64,000 nt of DNA from Candidatus Pelearchaeum maunauluense (lineage in GTDB: Archaea; Thermoproteota; Nitrososphaeria_A; Caldarchaeales; Caldarchaeaceae): assembly GCA_030059675.1 (NCBI GenBank), contig JANVYQ010000002.1:128001-192000 (forward strand), given 5' to 3'. Position 1 is the stretch's first letter. The number at the start of each line of letters is the position of its first letter. Positions 1 through 64,000 of the stretch are shown piece after piece. The translations under genes and the position numbers were made by a program. The notes under the pieces were generated by a model. That model worked only from the letters and a program-made list of their open reading frames with translations, was not told the origin of the DNA and did no database searches.

Positions 1-825
1 TGCGTGTTGTCTCATTTTGGCCATTAGTAGCGACGCGCGTGAGTTGTTTTTAATTATGTGTGATGTGAGTTGCTTGAAGATCTCGTCTATCTGATCATGA
101 AACAATCCCCACCACCCCCGAGGATCTAGCGTGTCATAAGCGTTATTGAGTAGTTGTCTTTCACATTGCCAAGCTTTGTAGTGCCAATTGAAAACTTTTG
201 TGATTAAATCGCCTGAGAGAAGAAGATTCGATCTGTTGGATATGTATTTATTGAAATGGTGTAGCATGTCATAGGCTATTCTCAGCTTCTTAGAATCATT
301 TTCAAGCTTTTCATCAATATTTTGGGCAAAAATAGAGAACAGCTCTTTCTCAAATTTAAAACTCGGCGCCTCACTTTGCCATACTGCCCTCCAAACATCC
401 ACTATTTCATTTTCCCTTTTTAGCCCTTTTAGGAATTGAAGTCTGAATTCAGAGGTTGAACCCTTGACCCATTTATAGACGTTCTACATCGTTTTATACA
501 AATAAACAAGTCCCACAACCATAGGGATCAACAGAATTACTCGGAAGACAGGAGGAATAAAGACCCAAACCAGATTAGTAAAAAACGCTAGTGATACAAA
601 CAATAGGAAGCGTGGATAATTAATTATGTAGTCTATTATTACACGTAAGTCCAGCTCCGCATATCCCTCTGTTTCTCTGTTCTTTTTCCGATATATTTCC
701 TCAAAAACAGCAATAGCGAATGGTACAAGGACGACTAGAAGGGCAGTGAGCCAAGCTGTAAATATAGTGTGAAACTCTGTTGTCCCAAGATCTTCAAGGA
801 ACTTTATTGCAGCTTCAACCATCAA
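1..825 (-). pseudogene. Membrane-anchored hypothetical protein interrupted by one in-frame TAG (484-486); runs off the window edge
   Basis: 113-aa hydrophobic ORF; manual translation past the TAG stays open for 161 more codons to position 1 (NVYKWVKGSTSEFRLQFLKGLKRENEIVDVWRAVWQSE...); AT-rich. Confidence 0.65.
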
Positions 826-976
826 TAACGGTGGTATTTGCTCTTACTTAAGTTTATCTTGGGCTAACCTATTACCTACGTTGTCAATTAGTTAGCCATG
901 TGTCGATTTTTATTCTAATGTTTGTGCTAAATTAGGGAAAACTCATTCAAAATCTTTGAAAATAATAGACTAACCA

Positions 977-1174
977 CTATGAGGCCGATTTCAAGGCTCT
1001 CTTAAACTCATCTATATGACTCTTAAGATATTCCTCTATAGCCTCAGTTAGTGCTTGTTGCTCGGTCTTGCCCGTAGCCGAGCAGAACATCTTGAACCGC
1101 TTCCTAAGCGACTCAGGAACCCTACCCGACAACAATACGAGCCTTTCCTCTCCTCTACCCCTCTGCCTCGGCAT
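977..1174 (-). CDS. Ribbon-helix-helix (CopG/ParG-like) DNA-binding protein
   Basis: LVLLSGRVPESLRKRFKMFCSATGKTEQQALTEAIEEYL fits the beta-alpha-alpha RHH pattern; ATG 1174 preferred over TTG 1183. Confidence 0.75.
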   Translation of the reverse strand: MPRQRGRGEERLVLLSGRVPESLRKRFKMFCSATGKTEQQALTEAIEEYLKSHIDEFKRALKSAS

Positions 1175-1184
1175 ACCATACAAT

Positions 1185-1196
1185 CATACATGTATG
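1185..1196. promoter_or_regulatory. Perfect 12-bp palindrome CATACATGTATG, candidate RHH operator
   Basis: Seen directly, 11 bp upstream of the RHH ATG; RHH proteins commonly autorepress. Confidence 0.45.
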
Positions 1197-1329
1197 CAAG
1201 ATATAACGTTGACCGATACTAATGCTTTCACGAAAACAAACGCCTTGCTTCATGTAATCCTTATGTTATAAGGGTAGCCCAGCCCAACACCCATTAATAT
1301 AGCAGACGCCCACTCCCCCTAAACATTAA

Positions 1330-1337
1330 TTTAAATA
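1330..1337 (+). promoter_or_regulatory. TATA box of EF-2 gene
   Basis: TTTAAATA about 27 bp upstream of ATG 1365. Confidence 0.55.
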
Positions 1338-1364
1338 TACCTTGCTTGGACAATCTCTGAGACG

Positions 1365-3551
1365 ATGGGCCGAGTAAAGAAAATCTCAGAAGTCATAGAC
1401 ATACTAAGGCAGAAGGAGCAGATACGGAATATTGGGATAATCGCCCATGTAGACCACGGAAAAACGACGACTACGGACAGCCTTCTAGCCGCCGCTGGAC
1501 TTCTAAGCCCCCAGCTAGCAGGCAGAGCATTAGCCCTAGACTACTTGGAGGAAGAGCAGCAGAGACAAATGACGATTAAAGCCGCTAACATTAGCTTATA
1601 CTACGAAATGAACGGTAAGCCGTATGTCATCAACATGATAGACACCCCGGGGCATGTTGATTTTTCTGGTCGTGTTACTCGTGCTTTGCGTGCTATTGAT
1701 GGTGCTGTTGTTGTGGTTGATGCTGTTGAGGGTGTTATGACGCAGACTGAGACTGTTATTCGTCAGGCTGTTGGTGAGCGTGTTAGGCCTGTTTTGTATA
1801 TTAATAAGATTGATCGTTTGATTAAGGAGCTTAGGCTTTCTCCTGATAAGGTTCAGGAGACTCTTGCTAGGATTGTTAGTGATGTTAATCGTTTGATTCA
1901 TATGTATGCTGAGCCGGAGTATCGTGATAAATGGAAGGTTAGTTTTGCTGATGGTACTGTTGCCATGGGGAGCGCGAAGGATAGGTGGGGGTTCACGGTC
2001 CAGCAGGCTCAGAGGAAGGGGATAAAGTTCGGCGATGTTCTCGATGCCTTTACTCGCGAAGATATTGACTGGCTTCGCGACTCTGTGCCTCTTCACGAGG
2101 CGTTGCTGGAGATGGTGATAAAGCACCATCCGCCGCCGCATGTTGCGCAGAGGTATCGTATTGAGAAGCTGTGGAAAGGTGACTTGGAGAGCGAAGTAGG
2201 CCAGGCTATGCTGAACTGCGACGAGAACGGGCCGGTTGTTATGGCTGTTACAGATGTCCGCGTGGATCCGCAGGCTGGTGTCGTGGCTACTGGAAGGCTC
2301 TTCAGCGGTACCGTTAGTGAGGGAGACACGATACTCCTAGTGGGCAGGAACATCAAGAGTAGGGTCCAGCAGGTCTGCGTCTACATGGGGCCGAGCCGCG
2401 AGCTTGTTGGGAGGCTGCCGGCGGGTAATATACCGGCTCTGCTGGGGATAGAGGAAGCCCGCGCAGGGGATACGATAGGAACCGTGGAGATGATTCCGTT
2501 CGAGTCGCTCAAATATGTGTCGGAGCCCGTGGTTACGATCTCGATTGAGCCGAAGCATAGCCGCGACCTGCCGAAGCTGATTGACTTCCTGAATAAGCTC
2601 ACGATAGAGGACCCAACACTAGTTACCACGGTCAGGCCCGAGACGGGGGAGTATCTAATCAGCGGTATGGGTACGCTCCACCTTGAGATTGCTCTTACCT
2701 GGATTCAGAAGGCTGGCCTGGAGGTTGTGGCGGGTAGGCCGATAATCCTCTACCGAGAGTCTATCCAGAAGGAGGGTAAGGTCTTTGAGGGCAAGTCGCC
2801 CAACAAGCATAACCGCATATACATTAAGGTTGAGCCGCTGGAGGAGGAGGTTATAGAGCTTATCAGGAAGGGTGAGCTCTTCGAGGAGATGGATAGGAAG
2901 CAGATAGCTAAGATACTCCGCGACCATGGGTGGGATGCTGACGAGGCTAGCAACGTCTGGACGATAGACCCGCGCGGCAATATTCTCGTAGACGCCACGA
3001 AGGGGGCGCAGTACCTGCATGAGACGAAGACGATGATTATCGGCGGCTTCCAGCGTGTTATGGGTGAGGGGCCGCTTGCTGGCGAGGCTATGCGCGGCGT
3101 GAAGGCTACGCTGGTGCAGGTGGAGCTGCACGAGGACCCAGTGCACCGCGGCTATGCGCAGATAGCCCCAGCTACTTGGAGAAGCCTCTACGCCAGCGTG
3201 TTGAGCGCAGACCCAATACTCTTGGAGCCTGTCCTGAAGATAGAGGCCAAGGTACCGCCAGACTTGATGGGCGCTGTGACCTCTACGATAAGCAGCAAGA
3301 GGGGCCGCGTGATAGATGTGAAGCAGTCCGAGTATATCACGGTTGTCACTGGCGAGATTCCCGCTGCCGAGACGTTTGACCTCAGCGAGGCTATGCGCAG
3401 CGCGACGATGGGCAAGGCGTTCTGGGCTACCGAGTTCAGCCAGTGGAGGCCCGTGCCAGCCTCGATAAGGGATAAGGTGATTCAGGAGATAAGGAAGAGG
3501 AAGGGTATGCAGCTGGAGGTTCCGACGATATCGCAGTTCGTCGAGGATTAG
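1365..3551 (+). CDS. fusA: Translation elongation factor 2 (aEF-2)
   Basis: AHVDHGKT, DTPGH, NKID GTPase motifs; diphthamide loop LHEDPVHRG; 728 aa. Confidence 0.98.
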   Translation: MGRVKKISEVIDILRQKEQIRNIGIIAHVDHGKTTTTDSLLAAAGLLSPQLAGRALALDYLEEEQQRQMTIKAANISLYYEMNGKPYVINMIDTPGHVDFSGRVTRALRAIDGAVVVVDAVEGVMTQTETVIRQAVGERVRPVLYINKIDRLIKELRLSPDKVQETLARIVSDVNRLIHMYAEPEYRDKWKVSFADGTVAMGSAKDRWGFTVQQAQRKGIKFGDVLDAFTREDIDWLRDSVPLHEALLEMVIKHHPPPHVAQRYRIEKLWKGDLESEVGQAMLNCDENGPVVMAVTDVRVDPQAGVVATGRLFSGTVSEGDTILLVGRNIKSRVQQVCVYMGPSRELVGRLPAGNIPALLGIEEARAGDTIGTVEMIPFESLKYVSEPVVTISIEPKHSRDLPKLIDFLNKLTIEDPTLVTTVRPETGEYLISGMGTLHLEIALTWIQKAGLEVVAGRPIILYRESIQKEGKVFEGKSPNKHNRIYIKVEPLEEEVIELIRKGELFEEMDRKQIAKILRDHGWDADEASNVWTIDPRGNILVDATKGAQYLHETKTMIIGGFQRVMGEGPLAGEAMRGVKATLVQVELHEDPVHRGYAQIAPATWRSLYASVLSADPILLEPVLKIEAKVPPDLMGAVTSTISSKRGRVIDVKQSEYITVVTGEIPAAETFDLSEAMRSATMGKAFWATEFSQWRPVPASIRDKVIQEIRKRKGMQLEVPTISQFVED

Positions 3552-3880
3552 GAATAGACGAGTGTTATTAGTTGTATCATTACGAGGGCGCCCATAGCTA
3601 TTACAGCCTGCTCTAAGGCTGTTCCAATCTTCCCTTTTATCGACCTCCTTATTATTAGCGCGAGTCCTGCTGTGGAGTGGATTATGGCTAGGCCGCCCGC
3701 TAGTAGGGGTAGCTCCTGGGCGTGGAGGAGGCTGCACATGCTATACGTATCCAGCAGGCCGAAGCTCAGCCTGCGGACAAGCTCAACCCTATTTAGACAG
3801 AATCCTGACAGCATCATCAGGTAGGCTGCAAACACTAGGGGGAGCGAGGTAAGCTCCGTCAATAAGAGATAAATCCTCAT
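3548..3880 (-). CDS. Small 3-TM membrane protein with two membrane-proximal His (possible heme-b-binding type)
   Basis: Three hydrophobic segments; CSLLH and IIHSTAGL; ATG 3880. Confidence 0.6.
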   Translation of the reverse strand: MRIYLLLTELTSLPLVFAAYLMMLSGFCLNRVELVRRLSFGLLDTYSMCSLLHAQELPLLAGGLAIIHSTAGLALIIRRSIKGKIGTALEQAVIAMGALVMIQLITLVYS

Positions 3881-3909
3881 CCCAGCAGTATAGCATGTGC
3901 GCAAGGGCT

Positions 3910-4731
3910 ATGAAGTTTCCCAGGAGGTCTCTGCTTGGGATGCTTATCCTAGCCCCAGCGGTTAGGCTCATCCTCTCATCGTTGGGGCTTGCGGCGCTTG
4001 CTTCATGGCTTTGGCTCAGGGTTGAGACGCTGGCCCAGCCTAGCCAGCCCAGCTATAGGCGTGGAGCCCGCGTTCAGCTGCCCATGCCAGAGCTGAGCGG
4101 TGTAATCGCGTTGGAGCAAGCGTTGGCGAGCAGGCGCTCAATCCGCGAATATAGGTCAGAGCCAATAACTCTACGGGAACTTGGGCAGCTTCTCTGGTCT
4201 GCTTACGGGATAACCGAGACACGGTGGGGGTTTAAGACCATGCCGAGCGCGGGAGCTACTTATCCGCTGGAGATATACGCGGTTGTCCGTGATGTGGAGG
4301 GGCTTGAGCCAGGTGCCTACCGCTACCTACCGCACAGCCACGAGCTTGAGCAGACCCGCGCGGGGGAGCTAAACCAAGAGCTATACGGCGCAGCCCTAGA
4401 GCAAGAGTGGGTTCTAAACGCCCAGCTCAACCTAGTGATTACAGCGGTCTATAGCAGGACTACGCGGCGATACGGTGAAAGGGGTGTGCGCTACGTCTTC
4501 ATGGAGGCAGGCCACGCTTGCCAGAACGTCTATCTCCAGGCAACAGCGCTTGGGTTGGGGGCTGTGGCTATAGGGGCGTTTAATGATGATGAGGTAGCGC
4601 GTATAGTTGGGGCGGGAGAGGAGGAGCACACTATATACATGATAGCGGTGGGCAGGCCTGTAAAACAATATCGGATAACGTTGGAGGAGATTTCCTCCTA
4701 CTACGCGGCTAGACGCTTGACTTCTTCGTGA
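3910..4731 (+). CDS. SagB/ThcOx-family FMN nitroreductase-fold protein with N-terminal Tat-like/membrane segment
   Basis: RRSIREY, PSAGATYPLE, EAGHACQNVYL, GAFND motifs; N-terminus MKFPRRSLL plus hydrophobic stretch. Confidence 0.88.
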   Translation: MKFPRRSLLGMLILAPAVRLILSSLGLAALASWLWLRVETLAQPSQPSYRRGARVQLPMPELSGVIALEQALASRRSIREYRSEPITLRELGQLLWSAYGITETRWGFKTMPSAGATYPLEIYAVVRDVEGLEPGAYRYLPHSHELEQTRAGELNQELYGAALEQEWVLNAQLNLVITAVYSRTTRRYGERGVRYVFMEAGHACQNVYLQATALGLGAVAIGAFNDDEVARIVGAGEEEHTIYMIAVGRPVKQYRITLEEISSYYAARRLTSS

Positions 4732-5605
4732 GAATCTCCCAGGCCTTCTCATCCTCCAGCAAGACCTTCATCTCGTCAAACGTCAGCTTCCCGCCAGAGT
4801 TTAGCTTCTGTATGGCCTGGAGCTTCATCCTCTCCCTAACCATGTGCTCGCGCGTCTTAGCCTGCTCCTCGCGGACTTTACGCACATAGTCTTGGAGCTC
4901 CACTAGGCGTGAGGAGAGGAGTATGCGCTCAGCCTCAAGCAGCTGAGCCTTCTTCTTCGCCTCCAGATAGGCTTGATGATACTTATCCGCCTTCTCCTTC
5001 ACAGCCATTATCTGCTCCTTAATCTGGTTGAAGCTATCGCGATAATTGTTAAGCTGCTCCCTCTTCTCCGCGAGCTTCTCCTTAAGCTGCTGTATCTCCT
5101 CACGAATCTTAGCAGCTTCCTCGGATATTGCGCGGAGTCTCCCCGTAGCGCTTTTCTTCTTGCGCACATCATTCAGCAACTTGGTTAAGTGTTTCGTCTC
5201 CTCAAAGAGGCGTCTCTCCTCCTCAGGCCTGAGAGGCCTGGTCTCAATCATGGTGTCAATTTCCTGAATCTTCCTGATTATGTTCTCCTCATCTATGTTG
5301 GGTACTCTTAAGCCTGATAGCTGGGCTCTAATGTTCTCGCGCTCTTCTTTCAGGCTTCTTAGCCTCTCAAAAAGCTCTGAGAGTCTGACTCTTATCTCCC
5401 TGGCTTCGTCGCGTATTCCCTTTATAATGTCCAGAACCTCCCTGTTATTCTCCTTAATCTCCCTAATACGCGCATGTAGCGCGTCGCGCTGGGCTACCTG
5501 CCTATTAGCCTCCTCCTCATGCTCCGCAATCCTCCGCTTCAGCTCACTCAGCTTTGACCTGATACTGAAAATCTCCTCCTCTATCTTCTCCAGCTCCATA
5601 CTCAT
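4709..5605 (-). CDS. Archaeal coiled-coil protein (COG1340-like)
   Basis: Continuous E/K/R heptads; C-terminal KLNSGGKLTFDEMK signature. Confidence 0.8.
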   Translation of the reverse strand: MSMELEKIEEEIFSIRSKLSELKRRIAEHEEEANRQVAQRDALHARIREIKENNREVLDIIKGIRDEAREIRVRLSELFERLRSLKEERENIRAQLSGLRVPNIDEENIIRKIQEIDTMIETRPLRPEEERRLFEETKHLTKLLNDVRKKKSATGRLRAISEEAAKIREEIQQLKEKLAEKREQLNNYRDSFNQIKEQIMAVKEKADKYHQAYLEAKKKAQLLEAERILLSSRLVELQDYVRKVREEQAKTREHMVRERMKLQAIQKLNSGGKLTFDEMKVLLEDEKAWEILTKKSSV

Positions 5606-6363
5606 CTCAGCTCCAACTCCCCCTCGCCAAGAGTTCTGGAAAGTATTGAATGAAGCTCGACGAACCCCTCAAGGTTCGTCGCGGATACGGGAACTAGCGG
5701 GGTTGATGCTGATAGATGTCTTATCCCGTGCATCACGTCTTTTATCAGAGCCACCTGAAGGCCGCGGAGCTTGGCGTCTGCATCAACCTCAAAGGCTTCC
5801 TCCGACTCGTGCCAGTCCAGTATGCGCTCCACATACTTACGGGGTATAGCGTCTATTTTAGTGAGTACCTGAACGCTGGGAATGCCCAGCACGGCCTGGA
5901 CGGACGCGGAGAGAAAGAGGGATGCCGCGAAGTTCCGCGGGTTAACGCAGAACATGGGGTCTATCAGGAAAAGCATGGCCCTCCTCCCCCGCGTCAGGTT
6001 ATTCGCTATTATCCTACCCTCCTTCCTGAAAGCAAAAAGCTCCAACTGGCCTGGGGTGTCTATTATCAGCCAGTCAGCCTTAACCTCGTTCACCGCCTCG
6101 CGGAGCTCCTCAATATGGCGGGTTATCTCCCTCACCGAGGCGATCAACGCGCCGTTAGGGCCGAGGTTTCGCGTGGCCATGATGCGCTCATAGTCGACGA
6201 ACTCGCGCACGTCTACGTCTGGCTCATACGGTAGGCTGAGGACAGCTGGGTCTAGGTTGACCGTGGCCGCGAGCTGCTCTTGGTCGCGGAGCCAGTCGCT
6301 AAACGCCCCAGTTAAGGCGGTCTTCCCCGAACCAGCGGTCCCGACTACGTAAACCGCGAACAA
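5602..6363 (-). CDS. GPN-loop GTPase (aGPN)
   Basis: GTAGSGKT, VNLDPA, LGPNGAL, DTPGQLE, TKID. Confidence 0.95.
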   Translation of the reverse strand: MFAVYVVGTAGSGKTALTGAFSDWLRDQEQLAATVNLDPAVLSLPYEPDVDVREFVDYERIMATRNLGPNGALIASVREITRHIEELREAVNEVKADWLIIDTPGQLELFAFRKEGRIIANNLTRGRRAMLFLIDPMFCVNPRNFAASLFLSASVQAVLGIPSVQVLTKIDAIPRKYVERILDWHESEEAFEVDADAKLRGLQVALIKDVMHGIRHLSASTPLVPVSATNLEGFVELHSILSRTLGEGELELR

Positions 6364-6534
6364 CCAACAGCCCTCCGCAGCATCATACCCCTATACTAGA
6401 TATTGCATTACCGTTAGACAATACACGGTATTTAGGCTTTCCCATTCGGAAAATAAAACAATACAAGGACATTGACCTGTGTGAAAAATCAAAAAACCCT
6501 TAATTTAACCTCTTCCAACGATGCTTGATTGCCT

Positions 6535-6699
6535 ATGAATGTGATTTTGAGGCTTCAAGGGCTGGATAACGATGTTGTATTGGACTTGGCTTTGCATGGC
6601 CTTGAAAATGTTGTTGAGATGGACCGCTCTCTGCTTAACATAGTTTCCATGGATGATGAGCCTGTAACGGTTTTCCGCGTGGTGAGTCTTGAAGGCTAG
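6535..6699 (+). CDS. 54-aa GatC/AtzG-like small partner of the amidase (not in ORF track)
   Basis: MNVILRLQGLDNDVVLDLALHGLENVVEMDRSLLNIVSMDDEPVTVFRVVSLEG; overlaps amidase start by 11 bp; C-terminal DEPxxVF; TATA-like CTTAATTTA at 6499-6507. Confidence 0.6.
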   Translation: MNVILRLQGLDNDVVLDLALHGLENVVEMDRSLLNIVSMDDEPVTVFRVVSLEG

Positions 6700-8065
6700 G
6701 CTTGCAGCACTAACCCTACGCGAAGCCGCGCGGCTCGTGGCTGAGCGGGAGGTAGAGCCAAGAGACATCTTCGATGCTTGCATGGAGAACGTTAAACGAT
6801 TCAACGACAGGCTCAGGGCTTTCATAACAATCTTCAACTACGAGCAGCCCAGAGCTAGGCGCGGAAAGCCGCTCTATGGCATGCCCATATCGCTGAAAGA
6901 CCTCATATACACCGCTGGGAAGCCCACCACGGCAGGCTCAAAAATACTGAGCAGCTTCACCCCCTCCTACGATGCGACGATAGTTGAGAGGCTCATGGCT
7001 GGAGGTGCCGTCATAACTGGGAAGACCAACCTACACGAGTTTGCCTTCGGGGTTACCAACAAGAATCCCCACTATGGTGTTTGTAGGAATCCCTGGAATG
7101 AGGATAGAATCTCAGGCGGCTCAAGCGGGGGCTCTGCGGTGAGCGTGGCTGCTGGGATGAGCCTAGCATCCATAGGAACCGACACCGCTGGCTCTGTGAG
7201 GATTCCCGCATCTCTCTGCGGCGTGGTGGGATACAAGCCCAGCTATGGCCTGATAAGCAGGCATGGTATAATACCGCTAAGCTGGTCCCTTGACCATGTA
7301 GGATTCCTAACGCGGAGTGTGGGCGACGCTGCCTTTCTAGCGGCGCTCACCGCAGGCCGAGACAAAAGAGACGAGAGCACGATTCCAGCCAAGCTGGTGG
7401 GGATAGAAGCCGCGATAAGGCCAGCGCAGCTTAGACGACTAAAGATAGGAATACCACGCAACTATTTCCTAGACATCCTAGAGCAGGACGTTAGGCGCGT
7501 GTATGAAGATACAATAGCCAGGGCCGAGGCTGAGGGAGCAACGCTAAGAGAAGTGGAGGTTGAGAAGATAGAGAGCATAAATGCTGTACGATATATCATA
7601 GTACATGCGGAGGCGGCGGCATACCATAGGAGGTTTATACAGGAGAGATTCAACGAGTATGGTGAGGACCTTAAGCGCAGACTCGCGCAGGGCTTGGCTA
7701 TACCTGCTTCAACATACTTGAATGCACAGCGCGCTAGGCGTAGGCTCTCTGAGAGGTTTAGGAGGGTCTTCAAGGATGTGGATATTCTGATTACGCCCAC
7801 AACGCCCATAACGGCTCCCCGCGTGGAGGATAATACTGTGGAGCTGGATGGCCGTGTGATGGATGTAAGGCCAGCGCTGCTCAGGCTGACTGAGCCGATA
7901 AACGTCGTGGGAGCGCCTGCGATAAGCATACCCGCTGGAAAGTCGCGCGATGGCCTGCCGATAGGCGTGCAGCTAGTAGCTGATGTTCTTCAAGACCGTA
8001 AGCTAATGGCTGCGGCTCTTGCGCTGGAGAAGATACTACCCCCTACCGCGACTGCTTCGCGCTGA
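6689..8065 (+). CDS. Amidase signature family protein
   Basis: KD, GKTNLHEFA, GGSSGGSA, GTDTAGSVRIPA (Ser-cisSer-Lys triad). Confidence 0.92.
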   Translation: MKARLAALTLREAARLVAEREVEPRDIFDACMENVKRFNDRLRAFITIFNYEQPRARRGKPLYGMPISLKDLIYTAGKPTTAGSKILSSFTPSYDATIVERLMAGGAVITGKTNLHEFAFGVTNKNPHYGVCRNPWNEDRISGGSSGGSAVSVAAGMSLASIGTDTAGSVRIPASLCGVVGYKPSYGLISRHGIIPLSWSLDHVGFLTRSVGDAAFLAALTAGRDKRDESTIPAKLVGIEAAIRPAQLRRLKIGIPRNYFLDILEQDVRRVYEDTIARAEAEGATLREVEVEKIESINAVRYIIVHAEAAAYHRRFIQERFNEYGEDLKRRLAQGLAIPASTYLNAQRARRRLSERFRRVFKDVDILITPTTPITAPRVEDNTVELDGRVMDVRPALLRLTEPINVVGAPAISIPAGKSRDGLPIGVQLVADVLQDRKLMAAALALEKILPPTATASR

Positions 8066-8252
8066 GCCACCACTCAAGATACTCGTTACGCTCACGCTTT
8101 TTCTTCTCATTCTCAAACTTGGAGGCCTGCATCCTCTCCCGCGCAACAAGTAGCTCTTGAGAGGTGTATGTAGAGCCGCAGCTCTCGCAAACATACTGCC
8201 TCGTGCTCCTATCGTAGATGAGCTTTGAACCGCATTCAAGACAGTACGGCAA
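8043..8252 (-). CDS. Small zinc-ribbon protein
   Basis: CLEC...CESC; charged helix; EYLEWWL tail. Confidence 0.75.
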   Translation of the reverse strand: MPYCLECGSKLIYDRSTRQYVCESCGSTYTSQELLVARERMQASKFENEKKKRERNEYLEWWLSAKQSR

Positions 8253-8305
8253 GGTCTTCTACGCCCCATGACGCCAGCCCAGCGCACTATATATGTTTCA
8301 ACACG

Positions 8306-8566
8306 CTAGCTCTCGGCAGCTCTACGCGAAATCCTCGCAGCGAGGATTAGGAAGAGGATTGGTATGAGGAGCGCCGCGAGCATCGCGGGTATGGCCGTTG
8401 CTGGGTCCTTGCTGGAGAAGATTATGGGAAACGGCCCTATTAGAACCAGCCCACCGAACCACGCCTCACCCCGCCCTCCTACGAGAGCCAGAGGAAGTAT
8501 GAAGAGTATCAGTAGGGCTAGTATCGCTATCAGAAGCAGCCTCGCCCCGATCAAGCCAACCACCAC
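8306..8566 (-). CDS. DUF131/TIGR00304-family membrane protein
   Basis: FGGLVLIGPFPIIF motif between TM helices. Confidence 0.8.
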   Translation of the reverse strand: MVVGLIGARLLLIAILALLILFILPLALVGGRGEAWFGGLVLIGPFPIIFSSKDPATAIPAMLAALLIPILFLILAARISRRAAES

Positions 8567-8784
8567 CCAGCGAGAAGGGCTATGAAGAGCAGTAATACTA
8601 CAGCGACGGCCAGCAAGGCTTTAGCTCCAGAGCCGCCGAGAACTATGGGTATGGGACCTATTAGTATCAGGCCGCCTCCCTTAACGTCTGAGCCGCGCTG
8701 CCCAGCGAGCAGCAAGACGGCAACCAGCATTAGCAGGGCTAGGGCTATAAACGCTATGAAGAACTGGAAAGCAAGCTCCGCCAT
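8551..8784 (-). CDS. DUF131/TIGR00304-family membrane protein (tandem paralog)
   Basis: GGGLILIGPIPIVLG motif. Confidence 0.8.
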   Translation of the reverse strand: MAELAFQFFIAFIALALLMLVAVLLLAGQRGSDVKGGGLILIGPIPIVLGGSGAKALLAVAVVLLLFIALLAGWWLA

Positions 8785-8852
8785 GCCCTAGACAGAACCA
8801 ACATGAGCACGGCTGAATTTATCGTTGCGCCCCAAACTAGAGCCGCGATGTC

Positions 8853-8869
8853 CGAAATCCTTAATTAAG
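8853..8869 (+). promoter_or_regulatory. BRE/TATA of the proteasome-exosome operon
   Basis: CGAAA followed by palindromic CTTAATTAAG about 40 bp upstream of psmA; SD-like GAGGTG before the ATG. Confidence 0.5.
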
Positions 8870-8907
8870 AGGCGAGGCGGGGGCTACGTAGAGGTGTGTG
8901 AGCATAA

Positions 8908-9654
8908 ATGGCGTTAGGCATAGCTGGAGCGTATGATAGGGCTATTACGGTCTTCTCCCCGCAGGGGAGGTTGTATCAGGTTGAATATGCTCTAGAAACC
9001 GTAAGGTCAGGCTCAACTGCCCTCGCGGTAACGTGTAAAGAAGGTGTAGTAATGGCTGTTGAAGAGAGGATGCACACAAGGCTTCAGAACCCCGACTTCT
9101 CGTGGAAGCTCTTCCAAGTTGATGAGCATATAGGCGCGGCAGCGGCTGGTCTTAATTCTGACGCCCGCGTGCTGGTGGATAACGCGAGAATCTACTCCCA
9201 GACGCTCAGGCTCTCCTATGATGAGGAGCCAACCATAGAGGCCGTGGCCAAACGCGTTGGAGACATAATGCAGATATACACACAGCACGGTGGCGTCAGG
9301 CCATTCGGCGCTGCGCTACTAATAAGCGGCGTAGATAGAACAGGCTCACGCCTCTTCTATGCCGAGCCAAGCGGCTTAGTTCTAGAATACGCTGCATGGG
9401 CCATAGGCAGGGGCGCAGACCGCGTAAAAGAAATGTTTGAGAACTCTTACAAGAAGGAGATGACACTTGACGAGGCTGTAAAGCTAGCCCTCCAAGCACT
9501 CGTTTCGTCAGTTGATAAGATTGATGAGGGCTGGACGGTGAGGCTAGTCAAGATACCCGCGGCAACGAAGACCTACACACAAGTCCCCCCAACAGAGCTA
9601 GACCCAATCCTAGCCCCCCTCCTAGAGGAGAAGAAAAAGGGCGGGCAGAGGTAA
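8908..9654 (+). CDS. psmA: Proteasome alpha subunit
   Basis: YDRAITVFSPQGRLYQVEYA; RPFG. Confidence 0.97.
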   Translation: MALGIAGAYDRAITVFSPQGRLYQVEYALETVRSGSTALAVTCKEGVVMAVEERMHTRLQNPDFSWKLFQVDEHIGAAAAGLNSDARVLVDNARIYSQTLRLSYDEEPTIEAVAKRVGDIMQIYTQHGGVRPFGAALLISGVDRTGSRLFYAEPSGLVLEYAAWAIGRGADRVKEMFENSYKKEMTLDEAVKLALQALVSSVDKIDEGWTVRLVKIPAATKTYTQVPPTELDPILAPLLEEKKKGGQR

Positions 9655-10346
9655 TGCCGAAACAAACATACACGATAGCAAGGCTTGAGAGGGGAGGAAC
9701 TACATTCGAGATACTGGTAAACCCAGATAACGCGCTCAAGTACAAGATGGGCGAGAAGGTGCCTCTCTCCAAGATAATCATTTACGAGGAGGTCTACAAG
9801 GACTGGAAGAAGGGTACGCGCGCCTCCGAGTCTGAGCTGAAGAAGGCGTTTGGAGCCACTGACTTCATGAAGATAGCAGAACGGATACTGGAGCAGGGTG
9901 AGCTGCAGGTAACGGCGGAGCAGAGGCGCAAGCTCATCGAGGAGAAGAGGAGGCAAATAATCGACTTCATCTCTAGGAACGCTATAGACCCGCGCACCAA
10001 TATGCCCCACCCAGCTCAGAGGATAGAGCTGGCTCTGGAGGAGATAGGGGTCTCGATAGACCCGTTCGTTGATGCGCAACAGCAGGCGATGAAGGTGATA
10101 GAGCGGCTCTCGCGGGTCTTGCCACTGAAGATTGGGATGATGCGCGTAAAGATACGGATGCCTGGCGAGTTCGTCGGCCAGGCTTACGGCATAGTGAGGA
10201 GCATGGGTAAGATACTCCACGAAGAATGGCGCGGGGACGGGAGCTGGGTCTGCGAGGCGGAGCTACCCACAGGCCTACACACAGAATTAATAGAGAAGCT
10301 CAACAAACTATGTAGTGGAAGAGTTGAGGTAACACCTGTCAGCTAA
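9654..10346 (+). CDS. Ribosome maturation factor SBDS/Sdo1
   Basis: IARL...FEILV; GELQVTAEQRR; DPRTNMPHP; superoperon position. Confidence 0.95.
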   Translation: MPKQTYTIARLERGGTTFEILVNPDNALKYKMGEKVPLSKIIIYEEVYKDWKKGTRASESELKKAFGATDFMKIAERILEQGELQVTAEQRRKLIEEKRRQIIDFISRNAIDPRTNMPHPAQRIELALEEIGVSIDPFVDAQQQAMKVIERLSRVLPLKIGMMRVKIRMPGEFVGQAYGIVRSMGKILHEEWRGDGSWVCEAELPTGLHTELIEKLNKLCSGRVEVTPVS

Positions 10347-10370
10347 TAACGAGAAGGTGGATAGGGGGAG

Positions 10371-11057
10371 ATGTACTACTTCAACGAGAAGGAGATAGTC
10401 GTCCCAGGGCAGCTCTTGGCAGACGACCCTAAGAAGAGCGGGCCTGGCACGTATGTGCTGGACGGGAAGGTATACGCGGCGCACGCGGGGCTGCCCAAGC
10501 TACGGGATGGGGTAGTGGTCGTCATCCCGCTCAAGGGGCCGTATAAGCCCGAAGCAGGCGACTGGATTGTGGGCGTGGTTACAGACGTTAAGCCCAGCTC
10601 CATAGAAGTGGATTTGGGCGGCTACATGACCGCTGTCCTCAAATACCCTGAAAGGCAGGGGCCGCCGGAGGGTCTTACGGTGGGCGATGTGATATACGCG
10701 CGGGTAAAGAGCAGCAACATACGCGGCGTATTCCTAGAATCCGAGGAGATGAAGAAGCTCACCAACGGAATCATAATATCCATGACACCCGCGCGCATCC
10801 CACGCCTAATCGGGAGGAAAGGCTCCATGATAGCCCTGCTCAAAAAGGAGACAGGCTGCAACTTCTGGGTCGGTAGAAATGGTTTAATAGTCGTGAGCGG
10901 GAAGTCGTCGGAAGGGGAGTCCGCAGCAATCTCAGCAATAAGGGTTGTTGAGAAAGAAGCTCATTCTCAAGGTTTAACAGATAGGGTGGCTGCGCTCCTC
11001 AAGTCGGCAAAGGGAAGAAATCATGATGACAGAGAGCAAGGAGATAAAGCTAATTGA
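10371..11057 (+). CDS. rrp4: Exosome RNA-binding subunit Rrp4
   Basis: VVPGQ; S1 and KH domains; [13 protein letters not shown]; VGRNG. Confidence 0.93.
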
Positions 11058-11760
11058 TGAAGAGGGTAGGCGTGTAGATGGGCGTAAGCCTGACGAGCTC
11101 AGGCCTATAAGGATTGAGGCAGGCGTCCTTGAGAAGAGCGACGGCTCGGCTTACATAGAAGTTGGGAGAACCAAGATATTCGCAGCGGTTTTCGGACCGC
11201 GCGAGGTTCATCCCAAGCATCTTGAGCTGCCCGATAGAGCTGTGCTCAACTGCCGATACCACATGGCGAGCTTCAGCGTTGATGAGCGCAAACCGCTGGG
11301 GATGACGCGGAGGGAGATAGAGCTTTCCAAGGTTCTTAGAGAAGCGCTGGAGACCGTCGTCTTCTTGGAGGAGTTCCCAAGAACGATGATTGACGTCTTC
11401 GTGGAGGTCATACAGGCTGACGGTGGAACGCGGACGGCTGGAATTACAGCAGCATCACTCGCCTTGGCTGACGCAGGAATACCGATGAGCGACCTTATAG
11501 CGGCGACTGCCGTCGGCAAAGTAGCTGGAACACTAGTCTTGGACATCAACGACATAGAGGACAAGTATGGCGAGGCTGACATGCCAGTAGCCATGACGCC
11601 GCGTAGAAATTCTATAGTTCTCCTGCAGCTTAACGGTAGGATGACCAGCGAGGAGCTGAAGAAAGCTTTGGAGATGGCTAGTCAGGGAATCAAGAAGATA
11701 TACCAGCTCCAGATAGAGGCGCTGAAAAAGAGGTACAGCGTAGTATCGCTTGAAGAGTAG
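11023..11760 (+). CDS. rrp41: Exosome catalytic subunit Rrp41
   Basis: [11 protein letters not shown]; GPREVHPKH; QADGGTR. Confidence 0.97.
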
Positions 11761-11770
11761 GTGGAACAGC

Positions 11771-12601
11771 ATGTCGCTTAGCACGAAATCCCCCAGGATG
11801 TCGCCCATCAAGATAATGCAGAACAGGATTTACGAGCTTCTCAAGCAGGGGAAGCGCATAGACGGGAGGGCTCCACACGAGATAAGGCCAGTGAGCATAA
11901 GCACCTCAGTAATAGAGAAGGCTGATGGCTCGGCTATGGTTTCTATGGGCGGTACAAAGATACTCACGGGTATTAAGGTGGAGACGGGAACGCCCTACTC
12001 GGACAGGCCTAATGAGGGGGTCTTTACGGTTAATGCGGAGCTCCTGCCACTAGCCTCGGCGTCGTTTGAGCCAGGCCCTCCAGATGAACGCGCAGTAGAG
12101 CTGGCGCGTATAGTTGATAGATGCATACGCGAAAGCCGCGCGATAGACTTGGAGAAACTGGTTATAACGGAGGGGGAGAGGGTCTATATGCTCTACATAG
12201 ACATATACGTCCTTGACTATGACGGGAACTACTTTGACCCCGCTGTTCTCTCCGCTGTTGCGGCGCTGGCTACGTGCAAGATACCGCGCTACGAGGTGAG
12301 GAATGGTAAGCTGGAGCGTGTTGAGGGCGAGAGTATGAAAACCCCAATCCGCACAATACCAGTTAGCGTAATGATAGGCGTGATACAGGATAGGCTTTTG
12401 GTAGACCCGTCGCCGATGGAGGAACGCGCCCTAGATACATCGGTAATACTGGGCTACGACTCAGACTCAAACATCGTCTCAATACAGAAGAACGCGCCTG
12501 GGCTTTTATCCCTAAATATAATGGAGCAGATCATCGAGCTGGGTAGCAAGAAGGCGGAGGAGCTTAGGTCTATACTTGTGGAGGCGGTTGGTCTTGGCTA
12601 G
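11771..12601 (+). CDS. rrp42: Exosome subunit Rrp42
   Basis: RIDGR; FEPGPPDERAVELARIVDR; DGN; ATG 11771 follows an SD-like AGGTGG. Confidence 0.96.
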   Translation: MSLSTKSPRMSPIKIMQNRIYELLKQGKRIDGRAPHEIRPVSISTSVIEKADGSAMVSMGGTKILTGIKVETGTPYSDRPNEGVFTVNAELLPLASASFEPGPPDERAVELARIVDRCIRESRAIDLEKLVITEGERVYMLYIDIYVLDYDGNYFDPAVLSAVAALATCKIPRYEVRNGKLERVEGESMKTPIRTIPVSVMIGVIQDRLLVDPSPMEERALDTSVILGYDSDSNIVSIQKNAPGLLSLNIMEQIIELGSKKAEELRSILVEAVGLG

Positions 12602-12818
12602 TAAGCGTAGGGATGTGAATCCTGCGGGTGGCTTTGGGGCCAGGTATGGCTCCACCGTCAGGAAGCGGTGGGTAGAGACTATACTGAGCGTCCGCGACCG
12701 CTATGACTGCCCGCGATGCGAGACGCGCAACGTCCGCCGCGTGGCTGCTGGAATATGGATGTGCAGACGCTGCGGGTATAAATTCGCAGGCCAGGCATAT
12801 ACGCCATCAGCGAGGTGA
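12594..12818 (+). CDS. rpl37ae: 50S ribosomal protein L37Ae (eL43)
   Basis: FGARYGSTVRK; CPRC...GIWMCRRCG...AYTP; TTG 12594. Confidence 0.95.
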   Translation: MASKRRDVNPAGGFGARYGSTVRKRWVETILSVRDRYDCPRCETRNVRRVAAGIWMCRRCGYKFAGQAYTPSAR

Positions 12819-13081
12819 GCAGAATGGCGCGGGTTAGGATTCTAGTTAATGTGGGTGCAGCATCCGAGGAGAGGAGAATAGCTCTCGCAGCGCTCAAGCC
12901 TGAGTTAGCCTCCCTCAACACCAGAAGAACCAGCGCCAACCTAAGTCAAGATGAGAATAATCTAAGACTGGAGATAATGGCTGATGATATAGTCGCCGCA
13001 CGCGCAGCCGCTAACTCGTTTATCAGGCTCTTGGATATAGCGTTAGGTGCGAGAGAGGTGGTGAGTAGTGTCGTCGGGTAG
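12815..13081 (+). CDS. pcc1: KEOPS subunit Pcc1
   Basis: LKPE...LEIMADDIVAARAAANSFIRLL; canonical superoperon position. Confidence 0.85.
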   Translation: MSRMARVRILVNVGAASEERRIALAALKPELASLNTRRTSANLSQDENNLRLEIMADDIVAARAAANSFIRLLDIALGAREVVSSVVG

Positions 13082-13430
13082 GGAGATACCGCCCAGCGTA
13101 CAGCAGCAGATAGTACGGCTACAGCAGTTGCAACAGAGTCTAGGGGTATTATTGGCGGAGAAGCAAAGAGTGGAGACGGAGCTAGCCGAGATAAACAACG
13201 CGCTGGAAGAGCTTAACAAGTCAGACGACAACATAGTGGTATTCAAGGCGGTGGGCCCTGTTCTGGTTCAGACGACTAAAGACAAGATGCTGGCTGAGCT
13301 AAACGAGAGGCGCGAGCTGGCTGATACGAGGCTTAAGGTTCTTGAAAGGCAGGAAGCTAGGACACGCTCTCAGCTTGACACCCTACAGAAAGAGGTTCAA
13401 CGCGCGCTAAGCGGACAAACGCCGACATGA
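13068..13430 (+). CDS. pfdB: Prefoldin beta subunit
   Basis: Coiled coil with VFKAVGPVLV hairpin; 120 aa. Confidence 0.93.
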   Translation: MSSGREIPPSVQQQIVRLQQLQQSLGVLLAEKQRVETELAEINNALEELNKSDDNIVVFKAVGPVLVQTTKDKMLAELNERRELADTRLKVLERQEARTRSQLDTLQKEVQRALSGQTPT

Positions 13431-14437
13431 GAAAACCTGAGCTGGTAGCCGCGCTGCATGAATGCCTACTAGAAGAATCACGTGGAAAGAATGTCGCGGT
13501 TATAACGCACTGGGGAGGGGATGCCGACTCAATAGGAGCGGCATATGTCCTCAGGAATCTCCTAAAAGAAGAGTATAACGCGTCGCGCGTGAGCTTTACA
13601 ATACCAGACACGGCAACGGCGCATTCAAAGGCAATATTGTCGCGGCTGGGGATGGAGCTGGAACCCGTGGAGGATTCAAATCTCTTCATCTTGGTTGATG
13701 TGGGCTCCCTTGAACAGTTGGGAGAGCTTCTCCAAGTCGTTATGGATTCGGAGAAAAAGCCCATCCTGATAGACCATCATCTCCATTGCGACTATGGGGG
13801 AAGCATGGTTAGGCAGTTCTGCTCAGACGAGTATCAGGCAACCGCTGAGATAATACTAGACCTGGCGCTTTACGCTGGTAGGAAACTAACGCACGGGGAT
13901 GCGGAGGCGCTCTTTCTCGGCATGTATTATGATACGGCGCGGCTCTCAATAGCTGATGAGGAGACCATGATGAAGGTCTGCCAGCTCGCGAAGATGGGTG
14001 TGAAGCCAGCGGATGTTTTAATAGGCCTAGAGATGGTCATGGACGAGTCGGAGCGGATAGCGCGCCTCAAGGCAGCTAGGAGGATGAGCTTCTACCGCAT
14101 AGCCGGGTGGCTGGTGGCAACTTCAACGGTAAGCGCCTTCCAGACATCAGCGGCCCGCGCCCTCATATCACTCGGAGCACACGTAGCCCTTGTGGCAGGA
14201 CAGGAGAACGACGAGACAACCCTCTCACTGAGAGCGCAGCCAGAGTTTGTCCGTAGAACCGCAATAAGCATGGGAGACGCCCTAACCAGCAGGATTCGCG
14301 AGAAATACGGGGGAACAGGCGGGGGCCACGCCTCAGTAGCTAGGGTGAAATGCCGCGCAGGCGCGGAAGAAGTATTAGAATACGCTCTCAAATTATTAGA
14401 GACGAAGCTGGGCGCGAAGGCTCAGCAGGTGTCATAA
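13427..14437 (+). CDS. DHH family phosphoesterase
   Basis: THWGGDADSIG, LVDV, IDHH, GGGH. Confidence 0.9.
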   Translation: MRKPELVAALHECLLEESRGKNVAVITHWGGDADSIGAAYVLRNLLKEEYNASRVSFTIPDTATAHSKAILSRLGMELEPVEDSNLFILVDVGSLEQLGELLQVVMDSEKKPILIDHHLHCDYGGSMVRQFCSDEYQATAEIILDLALYAGRKLTHGDAEALFLGMYYDTARLSIADEETMMKVCQLAKMGVKPADVLIGLEMVMDESERIARLKAARRMSFYRIAGWLVATSTVSAFQTSAARALISLGAHVALVAGQENDETTLSLRAQPEFVRRTAISMGDALTSRIREKYGGTGGGHASVARVKCRAGAEEVLEYALKLLETKLGAKAQQVS

Positions 14438-14443
14438 TGACCC

Positions 14444-15295
14444 ATGCCAATAATAGAGGTAAGCTCGCTAAACTACAGGTATGTGGGGCAGAGGGACTAT
14501 GTTCTACGCGATATTAGCTTCATGGTTAATGAGGGCGAGTTCGTCCTAATAGTGGGCCCCAGCGGCTGCGGTAAATCAACCCTATGCAGGTGTCTTAACG
14601 GGCTTATTCCCCATTTTTACGAGGGGGATTTGGAGGGTGATGTATGGGTTGCTGGGCATAGAGTAAGAGAAACACCCACGCATGTCTTATCGCAGCATGT
14701 CGGGATGGTCTTTCAAAACCCGCAAAACCAGCTCTTCTCCCTAAGCGTTGAGAATGATGTCGCCTTCGCGCTGGAGAACCTAAGCCTGCCGAGGGAGGAG
14801 ATAAGGCGACGGGTAGATGAGGTCTTGAGCCTGCTGGGTATAACAGAGCTCCGCGACCGCTCGCCATTTGAGCTTTCAGGAGGCCAGCAGCAGAAGGTAG
14901 CGATAGCCTCAGTACTAGCCATGAGGCCGCGTATAATAATCTTGGACGAGCCAACATCATTCCTAGACCCCGCATCATCCCTCAACCTCATCGAAACAAT
15001 AGATAGGATTAGAAAGAGCCTCGGCCTTACCGTGTTGCTGGTTGAGCATAGAATAGAGCTGGCGGCTCCCAGAGCTAACAGGCTAATCGTAATGAATAAT
15101 GGCCAGATAGTATATGACGGGAACCCAGCCGAATTCTTTGAACGTTATGACGCACATAGCTATGGTGTGTATGTCCCGAAAGTTGTTAGGCTGGCACGCG
15201 AGGTGAATAAGCATGTCCGTCTCTTCAACAAGCCGCCGCTGAGTCCAGAAGAGTTTGAAGAGCGGGTGAGGATGTTTGCCAGCCGTAGAGTTTGA
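14444..15295 (+). CDS. ecfA1: ECF transporter ATPase A
   Basis: GPSGCGKST, FQNP, LSGGQQQ, LDEP. Confidence 0.92.
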   Translation: MPIIEVSSLNYRYVGQRDYVLRDISFMVNEGEFVLIVGPSGCGKSTLCRCLNGLIPHFYEGDLEGDVWVAGHRVRETPTHVLSQHVGMVFQNPQNQLFSLSVENDVAFALENLSLPREEIRRRVDEVLSLLGITELRDRSPFELSGGQQQKVAIASVLAMRPRIIILDEPTSFLDPASSLNLIETIDRIRKSLGLTVLLVEHRIELAAPRANRLIVMNNGQIVYDGNPAEFFERYDAHSYGVYVPKVVRLAREVNKHVRLFNKPPLSPEEFEERVRMFASRRV

Positions 15296-16097
15296 GCACG
15301 TCTCTTACCAGTATAAAAGCGGCGTTAAAGCCCTAGATGATGTTAGCTTCACCATTGAGCGGGGAGAGCTAGTAGTCCTAATGGGCGAGAACGGCTCAGG
15401 AAAGACTACGATACTCAAACATTTAAACGGCTTGCTCAAACCCACCGAGGGCCGCGTGGTAATAGACGGCACTGATACCCGTACAGCGACGGTAGCGCAG
15501 CTGGCCGCTAAAGTTGGGCTAGTCTTCCAGAACGCGGAGGAGATGTTCTTTGAATCAACTGTGAGGGAGGAAGTGGCCTTCGCTCTAAAAAACTTCGGAT
15601 ACAGTGAGGATGTGGTTAAGAGGCGTGTTGAGTGGGCGCTCAGATTCATGGAACTTGACGCCTATGCCGAGAATTCGCCGTTCATCTTGAGCGGTGGTGA
15701 GAAGAAACGGCTAGCCCTGGCGATAGTGCTGGCATGGGGGCCTGAAATAATAGCGCTGGACGAGCCGACGATTGGCCAGGATAGCCTACAGAAAGAGAAA
15801 ATGGCAGAGATGGTTAGGCTCCTCAACACGCAGGGAAAGACTGTGATAATGGCCAGCCATGATGTTGAGTTTGTGGCAGACCTGAGCCCAAGAATAATCC
15901 TACTATCGCGGGGCAAGGTTATGGGCGATGGAGATGCTGAGGAAGTGCTCACAGATATGGAGAAGCTAGCCAAATGCTCCATACTCCCACCACAGGTGGT
16001 AGCGACACTCAACAGACTACAAGACCTAAGCATAACCCGCAGAACCCTAAGCGTAGAAGCGGCAGCACGCGAAGTGGTGGAGAAGATATGGCGCTAA
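15276..16097 (+). CDS. ecfA2: ECF transporter ATPase A'
   Basis: GENGSGKTT, LSGGEKKR, DEPTIGQD. Confidence 0.92.
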   Translation: MPAVEFEHVSYQYKSGVKALDDVSFTIERGELVVLMGENGSGKTTILKHLNGLLKPTEGRVVIDGTDTRTATVAQLAAKVGLVFQNAEEMFFESTVREEVAFALKNFGYSEDVVKRRVEWALRFMELDAYAENSPFILSGGEKKRLALAIVLAWGPEIIALDEPTIGQDSLQKEKMAEMVRLLNTQGKTVIMASHDVEFVADLSPRIILLSRGKVMGDGDAEEVLTDMEKLAKCSILPPQVVATLNRLQDLSITRRTLSVEAAAREVVEKIWR

Positions 16098-16888
16098 GCC
16101 TCTTTGAAGGACTAAGGTTCAAACCAGGAAAAAGCTTTGTCCACAAGCTGGACCCCCGCGCAAAGCTTCTCACATCACTACTCATACTGATAACAGCCTT
16201 CATGTATACTGATGTAGTGATAATATCCATACTACTGTTCCTTGAATATGTTCTGATAAGAGTGGCTGGGGTGAGCGGGATGTGGCTTAAGACACTGCGC
16301 GGAGCACTACCCCTAGCGACTATAATCTTCGTCATAACATTCTTCACGCGCATGACTGATAAGGGGATAACATTCATAACATTCTACGAATCATTCGCCT
16401 TCGCCTACCGTCTAGTTGTCTTCCTCTCGTCCTTCTCCCTATTCTTCCTCACCACCACGCCAGAAGAGATAACGCTAACCCTAACGAAACTCAGAATACC
16501 ATATCAATACACATTCGCCTTCGTATCAGCGATAAGATTCACGCCAGTACTTGCGGAAGAGATGCAGAGCATAATGGACGCGCAGCGGGCGCGGGGTCTT
16601 GAGCTGGATAAGGGCGGTTTCCTACAGCGTATCAGAAAAATGATACCCGTGCTAGTTCCGTTATTGGTAAATGTCTTACGCCGCTCCTATGAGCTGGCCG
16701 AGGCTATGGAGGTGAAGTGCTTCGGAGTTTCAAAGAATAGGACATACCTTAAAGAGCTGAGACCAACGGGCAAAGATTATGCGTTTACTGCGGTGGTTAT
16801 CGCGCTCTTTACCATAGTTGTCGTAGCTAGGATTTTCTACATTCAGCCAGCTCTCCACATCTTTGGTTCTCTCGGCCTTTTAGGCTAG
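16088..16888 (+). CDS. ecfT: ECF transporter T component
   Basis: HKLDPRAK; AQRARG; AME motif; ATG 16088. Confidence 0.92.
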   Translation: MALSLFEGLRFKPGKSFVHKLDPRAKLLTSLLILITAFMYTDVVIISILLFLEYVLIRVAGVSGMWLKTLRGALPLATIIFVITFFTRMTDKGITFITFYESFAFAYRLVVFLSSFSLFFLTTTPEEITLTLTKLRIPYQYTFAFVSAIRFTPVLAEEMQSIMDAQRARGLELDKGGFLQRIRKMIPVLVPLLVNVLRRSYELAEAMEVKCFGVSKNRTYLKELRPTGKDYAFTAVVIALFTIVVVARIFYIQPALHIFGSLGLLG

Positions 16889-18038
16889 ATAGACGAGCAA
16901 GCCTCCTACCAGCCTCCTCCAGAATGTCCAGATGACGCGCAAACTGGAATCTCACAATATCTTTACGCCATCCATCATGGTAAAAGCTGCTCCCAGGAAC
17001 TACCGCCACACCAACCTCCCTAACCAGAAACTCGGCAAAAGAGCTGTCATCTTCGAAGCCGAATTCAGTTATGTCGGCCAAAACAAAATATGCGGCCTGC
17101 GGCTTATAGTATTTGAACCCATTTTCCCCAAGAACGCGTAGCATCACCATCCTCCGCTTGTTGTACTGTTCCACCAGCCAGCGATAGTATTCGTCAGGCA
17201 AGGACAGGGCGGTAGCGGCGGCCTCCTGAAGCGGATTAGGCGCCCCCACAGTCAAAAACTCATGTATCTTCTTCACACCCTCCAGAAGCCCCTGCTCGCC
17301 GATAACCCAGCCAACACGCCATCCAGTAGCGTTATACGTCTTCGATATCCCACTTATCGTGAGAGTACGCTCAAACATCCCGTCAAGAGAAGCCAGACTA
17401 ATATGCTTAAGCCCGTCATATATTATGTATTCATAGACCTCATCAACTATCGCTATTACATCATAATCTATGCAGAGGTCTCTGATTAGTTTAAGTTCCT
17501 CGCATGTGAAAACCTTACCAGAAGGATTGTTAGGATTGTTGAGTATCACAAGCTTCGTCTTGTTAGTAAAGGCGTTTTTCAGCTCCTCTTCATCAACCGC
17601 GAAGCTGGGCGGCTTAAGCTCAACAAACCGCGGAACACCACCAGCCAATAATGTGTCTGGCACGTAATTCTCGTAGAACGGCTCAAAAACAACAACCTCC
17701 TCACCAGGCTCAACCAACGAGAGAATCGACGCAACCATTCCCTCCGTGGTTCCGCAAGTAACCACAACCTCCGTCTCTGGGTCAATCTCTATGTTATTAT
17801 ACTTCCTAACACGCTCCGCCAGGGCTTGACGTAGCCGCGGACTACCCCACGCTATCGCGTATTGATTATAGCCTGCGTCAAGCGCCTGCTTAGCGGCATC
17901 CAAGACTTCTCTGGGAGGGTTGAAGTCAGGAGACCCCTGAGCAAGGTTGACTGCACGGTATTTGGCCGCGAGCTGTGACATCAACCTGATCACCGACTCA
18001 GGGAAGTAGCCAACTCTAGAAGCAAGATACTTGCTCAT
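16827..18038 (-). CDS. PLP-dependent class I/II aminotransferase
   Basis: NLAQGSPD, NNPNNPSG, DEVY, SKTYNATGWRVG. Confidence 0.92.
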   Translation of the reverse strand: MSKYLASRVGYFPESVIRLMSQLAAKYRAVNLAQGSPDFNPPREVLDAAKQALDAGYNQYAIAWGSPRLRQALAERVRKYNNIEIDPETEVVVTCGTTEGMVASILSLVEPGEEVVVFEPFYENYVPDTLLAGGVPRFVELKPPSFAVDEEELKNAFTNKTKLVILNNPNNPSGKVFTCEELKLIRDLCIDYDVIAIVDEVYEYIIYDGLKHISLASLDGMFERTLTISGISKTYNATGWRVGWVIGEQGLLEGVKKIHEFLTVGAPNPLQEAAATALSLPDEYYRWLVEQYNKRRMVMLRVLGENGFKYYKPQAAYFVLADITEFGFEDDSSFAEFLVREVGVAVVPGSSFYHDGWRKDIVRFQFARHLDILEEAGRRLARLSSLKGRENQRCGELAECRKS

Positions 18039-18088
18039 ACAGTAATACACCTACTATCAATCCAATTCTGTGCGGGGGAGCCAGCTCA

Positions 18089-18652
18089 CTAATGATAGGT
18101 TATAAGCTCCTTCTCTTCAAGCATCTCTTGTAGGCGATGGACCGCGTCGTAGACGTCGCGCTCGTATTTCGCACCCGTACATACTAGCTTGCCGCTGGCG
18201 AACATCAGGATAACCACCTTGGGGTTATTCATCCTATATATGAGTCCTGGGAACTGCTCAGGCTCGTACATAACGTTCTCCAAGATTGTAGCTGCCTTCT
18301 CCAAATCTATTCTGCCGTGAAGGTCTATTGAAGCTACTATGTTCTGTATCTCTATTTGGGGCTCCTCGCGTATAAGGAAGTTCTCCTTCCTCAGGAGTTT
18401 GACTACGGTCTTCACAGCCTTAATGGATTCCTCCTCGTTTTTCGCTCCTGTACAGACCATCTTGCCGCTGCTGAAGATTAGCGTGGCTGTCTTGGGCTTT
18501 GCAAGCCTAAAAACAAGGCCTGGAAACTGGGCTGGCTTATACTCCACATCTGGGAAAGTACGCTGTATCTGCGCCAGGTCTAGACGCTGGAACAAAGTAA
18601 CGCTGGCAACAACATTCTGTATCTCTATCTTTGGCTGTGGCCCTTTAGGCAT
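18089..18652 (-). CDS. tbp: TATA-binding protein
   Basis: Two repeats of IQN(V/I)VAS...QFPGL...F(S/A)SGK(M/L)VCTGAK. Confidence 0.98.
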   Translation of the reverse strand: MPKGPQPKIEIQNVVASVTLFQRLDLAQIQRTFPDVEYKPAQFPGLVFRLAKPKTATLIFSSGKMVCTGAKNEEESIKAVKTVVKLLRKENFLIREEPQIEIQNIVASIDLHGRIDLEKAATILENVMYEPEQFPGLIYRMNNPKVVILMFASGKLVCTGAKYERDVYDAVHRLQEMLEEKELITYH

Positions 18653-18677
18653 GTAGCTGGCTCGCCTTGTCTGCTCT

Positions 18678-18707
18678 GTTTAAAAACCCTTTATAAGCCT
18701 TTATAAG
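18678..18707 (-). promoter_or_regulatory. Three TATA-like boxes about 10 bp apart upstream of tbp
   Basis: Minus strand reads CTTATAAAGG CTTATAAAGG GTTTTTAAAC; exact 10-bp tandem repeat at 18688-18707. Confidence 0.55.
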
Positions 18708-18776
18708 CACGGCATAGAATGCAGCCCAACAAAGGCGCCATAGGGTGTAGAGGCATCTGGTTGGCCGTCGCTGGCC

Positions 18777-19445
18777 TTAAACAGCCTCGGCGGGGAGTAG
18801 AGACTCAAGCATGACATCCTCTATGTCTGACTCTAGCCTACGCGCAAATTCCTCCTTAAACAGAATCTTCACCTCATCTAGATTGTAACTTCGGCCTTTA
18901 ATTTTCTGAAGCGATGTTATCACGCTACTCTCCATACCACAAGGCCTTATACGTGTGAAATATGAGAGGTCTGTATTCACGTTGAGCGCTATACCATGGT
19001 ATGTTACCCAGTGTTTTACCGCAAGTCCTATTGATGCTATCTTTTTCCCACCAACCCACACACCAGGCATACCCTCAACACGCGAGGCCTCAACGCCCAG
19101 CCGACGTAGGGTCGCTATACAGCTCTCCTCAAGAATATTCACAAACTCTTTAACACCCAGCCCACGCTTGTTAAGGTCTATTATAGGATACGCAACCATC
19201 TGGCCTGGCCCGTGATAGGTCGCGTCCCCGCCTCGCTCAATACGATAAACAGGAATACTCCAGTCCAGTATGTTATGCTCGTCGCCTTTCCTGCCTAATG
19301 TGAAGACGTGGGGGTGCTCCACGAGAAGTAGCAAGTCTCCGACTTTTTCTTGTATTCTTAGCTCAACCAGCTTTAGCTGAAGGTTCCAAGTCCATTCATA
19401 GTCCGCATACCCAAGGTCGCAGCATACTATTTTAGCGCGGGGCAA
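18777..19445 (-). CDS. lipB: Octanoyltransferase LipB
   Basis: EHPHVFTLG, RGGDATYHGPGQ, KIASIG, HGIALN, IRPCG. Confidence 0.95.
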   Translation of the reverse strand: MPRAKIVCCDLGYADYEWTWNLQLKLVELRIQEKVGDLLLLVEHPHVFTLGRKGDEHNILDWSIPVYRIERGGDATYHGPGQMVAYPIIDLNKRGLGVKEFVNILEESCIATLRRLGVEASRVEGMPGVWVGGKKIASIGLAVKHWVTYHGIALNVNTDLSYFTRIRPCGMESSVITSLQKIKGRSYNLDEVKILFKEEFARRLESDIEDVMLESLLPAEAV

Positions 19446-20829
19446 GGTGTATCGCCCTCCTTAAAACGGCGTGGGCTGCTTCATTAATTGACTCTGCGAA
19501 TGTTGGGTGTGCGTGTATCGTGTATCCCACGTCCTCGGCGGTGGCCGCCATCTCCAGCGCGAGCGCGGCCTCGTTTATAAGCTCCGTCGCATGCGGCGCC
19601 GCTATGTGAATCCCAAGAATACTACCAGACTCACCCTCGGCAACTATCTTAACCACACCCTCAGTTTCGTCCTCCAGAACACCACGCCCAAGGGCAGAGA
19701 GGGGAAAACGCGCAGACGTTACAGAGAAGCCAGAGTTTCGCGCCTCAGCCTCGGTATAGCCGACAGACCCTATCTCAGGGTCGGTGAATATGGCGTTGGG
19801 AACCGCTCTATTATCAAAGACGGAGTTCTGGCCAGCTATGACCTCCGCCGCGACTATCCCCTGTCTGGAGGCTCTATGAGCTAAGAAAGGCGGGCCCGTA
19901 GCGTCGCCTATCGCATAAACCCCGTCAACGCTAGTGCGCATCCTATCATCAACCTTAATGAACCCCTTACCATCCAGCTCAACTCCCAACTCGCGGAGCT
20001 TCTCCACCCACTTAGTTGGTCTCTTTCCAACAGCAACCAATACACGATCCACAGCATACTTATCTCCAGACGTTAAATTAACACGCACCCCATCATCGTC
20101 TTTTCTATAGTTTTCAACGGTGGTTCCCAAATGTATCTTGACACCCCTCCTCTCCAGTGAGCGTTTTACTATTCTGGCGAGCTCTGGCTCCACTCCAGGA
20201 AGAAGCTGCTGCATGAGTTCTATGATTATTACTTCGCTACCTAGTTTGGAGTAGGCTGTACCTAGCTCCAGCCCTATGGGGCCTCCGCCGACTACGAGGA
20301 GGCGCTTGGGTAGTTCGCGTAGTGAGAGAGCCTCGGCAAATGAGATTACATGCTTTCCGTCAAAAGGTATGCTGGGTAGCTCTGTGGGGGCTGTTCCAGA
20401 TGCTATAACTATGCTGCTGGCGGAAACTACCTCGCGGGAGCCGTTGGTAGTTATCTCCACACTACTATTATCCACAAGCTCCGCGTGTCCTTTCACAATC
20501 TTTACACCATTTGACTTTAAGAGGAACGCTATACCATCACGGAGGCGTTGTATCACCTTATCCTTCTTCTCCTGAAGCTTTGCCAAGCTGGGTTGAAGCT
20601 CGCCTGAGAGAGCGCCGTCGTTGACGAGCTTCTTAGCTTCGTAGAACTTGTTGGCAAACGATATTATGACCTTGGAGGGGATGCATCCAGCGTTGGTGCA
20701 TTCTCCCCCAAGCTCCCTCTCCTCAACGAGGAGAGCCTTCTTGCCCAACTGGCCCAGCCTTATGGCGCATACATAGCCGCCTGGCCCGCCGCCGATTACC
20801 ACGGCGTCATACTTCTCAGTCAATACCAC
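19432..20829 (-). CDS. lpdA: Dihydrolipoamide dehydrogenase (E3)
   Basis: GGGPGG; GGECTNAGCIPSK; HAHPTFAE. Confidence 0.96.
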   Translation of the reverse strand: MVLTEKYDAVVIGGGPGGYVCAIRLGQLGKKALLVEERELGGECTNAGCIPSKVIISFANKFYEAKKLVNDGALSGELQPSLAKLQEKKDKVIQRLRDGIAFLLKSNGVKIVKGHAELVDNSSVEITTNGSREVVSASSIVIASGTAPTELPSIPFDGKHVISFAEALSLRELPKRLLVVGGGPIGLELGTAYSKLGSEVIIIELMQQLLPGVEPELARIVKRSLERRGVKIHLGTTVENYRKDDDGVRVNLTSGDKYAVDRVLVAVGKRPTKWVEKLRELGVELDGKGFIKVDDRMRTSVDGVYAIGDATGPPFLAHRASRQGIVAAEVIAGQNSVFDNRAVPNAIFTDPEIGSVGYTEAEARNSGFSVTSARFPLSALGRGVLEDETEGVVKIVAEGESGSILGIHIAAPHATELINEAALALEMAATAEDVGYTIHAHPTFAESINEAAHAVLRRAIHLAPR

Positions 20830-20868
20830 ACCCCAACACCAGCATAGCTAGCTTATAGTTATGCGTTT

Positions 20869-22038
20869 TTAGATTATCATGAGGGCTGGGTTCTCAAGAT
20901 ATCGTTTGAGCCTGTTCATGAAGCGGCTTACGTAAGCGCCATCCACTACACGATGGTCAAAAGTTAGTGCTAATGTTATCTCTGGTCTTATTATGAGCTG
21001 GTCTCCCTCTACTGCTGGCCGTTTCTCCACACGGCCCACGCCGAGTATGGCTACCTCTGGATAGTTTATTATTGGCGTTCCGCTAAGCCCCCCTATCGCC
21101 CCGTAGTTGGTTATGCTGAATGTACCGCCGCTAACGTCTTCCAGCTTTAGAGCACCGCGCCGCGCCCTGTCTACCAGCTCGCTAATCTCAACCGCAAGAG
21201 TTATGACATCCTTACTCTCAACATTCTTAACGACGGGAACCAGAAGCCCCTCAGGCGTATCAACAGCGACGCCAAAATTATAATGCTTGTAGACTACTAT
21301 CTCCTGCTTTTCATCATCAACCGTAGCATTAAGCATGGGGAATTCCCCAAGACTCTTAACCAGCGCCTTCATGATGAATGGCAGGTAGGTTATCTTGACG
21401 CCGCGCTCCTCGGCAATTTGCCGCGCCTCGTCGCGAAGTCTTATCAACTGAGTCACATCAATATACTCGAAAATCGTTACTGGGGCAGCGCGGGATACTG
21501 ATTTTACAAGCCTTTCTGCTATCATTCTACGTAAGCCGCGGAGCGGTATTCTCTCCTCGCCGACGATGGTCTCAGGCCTGGTGGCTGTTATTGTTGGTGG
21601 CGAGCTTGCCGCCTTTCGCACATCCTCCTCGGTTATCCTTCCACCAGGTCCCGTACCCTTGATGATAGAGAGGTCTACTCCTAACTCGCGAGCTAGCTTT
21701 CTTACTGCTGGCGTTGCTAGGACGCGCTGTTCTTGCGGCCTTGTTGGCTGTGCCGTCTGTGTTGCTGGTTGCCTAGGTGTTGTTGGGGTTTCGGCTTGTT
21801 CCTGGCTTGTCTGAATCTCTGCTATGGGTTCGCCTACCTTGACCACCTGCCCCTCGCGAGCGAGTAGCTTGACTACCTGCCCCTCATATGGGGATGGAAT
21901 CTCCACATTCACTTTCACCGTCATAACCTCAACGAGGGGCTGATACTTCTTTACAAAGTCCCCCTCCTTAACCAGCCACCTGATAATCTCGCCCTCGCTA
22001 ATACCTTCACCAATATCAGGAAGTTTTAGCAGGGTCAT
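20869..22038 (-). CDS. 2-oxoacid dehydrogenase E2 with one lipoyl domain
   Basis: LPDIGEG...EVMTVKV; LATPAVRKLA; FDHRVVDG. Confidence 0.95.
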   Translation of the reverse strand: MTLLKLPDIGEGISEGEIIRWLVKEGDFVKKYQPLVEVMTVKVNVEIPSPYEGQVVKLLAREGQVVKVGEPIAEIQTSQEQAETPTTPRQPATQTAQPTRPQEQRVLATPAVRKLARELGVDLSIIKGTGPGGRITEEDVRKAASSPPTITATRPETIVGEERIPLRGLRRMIAERLVKSVSRAAPVTIFEYIDVTQLIRLRDEARQIAEERGVKITYLPFIMKALVKSLGEFPMLNATVDDEKQEIVVYKHYNFGVAVDTPEGLLVPVVKNVESKDVITLAVEISELVDRARRGALKLEDVSGGTFSITNYGAIGGLSGTPIINYPEVAILGVGRVEKRPAVEGDQLIIRPEITLALTFDHRVVDGAYVSRFMNRLKRYLENPALMII

Positions 22039-22051
22039 GGGAGTTCACCGC

Positions 22052-23029
22052 TTAGAACGAGACGGCCCTTTTGATAGCATCTAATATACGCCTCTCGTTG
22101 GGTAGGTATAAGTGTTCATGAACTAGGGGGAATGGTGTGTCGTAGCCCGCCACGCGTATAATCGGCGATTGTAGGCTCAGGATTTCCCGCTCTGCTATGA
22201 ACGCCGCTATCTCCGCACCGAATCCACATATCTTCGGAGCTTCATGGACTATAATAGGCCGTCCAGTCTTGCGCACGGTCTTTATTATCGCCTCACCGTC
22301 GAAAGGAAGTAGAGACCTCAAATCAAGGACTTCTACGCTTATTCCTTCTTTCTCGGCTTTCTCCGCTGCGGCTTCACACTCATACACCATCGCTCCATAC
22401 GTTATCAGAGAAACATCACTACCCTCGCGAACGAGGCGTGAAACGCCTATTGGGACTGTATAATCACCTTCGGGAACCTCGCCCTTCACGCTGCGGTAAA
22501 TCCTCTTAGGCTCAAAGAATATTACGGGGTCTTCATCCCTTATGGCTGAGATAAGTAGCCCCTTGGCGTCGTATGGCGTTGATGGTATAACTACCTTAAG
22601 CCCAGCGGTGTGTATAAAATATGCTTCTGGGCTTTGGGAGTGGTGTAGCCCTCCCTTCACACCTCCGCCGTAGGGTGCTCTTATGACGAGTGGTGCAGAG
22701 AACTGCCCACCAGACCTGTAGCGTATCTTCGCTATGTTTGAGACTATCTGGTCAAACCCGCCGTATATGAAGTCGGCAAACTGTATCTCGGCAACAGGCC
22801 TAAGGCCGTAGATTGCCATTCCGAGCGCAACGCCTACTATAGCTGATTCTGCTAGAGGGGTGTCTATAACCCTGTCGGGACCAAACTCCTCATACAACCC
22901 CTCGGTGCAGAGGAAGACGCCGCCTCTACGGCCCACGTCCTCGCCCATCACGATAACCCTATCGTCGCGCCGCATCTCCTCGCGGAGAGCCTGATTTATC
23001 GCCTGGGCGAGTGAAATAACCGCCAACAC
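22052..23029 (-). CDS. 2-oxoacid dehydrogenase E1 beta (branched-chain/pyruvate type)
   Basis: [26 protein letters not shown]. Confidence 0.95.
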
Positions 23030-23039
23030 CTCTCACCTC

Positions 23040-24101
23040 CTAAATAAATCTAGAGAACTCATCACGCTCTTCAGCCAAGTGCCATGGCTCGCTTTCATAG
23101 ACATCGGCAAATATTACATCAGGCTTGAGTGGCCGTTTTCGCTCCGCTTTCTCAATCTCGAGCTTAATGTCTTCTTCAATCTCCTCATGGAGCTTTGCGT
23201 CATCTTCCTCGCTCCACAGGCCGCGCCGTATTAAAAAGCGCTTAAACCTTGCTATGGGGTCTCTCTCCCGCCATTTCTCAACCTCCGCATGTTCCCTATA
23301 GCGGCTGGGGTCGTCTGCCGTTGTGTGAGGACCAAGCCTATATGTGAAGGCCTCTATGAGGGTCGGCCCCTCACCCCGCCGCGCCTTCTCAATAGCGCGT
23401 TTAGTCGCGGAATAGCAGGCAAGAACGTCGTTTCCATCAACCCACACGCCCTCAAAACCATACGCAACAGCCTTCTCGGCTATTGTTTTAGTAGCGGTCT
23501 GCCGCGAGAACGGGCATGATATTGCATATTGGTTATTCTGGCAGAAGAAAACTACAGGTGCTTTGAAGACGCCAGCGAAGTTAAGTGCTTCATGGAAATC
23601 ACCCTTGGATGTCGCTCCATCGCCAAAGTATGTTATCGCAACGGCTTTCTCTCCCCTATACTTTGCGGCCATAGCAAACCCTACAGCCGTAGGTATCTGC
23701 ATACCCACAGGAACAGGAGCGGGAACTATCTTATGCCGCCTACTGCCATAGACAGCCATATCATGACCATGTAGTGGGTCTTCCTCGTTGCAGAATTGGC
23801 GGTTTAGTATCTCTGAAATCGGGACTCCCCGCGCTATGTAGACAGGTATCTCGCGGTATGAGGGGAAGACCCAGTCCTCTGACTCCAGTGTGTGCGCGCT
23901 TCCCACCATAGCGGCTTCCTGCCCCTCGCTGGGAGCATGTATGGCTACGCGACCCATGCGTTGAAGCCGCATAAGCCAGCTATCAAGACGGCGGGCAAGA
24001 ACCATATCCCGATACATCTTCAACATCTGCGAGGTGGAGAGTTCGGGTAAGTGCTCCTCGTCAGCTGAGCCGTCTAATGAGATTATCTGAAACGCCCCCA
24101 T
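23040..24101 (-). CDS. 2-oxoacid dehydrogenase E1 alpha
   Basis: GQEA, YRE, GDGATSKGDFHE...NN, HTTADDPSRYR; start 24101 or 24128. Confidence 0.95.
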   Translation of the reverse strand: MGAFQIISLDGSADEEHLPELSTSQMLKMYRDMVLARRLDSWLMRLQRMGRVAIHAPSEGQEAAMVGSAHTLESEDWVFPSYREIPVYIARGVPISEILNRQFCNEEDPLHGHDMAVYGSRRHKIVPAPVPVGMQIPTAVGFAMAAKYRGEKAVAITYFGDGATSKGDFHEALNFAGVFKAPVVFFCQNNQYAISCPFSRQTATKTIAEKAVAYGFEGVWVDGNDVLACYSATKRAIEKARRGEGPTLIEAFTYRLGPHTTADDPSRYREHAEVEKWRERDPIARFKRFLIRRGLWSEEDDAKLHEEIEEDIKLEIEKAERKRPLKPDVIFADVYESEPWHLAEERDEFSRFI

Positions 24102-24170
24102 CACGCATCCAACTATAGACATTTGCATGCATGCTTATAATTTCTTATACAACTACCTATAGGCGAGATT

Positions 24171-25052
24171 TCATCTACCATGCCTTATTAACATCTCTAA
24201 GAAGAACTCCCCAGCCCTGTACGAGCTTCTAACAAGCGGCCCGGAGGCTACGTACAGGAACCCCATACGTTCAGCCTCCCTACGGTAATACTCAAACACG
24301 GAGGGATGAACATACTCGCGCACGGGTATGTGGTTTAGGGTAGGCCTAAGATACTGGCCGAGGGTAACGATATCCACACCAGCCTCGCGTAGCCGCCTTA
24401 ATGTGTAAAGAACCTCTTCAACGTTTTCACCAAGCCCCAACATTATGGACGATTTGGTATATATCGCTGGGTCAAGCTCCTTAACCATCCTTAAAACAGT
24501 TAGAGACTGCTCAAATGACGCCCTCCTATCGCGTATTTGCGGCGTTAAGCGCGGTACCGTCTCCACATTATGCGCTATCACCTCTGGCTTAGCCTCCACT
24601 ACCTTCGCTATTGCCTCGCGAGAGCCGTTAAAGTCGGGTATGAGCGTCTCAACTAGTATGTTGGGGTCTTGCTGCTTTATCGCGCGTACTGTGGCGGCGA
24701 AGTGCGAGGCCCCTCCATCTGGGAGGTCGTCGCGACATACTGATGTGAGAACGACAAACCTTATCCCCATCTCCTTAACTGCACGAGCCACACGCTCAGG
24801 CTCGTCATCCTCAACTATCCCTCCAGGATGGCCGGTCTTAACTGCGCAAAACCTACAGCCACGCGTACATATGTCGCCCATCAACATTATCGTGGCCGTA
24901 CCACCGCCCCAACACTCACCCAAATTAGGGCATAACGCCTCTTCACAGACAGTATGCAGCCTATAACGCTTGATTATACCCCTAAGCCTGAGATACTCAG
25001 GCCCAGCAGGTATCTTGGCTTTAATCCACTCAGGCTTTCTCAGCGTCTGCAT
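24171..25052 (-). CDS. lipA: Lipoyl synthase
   Basis: [24 protein letters not shown]. Confidence 0.97.
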
Positions 25053-25214
25053 TTCCTAGAAAAGACAGATAGATGACTTTTAAACTCTAACAAACCCGCC
25101 AAATAGCTAAAAATCCGCCACATGGAAAAATACGTATATTCGCATATAAGATGCCACTAAAACATCGTAAAAATTCAATGAATAGCCATACAGACCCGTA
25201 GGGGATGATGTTTA

Positions 25215-25226
25215 AGCATATATGCT
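25215..25226. promoter_or_regulatory. Perfect palindrome AGCATATATGCT in the divergent lipA/Nudix intergenic region
   Basis: Seen directly; function inferred. Confidence 0.35.
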
Positions 25227-25271
25227 ACTCTCATACGTTGGATTTCTGGAATTAGGAAAGGTGCGTCACGC

Positions 25272-25709
25272 GTGATATACGAGGAATCAGCAGGCGCCGT
25301 TGTCTTCTATGACTCAGAGAGGGGGCCTGAATATCTGGTTTTACTCTACGATGCTGGCCACTGGGACTTTCCAAAAGGTGGTCTGGAGTTCGGAGAGAGC
25401 GAGATAGACGCGGCTATACGCGAGGTTCGCGAGGAGACGGGCCTGGAGAATATTCAGATAATAGAGGGATTCCGCAAAGAGATAGAATACATGTACCACA
25501 AGAAACGAGACCTGGTGAAGAAAAGGGTTGCCTTTTATCTGGCTAAGTCAGATACGAAAGAGGTGAAGCTCTCTTACGAGCATAAAGACTTTGCCTGGCT
25601 GGACTATGAAAACGCCATGAGGCGGCTAACATTCAAGACGGCCAAGGATACACTGGCTGAGGCCCATAGATTCCTTATGCAGAACCAGAAAAAGCTGAGT
25701 GAGACTTAA
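25272..25709 (+). CDS. Nudix hydrolase, Ap4A hydrolase-like
   Basis: SAGAVV, GHWDFPKG, Nudix box REVREETG, LSYEH. Confidence 0.9.
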   Translation: MIYEESAGAVVFYDSERGPEYLVLLYDAGHWDFPKGGLEFGESEIDAAIREVREETGLENIQIIEGFRKEIEYMYHKKRDLVKKRVAFYLAKSDTKEVKLSYEHKDFAWLDYENAMRRLTFKTAKDTLAEAHRFLMQNQKKLSET

Positions 25710-25757
25710 ATGATGAGAAATTGAATCGCCAACAGCCATACAGGTGATAAAGACGCT

Positions 25758-27461
25758 ATGCGGAGCATCACAGTCATTATAATCGTCGCACTACTCGTCG
25801 TAACAGTATTAACAATAGCTAACGCCCAGCCAGAGGGTACTCTGCTCATACAGGTATTAACGCCAGATGGAAAGGGTAAGGATGGAATAACAGTAGAAAT
25901 AAGTCGGGGAGAATTTACCCAGCAATTCGTATCCAACGCCACGGGTTGGGCTATATTCAAGAACATAGAGCCTGGAGATTATCTTGTTAAATTGGTTATG
26001 GGTGATATAATATTAAATGAGACATCGGTAAGCTTTCCAGAACAGAATGAAGTAAAGATAGTCGCCCCACTTGCTAATCTGTTAGTGAAGGTTGTTGACC
26101 TGGGCGGGAAGGAAGTTCCCAATCTTCAAGTGAAGATAACCGCGCCCTCCGAGTTACTGGTTAAGAGTAGGGGAACATCACCCCAAGGTACCGCGGTATT
26201 TGAGAACATACCATTTACGGCTGTGCCAGATATAGGTGGAAACTATAAGGTTGAAGTACTACTAGGTAATATAACGGTAGCAAGCGAAAACATAGAAGTA
26301 GACGAGCCGGCCGAAAATGCTACGCTCACAGCACAGATACTAAGCCTAAACCTAACAATAACAAATCTGGAGGGAAAGAGGCCTGTTAGGGATTTGGAGG
26401 TAGTCTTCAGCACCGAGAGGTATAACAAGACCTTTACAGCCAAGAATGGTTTTCTAAAAGCTAGTGAGATTATATCCTCAGAGCTTGTTGGGCCATATAG
26501 GATTGAGATTTTTACGCGGTTCCTTGACAAGCGTATAATGGTTTATGAGGATTCTAGGAGCTTAACGCGATATGAGGATTTTAGCGTAGTTGCAGACTTG
26601 GGTACGCTTACTGTGAATGTGGAGGATAGTGATGGAAATCCCCTGCCAGATATAACGTTACTTATGGGTAATGAGCTGGTGGGTAATTTTTCACGAATAG
26701 CGACTAGTGAGGATGGCTCTGCCGTTTTTAGAGACCTACCTCTCTCAACCACCGCCGCAGGAACTTATAGAGTCATGTTCTTTAGAGGTGCGGCCAGCCT
26801 GGGAAGCATAGATGTAGAGCTCAACAGGGCTGAGACTGCCGTGAGCTTCACAGTACCTCTCCTAAGCCTCACTCTAAAGATAACCGACTATCAAGGAAAG
26901 CCAGTAGCTGATGCGCAGGTAAAAATCATAGACCCATTCACGGAGCGTGTCAGCGAAGCAACAACAGACAGCGCTGGAGAATCAAATCATAGAATATTCC
27001 CAGGCCCTAACGATGTTGTAATAGAATATGATGGAAAGACTGTCTTCTCTAGGCGCATAGACCTACGCGATAACGAGGTAGAGCTACGCATCATGGCGAT
27101 AAACTTCCCCATAACGATAAGGGTCGTTGACGCGTTGAATAACTATGTGAGTGGTCTCACACTTCTGGTTAAGTCTGGTGACAAGGTATTGTTTGAGGGA
27201 ATGTTGGCCGGCTCTCCCATAACTATAACGCAAAGCGCTCCTAGCTATATAACTGTGGATGTGCTGAAGGCTGGGGATTTACTAGTTAGAGAGCGGCTGT
27301 TCGTGGAGGGAGCGTCTGACGTTGAAGTCAGGTTGGTTCCCTACATAGTGGCTGGCGGCGCCCTAATGCCTGTTGATACTCCCTTCCTAGCTGCGTCGGC
27401 CTTAATTCTAGTCCTACTCATAGGGCTAGCGGCCTGGAATTTTGTCAAGCGGCAACCTTAA
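25758..27461 (+). CDS. Cell-surface protein with repeated beta-sandwich (carboxypeptidase-regulatory-like) domains
   Basis: N-terminal signal peptide; about 6 repeats of L.V.V.D..G.P; many NxT/S sequons; C-terminal TM anchor. Confidence 0.8.
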   Translation: MRSITVIIIVALLVVTVLTIANAQPEGTLLIQVLTPDGKGKDGITVEISRGEFTQQFVSNATGWAIFKNIEPGDYLVKLVMGDIILNETSVSFPEQNEVKIVAPLANLLVKVVDLGGKEVPNLQVKITAPSELLVKSRGTSPQGTAVFENIPFTAVPDIGGNYKVEVLLGNITVASENIEVDEPAENATLTAQILSLNLTITNLEGKRPVRDLEVVFSTERYNKTFTAKNGFLKASEIISSELVGPYRIEIFTRFLDKRIMVYEDSRSLTRYEDFSVVADLGTLTVNVEDSDGNPLPDITLLMGNELVGNFSRIATSEDGSAVFRDLPLSTTAAGTYRVMFFRGAASLGSIDVELNRAETAVSFTVPLLSLTLKITDYQGKPVADAQVKIIDPFTERVSEATTDSAGESNHRIFPGPNDVVIEYDGKTVFSRRIDLRDNEVELRIMAINFPITIRVVDALNNYVSGLTLLVKSGDKVLFEGMLAGSPITITQSAPSYITVDVLKAGDLLVRERLFVEGASDVEVRLVPYIVAGGALMPVDTPFLAASALILVLLIGLAAWNFVKRQP

Positions 27462-27506
27462 AATCCCACCGACTATGCTGTAAATCCGAGGGGCCAAGGG
27501 AAGAGT

Positions 27507-27824
27507 GTGGAGGTAACTCCTTTGAGTTGGACTCTTAGCCGAGAACCGACCCCCATCTGCAACCCGCTCTGCAGATTCTTTAGATGCGCTAAGAAGGCGT
27601 TGGATTTTAAACGCAACCCGCCGTGGTGCAACTGGGTAAATGCAGCATGCATAGGCTATAAATGCCCCTACGCCGAGTGCGTCCAGATTAAGCTCCTACA
27701 AGACGGCCGCTGTGGGCTTTTTGTGAAGCGCCGTACAGAGGAGACTGAGCATCCTGAAACAGCCCGCCTAATCCCAGCTGTGGGAGTCAAGGCGAAGAAG
27801 AAGCTTGATAAATTTGGAATCTAG
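27507..27824 (+). CDS. Cys-rich small protein (8 Cys, putative metal-binding)
   Basis: CNPLCRFFRC...CNWVNAACIGYKCPYAEC...GRC. Confidence 0.7.
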   Translation: MEVTPLSWTLSREPTPICNPLCRFFRCAKKALDFKRNPPWCNWVNAACIGYKCPYAECVQIKLLQDGRCGLFVKRRTEETEHPETARLIPAVGVKAKKKLDKFGI

Positions 27825-27872
27825 CGGATGCGGGGATTAAGTTAAGAGGCAACAACCACACTATATCTATCC

Positions 27873-28631
27873 TTGATGAAGAGCATAAGGATAATAGGCC
27901 TAGCTGGAATACCCCTTATAAAGCCTGGGGACAGGCTAGGCTATCTAATAGTTGAAGCAGCCGAACGGATGGGAGAGTCCATTCTTGATGATGATATAAT
28001 AGTAGTTACGCATGTAGCGGTGGCAAAGGCTGAGGGATGCGTGATAGATGCTGATAGTGTTGTGGCCTCGGATTTTGCCAAGCATATAGCGGCTCTAACA
28101 GGTAAAGACCCGCGCTATGTTGAGATCATCTTAAGAAATTCTAAGACGATAGTTAAGATTAGACGCGGCGTAATCATATGCGAGACGCATCACGGCTTTG
28201 TTTGCGCTAATGCGGGCGTTGATGCCTCTAACGTTTCTGGGGGCTCTCAGTTCGCACCCATACCACCTGACCCAGATGCCTCAGCAGCTAGAATAAGACG
28301 CGAAATAGCAGAGCTCACGGGAAGAGATGTCGCAGTGATAGTGAGCGACACTCATGGACGCCCATTCAGAAAAGGAACGATAAACGTGGCTATTGGATGC
28401 AGCGGCATAGAGCCGCTCTGGGATAGACGCGGTGAAAAAGACCTATATGGGCGAGTGCTGGTGTCTAAGATAACCTGCGTAGCGGATGAAATATGTAGCG
28501 CTGCAGAGCTTGTCATGGGCCAAGCCGCTGAAGGAATACCCGCAGCAATAGTGAGGGGATATCAGTACAGGAAATCCGAAGTCTCCGCACGCGAAATAAT
28601 CAGACCAGAAGAAGAGGATATATTCCGATGA
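27873..28631 (+). CDS. cofE: Coenzyme F420-0:L-glutamate ligase
   Basis: IPLIKPGD, VAKAEG, ANAGVDASN, DTHGRPFRKG, DLYG. Confidence 0.93.
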   Translation: MMKSIRIIGLAGIPLIKPGDRLGYLIVEAAERMGESILDDDIIVVTHVAVAKAEGCVIDADSVVASDFAKHIAALTGKDPRYVEIILRNSKTIVKIRRGVIICETHHGFVCANAGVDASNVSGGSQFAPIPPDPDASAARIRREIAELTGRDVAVIVSDTHGRPFRKGTINVAIGCSGIEPLWDRRGEKDLYGRVLVSKITCVADEICSAAELVMGQAAEGIPAAIVRGYQYRKSEVSAREIIRPEEEDIFR

Positions 28632-29326
28632 ACCAGCGCATAATCAGCGAAGTTCTGGTAGCAGTTCTCCAGCTCTCCAAAAATGGAGCAACACCAACTC
28701 CCAATGCTATAGCCGAGCTGGCTGGCGTTGGGAGAGAGTTAGTAACTGAGGCTATTAGAATGTATGTTCCAAATCTAGAAATTTTATCACCTGACACGCG
28801 GGTAGAGTTAATGCTTGAGGCCGTCAAGCTTGGTTATGAGCCTGAAAGAGTAGCCCGCTACCTGGATTGGCGGGAGATGGAGGCATATACAGCCAAGATT
28901 GTTGAAAAAATAGGATACAAGCCGCTGAGGAACGTTAGATTCAAAAGACTGGGAAAACGATTTGAAGTTGATGTGCTCGCTGTAAAGGAGTATGGCGCGA
29001 TTGTTTTAGATTGTAAGCGTTGGAAGAATAGACTAGTAGGAAAGACTTTACGGAGTGTTGTTGAGAGGCATAAGGCTAGAACAGAAGCCCTTGTAAGCCT
29101 TCTTGAAAACGCGCTAACGGGGAGGAATATGGTGAGTTTTCTCCCAACAATACTAACGCTATACGAGCCTGAGACTAGAATGGCTGAAGGATGCTATATA
29201 GTTCCAATACATACATTCATGAGCTTCCTATCTAATGCTGACGCTATAATAGTTGTTGAAGGAATACGAACAAACCTAAGAAAAGGATGGACAGAAGAAC
29301 TACGAGTCTCCTCTCTCCTTATATAG
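28628..29326 (+). CDS. PD-(D/E)XK nuclease-fold protein (Mrr/NERD-like) with N-terminal HTH
   Basis: WREME...EVDVLA...LDCKRW. Confidence 0.78.
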   Translation: MNQRIISEVLVAVLQLSKNGATPTPNAIAELAGVGRELVTEAIRMYVPNLEILSPDTRVELMLEAVKLGYEPERVARYLDWREMEAYTAKIVEKIGYKPLRNVRFKRLGKRFEVDVLAVKEYGAIVLDCKRWKNRLVGKTLRSVVERHKARTEALVSLLENALTGRNMVSFLPTILTLYEPETRMAEGCYIVPIHTFMSFLSNADAIIVVEGIRTNLRKGWTEELRVSSLLI

Positions 29327-29339
29327 ACCCAAACCCCAC

Positions 29340-29843
29340 ATGCATAACGCCTTGGACAGGCTTTGGGCCCCTTGGAGAATGGCTTACATAAAGTCAGCAA
29401 AAGAAAACGACGAAGAATGTATCTTCTGCGTAAAACCAAAGCAAAATAAAGATGAAGAGAATCTAATCCTCAAGCGGGGGGAGAAGGCTTTCATAATAAT
29501 GAATAGATTTCCCTATAATAATGGTCATGTTATGGTAAGCCCATATAGACATGTGGCCAGCATGGTGGATTTAGACGATGAGGAGGGGCTTGAAGTTATG
29601 AAGCTTATTAGTCTATCTATCCGCGCTTTGACCGAGGCGCTTAACCCTGATGCGTTTAATATCGGTATAAACTTGGGCCGCGTAGCTGGCGCTGGAATTG
29701 CCGACCATGTTCATATTCATGTGGTCCCGCGCTGGCAGGGTGATACGAACTTCATGACAGTTATAGCAGATACGAAGGTAATGCCCGAACTATTGGAAGA
29801 AACTTACAGAAAGCTACTCAACGCCATCATGAAGCTCGGCTAA
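29340..29843 (+). CDS. HIT family hydrolase/Ap4A phosphorylase
   Basis: LWAPWRMAYI, CIFC, PYNNGH, AGAGIADHVHIHVVPRW. Confidence 0.95.
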   Translation: MHNALDRLWAPWRMAYIKSAKENDEECIFCVKPKQNKDEENLILKRGEKAFIIMNRFPYNNGHVMVSPYRHVASMVDLDDEEGLEVMKLISLSIRALTEALNPDAFNIGINLGRVAGAGIADHVHIHVVPRWQGDTNFMTVIADTKVMPELLEETYRKLLNAIMKLG

Positions 29844-30950
29844 TACCGCCAAGGCTGTAGCGCATCCAGTTCTAAAAGGCTTAGGCCCCCTCCCGCTTTC
29901 ATTATCAGGATTAACCCACTCATAAAGACAGTACTTCACAACGCTACGCATTATGCGCCAAGACTCTTCTATGAAGCCAAGTCGGTTAAGGACGAGTGCA
30001 TGCATGCTGGAGAACCATGGCCAGAAAGCTCCGTTATGATAGGTGCCCCATTTTCTTGAGCGCCAGCTACTTATGGGAAGTTGCGGATGAACCACGCGTG
30101 GGCCTATTTTATCATCTAGCTTCTTTGAGAGCTGCTTCACAATATCCTCGGACTCTACATGCTCGGCGGCTAATACGGTGTCTTGCCAAACATGCTTTTT
30201 ATATGCTCTTAATCCAACAACCCCTACTGGCTCACTGCTATCAAGCTTGAATGTCTTAACAACAGCTTTCCGAGTCTCACGATAAACATCATACCATTCC
30301 TCGCGTTTCCCGTCAACCTCGGCTAGGGAGCGGAGGGCAGAAAGCCAGCAGACATTAGAGTAGAGAACTTTTCCATATCTATAAGCGGTATCCATCCAGT
30401 CCTCGTTAGGCCCCTGCTCAAGAACCATATCACCATCAACATCCTTATTCAAGAGAGCTGTTGCGGCGTTTTCAACAAGAGGTAAAAGCTCACTACGCTT
30501 CGTAGGCGAATCAACTTGCCTCAAAAACCTACAAGTGATGTCTATCATTAGTGCTGTGGAATCTATGTCGGGCTCCGCGCCATAAACTTATGGGCAGGCC
30601 TTGAGTATAGTTGTGGGGAGGATGCCTTGGAAGCGTTTCTTAAACTCGCGGCCTGCTATTTTGTATGGCACGAATGTATTTCGGCTTCTTCCAGCCACTA
30701 TCAAGGAGGACTCGCGTATTCTATGCATCCATATTTCGCTACACGCATTTAGCCCACGCTCATACTCGCCCAGAGCAAGCCAGCCATAGAGGATAAAAGC
30801 GGCATCCCGCGGCCATATGCCGAGATAGCCAGCCCCAGGTGTTATGCTACTCAGTATAAACCTGCCTAGGAAATGGTGTAGATATTCTAACCAACTGTCA
30901 TATGGTCTCTCCAATACCTTATCTATCTGCTGTTGTACGGCTTGAATCAT
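29814..30950 (-). pseudogene. (alpha/alpha)6-barrel glycosidase (amylo-alpha-1,6-glucosidase-like) split by in-frame TAA at 30588-30590
   Basis: The two track ORFs are in frame, joined by 13 sense codons VYGAEPDIDSTAL; motifs WPRD, DIDST, DWMD, YHNG.FWPW, YEW. Confidence 0.8.
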
Positions 30951-30976
30951 CTCACTACTCTCTAGCTGTGTCTCCT

Positions 30977-32041
30977 CTACGCGCTCGCTGTGCAGCCCTC
31001 AACACCATCTAACGGATATGCATTATCCTCATTACCGGCCTGCCGCATTCTGCTGAGCTGCTCCTGGTAATACCGCGAGCTTGGGTCTGCTAATAGAACA
31101 ACCCGACTAGGCTCATCATCAGCTATTACTATGTAGCCCAGCTCTGAGGCAAGCTCGTTGGCGAATACTCTAATCTCATTCATGCTTGGCATGGCTTTGC
31201 GCGGAAGCCTCTTTTGCGACTCACCAACATGCATATAACCTTTACATTCCACAAAATCTGGCTGCGCTATCCTAATAAGCTCGGCGTATTTCGCTGTAGA
31301 GTGCATATTATAGCCCTTAACCAGCGTAAGCCTAATCACCTTACGAGAGCTGAATCCACGCATTATCTCCAAGCTACGTAGTATCCTCTCCCAGCTATCG
31401 GGTATAAGCGGCTTATTAGTCCTTAGATGGCTCTCCTTATCGGGGCCATAGAGGCTTATGTAAAGGCTTGTCGGCTGGGCTTTTTCACGTAGCTCCAATA
31501 GGCGCTCAGGCATTGTTCCATTTGTAACTAAGAATGTGGTCATGCCGCGGCGTGTCGCTTCTTGAATAAACTCGGCAAGCTTAGGATAAAGTGTAGGCTC
31601 CCCATCAAGCGAGATGGCAATATGCTTAGGCTCCATAGCTTCTATAAACTTCTCCCTACTAACTTTCGGATTCCCCTTAAACCCTGAGAGCAGCTGCCTC
31701 TGTGCCTTGATAGCCTCGTCAAGAATCGCTACAGGCTCGTCCCACCGCCCATCATAGGGCGCTACCCTGTTGGGCGTATGGAAACGCCAGCAGAAAACAC
31801 ACATAAGATTACAGTACTGGACGCTTGGGGTTAGCTGGATGCAACGATGGCTATCTATACCATACCAGCTCTTATAGCACATCTTTCCCCCGCGGAGAGC
31901 GGACTTTGTCCAGTGGCAGACCTTTACGGCTGAGTGTTTCCCTATTATTCGGTAGCCTGACTGCTTAAACCTCTCCACATCCCTAATTTCACTTCGCGCC
32001 CTCTTCCCAGTTACAGCGGCCAGCGGTATCGCCTGATTCAT
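30977..32041 (-). CDS. taw1: 4-demethylwyosine synthase Taw1/TYW1
   Basis: HSAVKVCHWT, CYK, SHRCIQ, CNLMCVFCWR, SLDGEPT. Confidence 0.96.
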   Translation of the reverse strand: MNQAIPLAAVTGKRARSEIRDVERFKQSGYRIIGKHSAVKVCHWTKSALRGGKMCYKSWYGIDSHRCIQLTPSVQYCNLMCVFCWRFHTPNRVAPYDGRWDEPVAILDEAIKAQRQLLSGFKGNPKVSREKFIEAMEPKHIAISLDGEPTLYPKLAEFIQEATRRGMTTFLVTNGTMPERLLELREKAQPTSLYISLYGPDKESHLRTNKPLIPDSWERILRSLEIMRGFSSRKVIRLTLVKGYNMHSTAKYAELIRIAQPDFVECKGYMHVGESQKRLPRKAMPSMNEIRVFANELASELGYIVIADDEPSRVVLLADPSSRYYQEQLSRMRQAGNEDNAYPLDGVEGCTASA

Positions 32042-32090
32042 GATGACTTAGAATATGCATGTAGAGAGATATAATAAACATTCACCATCA

Positions 32091-32909
32091 TCATGCGGTT
32101 GATGTGAGAAGCCTCGCCAGCTCCTCTAGGAGACGGCTGCCTGAAGCTGCAAGTATAGCATAGCGCTCGGTAGAGAGAAGATTTAGATCATCTAAACGAA
32201 TATCCACGCAATCTGCTACTCCATGAGCCTTTTGTAAGATATATGCGGAGGGGACGAAGTCTAAGGGGCGCATTATACGTGGATAAGCTACGAATGCGTG
32301 TAGCTTCCCCTCGGCCACCAGCAAGCTCTCCAGAATAGCAGAACCAAAGAAACGCACATTCTTAACCGAGTTTACCAGCTCTAACCCCTTATCGGGCTGT
32401 TTCTTTAATATTCGGGGGTCAAATGCTATGAAAGACTCGTTGAGAGAAACATCTTCGCATACTCGTATAGGCTTGCCATTTTTTAAGGCATCATCTTCGG
32501 CGGCCTTATATATTTCGCCAGACGAATAATTCACAACAACCGCAGCGATTATGTCGTGATAGGTGCTGCCTTTAGCTATTGCGAGGGCACCAGCAAAGAA
32601 AGGGATTCCAACCATCGCATTATTACTGCCATCAACAGGGTCTATTATGACCAGATAATCGTGGTTATCCTCATTTCCTAGTATCCCACCCTCCTCTGTG
32701 ACAAACGCAACGCTCCCTAGGCGGTCTGATAATGTGCTTATTATGGCGCGCTCGGCTTCTACATCAACGGCAAGTGAAACATCGCCGAAAAACCCGCGCG
32801 AAAGCCGCCGCGAGGCCTCGCCAGAAGCCATAAGCTCCAGAACCCTACGCCTAGCATTAGATAACGCCGCCTCCGCCGCCTCCATTACACGCCGAGTTCC
32901 CAGCTCCAT
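32091..32909 (-). CDS. Inositol monophosphatase/FBPase family
   Basis: TEE, IIDPVDGSNN, RFFGSA, RPLD; start 32909 or 32960. Confidence 0.88.
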   Translation of the reverse strand: MELGTRRVMEAAEAALSNARRRVLELMASGEASRRLSRGFFGDVSLAVDVEAERAIISTLSDRLGSVAFVTEEGGILGNEDNHDYLVIIDPVDGSNNAMVGIPFFAGALAIAKGSTYHDIIAAVVVNYSSGEIYKAAEDDALKNGKPIRVCEDVSLNESFIAFDPRILKKQPDKGLELVNSVKNVRFFGSAILESLLVAEGKLHAFVAYPRIMRPLDFVPSAYILQKAHGVADCVDIRLDDLNLLSTERYAILAASGSRLLEELARLLTSTA

Positions 32910-32956
32910 ACCACCAAAACCACCATTAAACACTAACAGAGAATATAAGAACCCAT

Positions 32957-33217
32957 TCACTTTTTAGAACGCTCAATAACCCTCTTAGCCTTGGCAGTTA
33001 GAGCAGGCCACCTGCGCCTCAGCTCACTCTCCACCATCTTAGCAAGCTCATCACTAATACTATACCTAGGTACTACGCTCTTCCAGTAATTCAAGACGCA
33101 AGCAGCTAAAGGCGAGTAAAGAGCTAGCCTCGGCTGCTCTAATGCTCGTTTAGCTACCTCCCGAAGAACCCTTTCGTCAACCTTGGAGTTCTTACCTCGT
33201 TTCATGGGGTAAACCAT
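32957..33217 (-). CDS. Small basic hypothetical protein, probable RHH-like DNA binder
   Basis: RLALYS strand, helix, PRYSIS turn, helix DELAKMVESELRRRW; TATA-like TTAAAA about 22 bp upstream. Confidence 0.6.
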   Translation of the reverse strand: MVYPMKRGKNSKVDERVLREVAKRALEQPRLALYSPLAACVLNYWKSVVPRYSISDELAKMVESELRRRWPALTAKAKRVIERSKK

Positions 33218-33246
33218 AAACCATCTACATTTTATCTTTTAATCGC

Positions 33247-33582
33247 AGCAAGAGTGCGCAAATTGCATGCGTACGAAAAATCGAATACCAACAACCCCGT
33301 GCAATAATGTTATTTCGCCTCTTATTGTATTTCACCACCAACCGAATAATCAGAGCCATAATAATTCAACACAAATTGAGTAAAACCGTATAAAATCAGC
33401 ACGACAGCCCATGAGGTATGGAGAAAAGCCCAAAATCAGGCTTTCCAAGTATGAAGCGTTACGAATCGGTTGGGGTGTCGGATACTTGCTTCGCTAATAC
33501 AATGACTAATGTAATCTTCCAATATAAAAAGGCGAGATAGCCTAGCTATTGCGTTCGATTTTTCGTATGCATACTCTATGCT
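33247..33582 (+). ncRNA. Candidate structured non-coding element (nested imperfect inverted repeats)
   Basis: Seven nested stems found by eye, four G-U and no A-C pairs on the + strand; no ORF of 60 aa or more; RNA versus DNA function unresolved. Confidence 0.45.
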
Positions 33583-33811
33583 TTTACTGAATCAATTATT
33601 CTCTCCTACGGTTTTATGTTTTATCTAAAAAGGTTTACCTTATACTTTATTACAGCATGATAAAGATTGACGATTATTTTGGAGGATGAAAATAAACTAG
33701 AGCGAGACTTTGTCTCTGCCTTCTAAAGATAACCAACCACGAGCCTGTGGTGATGTTCTTTTTCTTGAAGTTCGGCGTTATGGATATATGGTGGTATTAT
33801 GTATAGTGGAT

Positions 33812-34258
33812 ATGATGCGTTCTGTTCCCGCTTCTGGAGTTTACGAGAAGGGGCGACTGGATTTAGGAGATGTTATAAATGCTGTTTTGGGCTTGGTTGG
33901 TGATGGTAGTGTAGGTGCTGTATCCTTCTTCCTAGGGGTTACTAAAAAAGCTGGACGCGGCAAGAGGGATGTGATGCTTCTCGAGATGGAGTCTTATGTT
34001 GAGCATGCCAACAAGGCTTTATCTAAAATCTGTGAAGAGACTAAAGAGAAATATGGCCTTACCTTCGTCGGAATATGGCACCTAATAGGGAGGTTTGAGC
34101 TAGGTGAGCCGATAGTTCTGGTGGCTGTAGCAGGTGTTTCGCGAGAAGGTGTTTTCCAAGGTCTCCGTGAGGCTGTCGAACGATATAAACGCGAACCAGC
34201 TCTCTTCAAAAAAGAAGTATATGTAGATGGAAGCTATACTTGGCTGGAGGGCGCTTGA
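33812..34258 (+). CDS. moaE: Molybdopterin synthase large subunit
   Basis: GAVSFFLG, EMESY, WHLIG...GE, SR, KREPALFKKE; start 33812/33815 preferred over 33710. Confidence 0.88.
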   Translation: MMRSVPASGVYEKGRLDLGDVINAVLGLVGDGSVGAVSFFLGVTKKAGRGKRDVMLLEMESYVEHANKALSKICEETKEKYGLTFVGIWHLIGRFELGEPIVLVAVAGVSREGVFQGLREAVERYKREPALFKKEVYVDGSYTWLEGA

Positions 34259-34552
34259 ATGAGAGTTGAAACAAGATTTTACGCCTTTCTGAGAGAGGCT
34301 ACTGGTGTTGAGCGTGATTTTTTCGAGCTGGAGGAAAAAGCTACTGTGGGCGACTTGCTTAGAGCTATTGCGGCAAGGTATGAGCGTTTAGCCGGCCTAG
34401 TCTTTGAAGAAGTGCCGCGTCTTAAGCGGGGATTTGCATTAGCTTTGAATGGAGAGAACATAGAGTTGGATAAGATGAATGAAATAAGGCTCAAAGAGGG
34501 GGATACCGTGGTTATACTCCCCCCCATAGCTGGAGGCTTATTTGTTAAATGA
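34259..34552 (+). CDS. moaD: MoaD/ThiS/SAMP ubiquitin-like protein with 4-aa extension after GG
   Basis: FYAFLREATG...LNGENI...LKEGDTVVILPPIAGG-LFVK. Confidence 0.9.
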   Translation: MRVETRFYAFLREATGVERDFFELEEKATVGDLLRAIAARYERLAGLVFEEVPRLKRGFALALNGENIELDKMNEIRLKEGDTVVILPPIAGGLFVK

Positions 34553-35059
34553 AGGGAGACGAACTCCGCGCTGACCTTGGTACCTGCCCATATATGGCTT
34601 CTCAACAGGAGAAGAGAGGCGTGCGAAGACTACATGAAGGAAACGCTCCCCCGCATGGAGTCTGACTGGAAAGTCGCTCCCGACAAGCTCTATAGTGAGC
34701 TGGCCTTCAAAGTTCGCATCTATGATTGTTGGTGGTATCGTAAGACCTATACGTGCATAGCTACTCCTTAGATTTACGAATCCCATCAAATCCGTGGGAA
34801 GCTTCATATACTCAATCGTGTGTAGCAAAACATGTTCATGTGGTTTTATTATGAATGAGTCACCCTCCTCAAGTATATAGAAGCGTGTTATATCAGAGTT
34901 CCTTGTGTCCAACTCTTCGTTAGTTTGTCTAAACCTAGCCACACACCCACCTATGCGGAGGTCAAGACCATTCTCCCTAACTATCTCATCTTCAAAAGGC
35001 TCTATGACCAGGCGTTTGCTTCTTAGGTAGTTCCAGAGGTCAAAGTCCGAGAGTATCAT
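34538..35059 (-). CDS. dcd: dCTP deaminase
   Basis: MILSD, ENGLDLRIG, LRSSYARIG, IDANFEGQLTIE, YQGQRG. Confidence 0.94.
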   Translation of the reverse strand: MILSDFDLWNYLRSKRLVIEPFEDEIVRENGLDLRIGGCVARFRQTNEELDTRNSDITRFYILEEGDSFIIKPHEHVLLHTIEYMKLPTDLMGFVNLRSSYARIGLTIPPTIIDANFEGQLTIELVGSDFPVRLHAGERFLHVVFARLSSPVEKPYMGRYQGQRGVRLPSFNK

Positions 35060-35098
35060 GCACCAACTACTCCCTCCATTATCGTTAATTGAGGCTTC

Positions 35099-35881
35099 TT
35101 ATAGCTCAATTATATCCATGTCCCTCGCCACGTGAATATCAGCTCCAGAGACTTCTGAAAGCTGTTCTACTAGTGTCTCTTCACGGCCCTCCCAAGCTGG
35201 GTAGAGATGAACTACAGCCACTCTCCTGGCCTTTATCTCTCCGAGAATTTCAGCAAGCTGTCTATCTGATGTATGTTTACCAAGCAGCGTTTCGTGTGGA
35301 AATGAGCATTCATGTATTAGGAGGTCGCAACCGCGCGCCAGCTCCACAAGCCTATTATCAGGTAGCGTATCCCCTGAGTAGACGATGCTCTTATCCTCTA
35401 TAACAACTTTATACGCTATACCATTATAGTGTTCAACCTCGGCTACTTCTACACTCCAGCCGTCGCGAAGAATCTTATCACCGTGGGATAGCTCGGTAAG
35501 CCTAAGGTAGTTGAAGCAGCGCATCATTCGTGAGATATAGCTAAACTCTGTGATATCCACTACTAAGTGTCTGACTAGCTTCTCAAGACCTTTGGGGCCG
35601 AGAATCTCCAGCACTTTTGGAGATAATGCTGGGAAGCCGTCGCGGCCATAGGCACGTGCTTTAATCAAAGGTAGCATATCCGATACATGGTCTACGTGGA
35701 AGTGGGTGATTAGGAGGGCGTTCAAGTCTTGCGGATATACTCCCACGCGGCGTAGCTTCTCTATGCATCCTGGCCCGCAGTCTAGTAGTAGCTTAATGTT
35801 ATTGGTTTCTATGAGGATGCCGCTGGCGAAACGCCTCTCTGTGGGGACTATGCTGCCAGTTCCGAGTAGGTATATCTTCAT
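35099..35881 (-). CDS. MBL-fold hydrolase, RNase Z-like paralog
   Basis: LLGTG, LLDCG, THFHVDH, YSGDT, HEC; no exosite arm. Confidence 0.88.
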   Translation of the reverse strand: MKIYLLGTGSIVPTERRFASGILIETNNIKLLLDCGPGCIEKLRRVGVYPQDLNALLITHFHVDHVSDMLPLIKARAYGRDGFPALSPKVLEILGPKGLEKLVRHLVVDITEFSYISRMMRCFNYLRLTELSHGDKILRDGWSVEVAEVEHYNGIAYKVVIEDKSIVYSGDTLPDNRLVELARGCDLLIHECSFPHETLLGKHTSDRQLAEILGEIKARRVAVVHLYPAWEGREETLVEQLSEVSGADIHVARDMDIIEL

Positions 35882-35887
35882 CCCAGC

Positions 35888-36415
35888 CTAGCTCCTCGCT
35901 ATAAAGACCATGTGGGGGAGTTCTTTTCCGAAGATTGTGAGCGCCGTCTCTACGGCGTCTGGGGAGCCTGGGAGAGCCATAATAACCTTACCATGAAAAA
36001 CGCCAGCTACTGCGCGCGTCATGGCGGCGGCCGCACCTATTCTCTTATAGCTCTCCAACCTGATAATCTCACCAAAACCATCCATACGCTTCTCCAAGAA
36101 AGGCTCCACAGCCTCTATGGTGACATCCCGCTTAGCCAGGCCTGTTCCACCATTAATAATAATCACGTCATAGTCTCTATTCAGGGCTTCAAGCAACGTA
36201 TGCCGAATCATAACGATATCATCATTCACAACCCCTAGATAATCCACACTATAACCAAGCTTCCTTAGTATATCTTGGGATTTCTCGCCTGTTTCATCTC
36301 TAAACTCTTCTCCGCGCTTTTTCTTCTCGTAACGCGATGTGCTGGCTGTGAAGATGGCTATCTTTAACTCCTTGGGGGCTTTATGTCTATGCTCTTCAGG
36401 AGCCTTCATCCTCAT
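35888..36415 (-). CDS. moaB: MoaB/MogA molybdopterin adenylyltransferase
   Basis: GGTGLAKRDVTIEA, GFGE, LPGSP. Confidence 0.92.
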   Translation of the reverse strand: MRMKAPEEHRHKAPKELKIAIFTASTSRYEKKKRGEEFRDETGEKSQDILRKLGYSVDYLGVVNDDIVMIRHTLLEALNRDYDVIIINGGTGLAKRDVTIEAVEPFLEKRMDGFGEIIRLESYKRIGAAAAMTRAVAGVFHGKVIMALPGSPDAVETALTIFGKELPHMVFIARS

Positions 36416-36848
36416 ACTTCACCTTCAACTCCACCCTAATCTCGGATATGCTTGTGCTGGGATACTGCCCCCTCTCGTCTTTTTCATATTGTTTTACCAC
36501 ATCCCAAATATTCAGTAAAGCAGTCGAAACTGCCATAAGAGCCTCCATTTCAACTCCCGTCTTCTCAGTAGCCACTACATGGGACCGAACCTCAACATAG
36601 TCCTCGCCTAGCTGCGTTGTTATATCTACTGCTTCCAGTCTTAGAGGATGGCATAATGGGAGGAGCTGGGGTGTCATCTTGGCCGCCATTATGCCAGCTA
36701 CGCGCGCCAACTGGAGCGCGTCACCCTTCTCCAGAGCGCCTTCACGTATTAGCTTGATTGTGCTGGGTCTAAGCTTTATAATCCCCTTAGCGAAGGCTTC
36801 GCGGCGAATAGGGCGTTTCCGCGAGATATCCACCTGCTTTATACTCAT
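36396..36848 (-). CDS. moaC: cPMP synthase
   Basis: VDISRK, KGD, AGIMAAK, PLCHP, TGVEMEAL. Confidence 0.96.
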   Translation of the reverse strand: MSIKQVDISRKRPIRREAFAKGIIKLRPSTIKLIREGALEKGDALQLARVAGIMAAKMTPQLLPLCHPLRLEAVDITTQLGEDYVEVRSHVVATEKTGVEMEALMAVSTALLNIWDVVKQYEKDERGQYPSTSISEIRVELKVKYEDEGS

Positions 36849-36925
36849 ACCAAACAGAAAGAAGATGACGTGCTTACTTAAGTCTTATCTATTGTAATGA
36901 GAAAGGAGAAAATTATGGTTGGTGA

Positions 36926-37285
36926 GTGGGTTTGAGGGTCTGGAGAGCTGCGTCAAAGGATTGGCATGTGGTTAGTGAGGGAGTTAGGCGGAAGGTTTTA
37001 GGCACGTCTAACGACTGTATGATGGTTCTCTACGAGATAAAGGCGGGAGCAAACGTCCCTTTACATAGCCATCCTGAAGAGCAGTTGGGAATTATCATAG
37101 ACGGTAAAGGAGTATTCACCACCGAGAAGGGGGAGATAGAGGTTGTGGGTGGAGATTCTTACGTGATAGAGCCTAATGAGCGCCATGCATTCACGGCAAA
37201 ACAAGACTGCCTAGTTATTGATGTGTTTGTCCCACCTAGAAAGGACTTCGCAGATGAGGTTAGTCAAGCCGATGAGGAGGGCTAG
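36926..37285 (+). CDS. Cupin domain protein
   Basis: HSHPEEQ...H...DVFVPPR. Confidence 0.9.
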
Positions 37286-37698
37286 ACCCTCCTGCCCCTT
37301 CTACCACCTTTCTTACGCACACTATCATGCGGGATAGGCGTTACATCCTCTATCCTGCCTATCATAACGCCTAACCTGGCTATGGTTCTTATCGCAGCCT
37401 GCGTTGCTGGACCTGGTGTTATTGACTTCACTCCTCCAGGTGCTCTGACCCTTATATGCACAGCGTTTATCCCTGCTTGCTTAGCCTGCTCCATAGCATA
37501 AGCGGCTGCTCTCATACCCGCATAGGGAGTGGGCTCAAGCCTGCCAGCATCAACAAACATTCCACCACTAGCCCTAGCTATAGTCTCTGCTCCAGTAAGG
37601 TCTGTGACATGAACAATTATGTTATTGTAACTGCTGTAGATATGAACGACTCCCCATTTGAGCTTCGGCTGCTGTGCCTGTCCAGTCTCCTGGCTCAT
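37282..37698 (-). CDS. rps11: 30S ribosomal protein S11 (uS11)
   Basis: [33 protein letters not shown]. Confidence 0.98.
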
Positions 37699-37818
37699 TT
37701 CGCTGATAGGGCTATTCTAAACGGCTGTTATTAAGGCTAACCTGGCCTGGAGACCTAGCATTACCTTTATCAGCACGCTTAACCGTTGAAAGACGGTTAA
37801 GAAAGGGTGAGTTGAGAG

Positions 37819-38454
37819 CTGCCTGTTTTCTTCACAATCCAACAAGCACAGCAGCTCATTCCATTCATAGAGTCCCGTATCATAAAGCTTCGTGAGAAAG
37901 TAGCAATAGCTCAACGCGAGCCGTATGAGGCTAGCGACTCACTCCGCGCGGAGATTAACAAGATACTTAAAGAGATTGAGGAGACTGGCTGTATCCTCCG
38001 AGACGTGGGCACGGGAATCGTGGATTTCCCAGCAATACGGCTTGGCCGCATAGTGAATCTCTGTTGGAGGATGGGGGAGAAAAGGATTAGATACTGGCAC
38101 GCAGTAGATGAGGGATATTTTTACCGCAAGCTCATAAAGCCAGAAGAGTTTTACGACGAAGAACAGATATTACAATATGTTATTACGTCACGCGAGCCGC
38201 TCATCGAAATAGATGAGACTGAAGAGACTAAGCACATAATCGTGGAGACGCGCGGCGTGCCTGAAGAGGAGGTTAAAGTTCAGCATAATGTAGGTTCTGT
38301 TGAAGTCTCTTGGAATTGGAGTGGATGGAGCTTTGCTAGGAGCTTTAGAATCGATAAAGACGCTATAGTAAGTGTGGTCAAGAACAATGGTATAGTGGAG
38401 GTAACAATCTCTAAGAACCAGCAGCCTCGGCTTTCACGGGAAGGGCGAGCCTAA
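37819..38454 (+). CDS. DUF2203-family domain fused to C-terminal Hsp20/alpha-crystallin-like domain; probable CTG start
   Basis: Frame open from 37816; PVFFTIQQAQQLIP...GIVDFP...LCW..GE..I.YWH...G; then EPLIEI...VETRGV...NNGIVEV; GGGTGA SD 8 nt before CTG. Confidence 0.75.
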   Translation: MPVFFTIQQAQQLIPFIESRIIKLREKVAIAQREPYEASDSLRAEINKILKEIEETGCILRDVGTGIVDFPAIRLGRIVNLCWRMGEKRIRYWHAVDEGYFYRKLIKPEEFYDEEQILQYVITSREPLIEIDETEETKHIIVETRGVPEEEVKVQHNVGSVEVSWNWSGWSFARSFRIDKDAIVSVVKNNGIVEVTISKNQQPRLSREGRA

Positions 38455-38908
38455 TCTGCTCTTCCTCACCACGCATGACATGGTATCCTGGAGAACGTAC
38501 CTTCCTATCACCGACATAAACATGGCCATGGACTATGAACTGCCGCGCTTGGTAAGGAGTTCTAGCGAGCCCCATTCTATAAACCATGGTCTGGAGACGC
38601 CTCTCAAGGAAATCTCTAACCGTGAGTCTTAGCACGTCGTCAAGTATAGCTCCTTCTGGAAGGAGGCCTAGTCTATAGAGCTTTCCGAGCAGCTTGGCTT
38701 CTTCCTGCCTCCTGCGCTCACCTGTAATTATGAAGAGGGAGCGTGCCAGAGACCTGTATTTCCTAAGCTTGCTCGCAGCGCGCCATAGCTCGCGCTTATT
38801 CCGCAGCCCGTATTCGCCGACCAGCCTAAGCTCCTCGGCCAGAACCTCGGCTCTCCACGGGTGGCGTGGAGTCTCATACTTCTTCCGCTGCCTCTTCGGG
38901 TCTCCCAT
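38411..38908 (-). CDS. rps4: 30S ribosomal protein S4 (uS4)
   Basis: MGDPKRQRKKYETPRHPW, YGLRNKRELW, ERRLQT, ARQFIVHGH. Confidence 0.98.
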   Translation of the reverse strand: MGDPKRQRKKYETPRHPWRAEVLAEELRLVGEYGLRNKRELWRAASKLRKYRSLARSLFIITGERRRQEEAKLLGKLYRLGLLPEGAILDDVLRLTVRDFLERRLQTMVYRMGLARTPYQARQFIVHGHVYVGDRKVRSPGYHVMRGEEEQIRLALPVKAEAAGS

Positions 38909-38958
38909 AGCCCTAATACCCTTAAGGTTGGCTTGGCAACCCGCCATATAAACGCAAG

Positions 38959-39888
38959 CTACCTAACTATGGCCTCTTCTATAGGGTTGAGAGCAGCGGC
39001 CACAGCCCCCATCAAGGGCGCTTTCTCGCCTAGTGGCGTGGGCATAATGATGGGAGGCCTATTGAGTATATAGCGCCTCAGATAGCGTACAGCCCAGTCT
39101 ATAACTAGGCTCGTGTTATTAAGCGCGACGCTACCGCCGATTGTCATAATCTCCGGGTCAAATGAGTTTATGACATTTGCAAAGCCAGCTGCGTTTATTT
39201 TAGCTACCTCTTCAAGAAGTTTGAGAGCCCTTTTATCTCTACGCCGCGCATCGGTAAAAAGCTGTTCAGGCTTTCTCCACTTCCTTGCGTATTTGCTTCC
39301 GAGGACAAGCCTCGCTAAACGTAGAAGTCCTCGCCCTGAACAGAATGATTCCCAGTGGCCATAGCCGCCGCATCCACATTTAACGTTATACTTGTAGTCC
39401 ACGACTGTGTGTCCAACTTCTGCGGCATTACCGTCCTTGCCTAGAAGGAGTGTGCCATCAACTATGGCGCCCCCACCTATACCCGTGCTTATAGTTACGT
39501 ATGCTATGTTGCGTGCTCCTCGGCCTGCTCCAAATATGCGTTCTCCGAGAACAGCGGCGTTGCAATCGTTAAGCATGACTATCAAACCGTCATGAACACG
39601 CTTCACGGCGTCACCTACGCTAACTCTAACCCCACCTATATTCGGCGCCCCCAGTATCATGCCATCCCTCGCAGATAACGGCCCAACCGAAGCTATACCG
39701 ACTGCGCGGAACTCTGAGACGCTTACCTCGGATTTGAGGATGTTTAAGCTGTTGGAGATTAGGCGCTGTATCTCATCCGCGTCGCGTGGTGTTGGGTATG
39801 TATGATATGCGAGAAGCTCTCCTGAAGGCCTAGCAGCGGCGACCCGCGTCCACGAGGCTCCTATATCAAGAGCGGCTACCAGCTCCAT
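38959..39888 (-). CDS. ROK family sugar kinase
   Basis: LDIG, NDCNAA.LGE, ISTGIGGG, EVGH, CGCG..GHWE. Confidence 0.93.
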   Translation of the reverse strand: MELVAALDIGASWTRVAAARPSGELLAYHTYPTPRDADEIQRLISNSLNILKSEVSVSEFRAVGIASVGPLSARDGMILGAPNIGGVRVSVGDAVKRVHDGLIVMLNDCNAAVLGERIFGAGRGARNIAYVTISTGIGGGAIVDGTLLLGKDGNAAEVGHTVVDYKYNVKCGCGGYGHWESFCSGRGLLRLARLVLGSKYARKWRKPEQLFTDARRRDKRALKLLEEVAKINAAGFANVINSFDPEIMTIGGSVALNNTSLVIDWAVRYLRRYILNRPPIIMPTPLGEKAPLMGAVAAALNPIEEAIVR

Positions 39889-39891
39889 GTC

Positions 39892-40620
39892 CTATCCACG
39901 TTCCCTATAAAGCTGCTCTAAAAGTGGTATCTCCCTAATCTTCCGCCGAGGAAGCAAATCCCATAGGATACCCAGCGGCCTATTTCTCTCTCCTTTAATG
40001 GCTATAGTTCGCGAGGGCGTGAATATTGCATCAACAGTAACATCGTAAGGCTCGCGCGGTATGCTTTCCACTATCTGAAGTTCATGTACGGTGGTGTGGA
40101 TTGGCGTGTCATCTGAAACCTTTCCAAATTCCCGTAGTATGCCATACTCAAGCTCGGCATATCCTTCACCCTTTCCGATTCTATCGCCGTCCTTACTTAC
40201 CGCGACCGAGCCTATGACTATGAGGTCTATATTTGGTAGCTCGCTGGGATGTGTCTTCCTGCCATAGGCGAATGCACCTTTTATAGTAGCGGCTTCCCTC
40301 AGCCCAATCCTAGGTATCTTGGATGGATGTATTAGGAGAAATCCATCACGCAGACGTGGTGTAGGCATTATGAGAATCTTATTATCCATTAAACAGCGTA
40401 GCCTGACCTCTCGTTGCGGCGAGTCTGGATTAACCTTCACAACACGAGCTGCTGCGTATTCTTTGGTGGAGCATAACTGAGCAGCAGCCCTCTCGGCGCC
40501 TTTAAAATTCGGAATCCTCCCCCTTACTGGTAGCGGAAATACGGCTACACTCTCCTCTTCCAACAGCCTCCACACATGCTCACGTATAGAGCGTTTAATT
40601 TCACGTGAATTATCATCCAT
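39892..40620 (-). CDS. 5-formyl-THF cyclo-ligase family protein (MTHFSD-like)
   Basis: [34 protein letters not shown]. Confidence 0.88.
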
Positions 40621-40694
40621 TCACTCCACACCCTCAGATAGATTATAGTCAAGATTGAGATTAACTTATTTCTCACCACATCACTATACCATGT

Positions 40695-41216
40695 ATGGAA
40701 TTCATCCAGGTTGTAGCTAGGCGCAGAATGGTTAGAGAATTTACAGACGAGCCGATTCCTAATGATGTTGTGATGCAGATTCTTGAAGTTGCACACCGCA
40801 GCCCTAGCGCTGGACATCTACAGCCTCAGGAGTTCATAATAGTTCGTAACGCTGAACAGAAACGAAAACTAGCACGCGCAGCTTTGAGCCAGATGTTCAT
40901 AGCCCAAGCGCCAGTTGTAATAGTGGTTTGCTCCGACACTAGGAGAAACGTCTGGCGCTATGGCAAGAGGGGGAGAGACTTCTACAGCATAATTGATGGT
41001 GCTTTTGCTTCCATGCTCATATTGCTCGCCTGTACGAATCTCGGATTGGGGGCATGTTTCGTTGGAGCGTTTGATGATGAAGAGGTATCGCGAGTCCTCA
41101 ACTTACCCTGTGAAGTGAGGCCAATAGGGATAATCCCAATAGGAAAATCAGCCAAAAAGCCTGAGAAGCTCGGCAGAAGACCCTTAAAAGAAATCATACA
41201 CTACGAGCAGTGGTAG
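40695..41216 (+). CDS. Nitroreductase family protein
   Basis: RRMVREF, PSAGHLQP, GLGACFVGAF. Confidence 0.92.
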   Translation: MEFIQVVARRRMVREFTDEPIPNDVVMQILEVAHRSPSAGHLQPQEFIIVRNAEQKRKLARAALSQMFIAQAPVVIVVCSDTRRNVWRYGKRGRDFYSIIDGAFASMLILLACTNLGLGACFVGAFDDEEVSRVLNLPCEVRPIGIIPIGKSAKKPEKLGRRPLKEIIHYEQW

Positions 41217-41955
41217 CCCCTAAATCCAGCCCCTCCAGTACTTTACTAAAAGTAACGGCGGAAGGTGAGTGCTTATACTTACGAAGTACCTCATTTAAAT
41301 CCCCTTTATGCTGAAACCCAAGTCCAAAACGCGACGTTACTAGCCTAATATAGGAAGCCAACTGTGTCACATTCCGAGGTTTTCTACGGATGGAAGAATG
41401 GCTAAAATCCACTATAACCGCATTACCCTCCTGAGTTACTATAACATGTTTTGAAGCATCACTTAGCTGGCCATGGTCCAAACCACCAATATCAAGAATA
41501 AAGCATTGAACTAAAAGATGACCGAATATTTGACGGAGCTTATTAAGTGGATGTTGTATTGATATGAATGAAGATAGGTTCTCTCCCTTAATGTATTCCA
41601 TTAATAATATATCGTCATTCCATTCTATGAGTTTAGGGCCTATACATAGCTTGTTGGCATGGGTTTGCATACTTGCTTCGTGCTGAAAACTTGATACTGA
41701 AGCATCTGTTCTCCTAAGCTTTACAACATGCTCAACACCGTTTGCTTTACATAGGAAGACAAGGCCTCTACCTCCTTTGCCTACTAATGTTGGCGAAAGT
41801 CTTCCCTTATCATCAGCATTAAGATACAACGCTTCAACACCCATAATGCGGAGCTTCTCAATACGTTCAATAATGGGCTTCCTAGAGCCATCAGGATAAG
41901 CCATTAACGAGAAATCAATATCATCAAGCTTATCTAAGGCTTCATCAATTTCCAT
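41194..41955 (-). CDS. Atypical Ser/Thr protein kinase (COG2112-like)
   Basis: GKGGRGLV, VKLRR.D, E, GP, HGQL, IVDF; ATG overlaps cca stop (TAATG). Confidence 0.8.
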   Translation of the reverse strand: MEIDEALDKLDDIDFSLMAYPDGSRKPIIERIEKLRIMGVEALYLNADDKGRLSPTLVGKGGRGLVFLCKANGVEHVVKLRRTDASVSSFQHEASMQTHANKLCIGPKLIEWNDDILLMEYIKGENLSSFISIQHPLNKLRQIFGHLLVQCFILDIGGLDHGQLSDASKHVIVTQEGNAVIVDFSHSSIRRKPRNVTQLASYIRLVTSRFGLGFQHKGDLNEVLRKYKHSPSAVTFSKVLEGLDLGATTARSV

Positions 41956-43364
41956 TATTGTTCTTGGAGAAGGCTTGGACGACCACATAAAAATCTCCTC
42001 ACAAACGTCATTAGGTCTTTTTCCTCATTCACCAGCCTATACAACTCCTCAAGGTTTGTAATTATCTTACATTCATCAAATTCTTTCTTAAGACCGTGAG
42101 CTATCTTAATCTCACCGCTGGTTAGCATCTTCCTAAGTATTTCATCAACCTTCACTTCTTCACGACGCTTAACTACATACAACCTATCTCCCCATATCCA
42201 CGGACCAGCAACACTGGTTTTACTTCCTAAGTGCCTATCAATGAAGTTAAGCGCCTGCTCACGATAAACCTCTGGTCCTTGATGTAGATATATTCTGGGT
42301 AGCTCGTTACTTGCCAACTCATACATGATTACAGCTTTATTCTTCTCGTCACTCCAAACATCCCACCGCCAGACTTCAATTTTCTTATTTACTAATGCCC
42401 TCTCAATACCGCGGGCAGAGCTTTTCAGCTCACCCCAGATAACATCAGGAGGCTTATCTCTCTTCAGCGGTAGGAGAATAATGAGAAATGAACGGCCAGC
42501 AACTTCGCTAACGTTTATTATGTTATTGATTGTTATGAAGAATTTTATAGAAGGTTTTCTGGTAAAAAGCTTGGCTAATAGTATAAACTCTGCCAGCTTT
42601 TGGCGCGTTATTGCTGAAGCAACATTCCGCAAATAATCTACTGGGTCGGGAACTATTAGGGGGGAGTTTGGGAATAGTTTAAGTAATTCATTTCTAGTGG
42701 GCATGTCTTCTTCAATTCTAACAACTACTGGCGGTTTCCACCTTACTACACTATTGAGAAGGTTCTGTAGCGTTTCAAACTTGATTATGAGTAGCTCGCA
42801 TAGGTAGCCGCTGAAGCCTCCAATCCTTATCTCTGCTCCATATAGATTTGCAGCCTTGAGCAGCGCTTTAAGAAGCCTAACTTCATCACGCTGTCTAGCA
42901 GAGATGCGTGATTTAACATAAAGCGTGTGGTAAGGAGTTCTATCAACGGCAGATATTATCCGCGTGGGCTCCACATGATAGCATGGTACTATATTTATGC
43001 GCACATTATCTATGAAGCCCTCTACGTATGGATGCTCAGCATGTCTCAGTCTAAAGCTGCCTCCTAAACCCGTAATAACTCTACGGCCTGCTTCTAAAGC
43101 TTCCTTCTCCAGAATTTCGCGTTTAGTCTCAGGGCTATACTGTATAAATATGTCTATTTCAGGACTGTTACGAAGCCATGTCCCCTTGGCGAAAGAACCC
43201 TCAACACTTACGTTAATGATGTTGCTGCCCTTCAAAAATTCTCTAAGTGCCGCGCTAAGATCCTCAGCCAGCTCTGATAACTTAGCCTCCTCAGCAGAAC
43301 TAGGCTTAATACCCGACAAAACCTCTTCCAATACTCGCTGAATATCAGAGGACATTGCCACCAT
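41955..43364 (-). CDS. cca: Class I CCA-adding enzyme
   Basis: GSFAKGTWL...EIDIF, AEHPY, SAVDRT, GFSGYLCE. Confidence 0.96.
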   Translation of the reverse strand: MVAMSSDIQRVLEEVLSGIKPSSAEEAKLSELAEDLSAALREFLKGSNIINVSVEGSFAKGTWLRNSPEIDIFIQYSPETKREILEKEALEAGRRVITGLGGSFRLRHAEHPYVEGFIDNVRINIVPCYHVEPTRIISAVDRTPYHTLYVKSRISARQRDEVRLLKALLKAANLYGAEIRIGGFSGYLCELLIIKFETLQNLLNSVVRWKPPVVVRIEEDMPTRNELLKLFPNSPLIVPDPVDYLRNVASAITRQKLAEFILLAKLFTRKPSIKFFITINNIINVSEVAGRSFLIILLPLKRDKPPDVIWGELKSSARGIERALVNKKIEVWRWDVWSDEKNKAVIMYELASNELPRIYLHQGPEVYREQALNFIDRHLGSKTSVAGPWIWGDRLYVVKRREEVKVDEILRKMLTSGEIKIAHGLKKEFDECKIITNLEELYRLVNEEKDLMTFVRRFLCGRPSLLQEQ

Positions 43365-43917
43365 GCTTTAGTAAATCCGAGTATATAGGCCCACTGGGCG
43401 TTAAGACGCTCTTCTTCAAGCATATGTATTCTATTTTCTGCGTTCCATAGTCTTCGGACTGGTGTTCTGAAATTAGCTGTATAAGCCTTTGCTTTTCTCT
43501 GACGCTCTTTACACGGGCTATTGTGAGGTGTGGTGTAAAACGTTCTTTTTGAAAGCCGAGATTTGCCAACCTTGTCTGGAGCTCCTCCCCCACCCGCGTG
43601 AGAGACCCGCTTTGGTCTTCAACCCCTATCCATACAACATTAACCCTTCCACCGCCTGGAAAATAGCCTAATCCACGTAGCCTAATCTCAAAGGTATTGA
43701 AACTAATGCTCCGCATAGCTTCTTTAACCTGCTCAATCTTTGACTGGGCGATTTCACCTAGAAATTTTAACGTGAGATGAAGATTCTCAGGTTCAACCAT
43801 CTTCATAACGGCTGTTCTAGATGATTCTAACATTCCTTGGGTAAGGCGGATTTTCTCCACTATTGATGGTTCATTTACATCCACTGCAACAAACGCTCTT
43901 ATTAGATTCTTTGACAA
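43345..43917 (-). CDS. thpR: RNA 2',3'-cyclic phosphodiesterase (2H family)
   Basis: RAFVA, HLTLKFLG, PHLTIAR, SVLTPSGPIY. Confidence 0.94.
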   Translation of the reverse strand: MSKNLIRAFVAVDVNEPSIVEKIRLTQGMLESSRTAVMKMVEPENLHLTLKFLGEIAQSKIEQVKEAMRSISFNTFEIRLRGLGYFPGGGRVNVVWIGVEDQSGSLTRVGEELQTRLANLGFQKERFTPHLTIARVKSVREKQRLIQLISEHQSEDYGTQKIEYICLKKSVLTPSGPIYSDLLKHGGNVL

Positions 43918-43921
43918 GCCT

Positions 43922-44605
43922 CTAACCCACCCTTATTCTAAGAGCTTTTTCCCTGCGCCTTATTAGGTCATTAGCTATTTTATCAGCGTTACCTTTGAGT
44001 GCTCCATCGCGGTTTTCAACCCATATAACCTTCTCAGGGTTCATGTTTTTAAATTCTTCATAGAGTTTCAGAGCCTTGTTCTGGAGTTGTGTATCCAGCT
44101 CATATGTAATGTCTGGCCGTTCTTGTTTTGCGCTGAGTCTTCTCAGTCGTGTCTCCTCATCTACTACTACGACAATATATGCGTCGGGTTTTATGAATAT
44201 TTTACTGCCTAGCTTCTCCACTAGGTTTAGAAAGTTTTTCAACTCAATGCTGCTTAATGGTGTGTTTGTTCTTTTTTCAATTAGGGCAAGCCCGTAGATG
44301 ATGGAGCATAGGTAATACCTGTCTATAAAGTAGAATGACGGCTTGTCATGTTCTATGGCGTTGGACATGGTTGTGCTGTCGTCTGATGTGTTGGCGAGAA
44401 ATAGGAACATCCTGGTTAAGGGGTCTATCATGGCCGAGTTTCCTACTATTTTTGCTATCCTGCCAGTGGCCGTGTCGCTGGGTGTCTTATAACGTCCTAC
44501 ACGATATCCTCTCTTCTCTAGAATCTTAGAAACCTCCTCAAGTAGGGTTGTCTTCCCAGCCCCATCTATCCCCTCCCAAACGACCACAAACGTGTAGCTA
44601 AGCAT
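43922..44605 (-). CDS. tmk: Thymidylate kinase family
   Basis: EGIDGAGKTT, IDRY, PD. Confidence 0.85.
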   Translation of the reverse strand: MLSYTFVVVWEGIDGAGKTTLLEEVSKILEKRGYRVGRYKTPSDTATGRIAKIVGNSAMIDPLTRMFLFLANTSDDSTTMSNAIEHDKPSFYFIDRYYLCSIIYGLALIEKRTNTPLSSIELKNFLNLVEKLGSKIFIKPDAYIVVVVDEETRLRRLSAKQERPDITYELDTQLQNKALKLYEEFKNMNPEKVIWVENRDGALKGNADKIANDLIRRREKALRIRVG

Positions 44606-44710
44606 TCCCAGCGCAATAGCTGCGTGTCTCTATTAAGCATATACCCAGCATACCCAGCCAAACAAAAATTAATAGCGCACTAGATACAAGAATACTATGG
44701 TGATAGGTTA

Positions 44711-45130
44711 TTGCCCATAACGGTTAGGGTAAGAGATGTGATGGACCAAAACGTAATATCCGTAGAGGCGGATAAGAGCGTTAGCGATGCTATTAAAAAA
44801 ATGCTCCAATCAGGTGTATGGTCGTTGGTGGTTGAGAAAGATGGCCTCCCTATAGGTGTTGTAACGGAGAGAGATACTCTAAGGCGCTGTATAAGCAAGG
44901 GGCTAAATCCAGATAAAGTTAAGGTGGAGGAGATAATGAGCTCGCCTCTAATAACTATAGGGCCAGACGCCACTCTAGGCGAGGCTATGATGAGGATGGT
45001 TGAGAAGAAGATTAGGCGCTTATACGTCGTTGAACACGGTAAGATAATAGGAAGAATAACCCAGACAGGGCTCTTCGAGAATATGCTAAATATAATGATG
45101 GCACTTTCAACAGTGCCCTACCAGCTCTAG
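44711..45130 (+). CDS. CBS-pair protein
   Basis: Two CBS repeats; GVVTERD. Confidence 0.92.
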   Translation: MPITVRVRDVMDQNVISVEADKSVSDAIKKMLQSGVWSLVVEKDGLPIGVVTERDTLRRCISKGLNPDKVKVEEIMSSPLITIGPDATLGEAMMRMVEKKIRRLYVVEHGKIIGRITQTGLFENMLNIMMALSTVPYQL

Positions 45131-45547
45131 TGAGATGAGCGAACCGCGAAATAGATAAATGGATAAATTTAGCCTGTTAAGCTAGACAGTTCGGTATGGG
45201 AATAGCATTAGAGGTACCTTAGTTTAAGTTAAACGAACTCTTGACGGAATTAGAACGACTGGGTTGGAGCAGGTCTCCAAGTGGTGACGAAACGTATAGA
45301 GAGAAAGTGGTTGATAAGTGGATTTGGAGCGGTTTATACGAGCGTTCAGAAGGCTATATTATATATTCAAAAGTTATGTTGAAGGATATCAAGATGAGGA
45401 ATATGCGTCACATCACAGAAAGGGTGTTCGGTTGTTAGAGAATGAAGTCTTAAAAGTAGCTAACAAATTGGAGTTACGGATGATATCTAGCAGACTTTTA
45501 GATTAAATACCTTGTTAACACTATAATCGTAAATAAATCATCTCTCG

Positions 45548-45946
45548 TTAGCTTTTAGTACCTGCTACCTTCACTCCCCATATGCTCTCATACAGTTTGA
45601 CTATGGAGATATAATCTAGTTCGCTCAACCCCATGGCCTTGCACTCCGTGAAAAGGTCCCTTACAGTACTAGCTATAGGCGTAGGGAACCCTAGCTCCTC
45701 AGCTATCTCCATAGCTAGCTGTATGTCCTTGAGCGTCAGGTCCACTGTGAAGTGTCGTTTGAAATCGGCTTTCAGGACTTTCTCGCTCTTGTTCTCGATC
45801 ACATAGTTGTTAAAGACTGTCGTCTTCCATATGTCTATAGCTTTACCTGGGTCAACGTCTGCCTTAGCCATGAATGAGAGGATCTCTGCGAAGCTAGCTG
45901 CCATCATCCAAAGGTAAAGGTTCAACAAGATCTTGACTACTGAGTA
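45548..45946 (-). pseudogene. C-terminal fragment of a beta-hydroxyacid (HIBADH-family) dehydrogenase
   Basis: VKILLN...AE...FTVDLTLKDIQLA...DYISI; N-terminal Rossmann domain absent. Confidence 0.75.
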
Positions 45947-45947
45947 A

Positions 45948-46208
45948 GAAGTTGTTGGCTTTGTAAGACGATGGAGTAGGGTGGCTACACAAGAGGTAGC
46001 GTCCCTGCTCGATATAACGAAGGATGAAGCGTATGAGATGCTGAAGTCGATAAGTAGCAAAGGTCTAGTTTATAGTATGAAAGCAGGAAACGATTACTTC
46101 TGGCTAGCAAAGATGAAAACATCCTGCGATCCTGAGAACGGGAGTATGCAACGCTCAGTTGTAGAAGGACCCCCTCCAGAGGCAAAGAACGAAGATCACC
46201 TAACGTAG
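45948..46208 (+). pseudogene. Winged-helix fragment resembling the C-terminus of YjbH/SpxH-like DsbA-family proteins
   Basis: FVRRWSRVATQEVASLL...GLV...GNDYFW; no convincing N-terminus. Confidence 0.45.
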
Positions 46209-46235
46209 ATGATGCCGAAACCTAGAGGTGATAAC

Positions 46236-46587
46236 ATGTCAGTTCCATGGCCTCTAAACTACACAAAACAAAGGACGATGAAAATAACTACGAAAGGCAG
46301 GAAGACAAGAAAGCACCATACTGTAACAGTATGGTTCGGAGTTGACGACGAAGGAAGGCTGTTCGTGTCTTCTTTGAGGAATAGAGACTGGTTAAGAACA
46401 TATAGCTAACCCCGAGGTTGAGGTCACAATAAAAGGGATAACACGTAGGATTAGGGCCGTAGTGGCTGAATCCGAGGAGGATAAGCAGCTTATACGAAAT
46501 ATTTGGAGGAAGAAATATGGAATAATGGCTAGGATTATGCGGTTGCCTAGGGAAGATGGAATTAGCTTCGAGCTTAAGGAGGCGTAG
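46236..46587 (+). pseudogene. Deazaflavin (F420)-dependent oxidoreductase family, frameshifted at about 46392-46405
   Basis: ITTKGRKT...VWF...RDW, then +1 frame ANPEVEV...WRKKYG to TAG 46585-46587. Confidence 0.75.
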
Positions 46588-46590
46588 CCC

Positions 46591-47166
46591 TTGCTCAGCT
46601 TCTGGGACATGGCATACCTAACAGGCCTAGCTCCGTGGGATAGCGGTGAACCGCTAAGAGAGCTAGTTGAAATGGTTAAAAGAGGAATGATAAAGCCATC
46701 TAAGGTACTAGATATAGGGTGCGGTACTGGGTCTAATGTGGTTTTTCTCGCCTCAAAGGGATTTGAGACACATGGGCTAGATATATCTAGGGTAGCCCTA
46801 GCGAAGGCCAGCAAGAGAGCAGCTGCTAAAGGCGTTAAATGCTTTCTCCACCATCTCGATTTCAGGGACGCAGATAAAGTCAGCAAATTAGGCGATTTCG
46901 ACCTAGCTATAGACGTTGGATGCTACCATAGTCTACCGAATGGAGCGGACAGGCTACGCTACATCAACTCGCTAAACAAGGTGCTGAGGAAAGGTGGAGA
47001 ATACTTCCTATGGTGTTTCGTGAGGGGTAAATCCTTTAGCTGGGGACCGCCAGGAGTATATGAGAATGAAATAGAACAGAACTATAGAGAACGCTATGAT
47101 ATACTTGAGAGTCACAGGATTAACACACCATTCAGAGATATGCTCTTTACCACATGCGTAAGGTGA
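46591..47166 (+). CDS. Class I SAM-dependent methyltransferase
   Basis: PWD, VLDIGCGTG, GLDIS, DVGCYH. Confidence 0.88.
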   Translation: MLSFWDMAYLTGLAPWDSGEPLRELVEMVKRGMIKPSKVLDIGCGTGSNVVFLASKGFETHGLDISRVALAKASKRAAAKGVKCFLHHLDFRDADKVSKLGDFDLAIDVGCYHSLPNGADRLRYINSLNKVLRKGGEYFLWCFVRGKSFSWGPPGVYENEIEQNYRERYDILESHRINTPFRDMLFTTCVR

Positions 47167-47176
47167 GTTAGAATAG

Positions 47177-47863
47177 ATGAAGGTTACCGTCGAGTTCTTC
47201 CACGACGTGTTATGTGCTTAGTGTTATTGCCTATTTCCCCGCATGAGGAGAATAGTTGCTAAATTTCCTCAAGTTGAGGTAGTTCACAGGTGTTTTGCCC
47301 TGGCACCTGAGCCCGATAGCGTAGCGAGGATATTCGGTAGCAAGGAAAGGGGCAAGAAAGAGATAATGCGACATTGGAGGGCTGCAAATATGAACGACGA
47401 TGAGCATAGGATAAATGCGGACCTTATGGAGAGCAGAGAGTTTGACTATCCGTACTCTATGCCGGGTCTGAAGGCGTGTAAAGCAGCCGAAATCCACAGG
47501 GGGCAGTTAGGACACTGGGATATGTTCGACAGGGTACAGAAGGCCCATCTCACTGAGTGCAGTAACATATCGGAAACTAGAGTTCTAGTAAACTGCGCAA
47601 TTGATATAGGCCTAGACGTTAATAGGTTCGTTAACGACCTCAACAGCGAGAGAGTTAGTTACATGGTTTGGAGGGATATAGAGGAGGCTAGGAAGCTAAA
47701 TATATACGCCGTCCCAACCCCAGTTATAAACAGGAGATATATCGTACAAGGAGCAATTAACACGAGTATCTTAGAACTTATCTTTGAACAGCTCGTGGAG
47801 ACGGGTGAGGTGCTAACACCGTTCTCCGGCGTTGTAGCTATTTTAAAAGGTGGTAAGGCGTGA
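47177..47863 (+). pseudogene. DsbA/FrnE-family thiol oxidoreductase with TAG inside the CxxC motif
   Basis: ATG 47177: MKVTVEFFHDVLCA*CY (TAG 47219-47221 where Trp is typical), in frame with the 206-aa track ORF; VPT motif. Confidence 0.85.
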
Positions 47864-48094
47864 CGCATTATCTAGCTAAAGCAAAGCCCATTAACGGTAA
47901 ATTCGACGAATTTTATTTGGATTTTTGTTTGATTGTTGTCAAGATGGGGAGACGAAAGACCTTTTAACCAGAAGAAGCATACTTCATTAGCAGCTAAGCC
48001 AAAGCCCTTCTAACGAGATAGTTGGGGAGGGCTTGATGGGAATAATATAGAATTATCCCAAAAAGGATTTGTCATAGAACTAGTTGCTATGTTA

Positions 48095-48587
48095 TCATAC
48101 TCCAATCCTCAGCATTACTACTAACAAGATAACTATTACGCCGAGGATTATGTTTATCTCCGACATTACTTTTATGTTCTTTTGAGCTTTCTGAGCGTAT
48201 TCAGGAGAAGCACCTTTAGCAAGCTTTAGACTCATCTTGGTTATAGCTAATCCGATTACAACCATAATTAGAAATATTGACATTTTAGCAAGTAATATTA
48301 AGCCATATGTGATTGTTAATAGGACACTGAGCGTCAGGGCACCCAATAATTAGCTTTAATTAAGCCCGTTATCGCTACAAGTATAATCGCTCCCCAGACT
48401 AGGGGCATGAAACGCTTCACAAGGGCCTGATTAATTAGTCTAGCTTGTTCTAGCGAACGATTACTAACTGGGTTAACCGGCTTAAGAGCCGGCTGTAAGA
48501 TCACATCAAAGAATATTGCACCATCCATCCAAAAATAACCGCTATCAGATGCAACCAGCCGAGTATTAGATTGATAAAATCGACCAA
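48095..48587 (-). pseudogene. CopD/DUF4149-like membrane protein with two frameshifts
   Basis: WLHLIAVIF / MDGAIFF...ITG / YGLILLAK pieces in three frames; AAGGAG SD before TTG 48587. Confidence 0.7.
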
Positions 48588-48601
48588 GCCTATCTCCTTA
48601 A

Positions 48602-48860
48602 GTGGTAAGTTTAGCAATGGTGGCTTCATCAACGAAGCATATGAACTCTGCGGAAAGTTATAAGCGCGTAATGGATTACTACGCATACGTAGCTAGAAAC
48701 GACTTGGCGGTAGTTACCGCACAAACCGATGTAAAAGGCGATAGGTCGAAAAGACCTCATGAGCAGGTAGACCCTGCTCTTTACTTAAAGGTAGATGAGG
48801 TCACCGATGAGGACATAGTGGTTTCAGGGGCCAGGGCTCACACGACCCAAAGCATTGCAG
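48602..48860 (+). pseudogene. Internal fragment of 4-hydroxyphenylacetate 3-hydroxylase/4-hydroxybutyryl-CoA dehydratase family
   Basis: AQTDVKGDRSKRPHEQ.DP.LY...IVVSGA.AHTT; only about 85 aa of a protein usually near 480 aa. Confidence 0.8.
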
Positions 48861-49450
48861 TGGATCTCAGGCGCGTTGCACTGATAAACGCAGCTAGAAA
48901 CTGTTATCTTATGCTTCCTCGGGAGATTCGAGTACTTCCTATTGCCGTATATGTAATTTGCTATTTCGTAAACTGTCGGTCTAGTATCGAACAACTCCTC
49001 CGGGTTTACTCCAGCTAACGGGTAGCCTGTTACATTTCTAACTACATCACCACACCCACCAGCGGTAGTCAGCCCACCCTCCGACAGAAGAGAGAAGACC
49101 TCAGGTACGTCCTCCATCCTTATCCAATGGAGCTGTATGTTCTGCCTATTCGCTATCTCCGCGTAACCCCTACCGAAGTGCTCCGATATCTCACCTATAA
49201 CCCGTGCCTGCTCTGGTTTCAGAATTCCGTTTGGTATCTTTATTCTCATCATGAAGTACCCTAACCTCGGCTTGTCGTGATAAAGTCCCCACCATTGAAG
49301 CCTCACCATGTCTTCTTCCGCTACAGCCTCGTAACCTCTCTCCATCAGCTCTAGAACTTCGTCTAAGACGTCTAAAGGGGGAACTTCTCGGCCTTCATTC
49401 TCTCTAGGGTTTCGCCTTATTACTTCCTCGTAGCTAGGCTCGCTAGACAT
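48850..49450 (-). pseudogene. N-terminal part of a ferredoxin nitrite/sulfite reductase, truncated
   Basis: RLQWWGLY, FMMRIKIPNG, RQNIQLHW, GDVVRNV, NLPRK; siroheme/4Fe-4S C-terminal half missing. Confidence 0.85.
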
Positions 49451-49487
49451 GGCTTTTTAAATCACCTGTTACTGTCCCCCTATTATC

Positions 49488-49497
49488 TTTATATAAA
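49488..49497. promoter_or_regulatory. Palindromic TATA box TTTATATAAA between divergent genes
   Basis: Seen directly; 20 bp before ATT 49518. Confidence 0.55.
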
Positions 49498-49517
49498 TCT
49501 AATCCAATAGCACTCTT

Positions 49518-49901
49518 ATTGTTATCAGGGTAGAGGCTCCAGTCTATTTAACCGAGGATGAAGAGAAGGTAGTTGAAGCAATAAAGAACATCTTTCCAAA
49601 ATTCAATATTTCCTCCACCCAATATGAAGATTTGACAATACTCCATGGAGAAGGAAGCGGCCGCGAGCTTTTGGAGAAGCTACGTATGGTTATACGGTCG
49701 CGACGGATAAGAGCAGCTGCGCGTTCCTTCATGATGCAGAGAATAGACGATGGTATTCTTGTTTTTCTCTTAAATAAGCAAGCCGCCTCTGTGGGAAAAG
49801 TATCATTCTGCGAAAACGCGCAAGAAACCCCATTAGGCGCGATTAAGGTTACTATAAAGGGCGAAGGATTACGCGACTTGGTTGAGTGGCTTACAGAATA
49901 A
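49518..49901 (+). CDS. UPF0201/DUF54 RNA-binding protein; probable ATT start
   Basis: Conserved N-terminus IRVEAPVYLTEDEEKVVEAIKNIF lies upstream of the first TTG; LNKQAA.VG, PLGAI motifs; in-frame TAA at 49500. Confidence 0.8.
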   Translation: MVIRVEAPVYLTEDEEKVVEAIKNIFPKFNISSTQYEDLTILHGEGSGRELLEKLRMVIRSRRIRAAARSFMMQRIDDGILVFLLNKQAASVGKVSFCENAQETPLGAIKVTIKGEGLRDLVEWLTE

Positions 49902-49903
49902 GA

Positions 49904-50827
49904 CTAATCTTCGGGATATGGGATGGAATAGCTCAGCAAATCCTCGGCTAGATAAGCATTAGAGAAAATGGTCCTTGCTTCTCTCACTAGTATCTCCGCA
50001 TCCTCCTCATATCGGGGGCTTATGTGATATAAGTAAAGCATTTTAACGCCTGCCCGTGCAGCGACTTCAGCTGCTTGCCGCGCAGTAGAATGCCCATCTT
50101 CAACCGCTTTTTTAACCATATCATCATTAAACGTAGAATCGTGAATAAGAACATCAGCTTCTTGAGCAGCATTAATGATAGACTCGCATGGCCGCGTATC
50201 GCCTGTATAGACTATTTTCCTACCACGCCTACGCGGACCTACGGCCTCTTCAGGAGTTATAATCCGCCCACCATAATTGATCGACTGACCGCGCTGAAGC
50301 CTACCCCATAGAGGCCCCCGCGGGATGCCAAGCTTCTCCAAATACTCGACATTCATCTTGCCAGGCCTATCCCTCTCCTGAACTACATAACAATAACTCT
50401 CGATAACATGATCCGCTGGAACGCATCTAATGCTCAAACCTCTTCTCTCGATTGTGAGGAAGGGTGAGACTGTATGGACTCTGACTGGAAATGTTAAAGC
50501 ACCTAGCCTATGCGATATTACAGTCTCTAGATATTCGGCCAATCCTCTGGGGCCGTAGATATCCACGGGCGCCTCGCGGTCTAGCATACCCATGGTGTAT
50601 AGAAGGCCGGGGAGACCTAGGACGTGGTCGCCGTGCATATGGGTTATGAAGATTGTGAAGTTTTGTTTAAAGCCTAATCTACTCTTTATGAATTGGCGTT
50701 GTGTCCCCTCTCCGCAGTCGAATAACATTACTCCACCCGCGTAGCGTATTGCGGTAGCTGGAAGGCCGCGTGAGGTTGTTGGCATACCTCCCCCTGTTCC
50801 GAGGAAGACTAAGCGCATTTCAGTCAT
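49904..50827 (-). CDS. rnz: Ribonuclease Z
   Basis: FLGTG, DCGEGTQ, THMHGDH, GP exosite, YTGDT, HST, HISPRY. Confidence 0.96.
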   Translation of the reverse strand: MTEMRLVFLGTGGGMPTTSRGLPATAIRYAGGVMLFDCGEGTQRQFIKSRLGFKQNFTIFITHMHGDHVLGLPGLLYTMGMLDREAPVDIYGPRGLAEYLETVISHRLGALTFPVRVHTVSPFLTIERRGLSIRCVPADHVIESYCYVVQERDRPGKMNVEYLEKLGIPRGPLWGRLQRGQSINYGGRIITPEEAVGPRRRGRKIVYTGDTRPCESIINAAQEADVLIHDSTFNDDMVKKAVEDGHSTARQAAEVAARAGVKMLYLYHISPRYEEDAEILVREARTIFSNAYLAEDLLSYSIPYPED

Positions 50828-51861
50828 CGCTGTAACACCACAATCTCACGTGTCAGGCTCTTATGGACATAAACGCTGTAAGATTCCAATAAATTAAATC
50901 CAGACCTATCAGCCATGTCAGCTATTCCACTACCCCGCGGGTAGGCCATGACTATCTTGCCATCTCTAGCGAGTAGATAATCAACTTCTGATAGAAAGCG
51001 ATTTATTAAATTGGTAAAAGATTTGCCTGGAATTGTGGAGGAGCGGCCATAAGGCGGGTCTGTTACTACGGCGTCAAATTCTGCTCTAAGAGGGGCTTTT
51101 CTTGCATCAGCTTGGATGATATTCTCACGACTAGGTATGTATGTGGATAGGTTAGTTAATGCGCCTCTGCATATCCATCCTTTGAGTTCAAGACCTATAG
51201 CTATATGGCCCATAAGCGCTGCCTCTATAAGTATAGAACCAGTCCCGGCAAAGGGGTCAAGTATCTTGTCATCTACACTGCCCACAGCCAGATTTACCAT
51301 ACATCTAGAGAGCTTGGGCTGCAAAGCAGATGGTATGGTGAATGGTCTTTTCCCAGCCCGCCTCTCATTAAACCCCTTTCCAACCAATACATTTTTCATC
51401 AGACCAATAACAAATGCATTAGGAGATACTATTACAGAGAAAATAAAATCGGGATTGGTAAGGTTTAGTTTTAATCCAACATTTTGAGCAAGTATGTTGG
51501 ATGCGAGACGTTTTTCAATCTCCATGGAATCAACATCCACGCCTTCAATCCTAAATACGCGACATCTAAAACTTCGTCCATAAACTCCCGATGAAACCGA
51601 ATCACCAATAACTACTTCATTAACGGCATTCTTAAACTCATTACTCCTGCCCCACGCTATAGCTATCCCAGAAAGTTTGGTGTATGCGGTCCGCTGCATT
51701 AGTTTATCTATTTTGTCTGGCGGGAGATTGGATAGCGCTATACGCTGGTCTAAAAGCGATGGCCTCTCTTTATGCGAGAGCATATTATGCAGGGCACATA
51801 ACTCACCATAAGCGAGAGTTGGGTTTTCGCCTGATAATAAGAAAAATGATGAATAGCCCAT
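50824..51861 (-). CDS. trm11: tRNA m2G10 methyltransferase (Trm11/TrmG10)
   Basis: LLSGE, THUMP-like region, RPF, MVNL, DPFAGTGS, TDPPYGRS, VHKSLTR. Confidence 0.9.
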   Translation of the reverse strand: MGYSSFFLLSGENPTLAYGELCALHNMLSHKERPSLLDQRIALSNLPPDKIDKLMQRTAYTKLSGIAIAWGRSNEFKNAVNEVVIGDSVSSGVYGRSFRCRVFRIEGVDVDSMEIEKRLASNILAQNVGLKLNLTNPDFIFSVIVSPNAFVIGLMKNVLVGKGFNERRAGKRPFTIPSALQPKLSRCMVNLAVGSVDDKILDPFAGTGSILIEAALMGHIAIGLELKGWICRGALTNLSTYIPSRENIIQADARKAPLRAEFDAVVTDPPYGRSSTIPGKSFTNLINRFLSEVDYLLARDGKIVMAYPRGSGIADMADRSGFNLLESYSVYVHKSLTREIVVLQR

Positions 51862-51873
51862 TTGGCATCTTCA

Positions 51874-52758
51874 TTATTCTCTCTTTACATGCTGGGCTAT
51901 TAGTGAAGCTATATCAACTTCCGCATATCTGTTGGGTATTGTATTTGTAGCTACTAGCTTTTCCGCTCCAGCTTCTAGAAGTCTTTTATCAGCATCACCA
52001 ACCATCAACGCATGGATGCAACTCACTACTATTCTCCCAGACCCGAGCTTCTTCAGAGTTTTTACAGTTTTAATAGCTGTCCCGCCAGTGCTTATAATAT
52101 CATCCACAAACAAAACGTCCCTATCCTTAACATCTGCCTCAATGATTACTTTTACCTCTCCAGTATGTGTATTGCGCTCGCTACGCACTGGAGCAAAGTC
52201 CGTTCCTATTTCCTTAGCAGCTATAGATGCCATAGCCTCGCCTTTTTTACCAGGCGATATTATTAATGGGTCGCTTAAGCCTAGGTTATGTGTATATTTT
52301 GCCAGCAATCCTGTGGCGTCAAGATTTGCTACAGGTATTGGGGTGTGTTGAAGTATCCAGGGAGAGTGTATATTCACTGTAATTATCTCATCTATGCCAG
52401 CGTATTTAAACATCTTTAATATCGTCTCTATACTTATGGCTTCACCTTCGAGGAATCTCTTATCCTGTCTCGCGTATGCCATGTATGGAATTATAGCTAC
52501 TATACGAGAGGCGCCCAGATTCTTCAGGTTATCCACCATGAGCAAGAGTTGCATTATATGCCTGTCCTGTGGTGGGTGAGTGCCCTGAACTATAGCTACT
52601 TCTCTTCCTTCCACGCTGCTCTCCAGCCTTAGATAAGACTCGCCATCAGGAAATAGCTTGAACTCCAGCTTTCCCAGCTCCAGCTGGGCTAGTCTGGCTA
52701 TCGCCTCCCCAAGCTCGCGTGATGCTGGGCCAGGAATCAGAAGCACGAGAAACACCAT
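51874..52758 (-). CDS. prs: Ribose-phosphate pyrophosphokinase
   Basis: FPDGE, PYMAYARQD, VDDIISTGGT. Confidence 0.95.
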   Translation of the reverse strand: MVFLVLLIPGPASRELGEAIARLAQLELGKLEFKLFPDGESYLRLESSVEGREVAIVQGTHPPQDRHIMQLLLMVDNLKNLGASRIVAIIPYMAYARQDKRFLEGEAISIETILKMFKYAGIDEIITVNIHSPWILQHTPIPVANLDATGLLAKYTHNLGLSDPLIISPGKKGEAMASIAAKEIGTDFAPVRSERNTHTGEVKVIIEADVKDRDVLFVDDIISTGGTAIKTVKTLKKLGSGRIVVSCIHALMVGDADKRLLEAGAEKLVATNTIPNRYAEVDIASLIAQHVKRE

Positions 52759-52799
52759 AATAAGTACGAAAAGCCAAAATAAAGAGTATGAAGCTAAGG

Positions 52800-53510
52800 C
52801 TATTCTAGAATTATCTCAAGCCGCCTATTTCTCTTCCCCTTATTCTCCAGCTTGGCGAGTTTTATAGAACCTACTTCACGCGTGTTTTTTACATGTGTCC
52901 CGCCGTCAAGCTGGGCGTCAAAGCCAGCGATTTCTACTATACGTAGGACTGGCTCGTTTGGTATTAGGTCTGGCCTCACTCTTATAAGCCCGCTCATGGC
53001 CAGCGCTTCTTCACGGCTTACGAAACGGTAAACCACGTCTCTACCCTCTCCAACTATCTTATTCGCAAGTTCAATTATCTCTGCCGCCTTTTCTTTGTTG
53101 AGAGATTCAAGCGATATATCCATACGTGCTCTATCTCTATATATCTGGCTACCTGTTATCTGTACATCAGAACCATAAAGATGATAAACCGCACCACTGA
53201 TTATATGGAGTGCTGTGTGATGCCGCATATGGGCGTAGCGCAGCTCCCAGTCTATAACCGCCCTAGCTATATCACCTACATCAGGTTTCTGGTCTGGAAT
53301 AATATGGATAACTTTACCAGAGTCTTTAACTACTTCAGTAACTTCATATATAGAATCACCGACGACTAGTTTCCCCCTATCACTTGGCTGCCCTCCTCCG
53401 CGTGGATAGAAAATAGTCCTATCAAGAACTACTCCAGCGTCTAAGACTTCCATCACCTTGGCGTCAGCCTCGCGTAGGTAGCTGTCTTTAAGATAGATGA
53501 GCTCAGTCAT
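52800..53510 (-). CDS. alaX: AlaX-M trans-editing deacylase
   Basis: FYPRGGGQPSD, HTALH, DGGTH. Confidence 0.93.
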   Translation of the reverse strand: MTELIYLKDSYLREADAKVMEVLDAGVVLDRTIFYPRGGGQPSDRGKLVVGDSIYEVTEVVKDSGKVIHIIPDQKPDVGDIARAVIDWELRYAHMRHHTALHIISGAVYHLYGSDVQITGSQIYRDRARMDISLESLNKEKAAEIIELANKIVGEGRDVVYRFVSREEALAMSGLIRVRPDLIPNEPVLRIVEIAGFDAQLDGGTHVKNTREVGSIKLAKLENKGKRNRRLEIILE

Positions 53511-53591
53511 ATCCTACGCACACACGCCAACTCCGCTCTACGTGTTTCCTGAGAAAGCTTATATACGTTTTGCACTACTACTTGAATAGGG

Positions 53592-53738
53592 ATGAGCGAA
53601 ACAATCCAGAGAGAGCTTGAAGAGTTGAAGCTACCGATATGCGAGTCAACGTTGATGCCAGTCTTCGACGAATATACGTACATCCACCACAACGCAATAG
53701 ATATCGGCGTCTTCAAATACATAGAGCGCGCGCCATAA
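53592..53738 (+). CDS. 48-aa hypothetical protein (not in ORF track)
   Basis: MSETIQRELEELKLPICESTLMPVFDEYTYIHHNAIDIGVFKYIERAP; CTTATATA about 26 bp upstream; 23 bp before the next ATG. Confidence 0.5.
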   Translation: MSETIQRELEELKLPICESTLMPVFDEYTYIHHNAIDIGVFKYIERAP

Positions 53739-53761
53739 CAACATAGGGGTAACTAGGCTGC

Positions 53762-54502
53762 ATGTCTTACGGCTACGACGAGTTCGAGTCAAAGGTCGGA
53801 CAGTTTATCTATACAATGGTTATGTATGAACGTCTCAAGGAATATCTCTTAGAGAGGGTTAAAGGCAGGGGTAAGGTCTCTTTAAGGATAAACTTGGGAA
53901 CAGATAAGTCTGGGAACACTGTATTCATGGATGTTATGCTTACTGCTGTGAAACCTCAGATGATAACGCCTTCAGTCGAGGAATCTAGGTGGAAGGGCCG
54001 TAAAACGCTGATTATGGTTTTAACTAATAGCGAAAATCTAAGTGGAGATTCGCGGCAGATGGCTGAAGAGATGGAGCGCCTGTTGCTGGAGAGCTTGCGG
54101 TGGTGGCATGGTTATTTTGGGGAGCGTGATAAGCTTAAGCTGGGTAGCTGGAAACCTGATGTTGTAATGATGCTTGATGCAGAGAGCGCCGAAGTGATAG
54201 CAGAAATACCAGTGGAGAGGATAGTAATTCCACCCAATAGGAGAGTAACGCTATCTCCTGAAAAACTGGAGAAGCTTTCGCAATACGTTGATTTACTCTC
54301 TCCCATAACTGTTAGAACTGCCGAATCAGGCTTCTATGAGCTTGTAACAGGCTATCCCCAGCTCGCTGTATATGTGGAGAAGCTAGGAGCAGATACCGTG
54401 AAGGCGCGCGTGCTGGATATAAGTGAAGAGGATGCTGAGAGAATATACGAGGCGTCATCCGCTACTATGAACAAGCTCGTGGAACTTCTCACATCATCTT
54501 AA
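53762..54502 (+). CDS. Unknown N-terminal domain plus degenerate ParB/Srx-like C-terminal domain
   Basis: IPVERIVIPPNRR...LLSPITVR...YELVTGYPQL...LG...VKARVLD.SEEDA. Confidence 0.65.
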   Translation: MSYGYDEFESKVGQFIYTMVMYERLKEYLLERVKGRGKVSLRINLGTDKSGNTVFMDVMLTAVKPQMITPSVEESRWKGRKTLIMVLTNSENLSGDSRQMAEEMERLLLESLRWWHGYFGERDKLKLGSWKPDVVMMLDAESAEVIAEIPVERIVIPPNRRVTLSPEKLEKLSQYVDLLSPITVRTAESGFYELVTGYPQLAVYVEKLGADTVKARVLDISEEDAERIYEASSATMNKLVELLTSS

Positions 54503-54529
54503 TAGCCATCCAACACAGCATAAACCACC

Positions 54530-55027
54530 ATGGATATAAGCAGTAAAATCAGGCGAATACAGGGACTATTCGTGGAAAAGCCAGTTAATTTCTCATGGGT
54601 AAATGATAGAATTGCGGCAAGCGGCTTGCCAGCAGGGATTAAACATCTAACATGGCTTAAAAAACAAGGAATAACGGCTATACTGACGTTGACCGAAAAA
54701 TCCCTAAATCTGGAAGATATACGTCGGCTGGATTTTGAATACCGTCATATCCCGATGCAAGACCTCAAACCTCCAACTGTTGAGAAATTAGTTGAGGCAA
54801 GCACTTTCATTCGTTTGATAACATCAAGAGGTGGCCGTGTTCTTGTTCATTGCGCCGCTGGACTTGGTAGGACAGGAACCGTTTTGGCAGCCTATTTTAT
54901 GTTGGAGAATAATCTCAACCCAGAAGATGCGATAAGGTATGTGAGGCGTATTAGGCCAGGTTCTATTGAGGCTGGTCAAGAGAAGGCTTTATGGGAGCTT
55001 GATAAGCTTAGGAGAGCTGGCTCTTAA
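54530..55027 (+). CDS. Dual-specificity protein phosphatase
   Basis: VHCAAGLGRTG; NFSWV; RPGSIE. Confidence 0.94.
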   Translation: MDISSKIRRIQGLFVEKPVNFSWVNDRIAASGLPAGIKHLTWLKKQGITAILTLTEKSLNLEDIRRLDFEYRHIPMQDLKPPTVEKLVEASTFIRLITSRGGRVLVHCAAGLGRTGTVLAAYFMLENNLNPEDAIRYVRRIRPGSIEAGQEKALWELDKLRRAGS

Positions 55028-57146
55028 TCTGGTCTGCCAGCTTCGGCCCTATAGTTGGTATGCGCGCCAGCTCCTCACGTGATGCGCGGCGTAGGTCGTC
55101 AAGTGTCTTGAAGCCGTGGTCATAGAGGTTTCTAGCCCTAACCCTGCCTATGCCGTGAAGCTTTGTTAAAAGGAGAAGTTCTTGCTTTACGCCATGCTCT
55201 AGTCTTCCTGAAAGAACCTCAAACGCCTTATGATATGGTGTGCGCTCCAAAATACGCGTAAGCTGGGAAGCAGCATAAGATATCCATGCGCATCTTTCTC
55301 TTAAAACTGCCAAATCACCAGGCTCGACTCTAAATCTCTCATACATTTCAGATTCGCTCATCTCCTCAATCCAGGCCTTCATAATATACACAAGCTTCAT
55401 AGACTCCATAAACTCCTCATAACGCTCAGGCTCATCTAGGGGGTCTGGAATGTCAATGAGATAATCCTTATTGCTCTCTATGAATGTCTCCAAAAGAGCC
55501 TCCCCAACTTTAACAGCGGAGATTTGGGGTATGTCGGGAGTTGAGCAGATTACCTGAAGAAGAGTTACGTCATTTATCCCACTAGGCTCCTGGCCTGTTA
55601 GCTCGATTATTTTGACGGCAGTAAGCGGGTCTATATAGAGCTCCGATACCCTCTTTCCTAATCTAGTCGCCACTAGCGTCTCGCCGCTATCTGCTATGAA
55701 TCCCGCCCTCGTTAAGAAATTTAGAGCTTGAATTATCCTCTCATACGCCCCATAGCTTCCGTACTGGAAGGAGAAGAGAGTTTTGGAGAAGAATCGTTTA
55801 AGTTCATCAACGCTACCAACAGCGTTTGACGCCACCAAAGCCAAGACATGAGTCCTAAGATGCCTCTCACTACCCAAGCGAGACCATATACGTTCAGGTT
55901 TCCCCAGTAGATACTTTTCGAAAATGAGACGCTTATCATCCTCTCTTCGCGCAATTGTTATCGCATATCCTACCGCGTCAAAACCAGGCCTCCCTGCCCT
56001 CCCACAAAACTGCTTATACTCTGTGACGCTTATCTGTCTCATCCCCTGCGCTATCTCATAACGCCAAAGTTCGGGTATTATCACGGTTCGTGCAGGGAGA
56101 TTAACTCCAGCCGCGAGTGTGGGTGTTGCTGCAATTATCTTCAGCTTTCTCTCGCGAAATAATTTTTCTACAACTCGTCTATGTTGGTATCCCAGACCTG
56201 CATGATGGAACGAAGCGCCGCGCGAGATTATACGTGCAAGTCGTTCGGTGAAGCTCGACTTCTCGGTTTGCTCGGTTAATTCATGGACAGCTTCTCCGAG
56301 GGCTTGTATGTCTTCTTCTGTTAAGGTGTCAAGACGACGAGCTAAAGCGTCTGCTGCCTTCTCGGCATAAGACTCAGCTCTCTTTCTAGTCATTGCAAAT
56401 ATTATGGCCTGTCCTCCATCAATCACTGTTTTCAACGCTATCGCTATGGCTGGGTCATAGTCCAGCTGCTCAATCTCCATTACACCATCATCTACGAATT
56501 CTATCTCCCCTCCGTAGAATACGCCCTCACGCAACGGGACTGGACGCCATTCCATTTCTATTAGCTCCGAGTCAAGCCATTCGGATATCTCATCAGCGTT
56601 TCGCGCTGTGGCGCTTAAGGCTAGAAACTGGGCCTGTGGGATTGCGTCTATTAATCGTGTGAGCGTCATTTCGAGTGTTGGACCTCTATCAGGCTCTCCA
56701 AGTAGGTGAATCTCATCGGCCACCACCAGTGTAAGGTTGTTAATCCATGAGGCTCTATGGCGTATGAGGCTGTCAGCCTTTTCGTTGGTTGCTATTATAA
56801 CATCATAGTTTGCCAGCCAGGGGTCTGAAGAATCATAATCGCCAGTACTGGCAGCTACGGTGAAGCCGTCTAGTTCTGTAAAGAAACGTCTAAACTCTTC
56901 AAGTTTTTCCGACGCTAGAGCACGTAGTGGTGTTAGGTAGATGCATTTACCGCCATTTCTGAGATGTTGGTACGCCGCCATCATTGCTATCAAGGTCTTA
57001 CCAGACGCGGTGGGCGTGGCCACCATAATATTTCGCCTATCAAGAAGCCCGCGCTCTAGAGCCTCTGCCTGTGGTGGATAAAGAGACGATATACCAAATG
57101 ACCTTAGCCTATCTCTAAGCTCTTCAGGCAGGCTTGCCTTCTCCAA
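55008..57146 (-). CDS. hel308: Ski2-like helicase Hel308/Hjm
   Basis: LYPPQ, PTASGKT, DEIH, LSAT, HHAGL, GRAGR, C-terminal HhH; start TTG 57146 or 57179. Confidence 0.95.
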   Translation of the reverse strand: MEKASLPEELRDRLRSFGISSLYPPQAEALERGLLDRRNIMVATPTASGKTLIAMMAAYQHLRNGGKCIYLTPLRALASEKLEEFRRFFTELDGFTVAASTGDYDSSDPWLANYDVIIATNEKADSLIRHRASWINNLTLVVADEIHLLGEPDRGPTLEMTLTRLIDAIPQAQFLALSATARNADEISEWLDSELIEMEWRPVPLREGVFYGGEIEFVDDGVMEIEQLDYDPAIAIALKTVIDGGQAIIFAMTRKRAESYAEKAADALARRLDTLTEEDIQALGEAVHELTEQTEKSSFTERLARIISRGASFHHAGLGYQHRRVVEKLFRERKLKIIAATPTLAAGVNLPARTVIIPELWRYEIAQGMRQISVTEYKQFCGRAGRPGFDAVGYAITIARREDDKRLIFEKYLLGKPERIWSRLGSERHLRTHVLALVASNAVGSVDELKRFFSKTLFSFQYGSYGAYERIIQALNFLTRAGFIADSGETLVATRLGKRVSELYIDPLTAVKIIELTGQEPSGINDVTLLQVICSTPDIPQISAVKVGEALLETFIESNKDYLIDIPDPLDEPERYEEFMESMKLVYIMKAWIEEMSESEMYERFRVEPGDLAVLRERCAWISYAASQLTRILERTPYHKAFEVLSGRLEHGVKQELLLLTKLHGIGRVRARNLYDHGFKTLDDLRRASREELARIPTIGPKLADQIKSQLS

Positions 57147-57159
57147 GCTGAGAAACGAG

Positions 57160-59181
57160 CTACGCAACCTTATACGCACCAGTTCTTGGGGTATATATGC
57201 GCCCCTCAGTTATAAGACGTGTTAGTATTCTGCTAATCTCAGCTTCGGTGAGTCCTTCTCTGAGAAGCTCGTTTCGCAGTTCTTCATCGGCAGCATATCC
57301 ATGCTCATTCTCAAATCGTTTGATAACGTCTATCACTAGCATCATCTTGTCTCGAACACTCTTGGGCTTGCCTGTCAGTATAACGTCAATATCTGGGCTT
57401 CCAGTTCCTATGTCTATCCCAACCTCAGAGAGGCTTCTCTTCATAAGAGCTATAGCTGCTTGAGCGTCTTCCTCGGTAGCTTGCTCGCGCAGAGCAGCTC
57501 GTGCTCTCGCCTCAGTCATCCTAATCAACGACTCAAACTGCCGTGCAGTAATGCTAACAGTAGAAGTCTTCTCATACATAGAGCGCATCTGAAGATAAAA
57601 CTCCTCAAGCAGCCTCATGGCGGCAGGAGTGAGAACAGGCTCTATACGCTTTGCAAACGCTATATATTTCCTTAAGACTTCAGGCGGAATTGGCGGAGAC
57701 ACTACTGGAGCGCCTATTGAATGAAGCGCCGCTATATGCGACGAGATCTTCTTATCCTGGTCTGGACTGGGCTCATCGCGGAGAACAAAAATTAGGTCAA
57801 AACGCGAAAGTATAGTTATGGGAAGATTAACATTCTCGGTGAAGTTCCTATAGGGGTCGTATCTACCAAGCGCTGGGTTAGCCGCAGCTAATACAGCTGT
57901 TCTAGCATTAAGGGTAGCTACTATACCTCCTTTAGCTATGCTGACAGTTTGTTGCTGCATTGCTTCATGTATGGCCACACGGTCTTCAGGTCTCATCTTG
58001 TCAATTTCATCTATGGCGCATATTCCCATATCTGCCAAGACCATGGCCCCTGCCTCCAGGACCATGCCTCCATTCTTCTCGCGGACAACCGCAGCTGTCA
58101 AGCCAGCGGCAGTAGAACCTCTCCCAGACGTATAGAGCCCACGCGGCGCTATTGACGCTACATACTGCAGAAGCTGGCTTTTAGCAGTACCAGGGTCTCC
58201 TACTAGGAGTATGTTCATCTCACCCCTAACACGCAGCCCATCTCGGAATGTCTTCGTCTTTCCCCCCATGAGAAGGAGGAGAATAGCATCCTTAATGTGC
58301 TCCAAACCGTATATGGAAGGAGCTATAGAGTCTCTCAGCTTAATGTGTATATTCTTGTCGCGGGCCATCTCTCTGAACATACGCTCCTCTTCAGGAGTTA
58401 TCTGAATAGCCTGCGGCTCCTTACTTGCAGCCTCTATGCTGATTGCATCAAGATATAGCTTGAAGGTTTTAAGTGGCTGGTCGCCAGTTCGCTCCTGAGC
58501 TGACTGGACAACACCCACAACTATAACCCTATCACCAGGCCTAACAACATCAACCAAATCACCGCGGGCGCGGACTTCTATTACGCGAGGAAGCTGGCCT
58601 GGAGGCAGGTCTTCTGGCTTCTCCTGAACACCAATAACCTGATAATCCTGATAATGCGACTCCTCTGGAACTAGTTCAAAACTAGGTTTTCTAGCTCTGC
58701 ATGTGGCGTTTGTGCATCTATCAGGCTGTTTTAATCTATTGGCATCTTGTTCAACTCGATAGGTAGTTCCACAATATTTGCATCTAAAAAGCCCAGTCTT
58801 AAGTATGGGTTTTACCACAGAGGCACGCGCCACCAAGCCGTCTATCATTATTAGCTTTCTGAGATGCGCTGCGCGTATTTCTCTAATAGCTGTGACGCTA
58901 GGTATGCCTACTATCCTAGCGTGAAACTCATCAATGCTCGCCGCATACTGGGGGTCTTCTATCTGAAGCTGTTTAAAACAGGCTTTATCAAGAGCTGGTA
59001 TATTACGTAATGGGTTATTTACTAGGTCGTTGGCGAATGTCTCGTCGTATGAGAGGAGGTCTGAGAACTCTACGGGTATACTCTTCTTTCCAGTCAGCGC
59101 TGCTTGCGCGAGTAGTTGTCTATACTTCTCCATCTTGAAGAATGCTACGAGTTTCTCATCAAGCGGTATAGGACGCTCCAT
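57160..59181 (-). CDS. mcm: MCM replicative helicase, no intein
   Basis: Zn finger, GDPGTAKSQ, IDEIDKM, SRFD, C-terminal winged helix. Confidence 0.98.
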   Translation of the reverse strand: MERPIPLDEKLVAFFKMEKYRQLLAQAALTGKKSIPVEFSDLLSYDETFANDLVNNPLRNIPALDKACFKQLQIEDPQYAASIDEFHARIVGIPSVTAIREIRAAHLRKLIMIDGLVARASVVKPILKTGLFRCKYCGTTYRVEQDANRLKQPDRCTNATCRARKPSFELVPEESHYQDYQVIGVQEKPEDLPPGQLPRVIEVRARGDLVDVVRPGDRVIVVGVVQSAQERTGDQPLKTFKLYLDAISIEAASKEPQAIQITPEEERMFREMARDKNIHIKLRDSIAPSIYGLEHIKDAILLLLMGGKTKTFRDGLRVRGEMNILLVGDPGTAKSQLLQYVASIAPRGLYTSGRGSTAAGLTAAVVREKNGGMVLEAGAMVLADMGICAIDEIDKMRPEDRVAIHEAMQQQTVSIAKGGIVATLNARTAVLAAANPALGRYDPYRNFTENVNLPITILSRFDLIFVLRDEPSPDQDKKISSHIAALHSIGAPVVSPPIPPEVLRKYIAFAKRIEPVLTPAAMRLLEEFYLQMRSMYEKTSTVSITARQFESLIRMTEARARAALREQATEEDAQAAIALMKRSLSEVGIDIGTGSPDIDVILTGKPKSVRDKMMLVIDVIKRFENEHGYAADEELRNELLREGLTEAEISRILTRLITEGRIYTPRTGAYKVA

Positions 59182-59195
59182 CCACGCTCACCTTC

Positions 59196-59723
59196 TCAAC
59201 CCATAACACCCCGTTCCCACTCTTCAACAAGACGTGAAACATAGTCGTAGAGAAGCTCCTCTTCAGGGGTTAGTTTCTTAACTACCTCACTCTTCATCTT
59301 CTTAACTGCAAACTGGATAATTTTAGCCATTCTAAGAGTCATAATGTCCCTCACCATATCTCTTATACGTTCATCTCCCGATATGCTGGCTGCTCGTTTA
59401 GATTCCATGTAGAAGTAGCGTGGAAGGGTCTGTAGTTCTAGTGGACTGTTCTTCTCCCGCCATTCCAACTGCATTAACTGTTGCAGTGAGGGGGGCTTAT
59501 CAGCCCATTCTGCCACATTCATCTCCACGAGACGCTGGGCTAGCCACTGCTTGACGTATATGATGCTACCCTTCTTGACGTCTTCAAAAACCTGGCCCGA
59601 GACTATTAGTTTGGGGATATCGCGTGTGATGGTTATTCTTGTTGTTGAGTTTAGGTATTCCAGCCTTAGTTCCTCAAGCCTATCCCTTAAGCCTGTTGCC
59701 AGTAGGTCTTCAGAGCGTAACAT
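59196..59723 (-). CDS. gins23: GINS subunit (Gins23/Psf2-like)
   Basis: WLA..L, LQTLPRYFY, R.AKI, LTPEE; directly upstream of mcm. Confidence 0.85.
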   Translation of the reverse strand: MLRSEDLLATGLRDRLEELRLEYLNSTTRITITRDIPKLIVSGQVFEDVKKGSIIYVKQWLAQRLVEMNVAEWADKPPSLQQLMQLEWREKNSPLELQTLPRYFYMESKRAASISGDERIRDMVRDIMTLRMAKIIQFAVKKMKSEVVKKLTPEEELLYDYVSRLVEEWERGVMG

Positions 59724-60006
59724 GGCCTCTTAGGATGTTGCCGCGCTTCTGTGGTATTAAGTCTGACTTGGCCATGAGGAGGGATATAGCCATGTTATTA
59801 ACGTGGAAAGCAGCGGGGCCACACCCTAGGCTTAAGGAGAGTCATGGAAAAGGTGTTAAAAGGAGGGTTTTTGGCTTGGGCTGGGGCAAACAAACCAACC
59901 ACAAGAGAACCCAACAAGAACCGGCGATTAAGAATCCTAAACCATCATCATGAGAGAGGGGAAAACTATTATTCTTGAAATGAAAACCCAGCTATGCGGA
60001 TAAGGT

Positions 60007-61014
60007 TTGAGAATAGGGATAGTTGGGGGAGGCGTTTCTGGAAGCTATCTAGCGTCTCTCTTAGATGAGAAACATAACGTAATAATATATGAGAGGCAGG
60101 AGTTTGAAAAATTCTATGCCGTATGTGCGTGGGGAACAAGTCTCCACGAGCTTAGGAGATTATCATCAAAAATAGGGCTTGACTTTGATGAGTACGTACT
60201 CTTTACTGGTAAGCGTATGATTGTCCAACTCCCAAATAGGGAGCTTGAGATACCCCTTAAGGGGTTATGCACATTTGATAAACGGCGATTTGTGATGGAT
60301 ATGCATAAAGGAAAGGAGATTGTTTACGGCAGAGCAATTGATAAAGCTCCGTCTGACAGGTATAATATCGTGATTGATGCTACAGGGTTTAATCGCGCGC
60401 TCCTACCCAAGATAAAGAAAGATTATTTCATACCGACGCTTGAGTATAGAGTTCGGTTTAACTCGCCGCCGTTTGACGATTTCATGGTACGGCCTCTCAA
60501 GGGGCTATGTGGCTATCTTTGGTTCTTCCCACTTGAGAATGGATACGCCCACGTGGGTGCTGGAGACTACTATAAGCGCCATGTGGATGTTCTTCGTGAG
60601 TTTATGCGCGAGCATGGCGGTGAAATAGTCAAGAAGATAGGTAGGCCCGTGCGCATAGCGCCGCCACACCTATGCCAGCCCATAATGGAGGGAAATGTTA
60701 TAGGGGTGGGCGAGAGCATAGGCGTTGTCTATCCAGCCCTAGGAGAGGGGATAATCCCAGGAATGCAGTGCGCAGAGCTACTAGCGCGGCACATTGAAAG
60801 AGGAACACTCCAACAATACCCGTCGGAAGTTATCAAAAAGTTTGATGTTTATGAGAAGGTTTTCGAGTTCATAAGGAAGAAGATTAAGGGAGAGTTTAGC
60901 TGGTTAAAAGACTTCAATCTCGTCCTTAGCGCCTTTTTGCATATGAAGCTGGCCGAAGATAGGTATGGCATGAAGATACGGCTTAGAGATTGGCTTAATG
61001 TGGTTAGAAGCTAG
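60007..61014 (+). CDS. FAD-dependent oxidoreductase, geranylgeranyl-reductase-like
   Basis: GGGVSG, CAWG, IDATG, GYLWFFP, GEGI. Confidence 0.85.
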   Translation: MRIGIVGGGVSGSYLASLLDEKHNVIIYERQEFEKFYAVCAWGTSLHELRRLSSKIGLDFDEYVLFTGKRMIVQLPNRELEIPLKGLCTFDKRRFVMDMHKGKEIVYGRAIDKAPSDRYNIVIDATGFNRALLPKIKKDYFIPTLEYRVRFNSPPFDDFMVRPLKGLCGYLWFFPLENGYAHVGAGDYYKRHVDVLREFMREHGGEIVKKIGRPVRIAPPHLCQPIMEGNVIGVGESIGVVYPALGEGIIPGMQCAELLARHIERGTLQQYPSEVIKKFDVYEKVFEFIRKKIKGEFSWLKDFNLVLSAFLHMKLAEDRYGMKIRLRDWLNVVRS

Positions 61015-61068
61015 CCGAATGGGCGGTTAAGGTTTATTTATAGGCTGAATCAAGCGCAGACAAGGTGA

Positions 61069-62316
61069 TTGGTCCTAGGTGTCGCCAAGCTTGTATGTAG
61101 AATATGCGGTGCAGAATACCCGCCAACGCTAAGGAACGTGTGCGACAAGTGCCTAGGGGCAGTTGATGTTATATACGAAGAACCACACGAAAATCTCAAA
61201 AATCTGCTCTCAACACGCACGGCACGCGGGGTATGGCGTTATAAGGAACTTTTACCCATAACAAGGGAAGAGCATATAGTAGACATAGGTGCTGGAGGCT
61301 CGCCGCTCATCCGCGCTGAGGAGCTGGGTAGAAGGATAGGAATCCGGAAACTCCTAATCAAGAATGATACGATAAATCCGAGCTTCTCTTTTAAGGATAG
61401 ACCATCTTCAGTAGCGGTTTCAAAGGCGCGTGAATTCAACCTACCAGCGGTGGGCTGCGCATCAACGGGTAATTTAGCCTCAGCAACTTCCGCACATGCA
61501 TCGGCAGCAAATATTCCTTGTATAGTCCTAATGCCTGATACAGTCGAGCTTCCCAAAATACGACAAGCATCAATGTATGGCTCACACATAATCCTAGTGG
61601 ACGGAACATACGACGACACTAACCGACTAGCTTACTTACTAACTGAGAGGACGCGTATAGGAATGGTGAATGTGAATCTAAGACCATACTACGTAGAGGG
61701 CTCTAAGACTATGATGTTTGAGATAGTTGAGCAGCTTGGCTGGAGGGCTCCTGAGAATATAATAATACCTATGGCCAGCGGCGCGCTGTTAGGTGCTCTG
61801 CATAAAGCTCTACGCGAGCTAGAGGGATTCAACATCCTGGACGATATTAACACGGTCTTTCATGGTGTCCAGCCCGTGGGCTGCGCTCCCATAAGCGATG
61901 CTTATGCGCGGAATGCTGAAGAGGTCATTCCAGTCAAGACACCTAACACCATAGTGAAGAGTCTTGCTATAGGAAGTCCAGGAGACGGAGAATATGCTCT
62001 AGGAATAGTGCGTAAGACAGGCGGAACATGCCAAGCCATAAGCGACAAAGACACTGTGGAGGCTGTTCACCTACTATGCCAGACTACTGGAATATATGCT
62101 GAGCCTGGCGGAGCTATCACGGTCGCTGCAGCCAAAAAAATGCGTGAAGAAGGCATATTGGATGCGGGGGATGAGGTGGTATGCTGCGTAACAGGCGCTG
62201 GCTATAAGGCTGACGAACTCATAGAACCGCGTGGCAAGACATATGCGGTGAAGCCGAAGATATCAGAAGTGCTACAGAGATTAAGCGCAGAGCTGCCAGT
62301 AATAGCCAGTGCATGA
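61069..62316 (+). CDS. thrC: Threonine synthase family with N-terminal Zn ribbon
   Basis: CRIC..CDKC, NPSFSFKDR, ASTGN, EGSKT, TGAG.K. Confidence 0.88.
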   Translation: MVLGVAKLVCRICGAEYPPTLRNVCDKCLGAVDVIYEEPHENLKNLLSTRTARGVWRYKELLPITREEHIVDIGAGGSPLIRAEELGRRIGIRKLLIKNDTINPSFSFKDRPSSVAVSKAREFNLPAVGCASTGNLASATSAHASAANIPCIVLMPDTVELPKIRQASMYGSHIILVDGTYDDTNRLAYLLTERTRIGMVNVNLRPYYVEGSKTMMFEIVEQLGWRAPENIIIPMASGALLGALHKALRELEGFNILDDINTVFHGVQPVGCAPISDAYARNAEEVIPVKTPNTIVKSLAIGSPGDGEYALGIVRKTGGTCQAISDKDTVEAVHLLCQTTGIYAEPGGAITVAAAKKMREEGILDAGDEVVCCVTGAGYKADELIEPRGKTYAVKPKISEVLQRLSAELPVIASA

Positions 62317-62628
62317 CTACTGTCGCTGATAAAGTTGCCTCAACAACTTTACAGCGTCAACAAACTTCGTCGAGGTTAATTGGAGCCCTTCAGATTCGCT
62401 TAACTCCCTTACAATTGACTGCTCTAAAATTGCGTAGCCCGGCCCGAAGATTGTACGTAAAGCTTGTGAGAAAATTTCAGGCTTGTCAGGTATTTCGCCC
62501 CGCCTAACTCCAAAACTATTTTCAAGATGAAAGTATAACGCTCTCGTACCATTCTCGCCTAGAACCGATAATGCCCTATCTACGGCGTCTTGGACTATTC
62601 TTCTTAGTATATCATGGTCTTTGCTTAT
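62317..62628 (-). CDS. 103-aa DUF3227/NitrOD5-like protein; only ATA available as start (not in ORF track)
   Basis: ISKDHDILRRIVQDAVDRALSVLGENGTRALYFHLENSFGVRRGEIPDKPEIFSQALRTIFGPGYAILEQSIVRELS...; in-frame TAA at 62647. Confidence 0.7.
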   Translation of the reverse strand: MSKDHDILRRIVQDAVDRALSVLGENGTRALYFHLENSFGVRRGEIPDKPEIFSQALRTIFGPGYAILEQSIVRELSESEGLQLTSTKFVDAVKLLRQLYQRQ

Positions 62629-62632
62629 GTTG

Positions 62633-64000
62633 CTACACCACTGGTGTTAGTCTCAGCTTGGGGAATCCTTCGGAATAGTCGTAGTAATCATACATTAGTG
62701 GGGATGGTGGCTTCGCCGTATATACGACCATAGCGCCCTCAACCTACTTAACGCATAAATGCATATCACACATGTCTGATATCTTGTCCTTTATCTCACT
62801 AGACGCCCTTGAACCAAATACGACTACATCATCATCTTCGCGTACCCTAATAATCATCTCTGAGATTTCCTTCATAATTTCATCACTCGGATAAATGTGC
62901 TCCAGCTTATCTACTCCCAACAATAAGAAACAAGGTTTCCTCCCATTCTTGCGAAGCTCTTGAATAGCACCACGTAGATTTTCCATACTCTTTTTAAATG
63001 ATGAACGGTCGAGTTTGAAATATTCCTTATCCTGTATATGTTCTCCGAAAATTCCTGTCTTTTGCCTCTCTTTTATATCTCGCTCATTAAGGTATGGTTT
63101 TATTGATTCGTTGATATATTGAGGTCTAACACCCCCAAAAGGTATTGCCACAACGCCTCCATCCTGAGCCAGCATATTCATCCTAATCTGCGCCAGAATG
63201 AAGAAATGCCATTCGGTGGGAGCGGTCTTACCTATCTCAAAAAATACTGCAGAACCCCCCTTTTTTAATCCGCCAGCGAGAAGTGCGTCAAAGTCTTCGC
63301 TTCCTGTCGAGTAATGTGTAGTTGTATGGGATATTGGCTTAAACTGTGATGGTTGTATCTTTTTTAGATTTTCTTCCTGGATGGGCTTGAATACTGTGAA
63401 TCTCCCCCCATAAAGCGTAAAGAGCCTTCTACGCCTTGCTATGGCCTGTCCTCGGATTTTCTCTACATAAATCTTCCTAGCTCGCCTATTCTCAAACTCT
63501 TCATCACGAAGCTCTATAACCGCATCAACCAAATAATCCGCGGCTGTTATGTCTGGATTCTCGCTTACTATAACTAGTGTAGAATCGCTTGACTCAACTA
63601 TTGCGGCAAGTGTCTTCTCTACACGAAGCCTCTCTTTCTCGTCAAGCTCCCGTGTTAGAGCATCAAGCGAATCCAAAACAATGAGAGGCAGCCTCAGTCT
63701 ATGCACAGCTTCAATAACCTTAGAAACTATATCAGAGACAGTACCTAGCCTGAGGTCTTCAAACGATACCTTGATAGCCTCAGCTAGATACTCCTGAACG
63801 GCACTCCTCTCCACAAGCTCTCTAATATGGGGGAAGTGCTGGCCGAGCTTAATCTCAGACACACGCGTAGATATGAACAACCCGCCTTTAGCAGCCTTAA
63901 GAAGCTATACAGCAAGAGTAGTCTTACCAGTCCCAGGCTCCCCCTTAATGATTATCGTCTTAATATTAGGGTCGATTAAGTCACCAATTCTAAACTCATT
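62633..64000 (-). pseudogene. GvpD-like (KaiC/RecA superfamily) ATPase with two in-frame TAGs (63905-63907, 62744-62746); start outside the window
   Basis: IIKGEPGTGKTTLAV*LL...STRVS...LDSLD...DYLVDAVIEL...KIRG...STG...D.LL.GG...HLCVK*VEGA...KPPSP...GFPKLRLTPVV. Confidence 0.8.

Follow-up and report, generated by a model that had tools for sequence, protein, structure and literature searches.

A single-copy intergenic module of palindromes and an asymmetric core beside a distant SegB-like gene in the Caldarchaeales: a candidate locus of repeated protein-binding DNA sites

Chromosome segregation and termination in archaea are poorly understood outside the Sulfolobales. In this order, as described in passages of three studies, SegB binds palindromic sites located just upstream of its own operon (PMC12284271, PMC8682754, PMC12139799). 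Passages of the last of these further state that all surveyed SegBs neighbour a ParA-like ATPase and that, within Thermoproteota, SegB is restricted to the Sulfolobaceae (PMC12139799). Another point of reference is the archaeal dif site, characterized in parts of one report as a unique, intergenic site that lies ~180 degrees from oriC and carries conserved sequences and inverted repeats on its flanks; those parts also list the Thaumarchaea as devoid of xerA (PMC2958812). Among the titles and opening lines of abstracts retrieved under “SegB” together with “Aigarchaeota”, the two names to which the search was confined, no description of the locus analyzed here was found.

This locus lies in a window (the whole stretch of 64,000 nucleotides that was analyzed, and to which all coordinates refer unless a contig is named) of Candidatus Pelearchaeum maunauluense, and it takes the form of a module of ~430 bp (33206–33639) present once per chromosome. 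The initial annotation had singled out 33247–33582 as a rod-like structured element and had offered several identities for it: a new ncRNA, a cis-regulator of the adjacent Moco genes, an RNA partner of a divergent ribbon-helix-helix (RHH)-like protein, or a DNA signal of an origin-like or MITE-like kind. The interpretation that we favor, at a probability of about one half, is that the element would be a DNA-level cis-acting locus of repeated protein-binding sites, i.e., a segS-like nucleoprotein site, rather than a rod-like RNA. Among the identities offered initially, a dyad-symmetric signal acting at the DNA level and tied to the RHH-like protein comes closest to this interpretation, while a canonical origin and a MITE, as forms of such a signal, did not hold up.

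The SegB-like gene and the adjoining module

The gene that adjoins the element on the left encodes the RHH protein on the minus strand (32957–33205). Its product probably starts at the ATG at 33205–33203 and then comprises 82 aa, the corresponding entry of the ORF list running on to 33217. No Pfam or NCBIfam family is assigned to this protein. In a search of the PDB, SegB was the sole match, both for the single sequence (E 0.0038 and 0.0054, full length) and for a profile of 20 homologs (E 5.3e-7 and 1.2e-6). An AF2 model based on the alignment (pLDDT 83.1), used instead of a poor single-sequence model (pLDDT 58.7), yielded SegB chains as the top three Foldseek matches, with probabilities of 0.99–1.00 and TM scores of 0.59–0.67 but with E values of merely 0.05–0.13. 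As judged from the PDB profile search and the Foldseek comparison, the “RHH-like” protein is a distant homolog of SegB, the Sulfolobus centromere-binding protein, and belongs to the SegB family with a divergent signature motif. Throughout the class, the segment QPRLAFYSP hardly varies. The model shows this segment as non-helical, and it can be aligned with the signature motif of SegB as given in a passage of PMC12139799; it is predicted to be the DNA-reading ribbon.

The sampled order (76 genomes; lineage Caldarchaeales/“Aigarchaeota”) constitutes the entire class in our sample. A single copy of the SegB-like gene is present in each of 72 of these 76 genomes, among them all 43 high-quality ones; the gene downstream of it in the window is of the inositol-monophosphatase family. 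No ParA/SegA-like gene was found among the 72 ORFs of the window, and no small ParA/SegA-type ATPase was recognized genome-wide with PF13614 and PF01656, the inspected matches to which were, as judged from ORF size and motifs, ArsA/Get3-like and Mrp-like proteins, the other matches being larger ORFs. A co-located ParA-type segA gene, as expected of a SegB/segS system, was not found.

The module is delimited by two promoter-like borders, inverted relative to each other and bearing motifs of the GGTTTAC type. The left border (33206–33245) contains GGTAAACC (33208–33215), ATAAACC and an A/T-rich TATA-like tract (33229–33242), which, along with T-runs downstream of the element, had been pointed out initially and was found again here. 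This border, in which the SegB-like gene has its promoter region, repeats the right border in inverted form and is 100% identical in the same-genus genome G001. In 52 of 69 genomes, vs. 4 of 69 control stretches, a GGTWWWAC-type motif occurs no farther than 120 nt from the start of the gene. Over the whole genome, the border octamer shows no enrichment (19 and 25 copies vs. ~27 expected) and is thus no general promoter word. The right border (33610–33639; GGTTTTATGTTTTATCTAAAAAGGTTTACC, with GGTTTACC at 33632–33639) mirrors the left one and precedes moaE. In the sister genus, a convergent AdoMet decarboxylase gene ends with its stop codon directly at the motif of this border, which is therefore not simply a promoter of a downstream gene there. 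The moaE and moaD genes (33710–34552, plus strand; Pfam MoaE E 6e-23, ThiS E 3.5e-17) are outside the element.

Between the borders lie two outer palindromic sites (TTCGA-N4-TCGAA type), two inner ones and the core. The left outer site (33267–33285, with TACGA-AAAA-TCGAA at 33272–33285) and the right outer site (33554–33572, with TTCGA-TTTT-TCGTA at 33554–33567) provide the 5' and 3' arms, respectively, of the 19-bp stem on which the proposed rod was built, so that this stem is formed by two palindromic sites. The pattern TWCGA-W4-TCGWA occurs twice in the 1.79-Mb genome, both times within the element, and the spacers of the outer palindromes are A/T only. In families f1 and f3, the left outer site corresponds to TGTTCGA-AAAA-TCGAACA, which occupies the equivalent upstream position relative to the gene, and the right outer site is frequently half-degenerate in the sister genus (e.g., TGTTCGAAAAATAAAACA). 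The upstream inner palindrome (HP-up, 33363–33381; AATTCAA-CACAA-TTGAGT, of the class TAATTCAAT-N4-ATTGAATTA) is unique in the genome and precedes the core by ~85–112 nt, at a fixed distance, in most f1 and f4 genomes. The core with its flanks (33459–33507, plus strand; AATCGGTTGGGGTGTCGGAT at 33464–33483) is a likewise unique, asymmetric sequence of ~35 nt (AATCGG..GGGG..TCGGAC), followed by the downstream inner palindrome (HP-down, 33495–33516; alignment columns 222–243), of which the window holds a degenerate copy (TAATACAAT...ATGTAATC). The core and both types of palindrome occur nowhere else in this genome.

At the DNA level, the whole element was recovered outside this genome only in G001 (78% identity, 83% in alignment), and beyond the genus a DNA search recovers just the core (42–46 nt), the sole part found in this way. 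For a wider comparison, the regions beside the SegB-like gene were gathered from 70 genomes and a profile of the core was built (nhmmer). At E<0.001, the core is located on the same strand, 220–340 nt upstream of the SegB-like gene, in 46 of the 70 loci, which include all 18 f1 genomes and otherwise belong to f4. All 8 inspected f2 sequences have the module in inverted orientation and at a shorter distance from the gene, with weak minus-strand profile matches in 5, and in f3 the core lies ~90 nt downstream of the 3' end of the gene, with an outer palindrome still upstream (2 of 3 genomes of genus g6). Synteny of the locus extends across genera. Across the four families, the SegB-like gene is the sole constant neighbour of the element, which bears out the suspected tie to the divergent RHH-like gene. 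On the opposite side, MoaE, AdoMet decarboxylase, an EF-2-like GTPase, an ABC ATPase, Mrp/NUBPL or PurA (adenylosuccinate synthetase) may be found, so it is the SegB-like gene, rather than the Moco genes, that the element accompanies. The suggested cis-regulation of Moco genes was rejected accordingly, as MoaE adjoins the element only in genera g1 and g4.

The element is, in sum, a single-copy, lineage-wide module. The MITE-like alternative was refuted by the genome-wide copy number: the 1.79-Mb, 21-contig genome contains one full-length copy, all other matches being at most 29 nt long with E of at least 0.03. By sequence comparison, an entire class of Nitrososphaerota universally possesses a distant SegB-like protein, without a recognizable ParA and always tied to one unique non-coding locus.

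Rod-like fold and covariation of the palindromes

Each of the seven nested stems of the proposed rod is present in the sequence. Five of them have arms of equal length: 33267–85/33554–72 (18 Watson-Crick pairs and one G-U, 19 bp), 33301–06/33547–52 (6 Watson-Crick), 33309–20/33530–41 (10 Watson-Crick and two G-U), 33322–31/33496–505 (9 Watson-Crick and one G-U) and 33425–30/33439–44 (6 Watson-Crick). The two stems with unequal arms, 33247–55/33573–82 and 33333–45/33466–77, require a one-base bulge and have, in the best register, 5 and 9 Watson-Crick pairs, respectively. The region 33240–33590 was folded with RNAfold on both strands and beat all 100 dinucleotide shuffles on each (plus strand, -95.8 kcal/mol, z -5.05, 0 of 100 shuffles as good; minus strand, -103.9 kcal/mol, z -4.26, 0 of 100). 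The fold is beyond chance and has no strand specificity, and such a strong fold on both strands is the pattern expected from a set of DNA inverted repeats. A repeat search describes the outer arms as a 28-nt inverted repeat (82%). The element is indeed AT-rich, as had been remarked (40% G+C vs. 48.5% in the window), and includes small ORFs of 44 aa (minus strand) and 40 aa (plus strand), the ATG of the latter being apparently absent from G001 as read from an alignment. In this genome, we propose, nested inverted repeats give rise to the rod-like fold; a “rod” that looks convincing in a single genome can arise from nested binding-site palindromes.

Among the homologs, that of G001 reaches z -1.16 and is equalled by 15 of 100 shuffles, and thirteen others range from -0.8 to -3.9 on the plus strand and from +0.6 to -7.7 on the minus strand (15 shuffles each). 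RNAalifold with 12 sister-genus sequences gives -9.3 kcal/mol and 18 pairs. The rod fold is not conserved. No conserved complement to the core was found across the homologs; a long-range helix of the core with a complement upstream is confined to this genus, other genera showing no more than chance. Between the upstream palindrome and the core, a third hairpin of variable sequence was also considered and dropped, the mean best stem being 4.3 vs. 4.0 bp, i.e., chance; in the variable middle, stems of at least 6 bp are found in 7 of 45 genomes.

The inner palindromes allow a more specific comparison of RNA helices with DNA sites. Taken as local hairpins in the 45-genome alignment, they give 77.4% paired cells and a covariation of 0.291, and a rival long-range pairing of the same arms, mutually exclusive with the hairpins, gives 74.9% and 0.239; both schemes exceed all 500 shuffles and the slid controls. 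All four inner half-sites share one common consensus, TAATTCAAT. Within genomes, agreement between arms at variable positions amounts to 0.64 and 0.573 where the arms can pair, 0.569 and 0.578 where they have the same sense and 0.582 and 0.533 in cross combinations, with 0.43–0.455 in shuffled genomes. Since non-pairable arms agree equally, the signal is that of a genome-specific half-site in four copies and not one of helix-specific covariation. The mismatches lead in the same direction. In the equal-length stems of this genome they are exclusively G-U (four, and no A-C), as the initial annotation had observed in arguing for a single-stranded structure of the plus strand, but over 45 genomes (810 cells) the plus strand has 66 G-U vs. 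59 A-C. The A-C mismatches prevail in the upstream palindrome and the G-U mismatches in the downstream one, so that neither strand makes both helices good. Both inner palindromes (HP-up among them) align gap-free, with zero indels across the 45 genomes of two families, and the intervening sequence varies in length and content; this, together with the A/T-only spacers of the outer sites, is typical of dimer-binding DNA sites. Overall, the equal agreement of half-sites and the balanced mismatches point to repeated DNA sites and not to RNA helices.

For the rod-like ncRNA, then, the homologs provided no support: the rod is not conserved, covariation is equal in non-pairing arms, a shared half-site consensus takes the place of pair-specific agreement, and conserved structure with pair-specific covariation, by which a structured ncRNA would be recognized, was not found. 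Rfam gave no match at E<=10 in 32900–33900 and none at E<=1 in six homologous loci. The SRP RNA and the RNase P RNA are encoded elsewhere in this genome (C12:18081–18397, 124.7 bits, and C14:7760–8053, 142.3 bits, respectively). Some hairpin or cruciform constraint, or an RNA, may nevertheless be involved, because the first inner palindrome shows a slight excess of arm agreement over the non-pairing comparisons (0.64 vs. ~0.57) and many double changes (e.g., UA 15 and CG 14 at one pair).

Proposed function, chromosomal position and rival explanations

On the basis of the observed homology, site architecture, uniqueness, conservation and gene linkage, as well as the position opposite the origin in one genome, we infer which protein would bind which site and what the resulting complex would do. 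Dimers of the adjacent SegB-like protein would bind part of the array. Given the almost invariant QPRLAFYSP ribbon, the class-wide invariant pieces (core and border motifs) would be its likeliest targets. The family-specific palindromes, when set against the same ribbon, suggest that a second protein binds some of the sites, and these palindromes may serve it. Binding would repress the promoter of the SegB-like gene, which is inside the left border, and would lead to a higher-order assembly by which a single point of the chromosome, perhaps that opposite the origin, is marked, like SegB at segS in Sulfolobales. Several observations speak against this interpretation: no SegA/ParA-like partner was found, in contrast to every SegB surveyed in PMC12139799, the sites bear no resemblance to the Sulfolobus motif, and family-specific palindromes fit poorly with a ribbon that hardly varies.

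Data on chromosomal position come from few genomes, of which one is complete. In the latter (G006, 1,680,938 bp), the two ORB elements map to 695,612 and 695,782 and the core maps to 1,540,304, a separation of 50.2% of the circle. The separation is 47.4–50.5% of the genome in G018 (a range set by rounded genome size) and 34–39% in G049 (88% complete); in five further genomes, the main orc1/cdc6 and the locus are on separate contigs. These observations hint at a terminus-proximal position. GC and AT skews of contigs C9, C2, C14 and C16 had no extremum, even at the known origin, and provided no usable signal. As to recombinases, the tyrosine recombinase family PF00589 is represented in 16 of the 43 high-quality genomes of the class; the single member in this genome has a XerA-like fold match (E 7e-16) and homologs in 11 of 43 genomes. 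A lineage-wide cognate Xer recombinase was not found, and this patchy distribution weakens a classical Xer/dif system. A canonical origin was rejected as well: an inverted ORB pair (GTTCCATAGGAAATGAAGGGGT type, 134 nt apart) is located upstream of the best orc1/cdc6 on another contig (C2), and neither ORB elements nor an initiator gene was found at the locus, with no Orc1-like protein among the 72 ORFs of the window. For a canonical origin, the origin-like alternative therefore fails.

Two of the rival explanations concern transcription. An ncRNA gene of ~250–330 nt on the plus strand, extending from the TATA-like tract at 33229–33242 to the T-runs after 33582, with conserved hairpins flanking a single-stranded core and with an RNA that acts with the SegB-like protein or independently, would account for the strong fold of the window copy, for position-conserved hairpin-like palindromes with double changes at several pairs (above shuffled and slid controls), and for the spacing of the TATA-like tract ~25–35 nt before the left outer palindrome. 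Variable linkers between conserved blocks and a free orientation relative to the SegB-like gene would also suit an independent gene, and transcription across the element is plausible given that TATA-like tracts face inward from both borders and that T-runs follow the downstream palindrome in many genomes. We nevertheless regard such a gene as unlikely, in view of a fold that is not conserved, a core without a conserved pairing partner, covariation that extends to arms unable to pair, the division of A-C and G-U mismatches between the two palindromes (no single strand gives two good helices), the lack of an Rfam family match here or in six homologous loci, and several sister-genus members with a degenerate upstream palindrome or half-degenerate outer sites. 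That the element might be a transcriptional control region only, comprising operators through which one or more regulators act on the divergent promoters of the SegB-like gene and of its opposite neighbour, with no role at the level of the chromosome, is in our estimate improbable. RHH proteins commonly autoregulate, the left border and the promoter of the SegB-like gene overlap, and one outer palindrome remains promoter-proximal even in f3, in which the core has changed sides relative to the gene. Yet five or more clusters of sites and an invariant, asymmetric core of 35 nt, within ~430 bp, far exceed the needs of an operator, the right border of the sister genus faces the 3' end of a convergent gene and has no promoter to control, and the core stays linked when it is downstream of the gene.

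The other two rivals concern replication. A replication-terminus landmark of a dif/Ter/matS-like kind (dimer resolution, fork arrest or terminus organization), with the SegB-like protein as an accessory or organizer, with the inner palindromes (9-bp arms, 4–6-bp spacer) as recombinase-type sites and the core as a polar element, would suit the separations of 50.2% in G006 and 47.4–50.5% in G018, the occurrence of the main orc1/cdc6 on another contig in five further genomes, and features comparable to those given for archaeal dif in parts of PMC2958812. It appears quite unlikely to us when the 34–39% of G049, the single complete genome, the uninformative GC skew and the presence of PF00589 in 16 of 43 genomes are considered, the copy in this genome being as patchy (11 of 43) as a mobile-element integrase. 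To our knowledge, there is also no archaeal Ter or matS system. A second replication origin, independent of ORB sites and Orc1, is very improbable. Dyad symmetry, A/T-rich borders, uniqueness, a place opposite oriC1 in G006 and a second Cdc6-like gene 36 kb away in this genome may be cited for it, as may the switch from C/A-rich to G/T-rich composition across the core, which has an origin-like polarity. This switch, noted initially in the flanks of the element, recurs in several genera but is missing in two large ones, and left-side GC skew is negative in 58% of 45 genomes. Moreover, synteny does not link the second Cdc6 gene to the locus, and ORB, an adjacent initiator gene and an A/T-rich unwinding center are all lacking, the middle being G+C-rich in many genomes.

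The preferred reading, that of a DNA locus of repeated protein-binding sites, can be extended to a bolder form, in which an orphan SegB-type protein assembled on an array of core plus palindromes marks the point opposite the origin without ParA or Xer. We consider this extended form rather unlikely; if true, it would represent a terminus organizer, a chromosome-resolution site or a fork-fusion site of a kind not described in archaea. More generally, in a lineage that has no cultured model, the locus is a concrete candidate for a site that is centromere-like or associated with the terminus, and the SegB-like protein and the locus together are a defined candidate protein-DNA pair for biochemistry.

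Comparison with described systems

The similarity to rods of the archaeal SRP RNA type is limited to length and to a long imperfect hairpin in one genome, whereas the rod described here is not conserved and has no Rfam match, the SRP and RNase P RNAs being located elsewhere. A closer resemblance is found in the arrays beside RHH genes of plasmids (ParR-parC, omega heptads, ParG), which also combine short direct and inverted repeats over a few hundred bp and, as would be the case here, serve both autoregulation and assembly of a partition complex. Those arrays, however, repeat a single short unit and have a partner NTPase, in contrast to at least three types of site plus a unique core and no partner found in the present module.

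In common with Xer/dif, the module is unique, intergenic and conserved, with short inverted arms around a short spacer, with conserved flanks and flanking inverted repeats, and, in the complete genome, with a position ~180 degrees from oriC. It differs from Xer/dif in the lack of a universal tyrosine recombinase in the class (16 of 43), in having two or three palindromes vs. one and arms of 9 bp vs. 11 bp, and in that its most conserved part is the core and not an inverted repeat.

In relation to SegB-segS (SegAB), the differences are substantial: no SegA/ParA gene is adjacent to the SegB-like gene and none was recognized in the genome; QPRLAFYSP stands in place of the SegB motif (K/R)(D/N)P(K/R)I(G/T)(V/L)WS(Y/P)(P/E) reported in a passage of PMC12139799; the sites are unrelated to the Sulfolobus TCTAGA-S-TCTAGA and are gathered at one locus, whereas segS sites are spread over dozens; and the long asymmetric core has no segS counterpart. 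What the two systems share is a small protein of the SegB family with an RHH fold and a basic N-terminal tail, palindromes immediately upstream of its own gene, and a cluster of several sites in the intergenic region, to which binding is, in the present case, predicted.

Complementarity to the core and assembly breaks at the element

Within the element, the single-copy site array beside the SegB-like RHH gene, the 5' half of the conserved core (window 33463-33477) finds its complement in ACCACCAACCGA, a C/A-rich segment at 33333-33347. This complementarity is restricted to the source genus, and the other 44 genomes showed no comparable partner. Both the ACCACCAACCGA segment and the 5' half of the core are identical in the same-genus genome (G001) and the genome under study (G000), and the pairing therefore yields no covariation information.

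Three assemblies of other genomes of the class are broken, or N-gapped with duplicated flanks, within or right next to the roughly 400-bp element (G008, contigs C20 and C25, loci L014 and L011; G052, locus L041; G043, locus L090), and the overlap of two contig ends in G008 spans the core. Possible causes of such breaks and gaps are the element's inverted repeats, heterogeneity among strains, or a segment that can invert.

Replication origin and replication genes

The canonical archaeal origin of G000 is located outside the window on a different contig, C2, at about 267,789-267,985 (L049:236-433), where two inverted origin repeats (ORB elements) of the GTTCCATAGGAAATGAAGGGGT type, spaced by 134 nt, lie beside orc1/cdc6, the best such gene of this genome being directly downstream of the pair. 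The same layout of ORB pair and orc1/cdc6 is observed in G006, a complete genome of the class, while G018 and G049 each have one ORB match close to orc1. The contig that carries the window has a further, weaker match to Cdc6_C, which falls in an open frame of 173 aa (C9:197,213-197,446), 5 kb past the window end and 36 kb from the element; synteny of the element with this second paralog is absent in other genomes, and an ORB pattern search beside the paralog in G006 gave no match. The window itself contains a minus-strand replication gene cluster (55008-59723) encoding a Hel308-like helicase (55008-57179), MCM (57160-59181) and a GINS/Sld5-like protein (59196-59723).

ParA-superfamily neighbours and the tyrosine recombinase

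The only ParA-superfamily neighbour of the element seen is a Mrp/NUBPL-type P-loop NTPase with an FeS_assembly_P domain, encoded on its far side in two genera of family f4 (L044:2-1114 in G055 and L127:2208-3230 in G037; Pfam 'ParA' PF10609, E 1e-98). This protein probably acts as an Fe-S carrier and not as a partition ATPase.

The sole tyrosine recombinase of G000, XerA-like by PDB match (E 7e-16), is encoded outside the window (C2:279,259-280,350; L143:1303-2397), about 11 kb from the origin. Homologs with 52-58% identity are present in distant families but were not detected in the sister species; its distribution is that of a mobile-element integrase, not of a housekeeping Xer.
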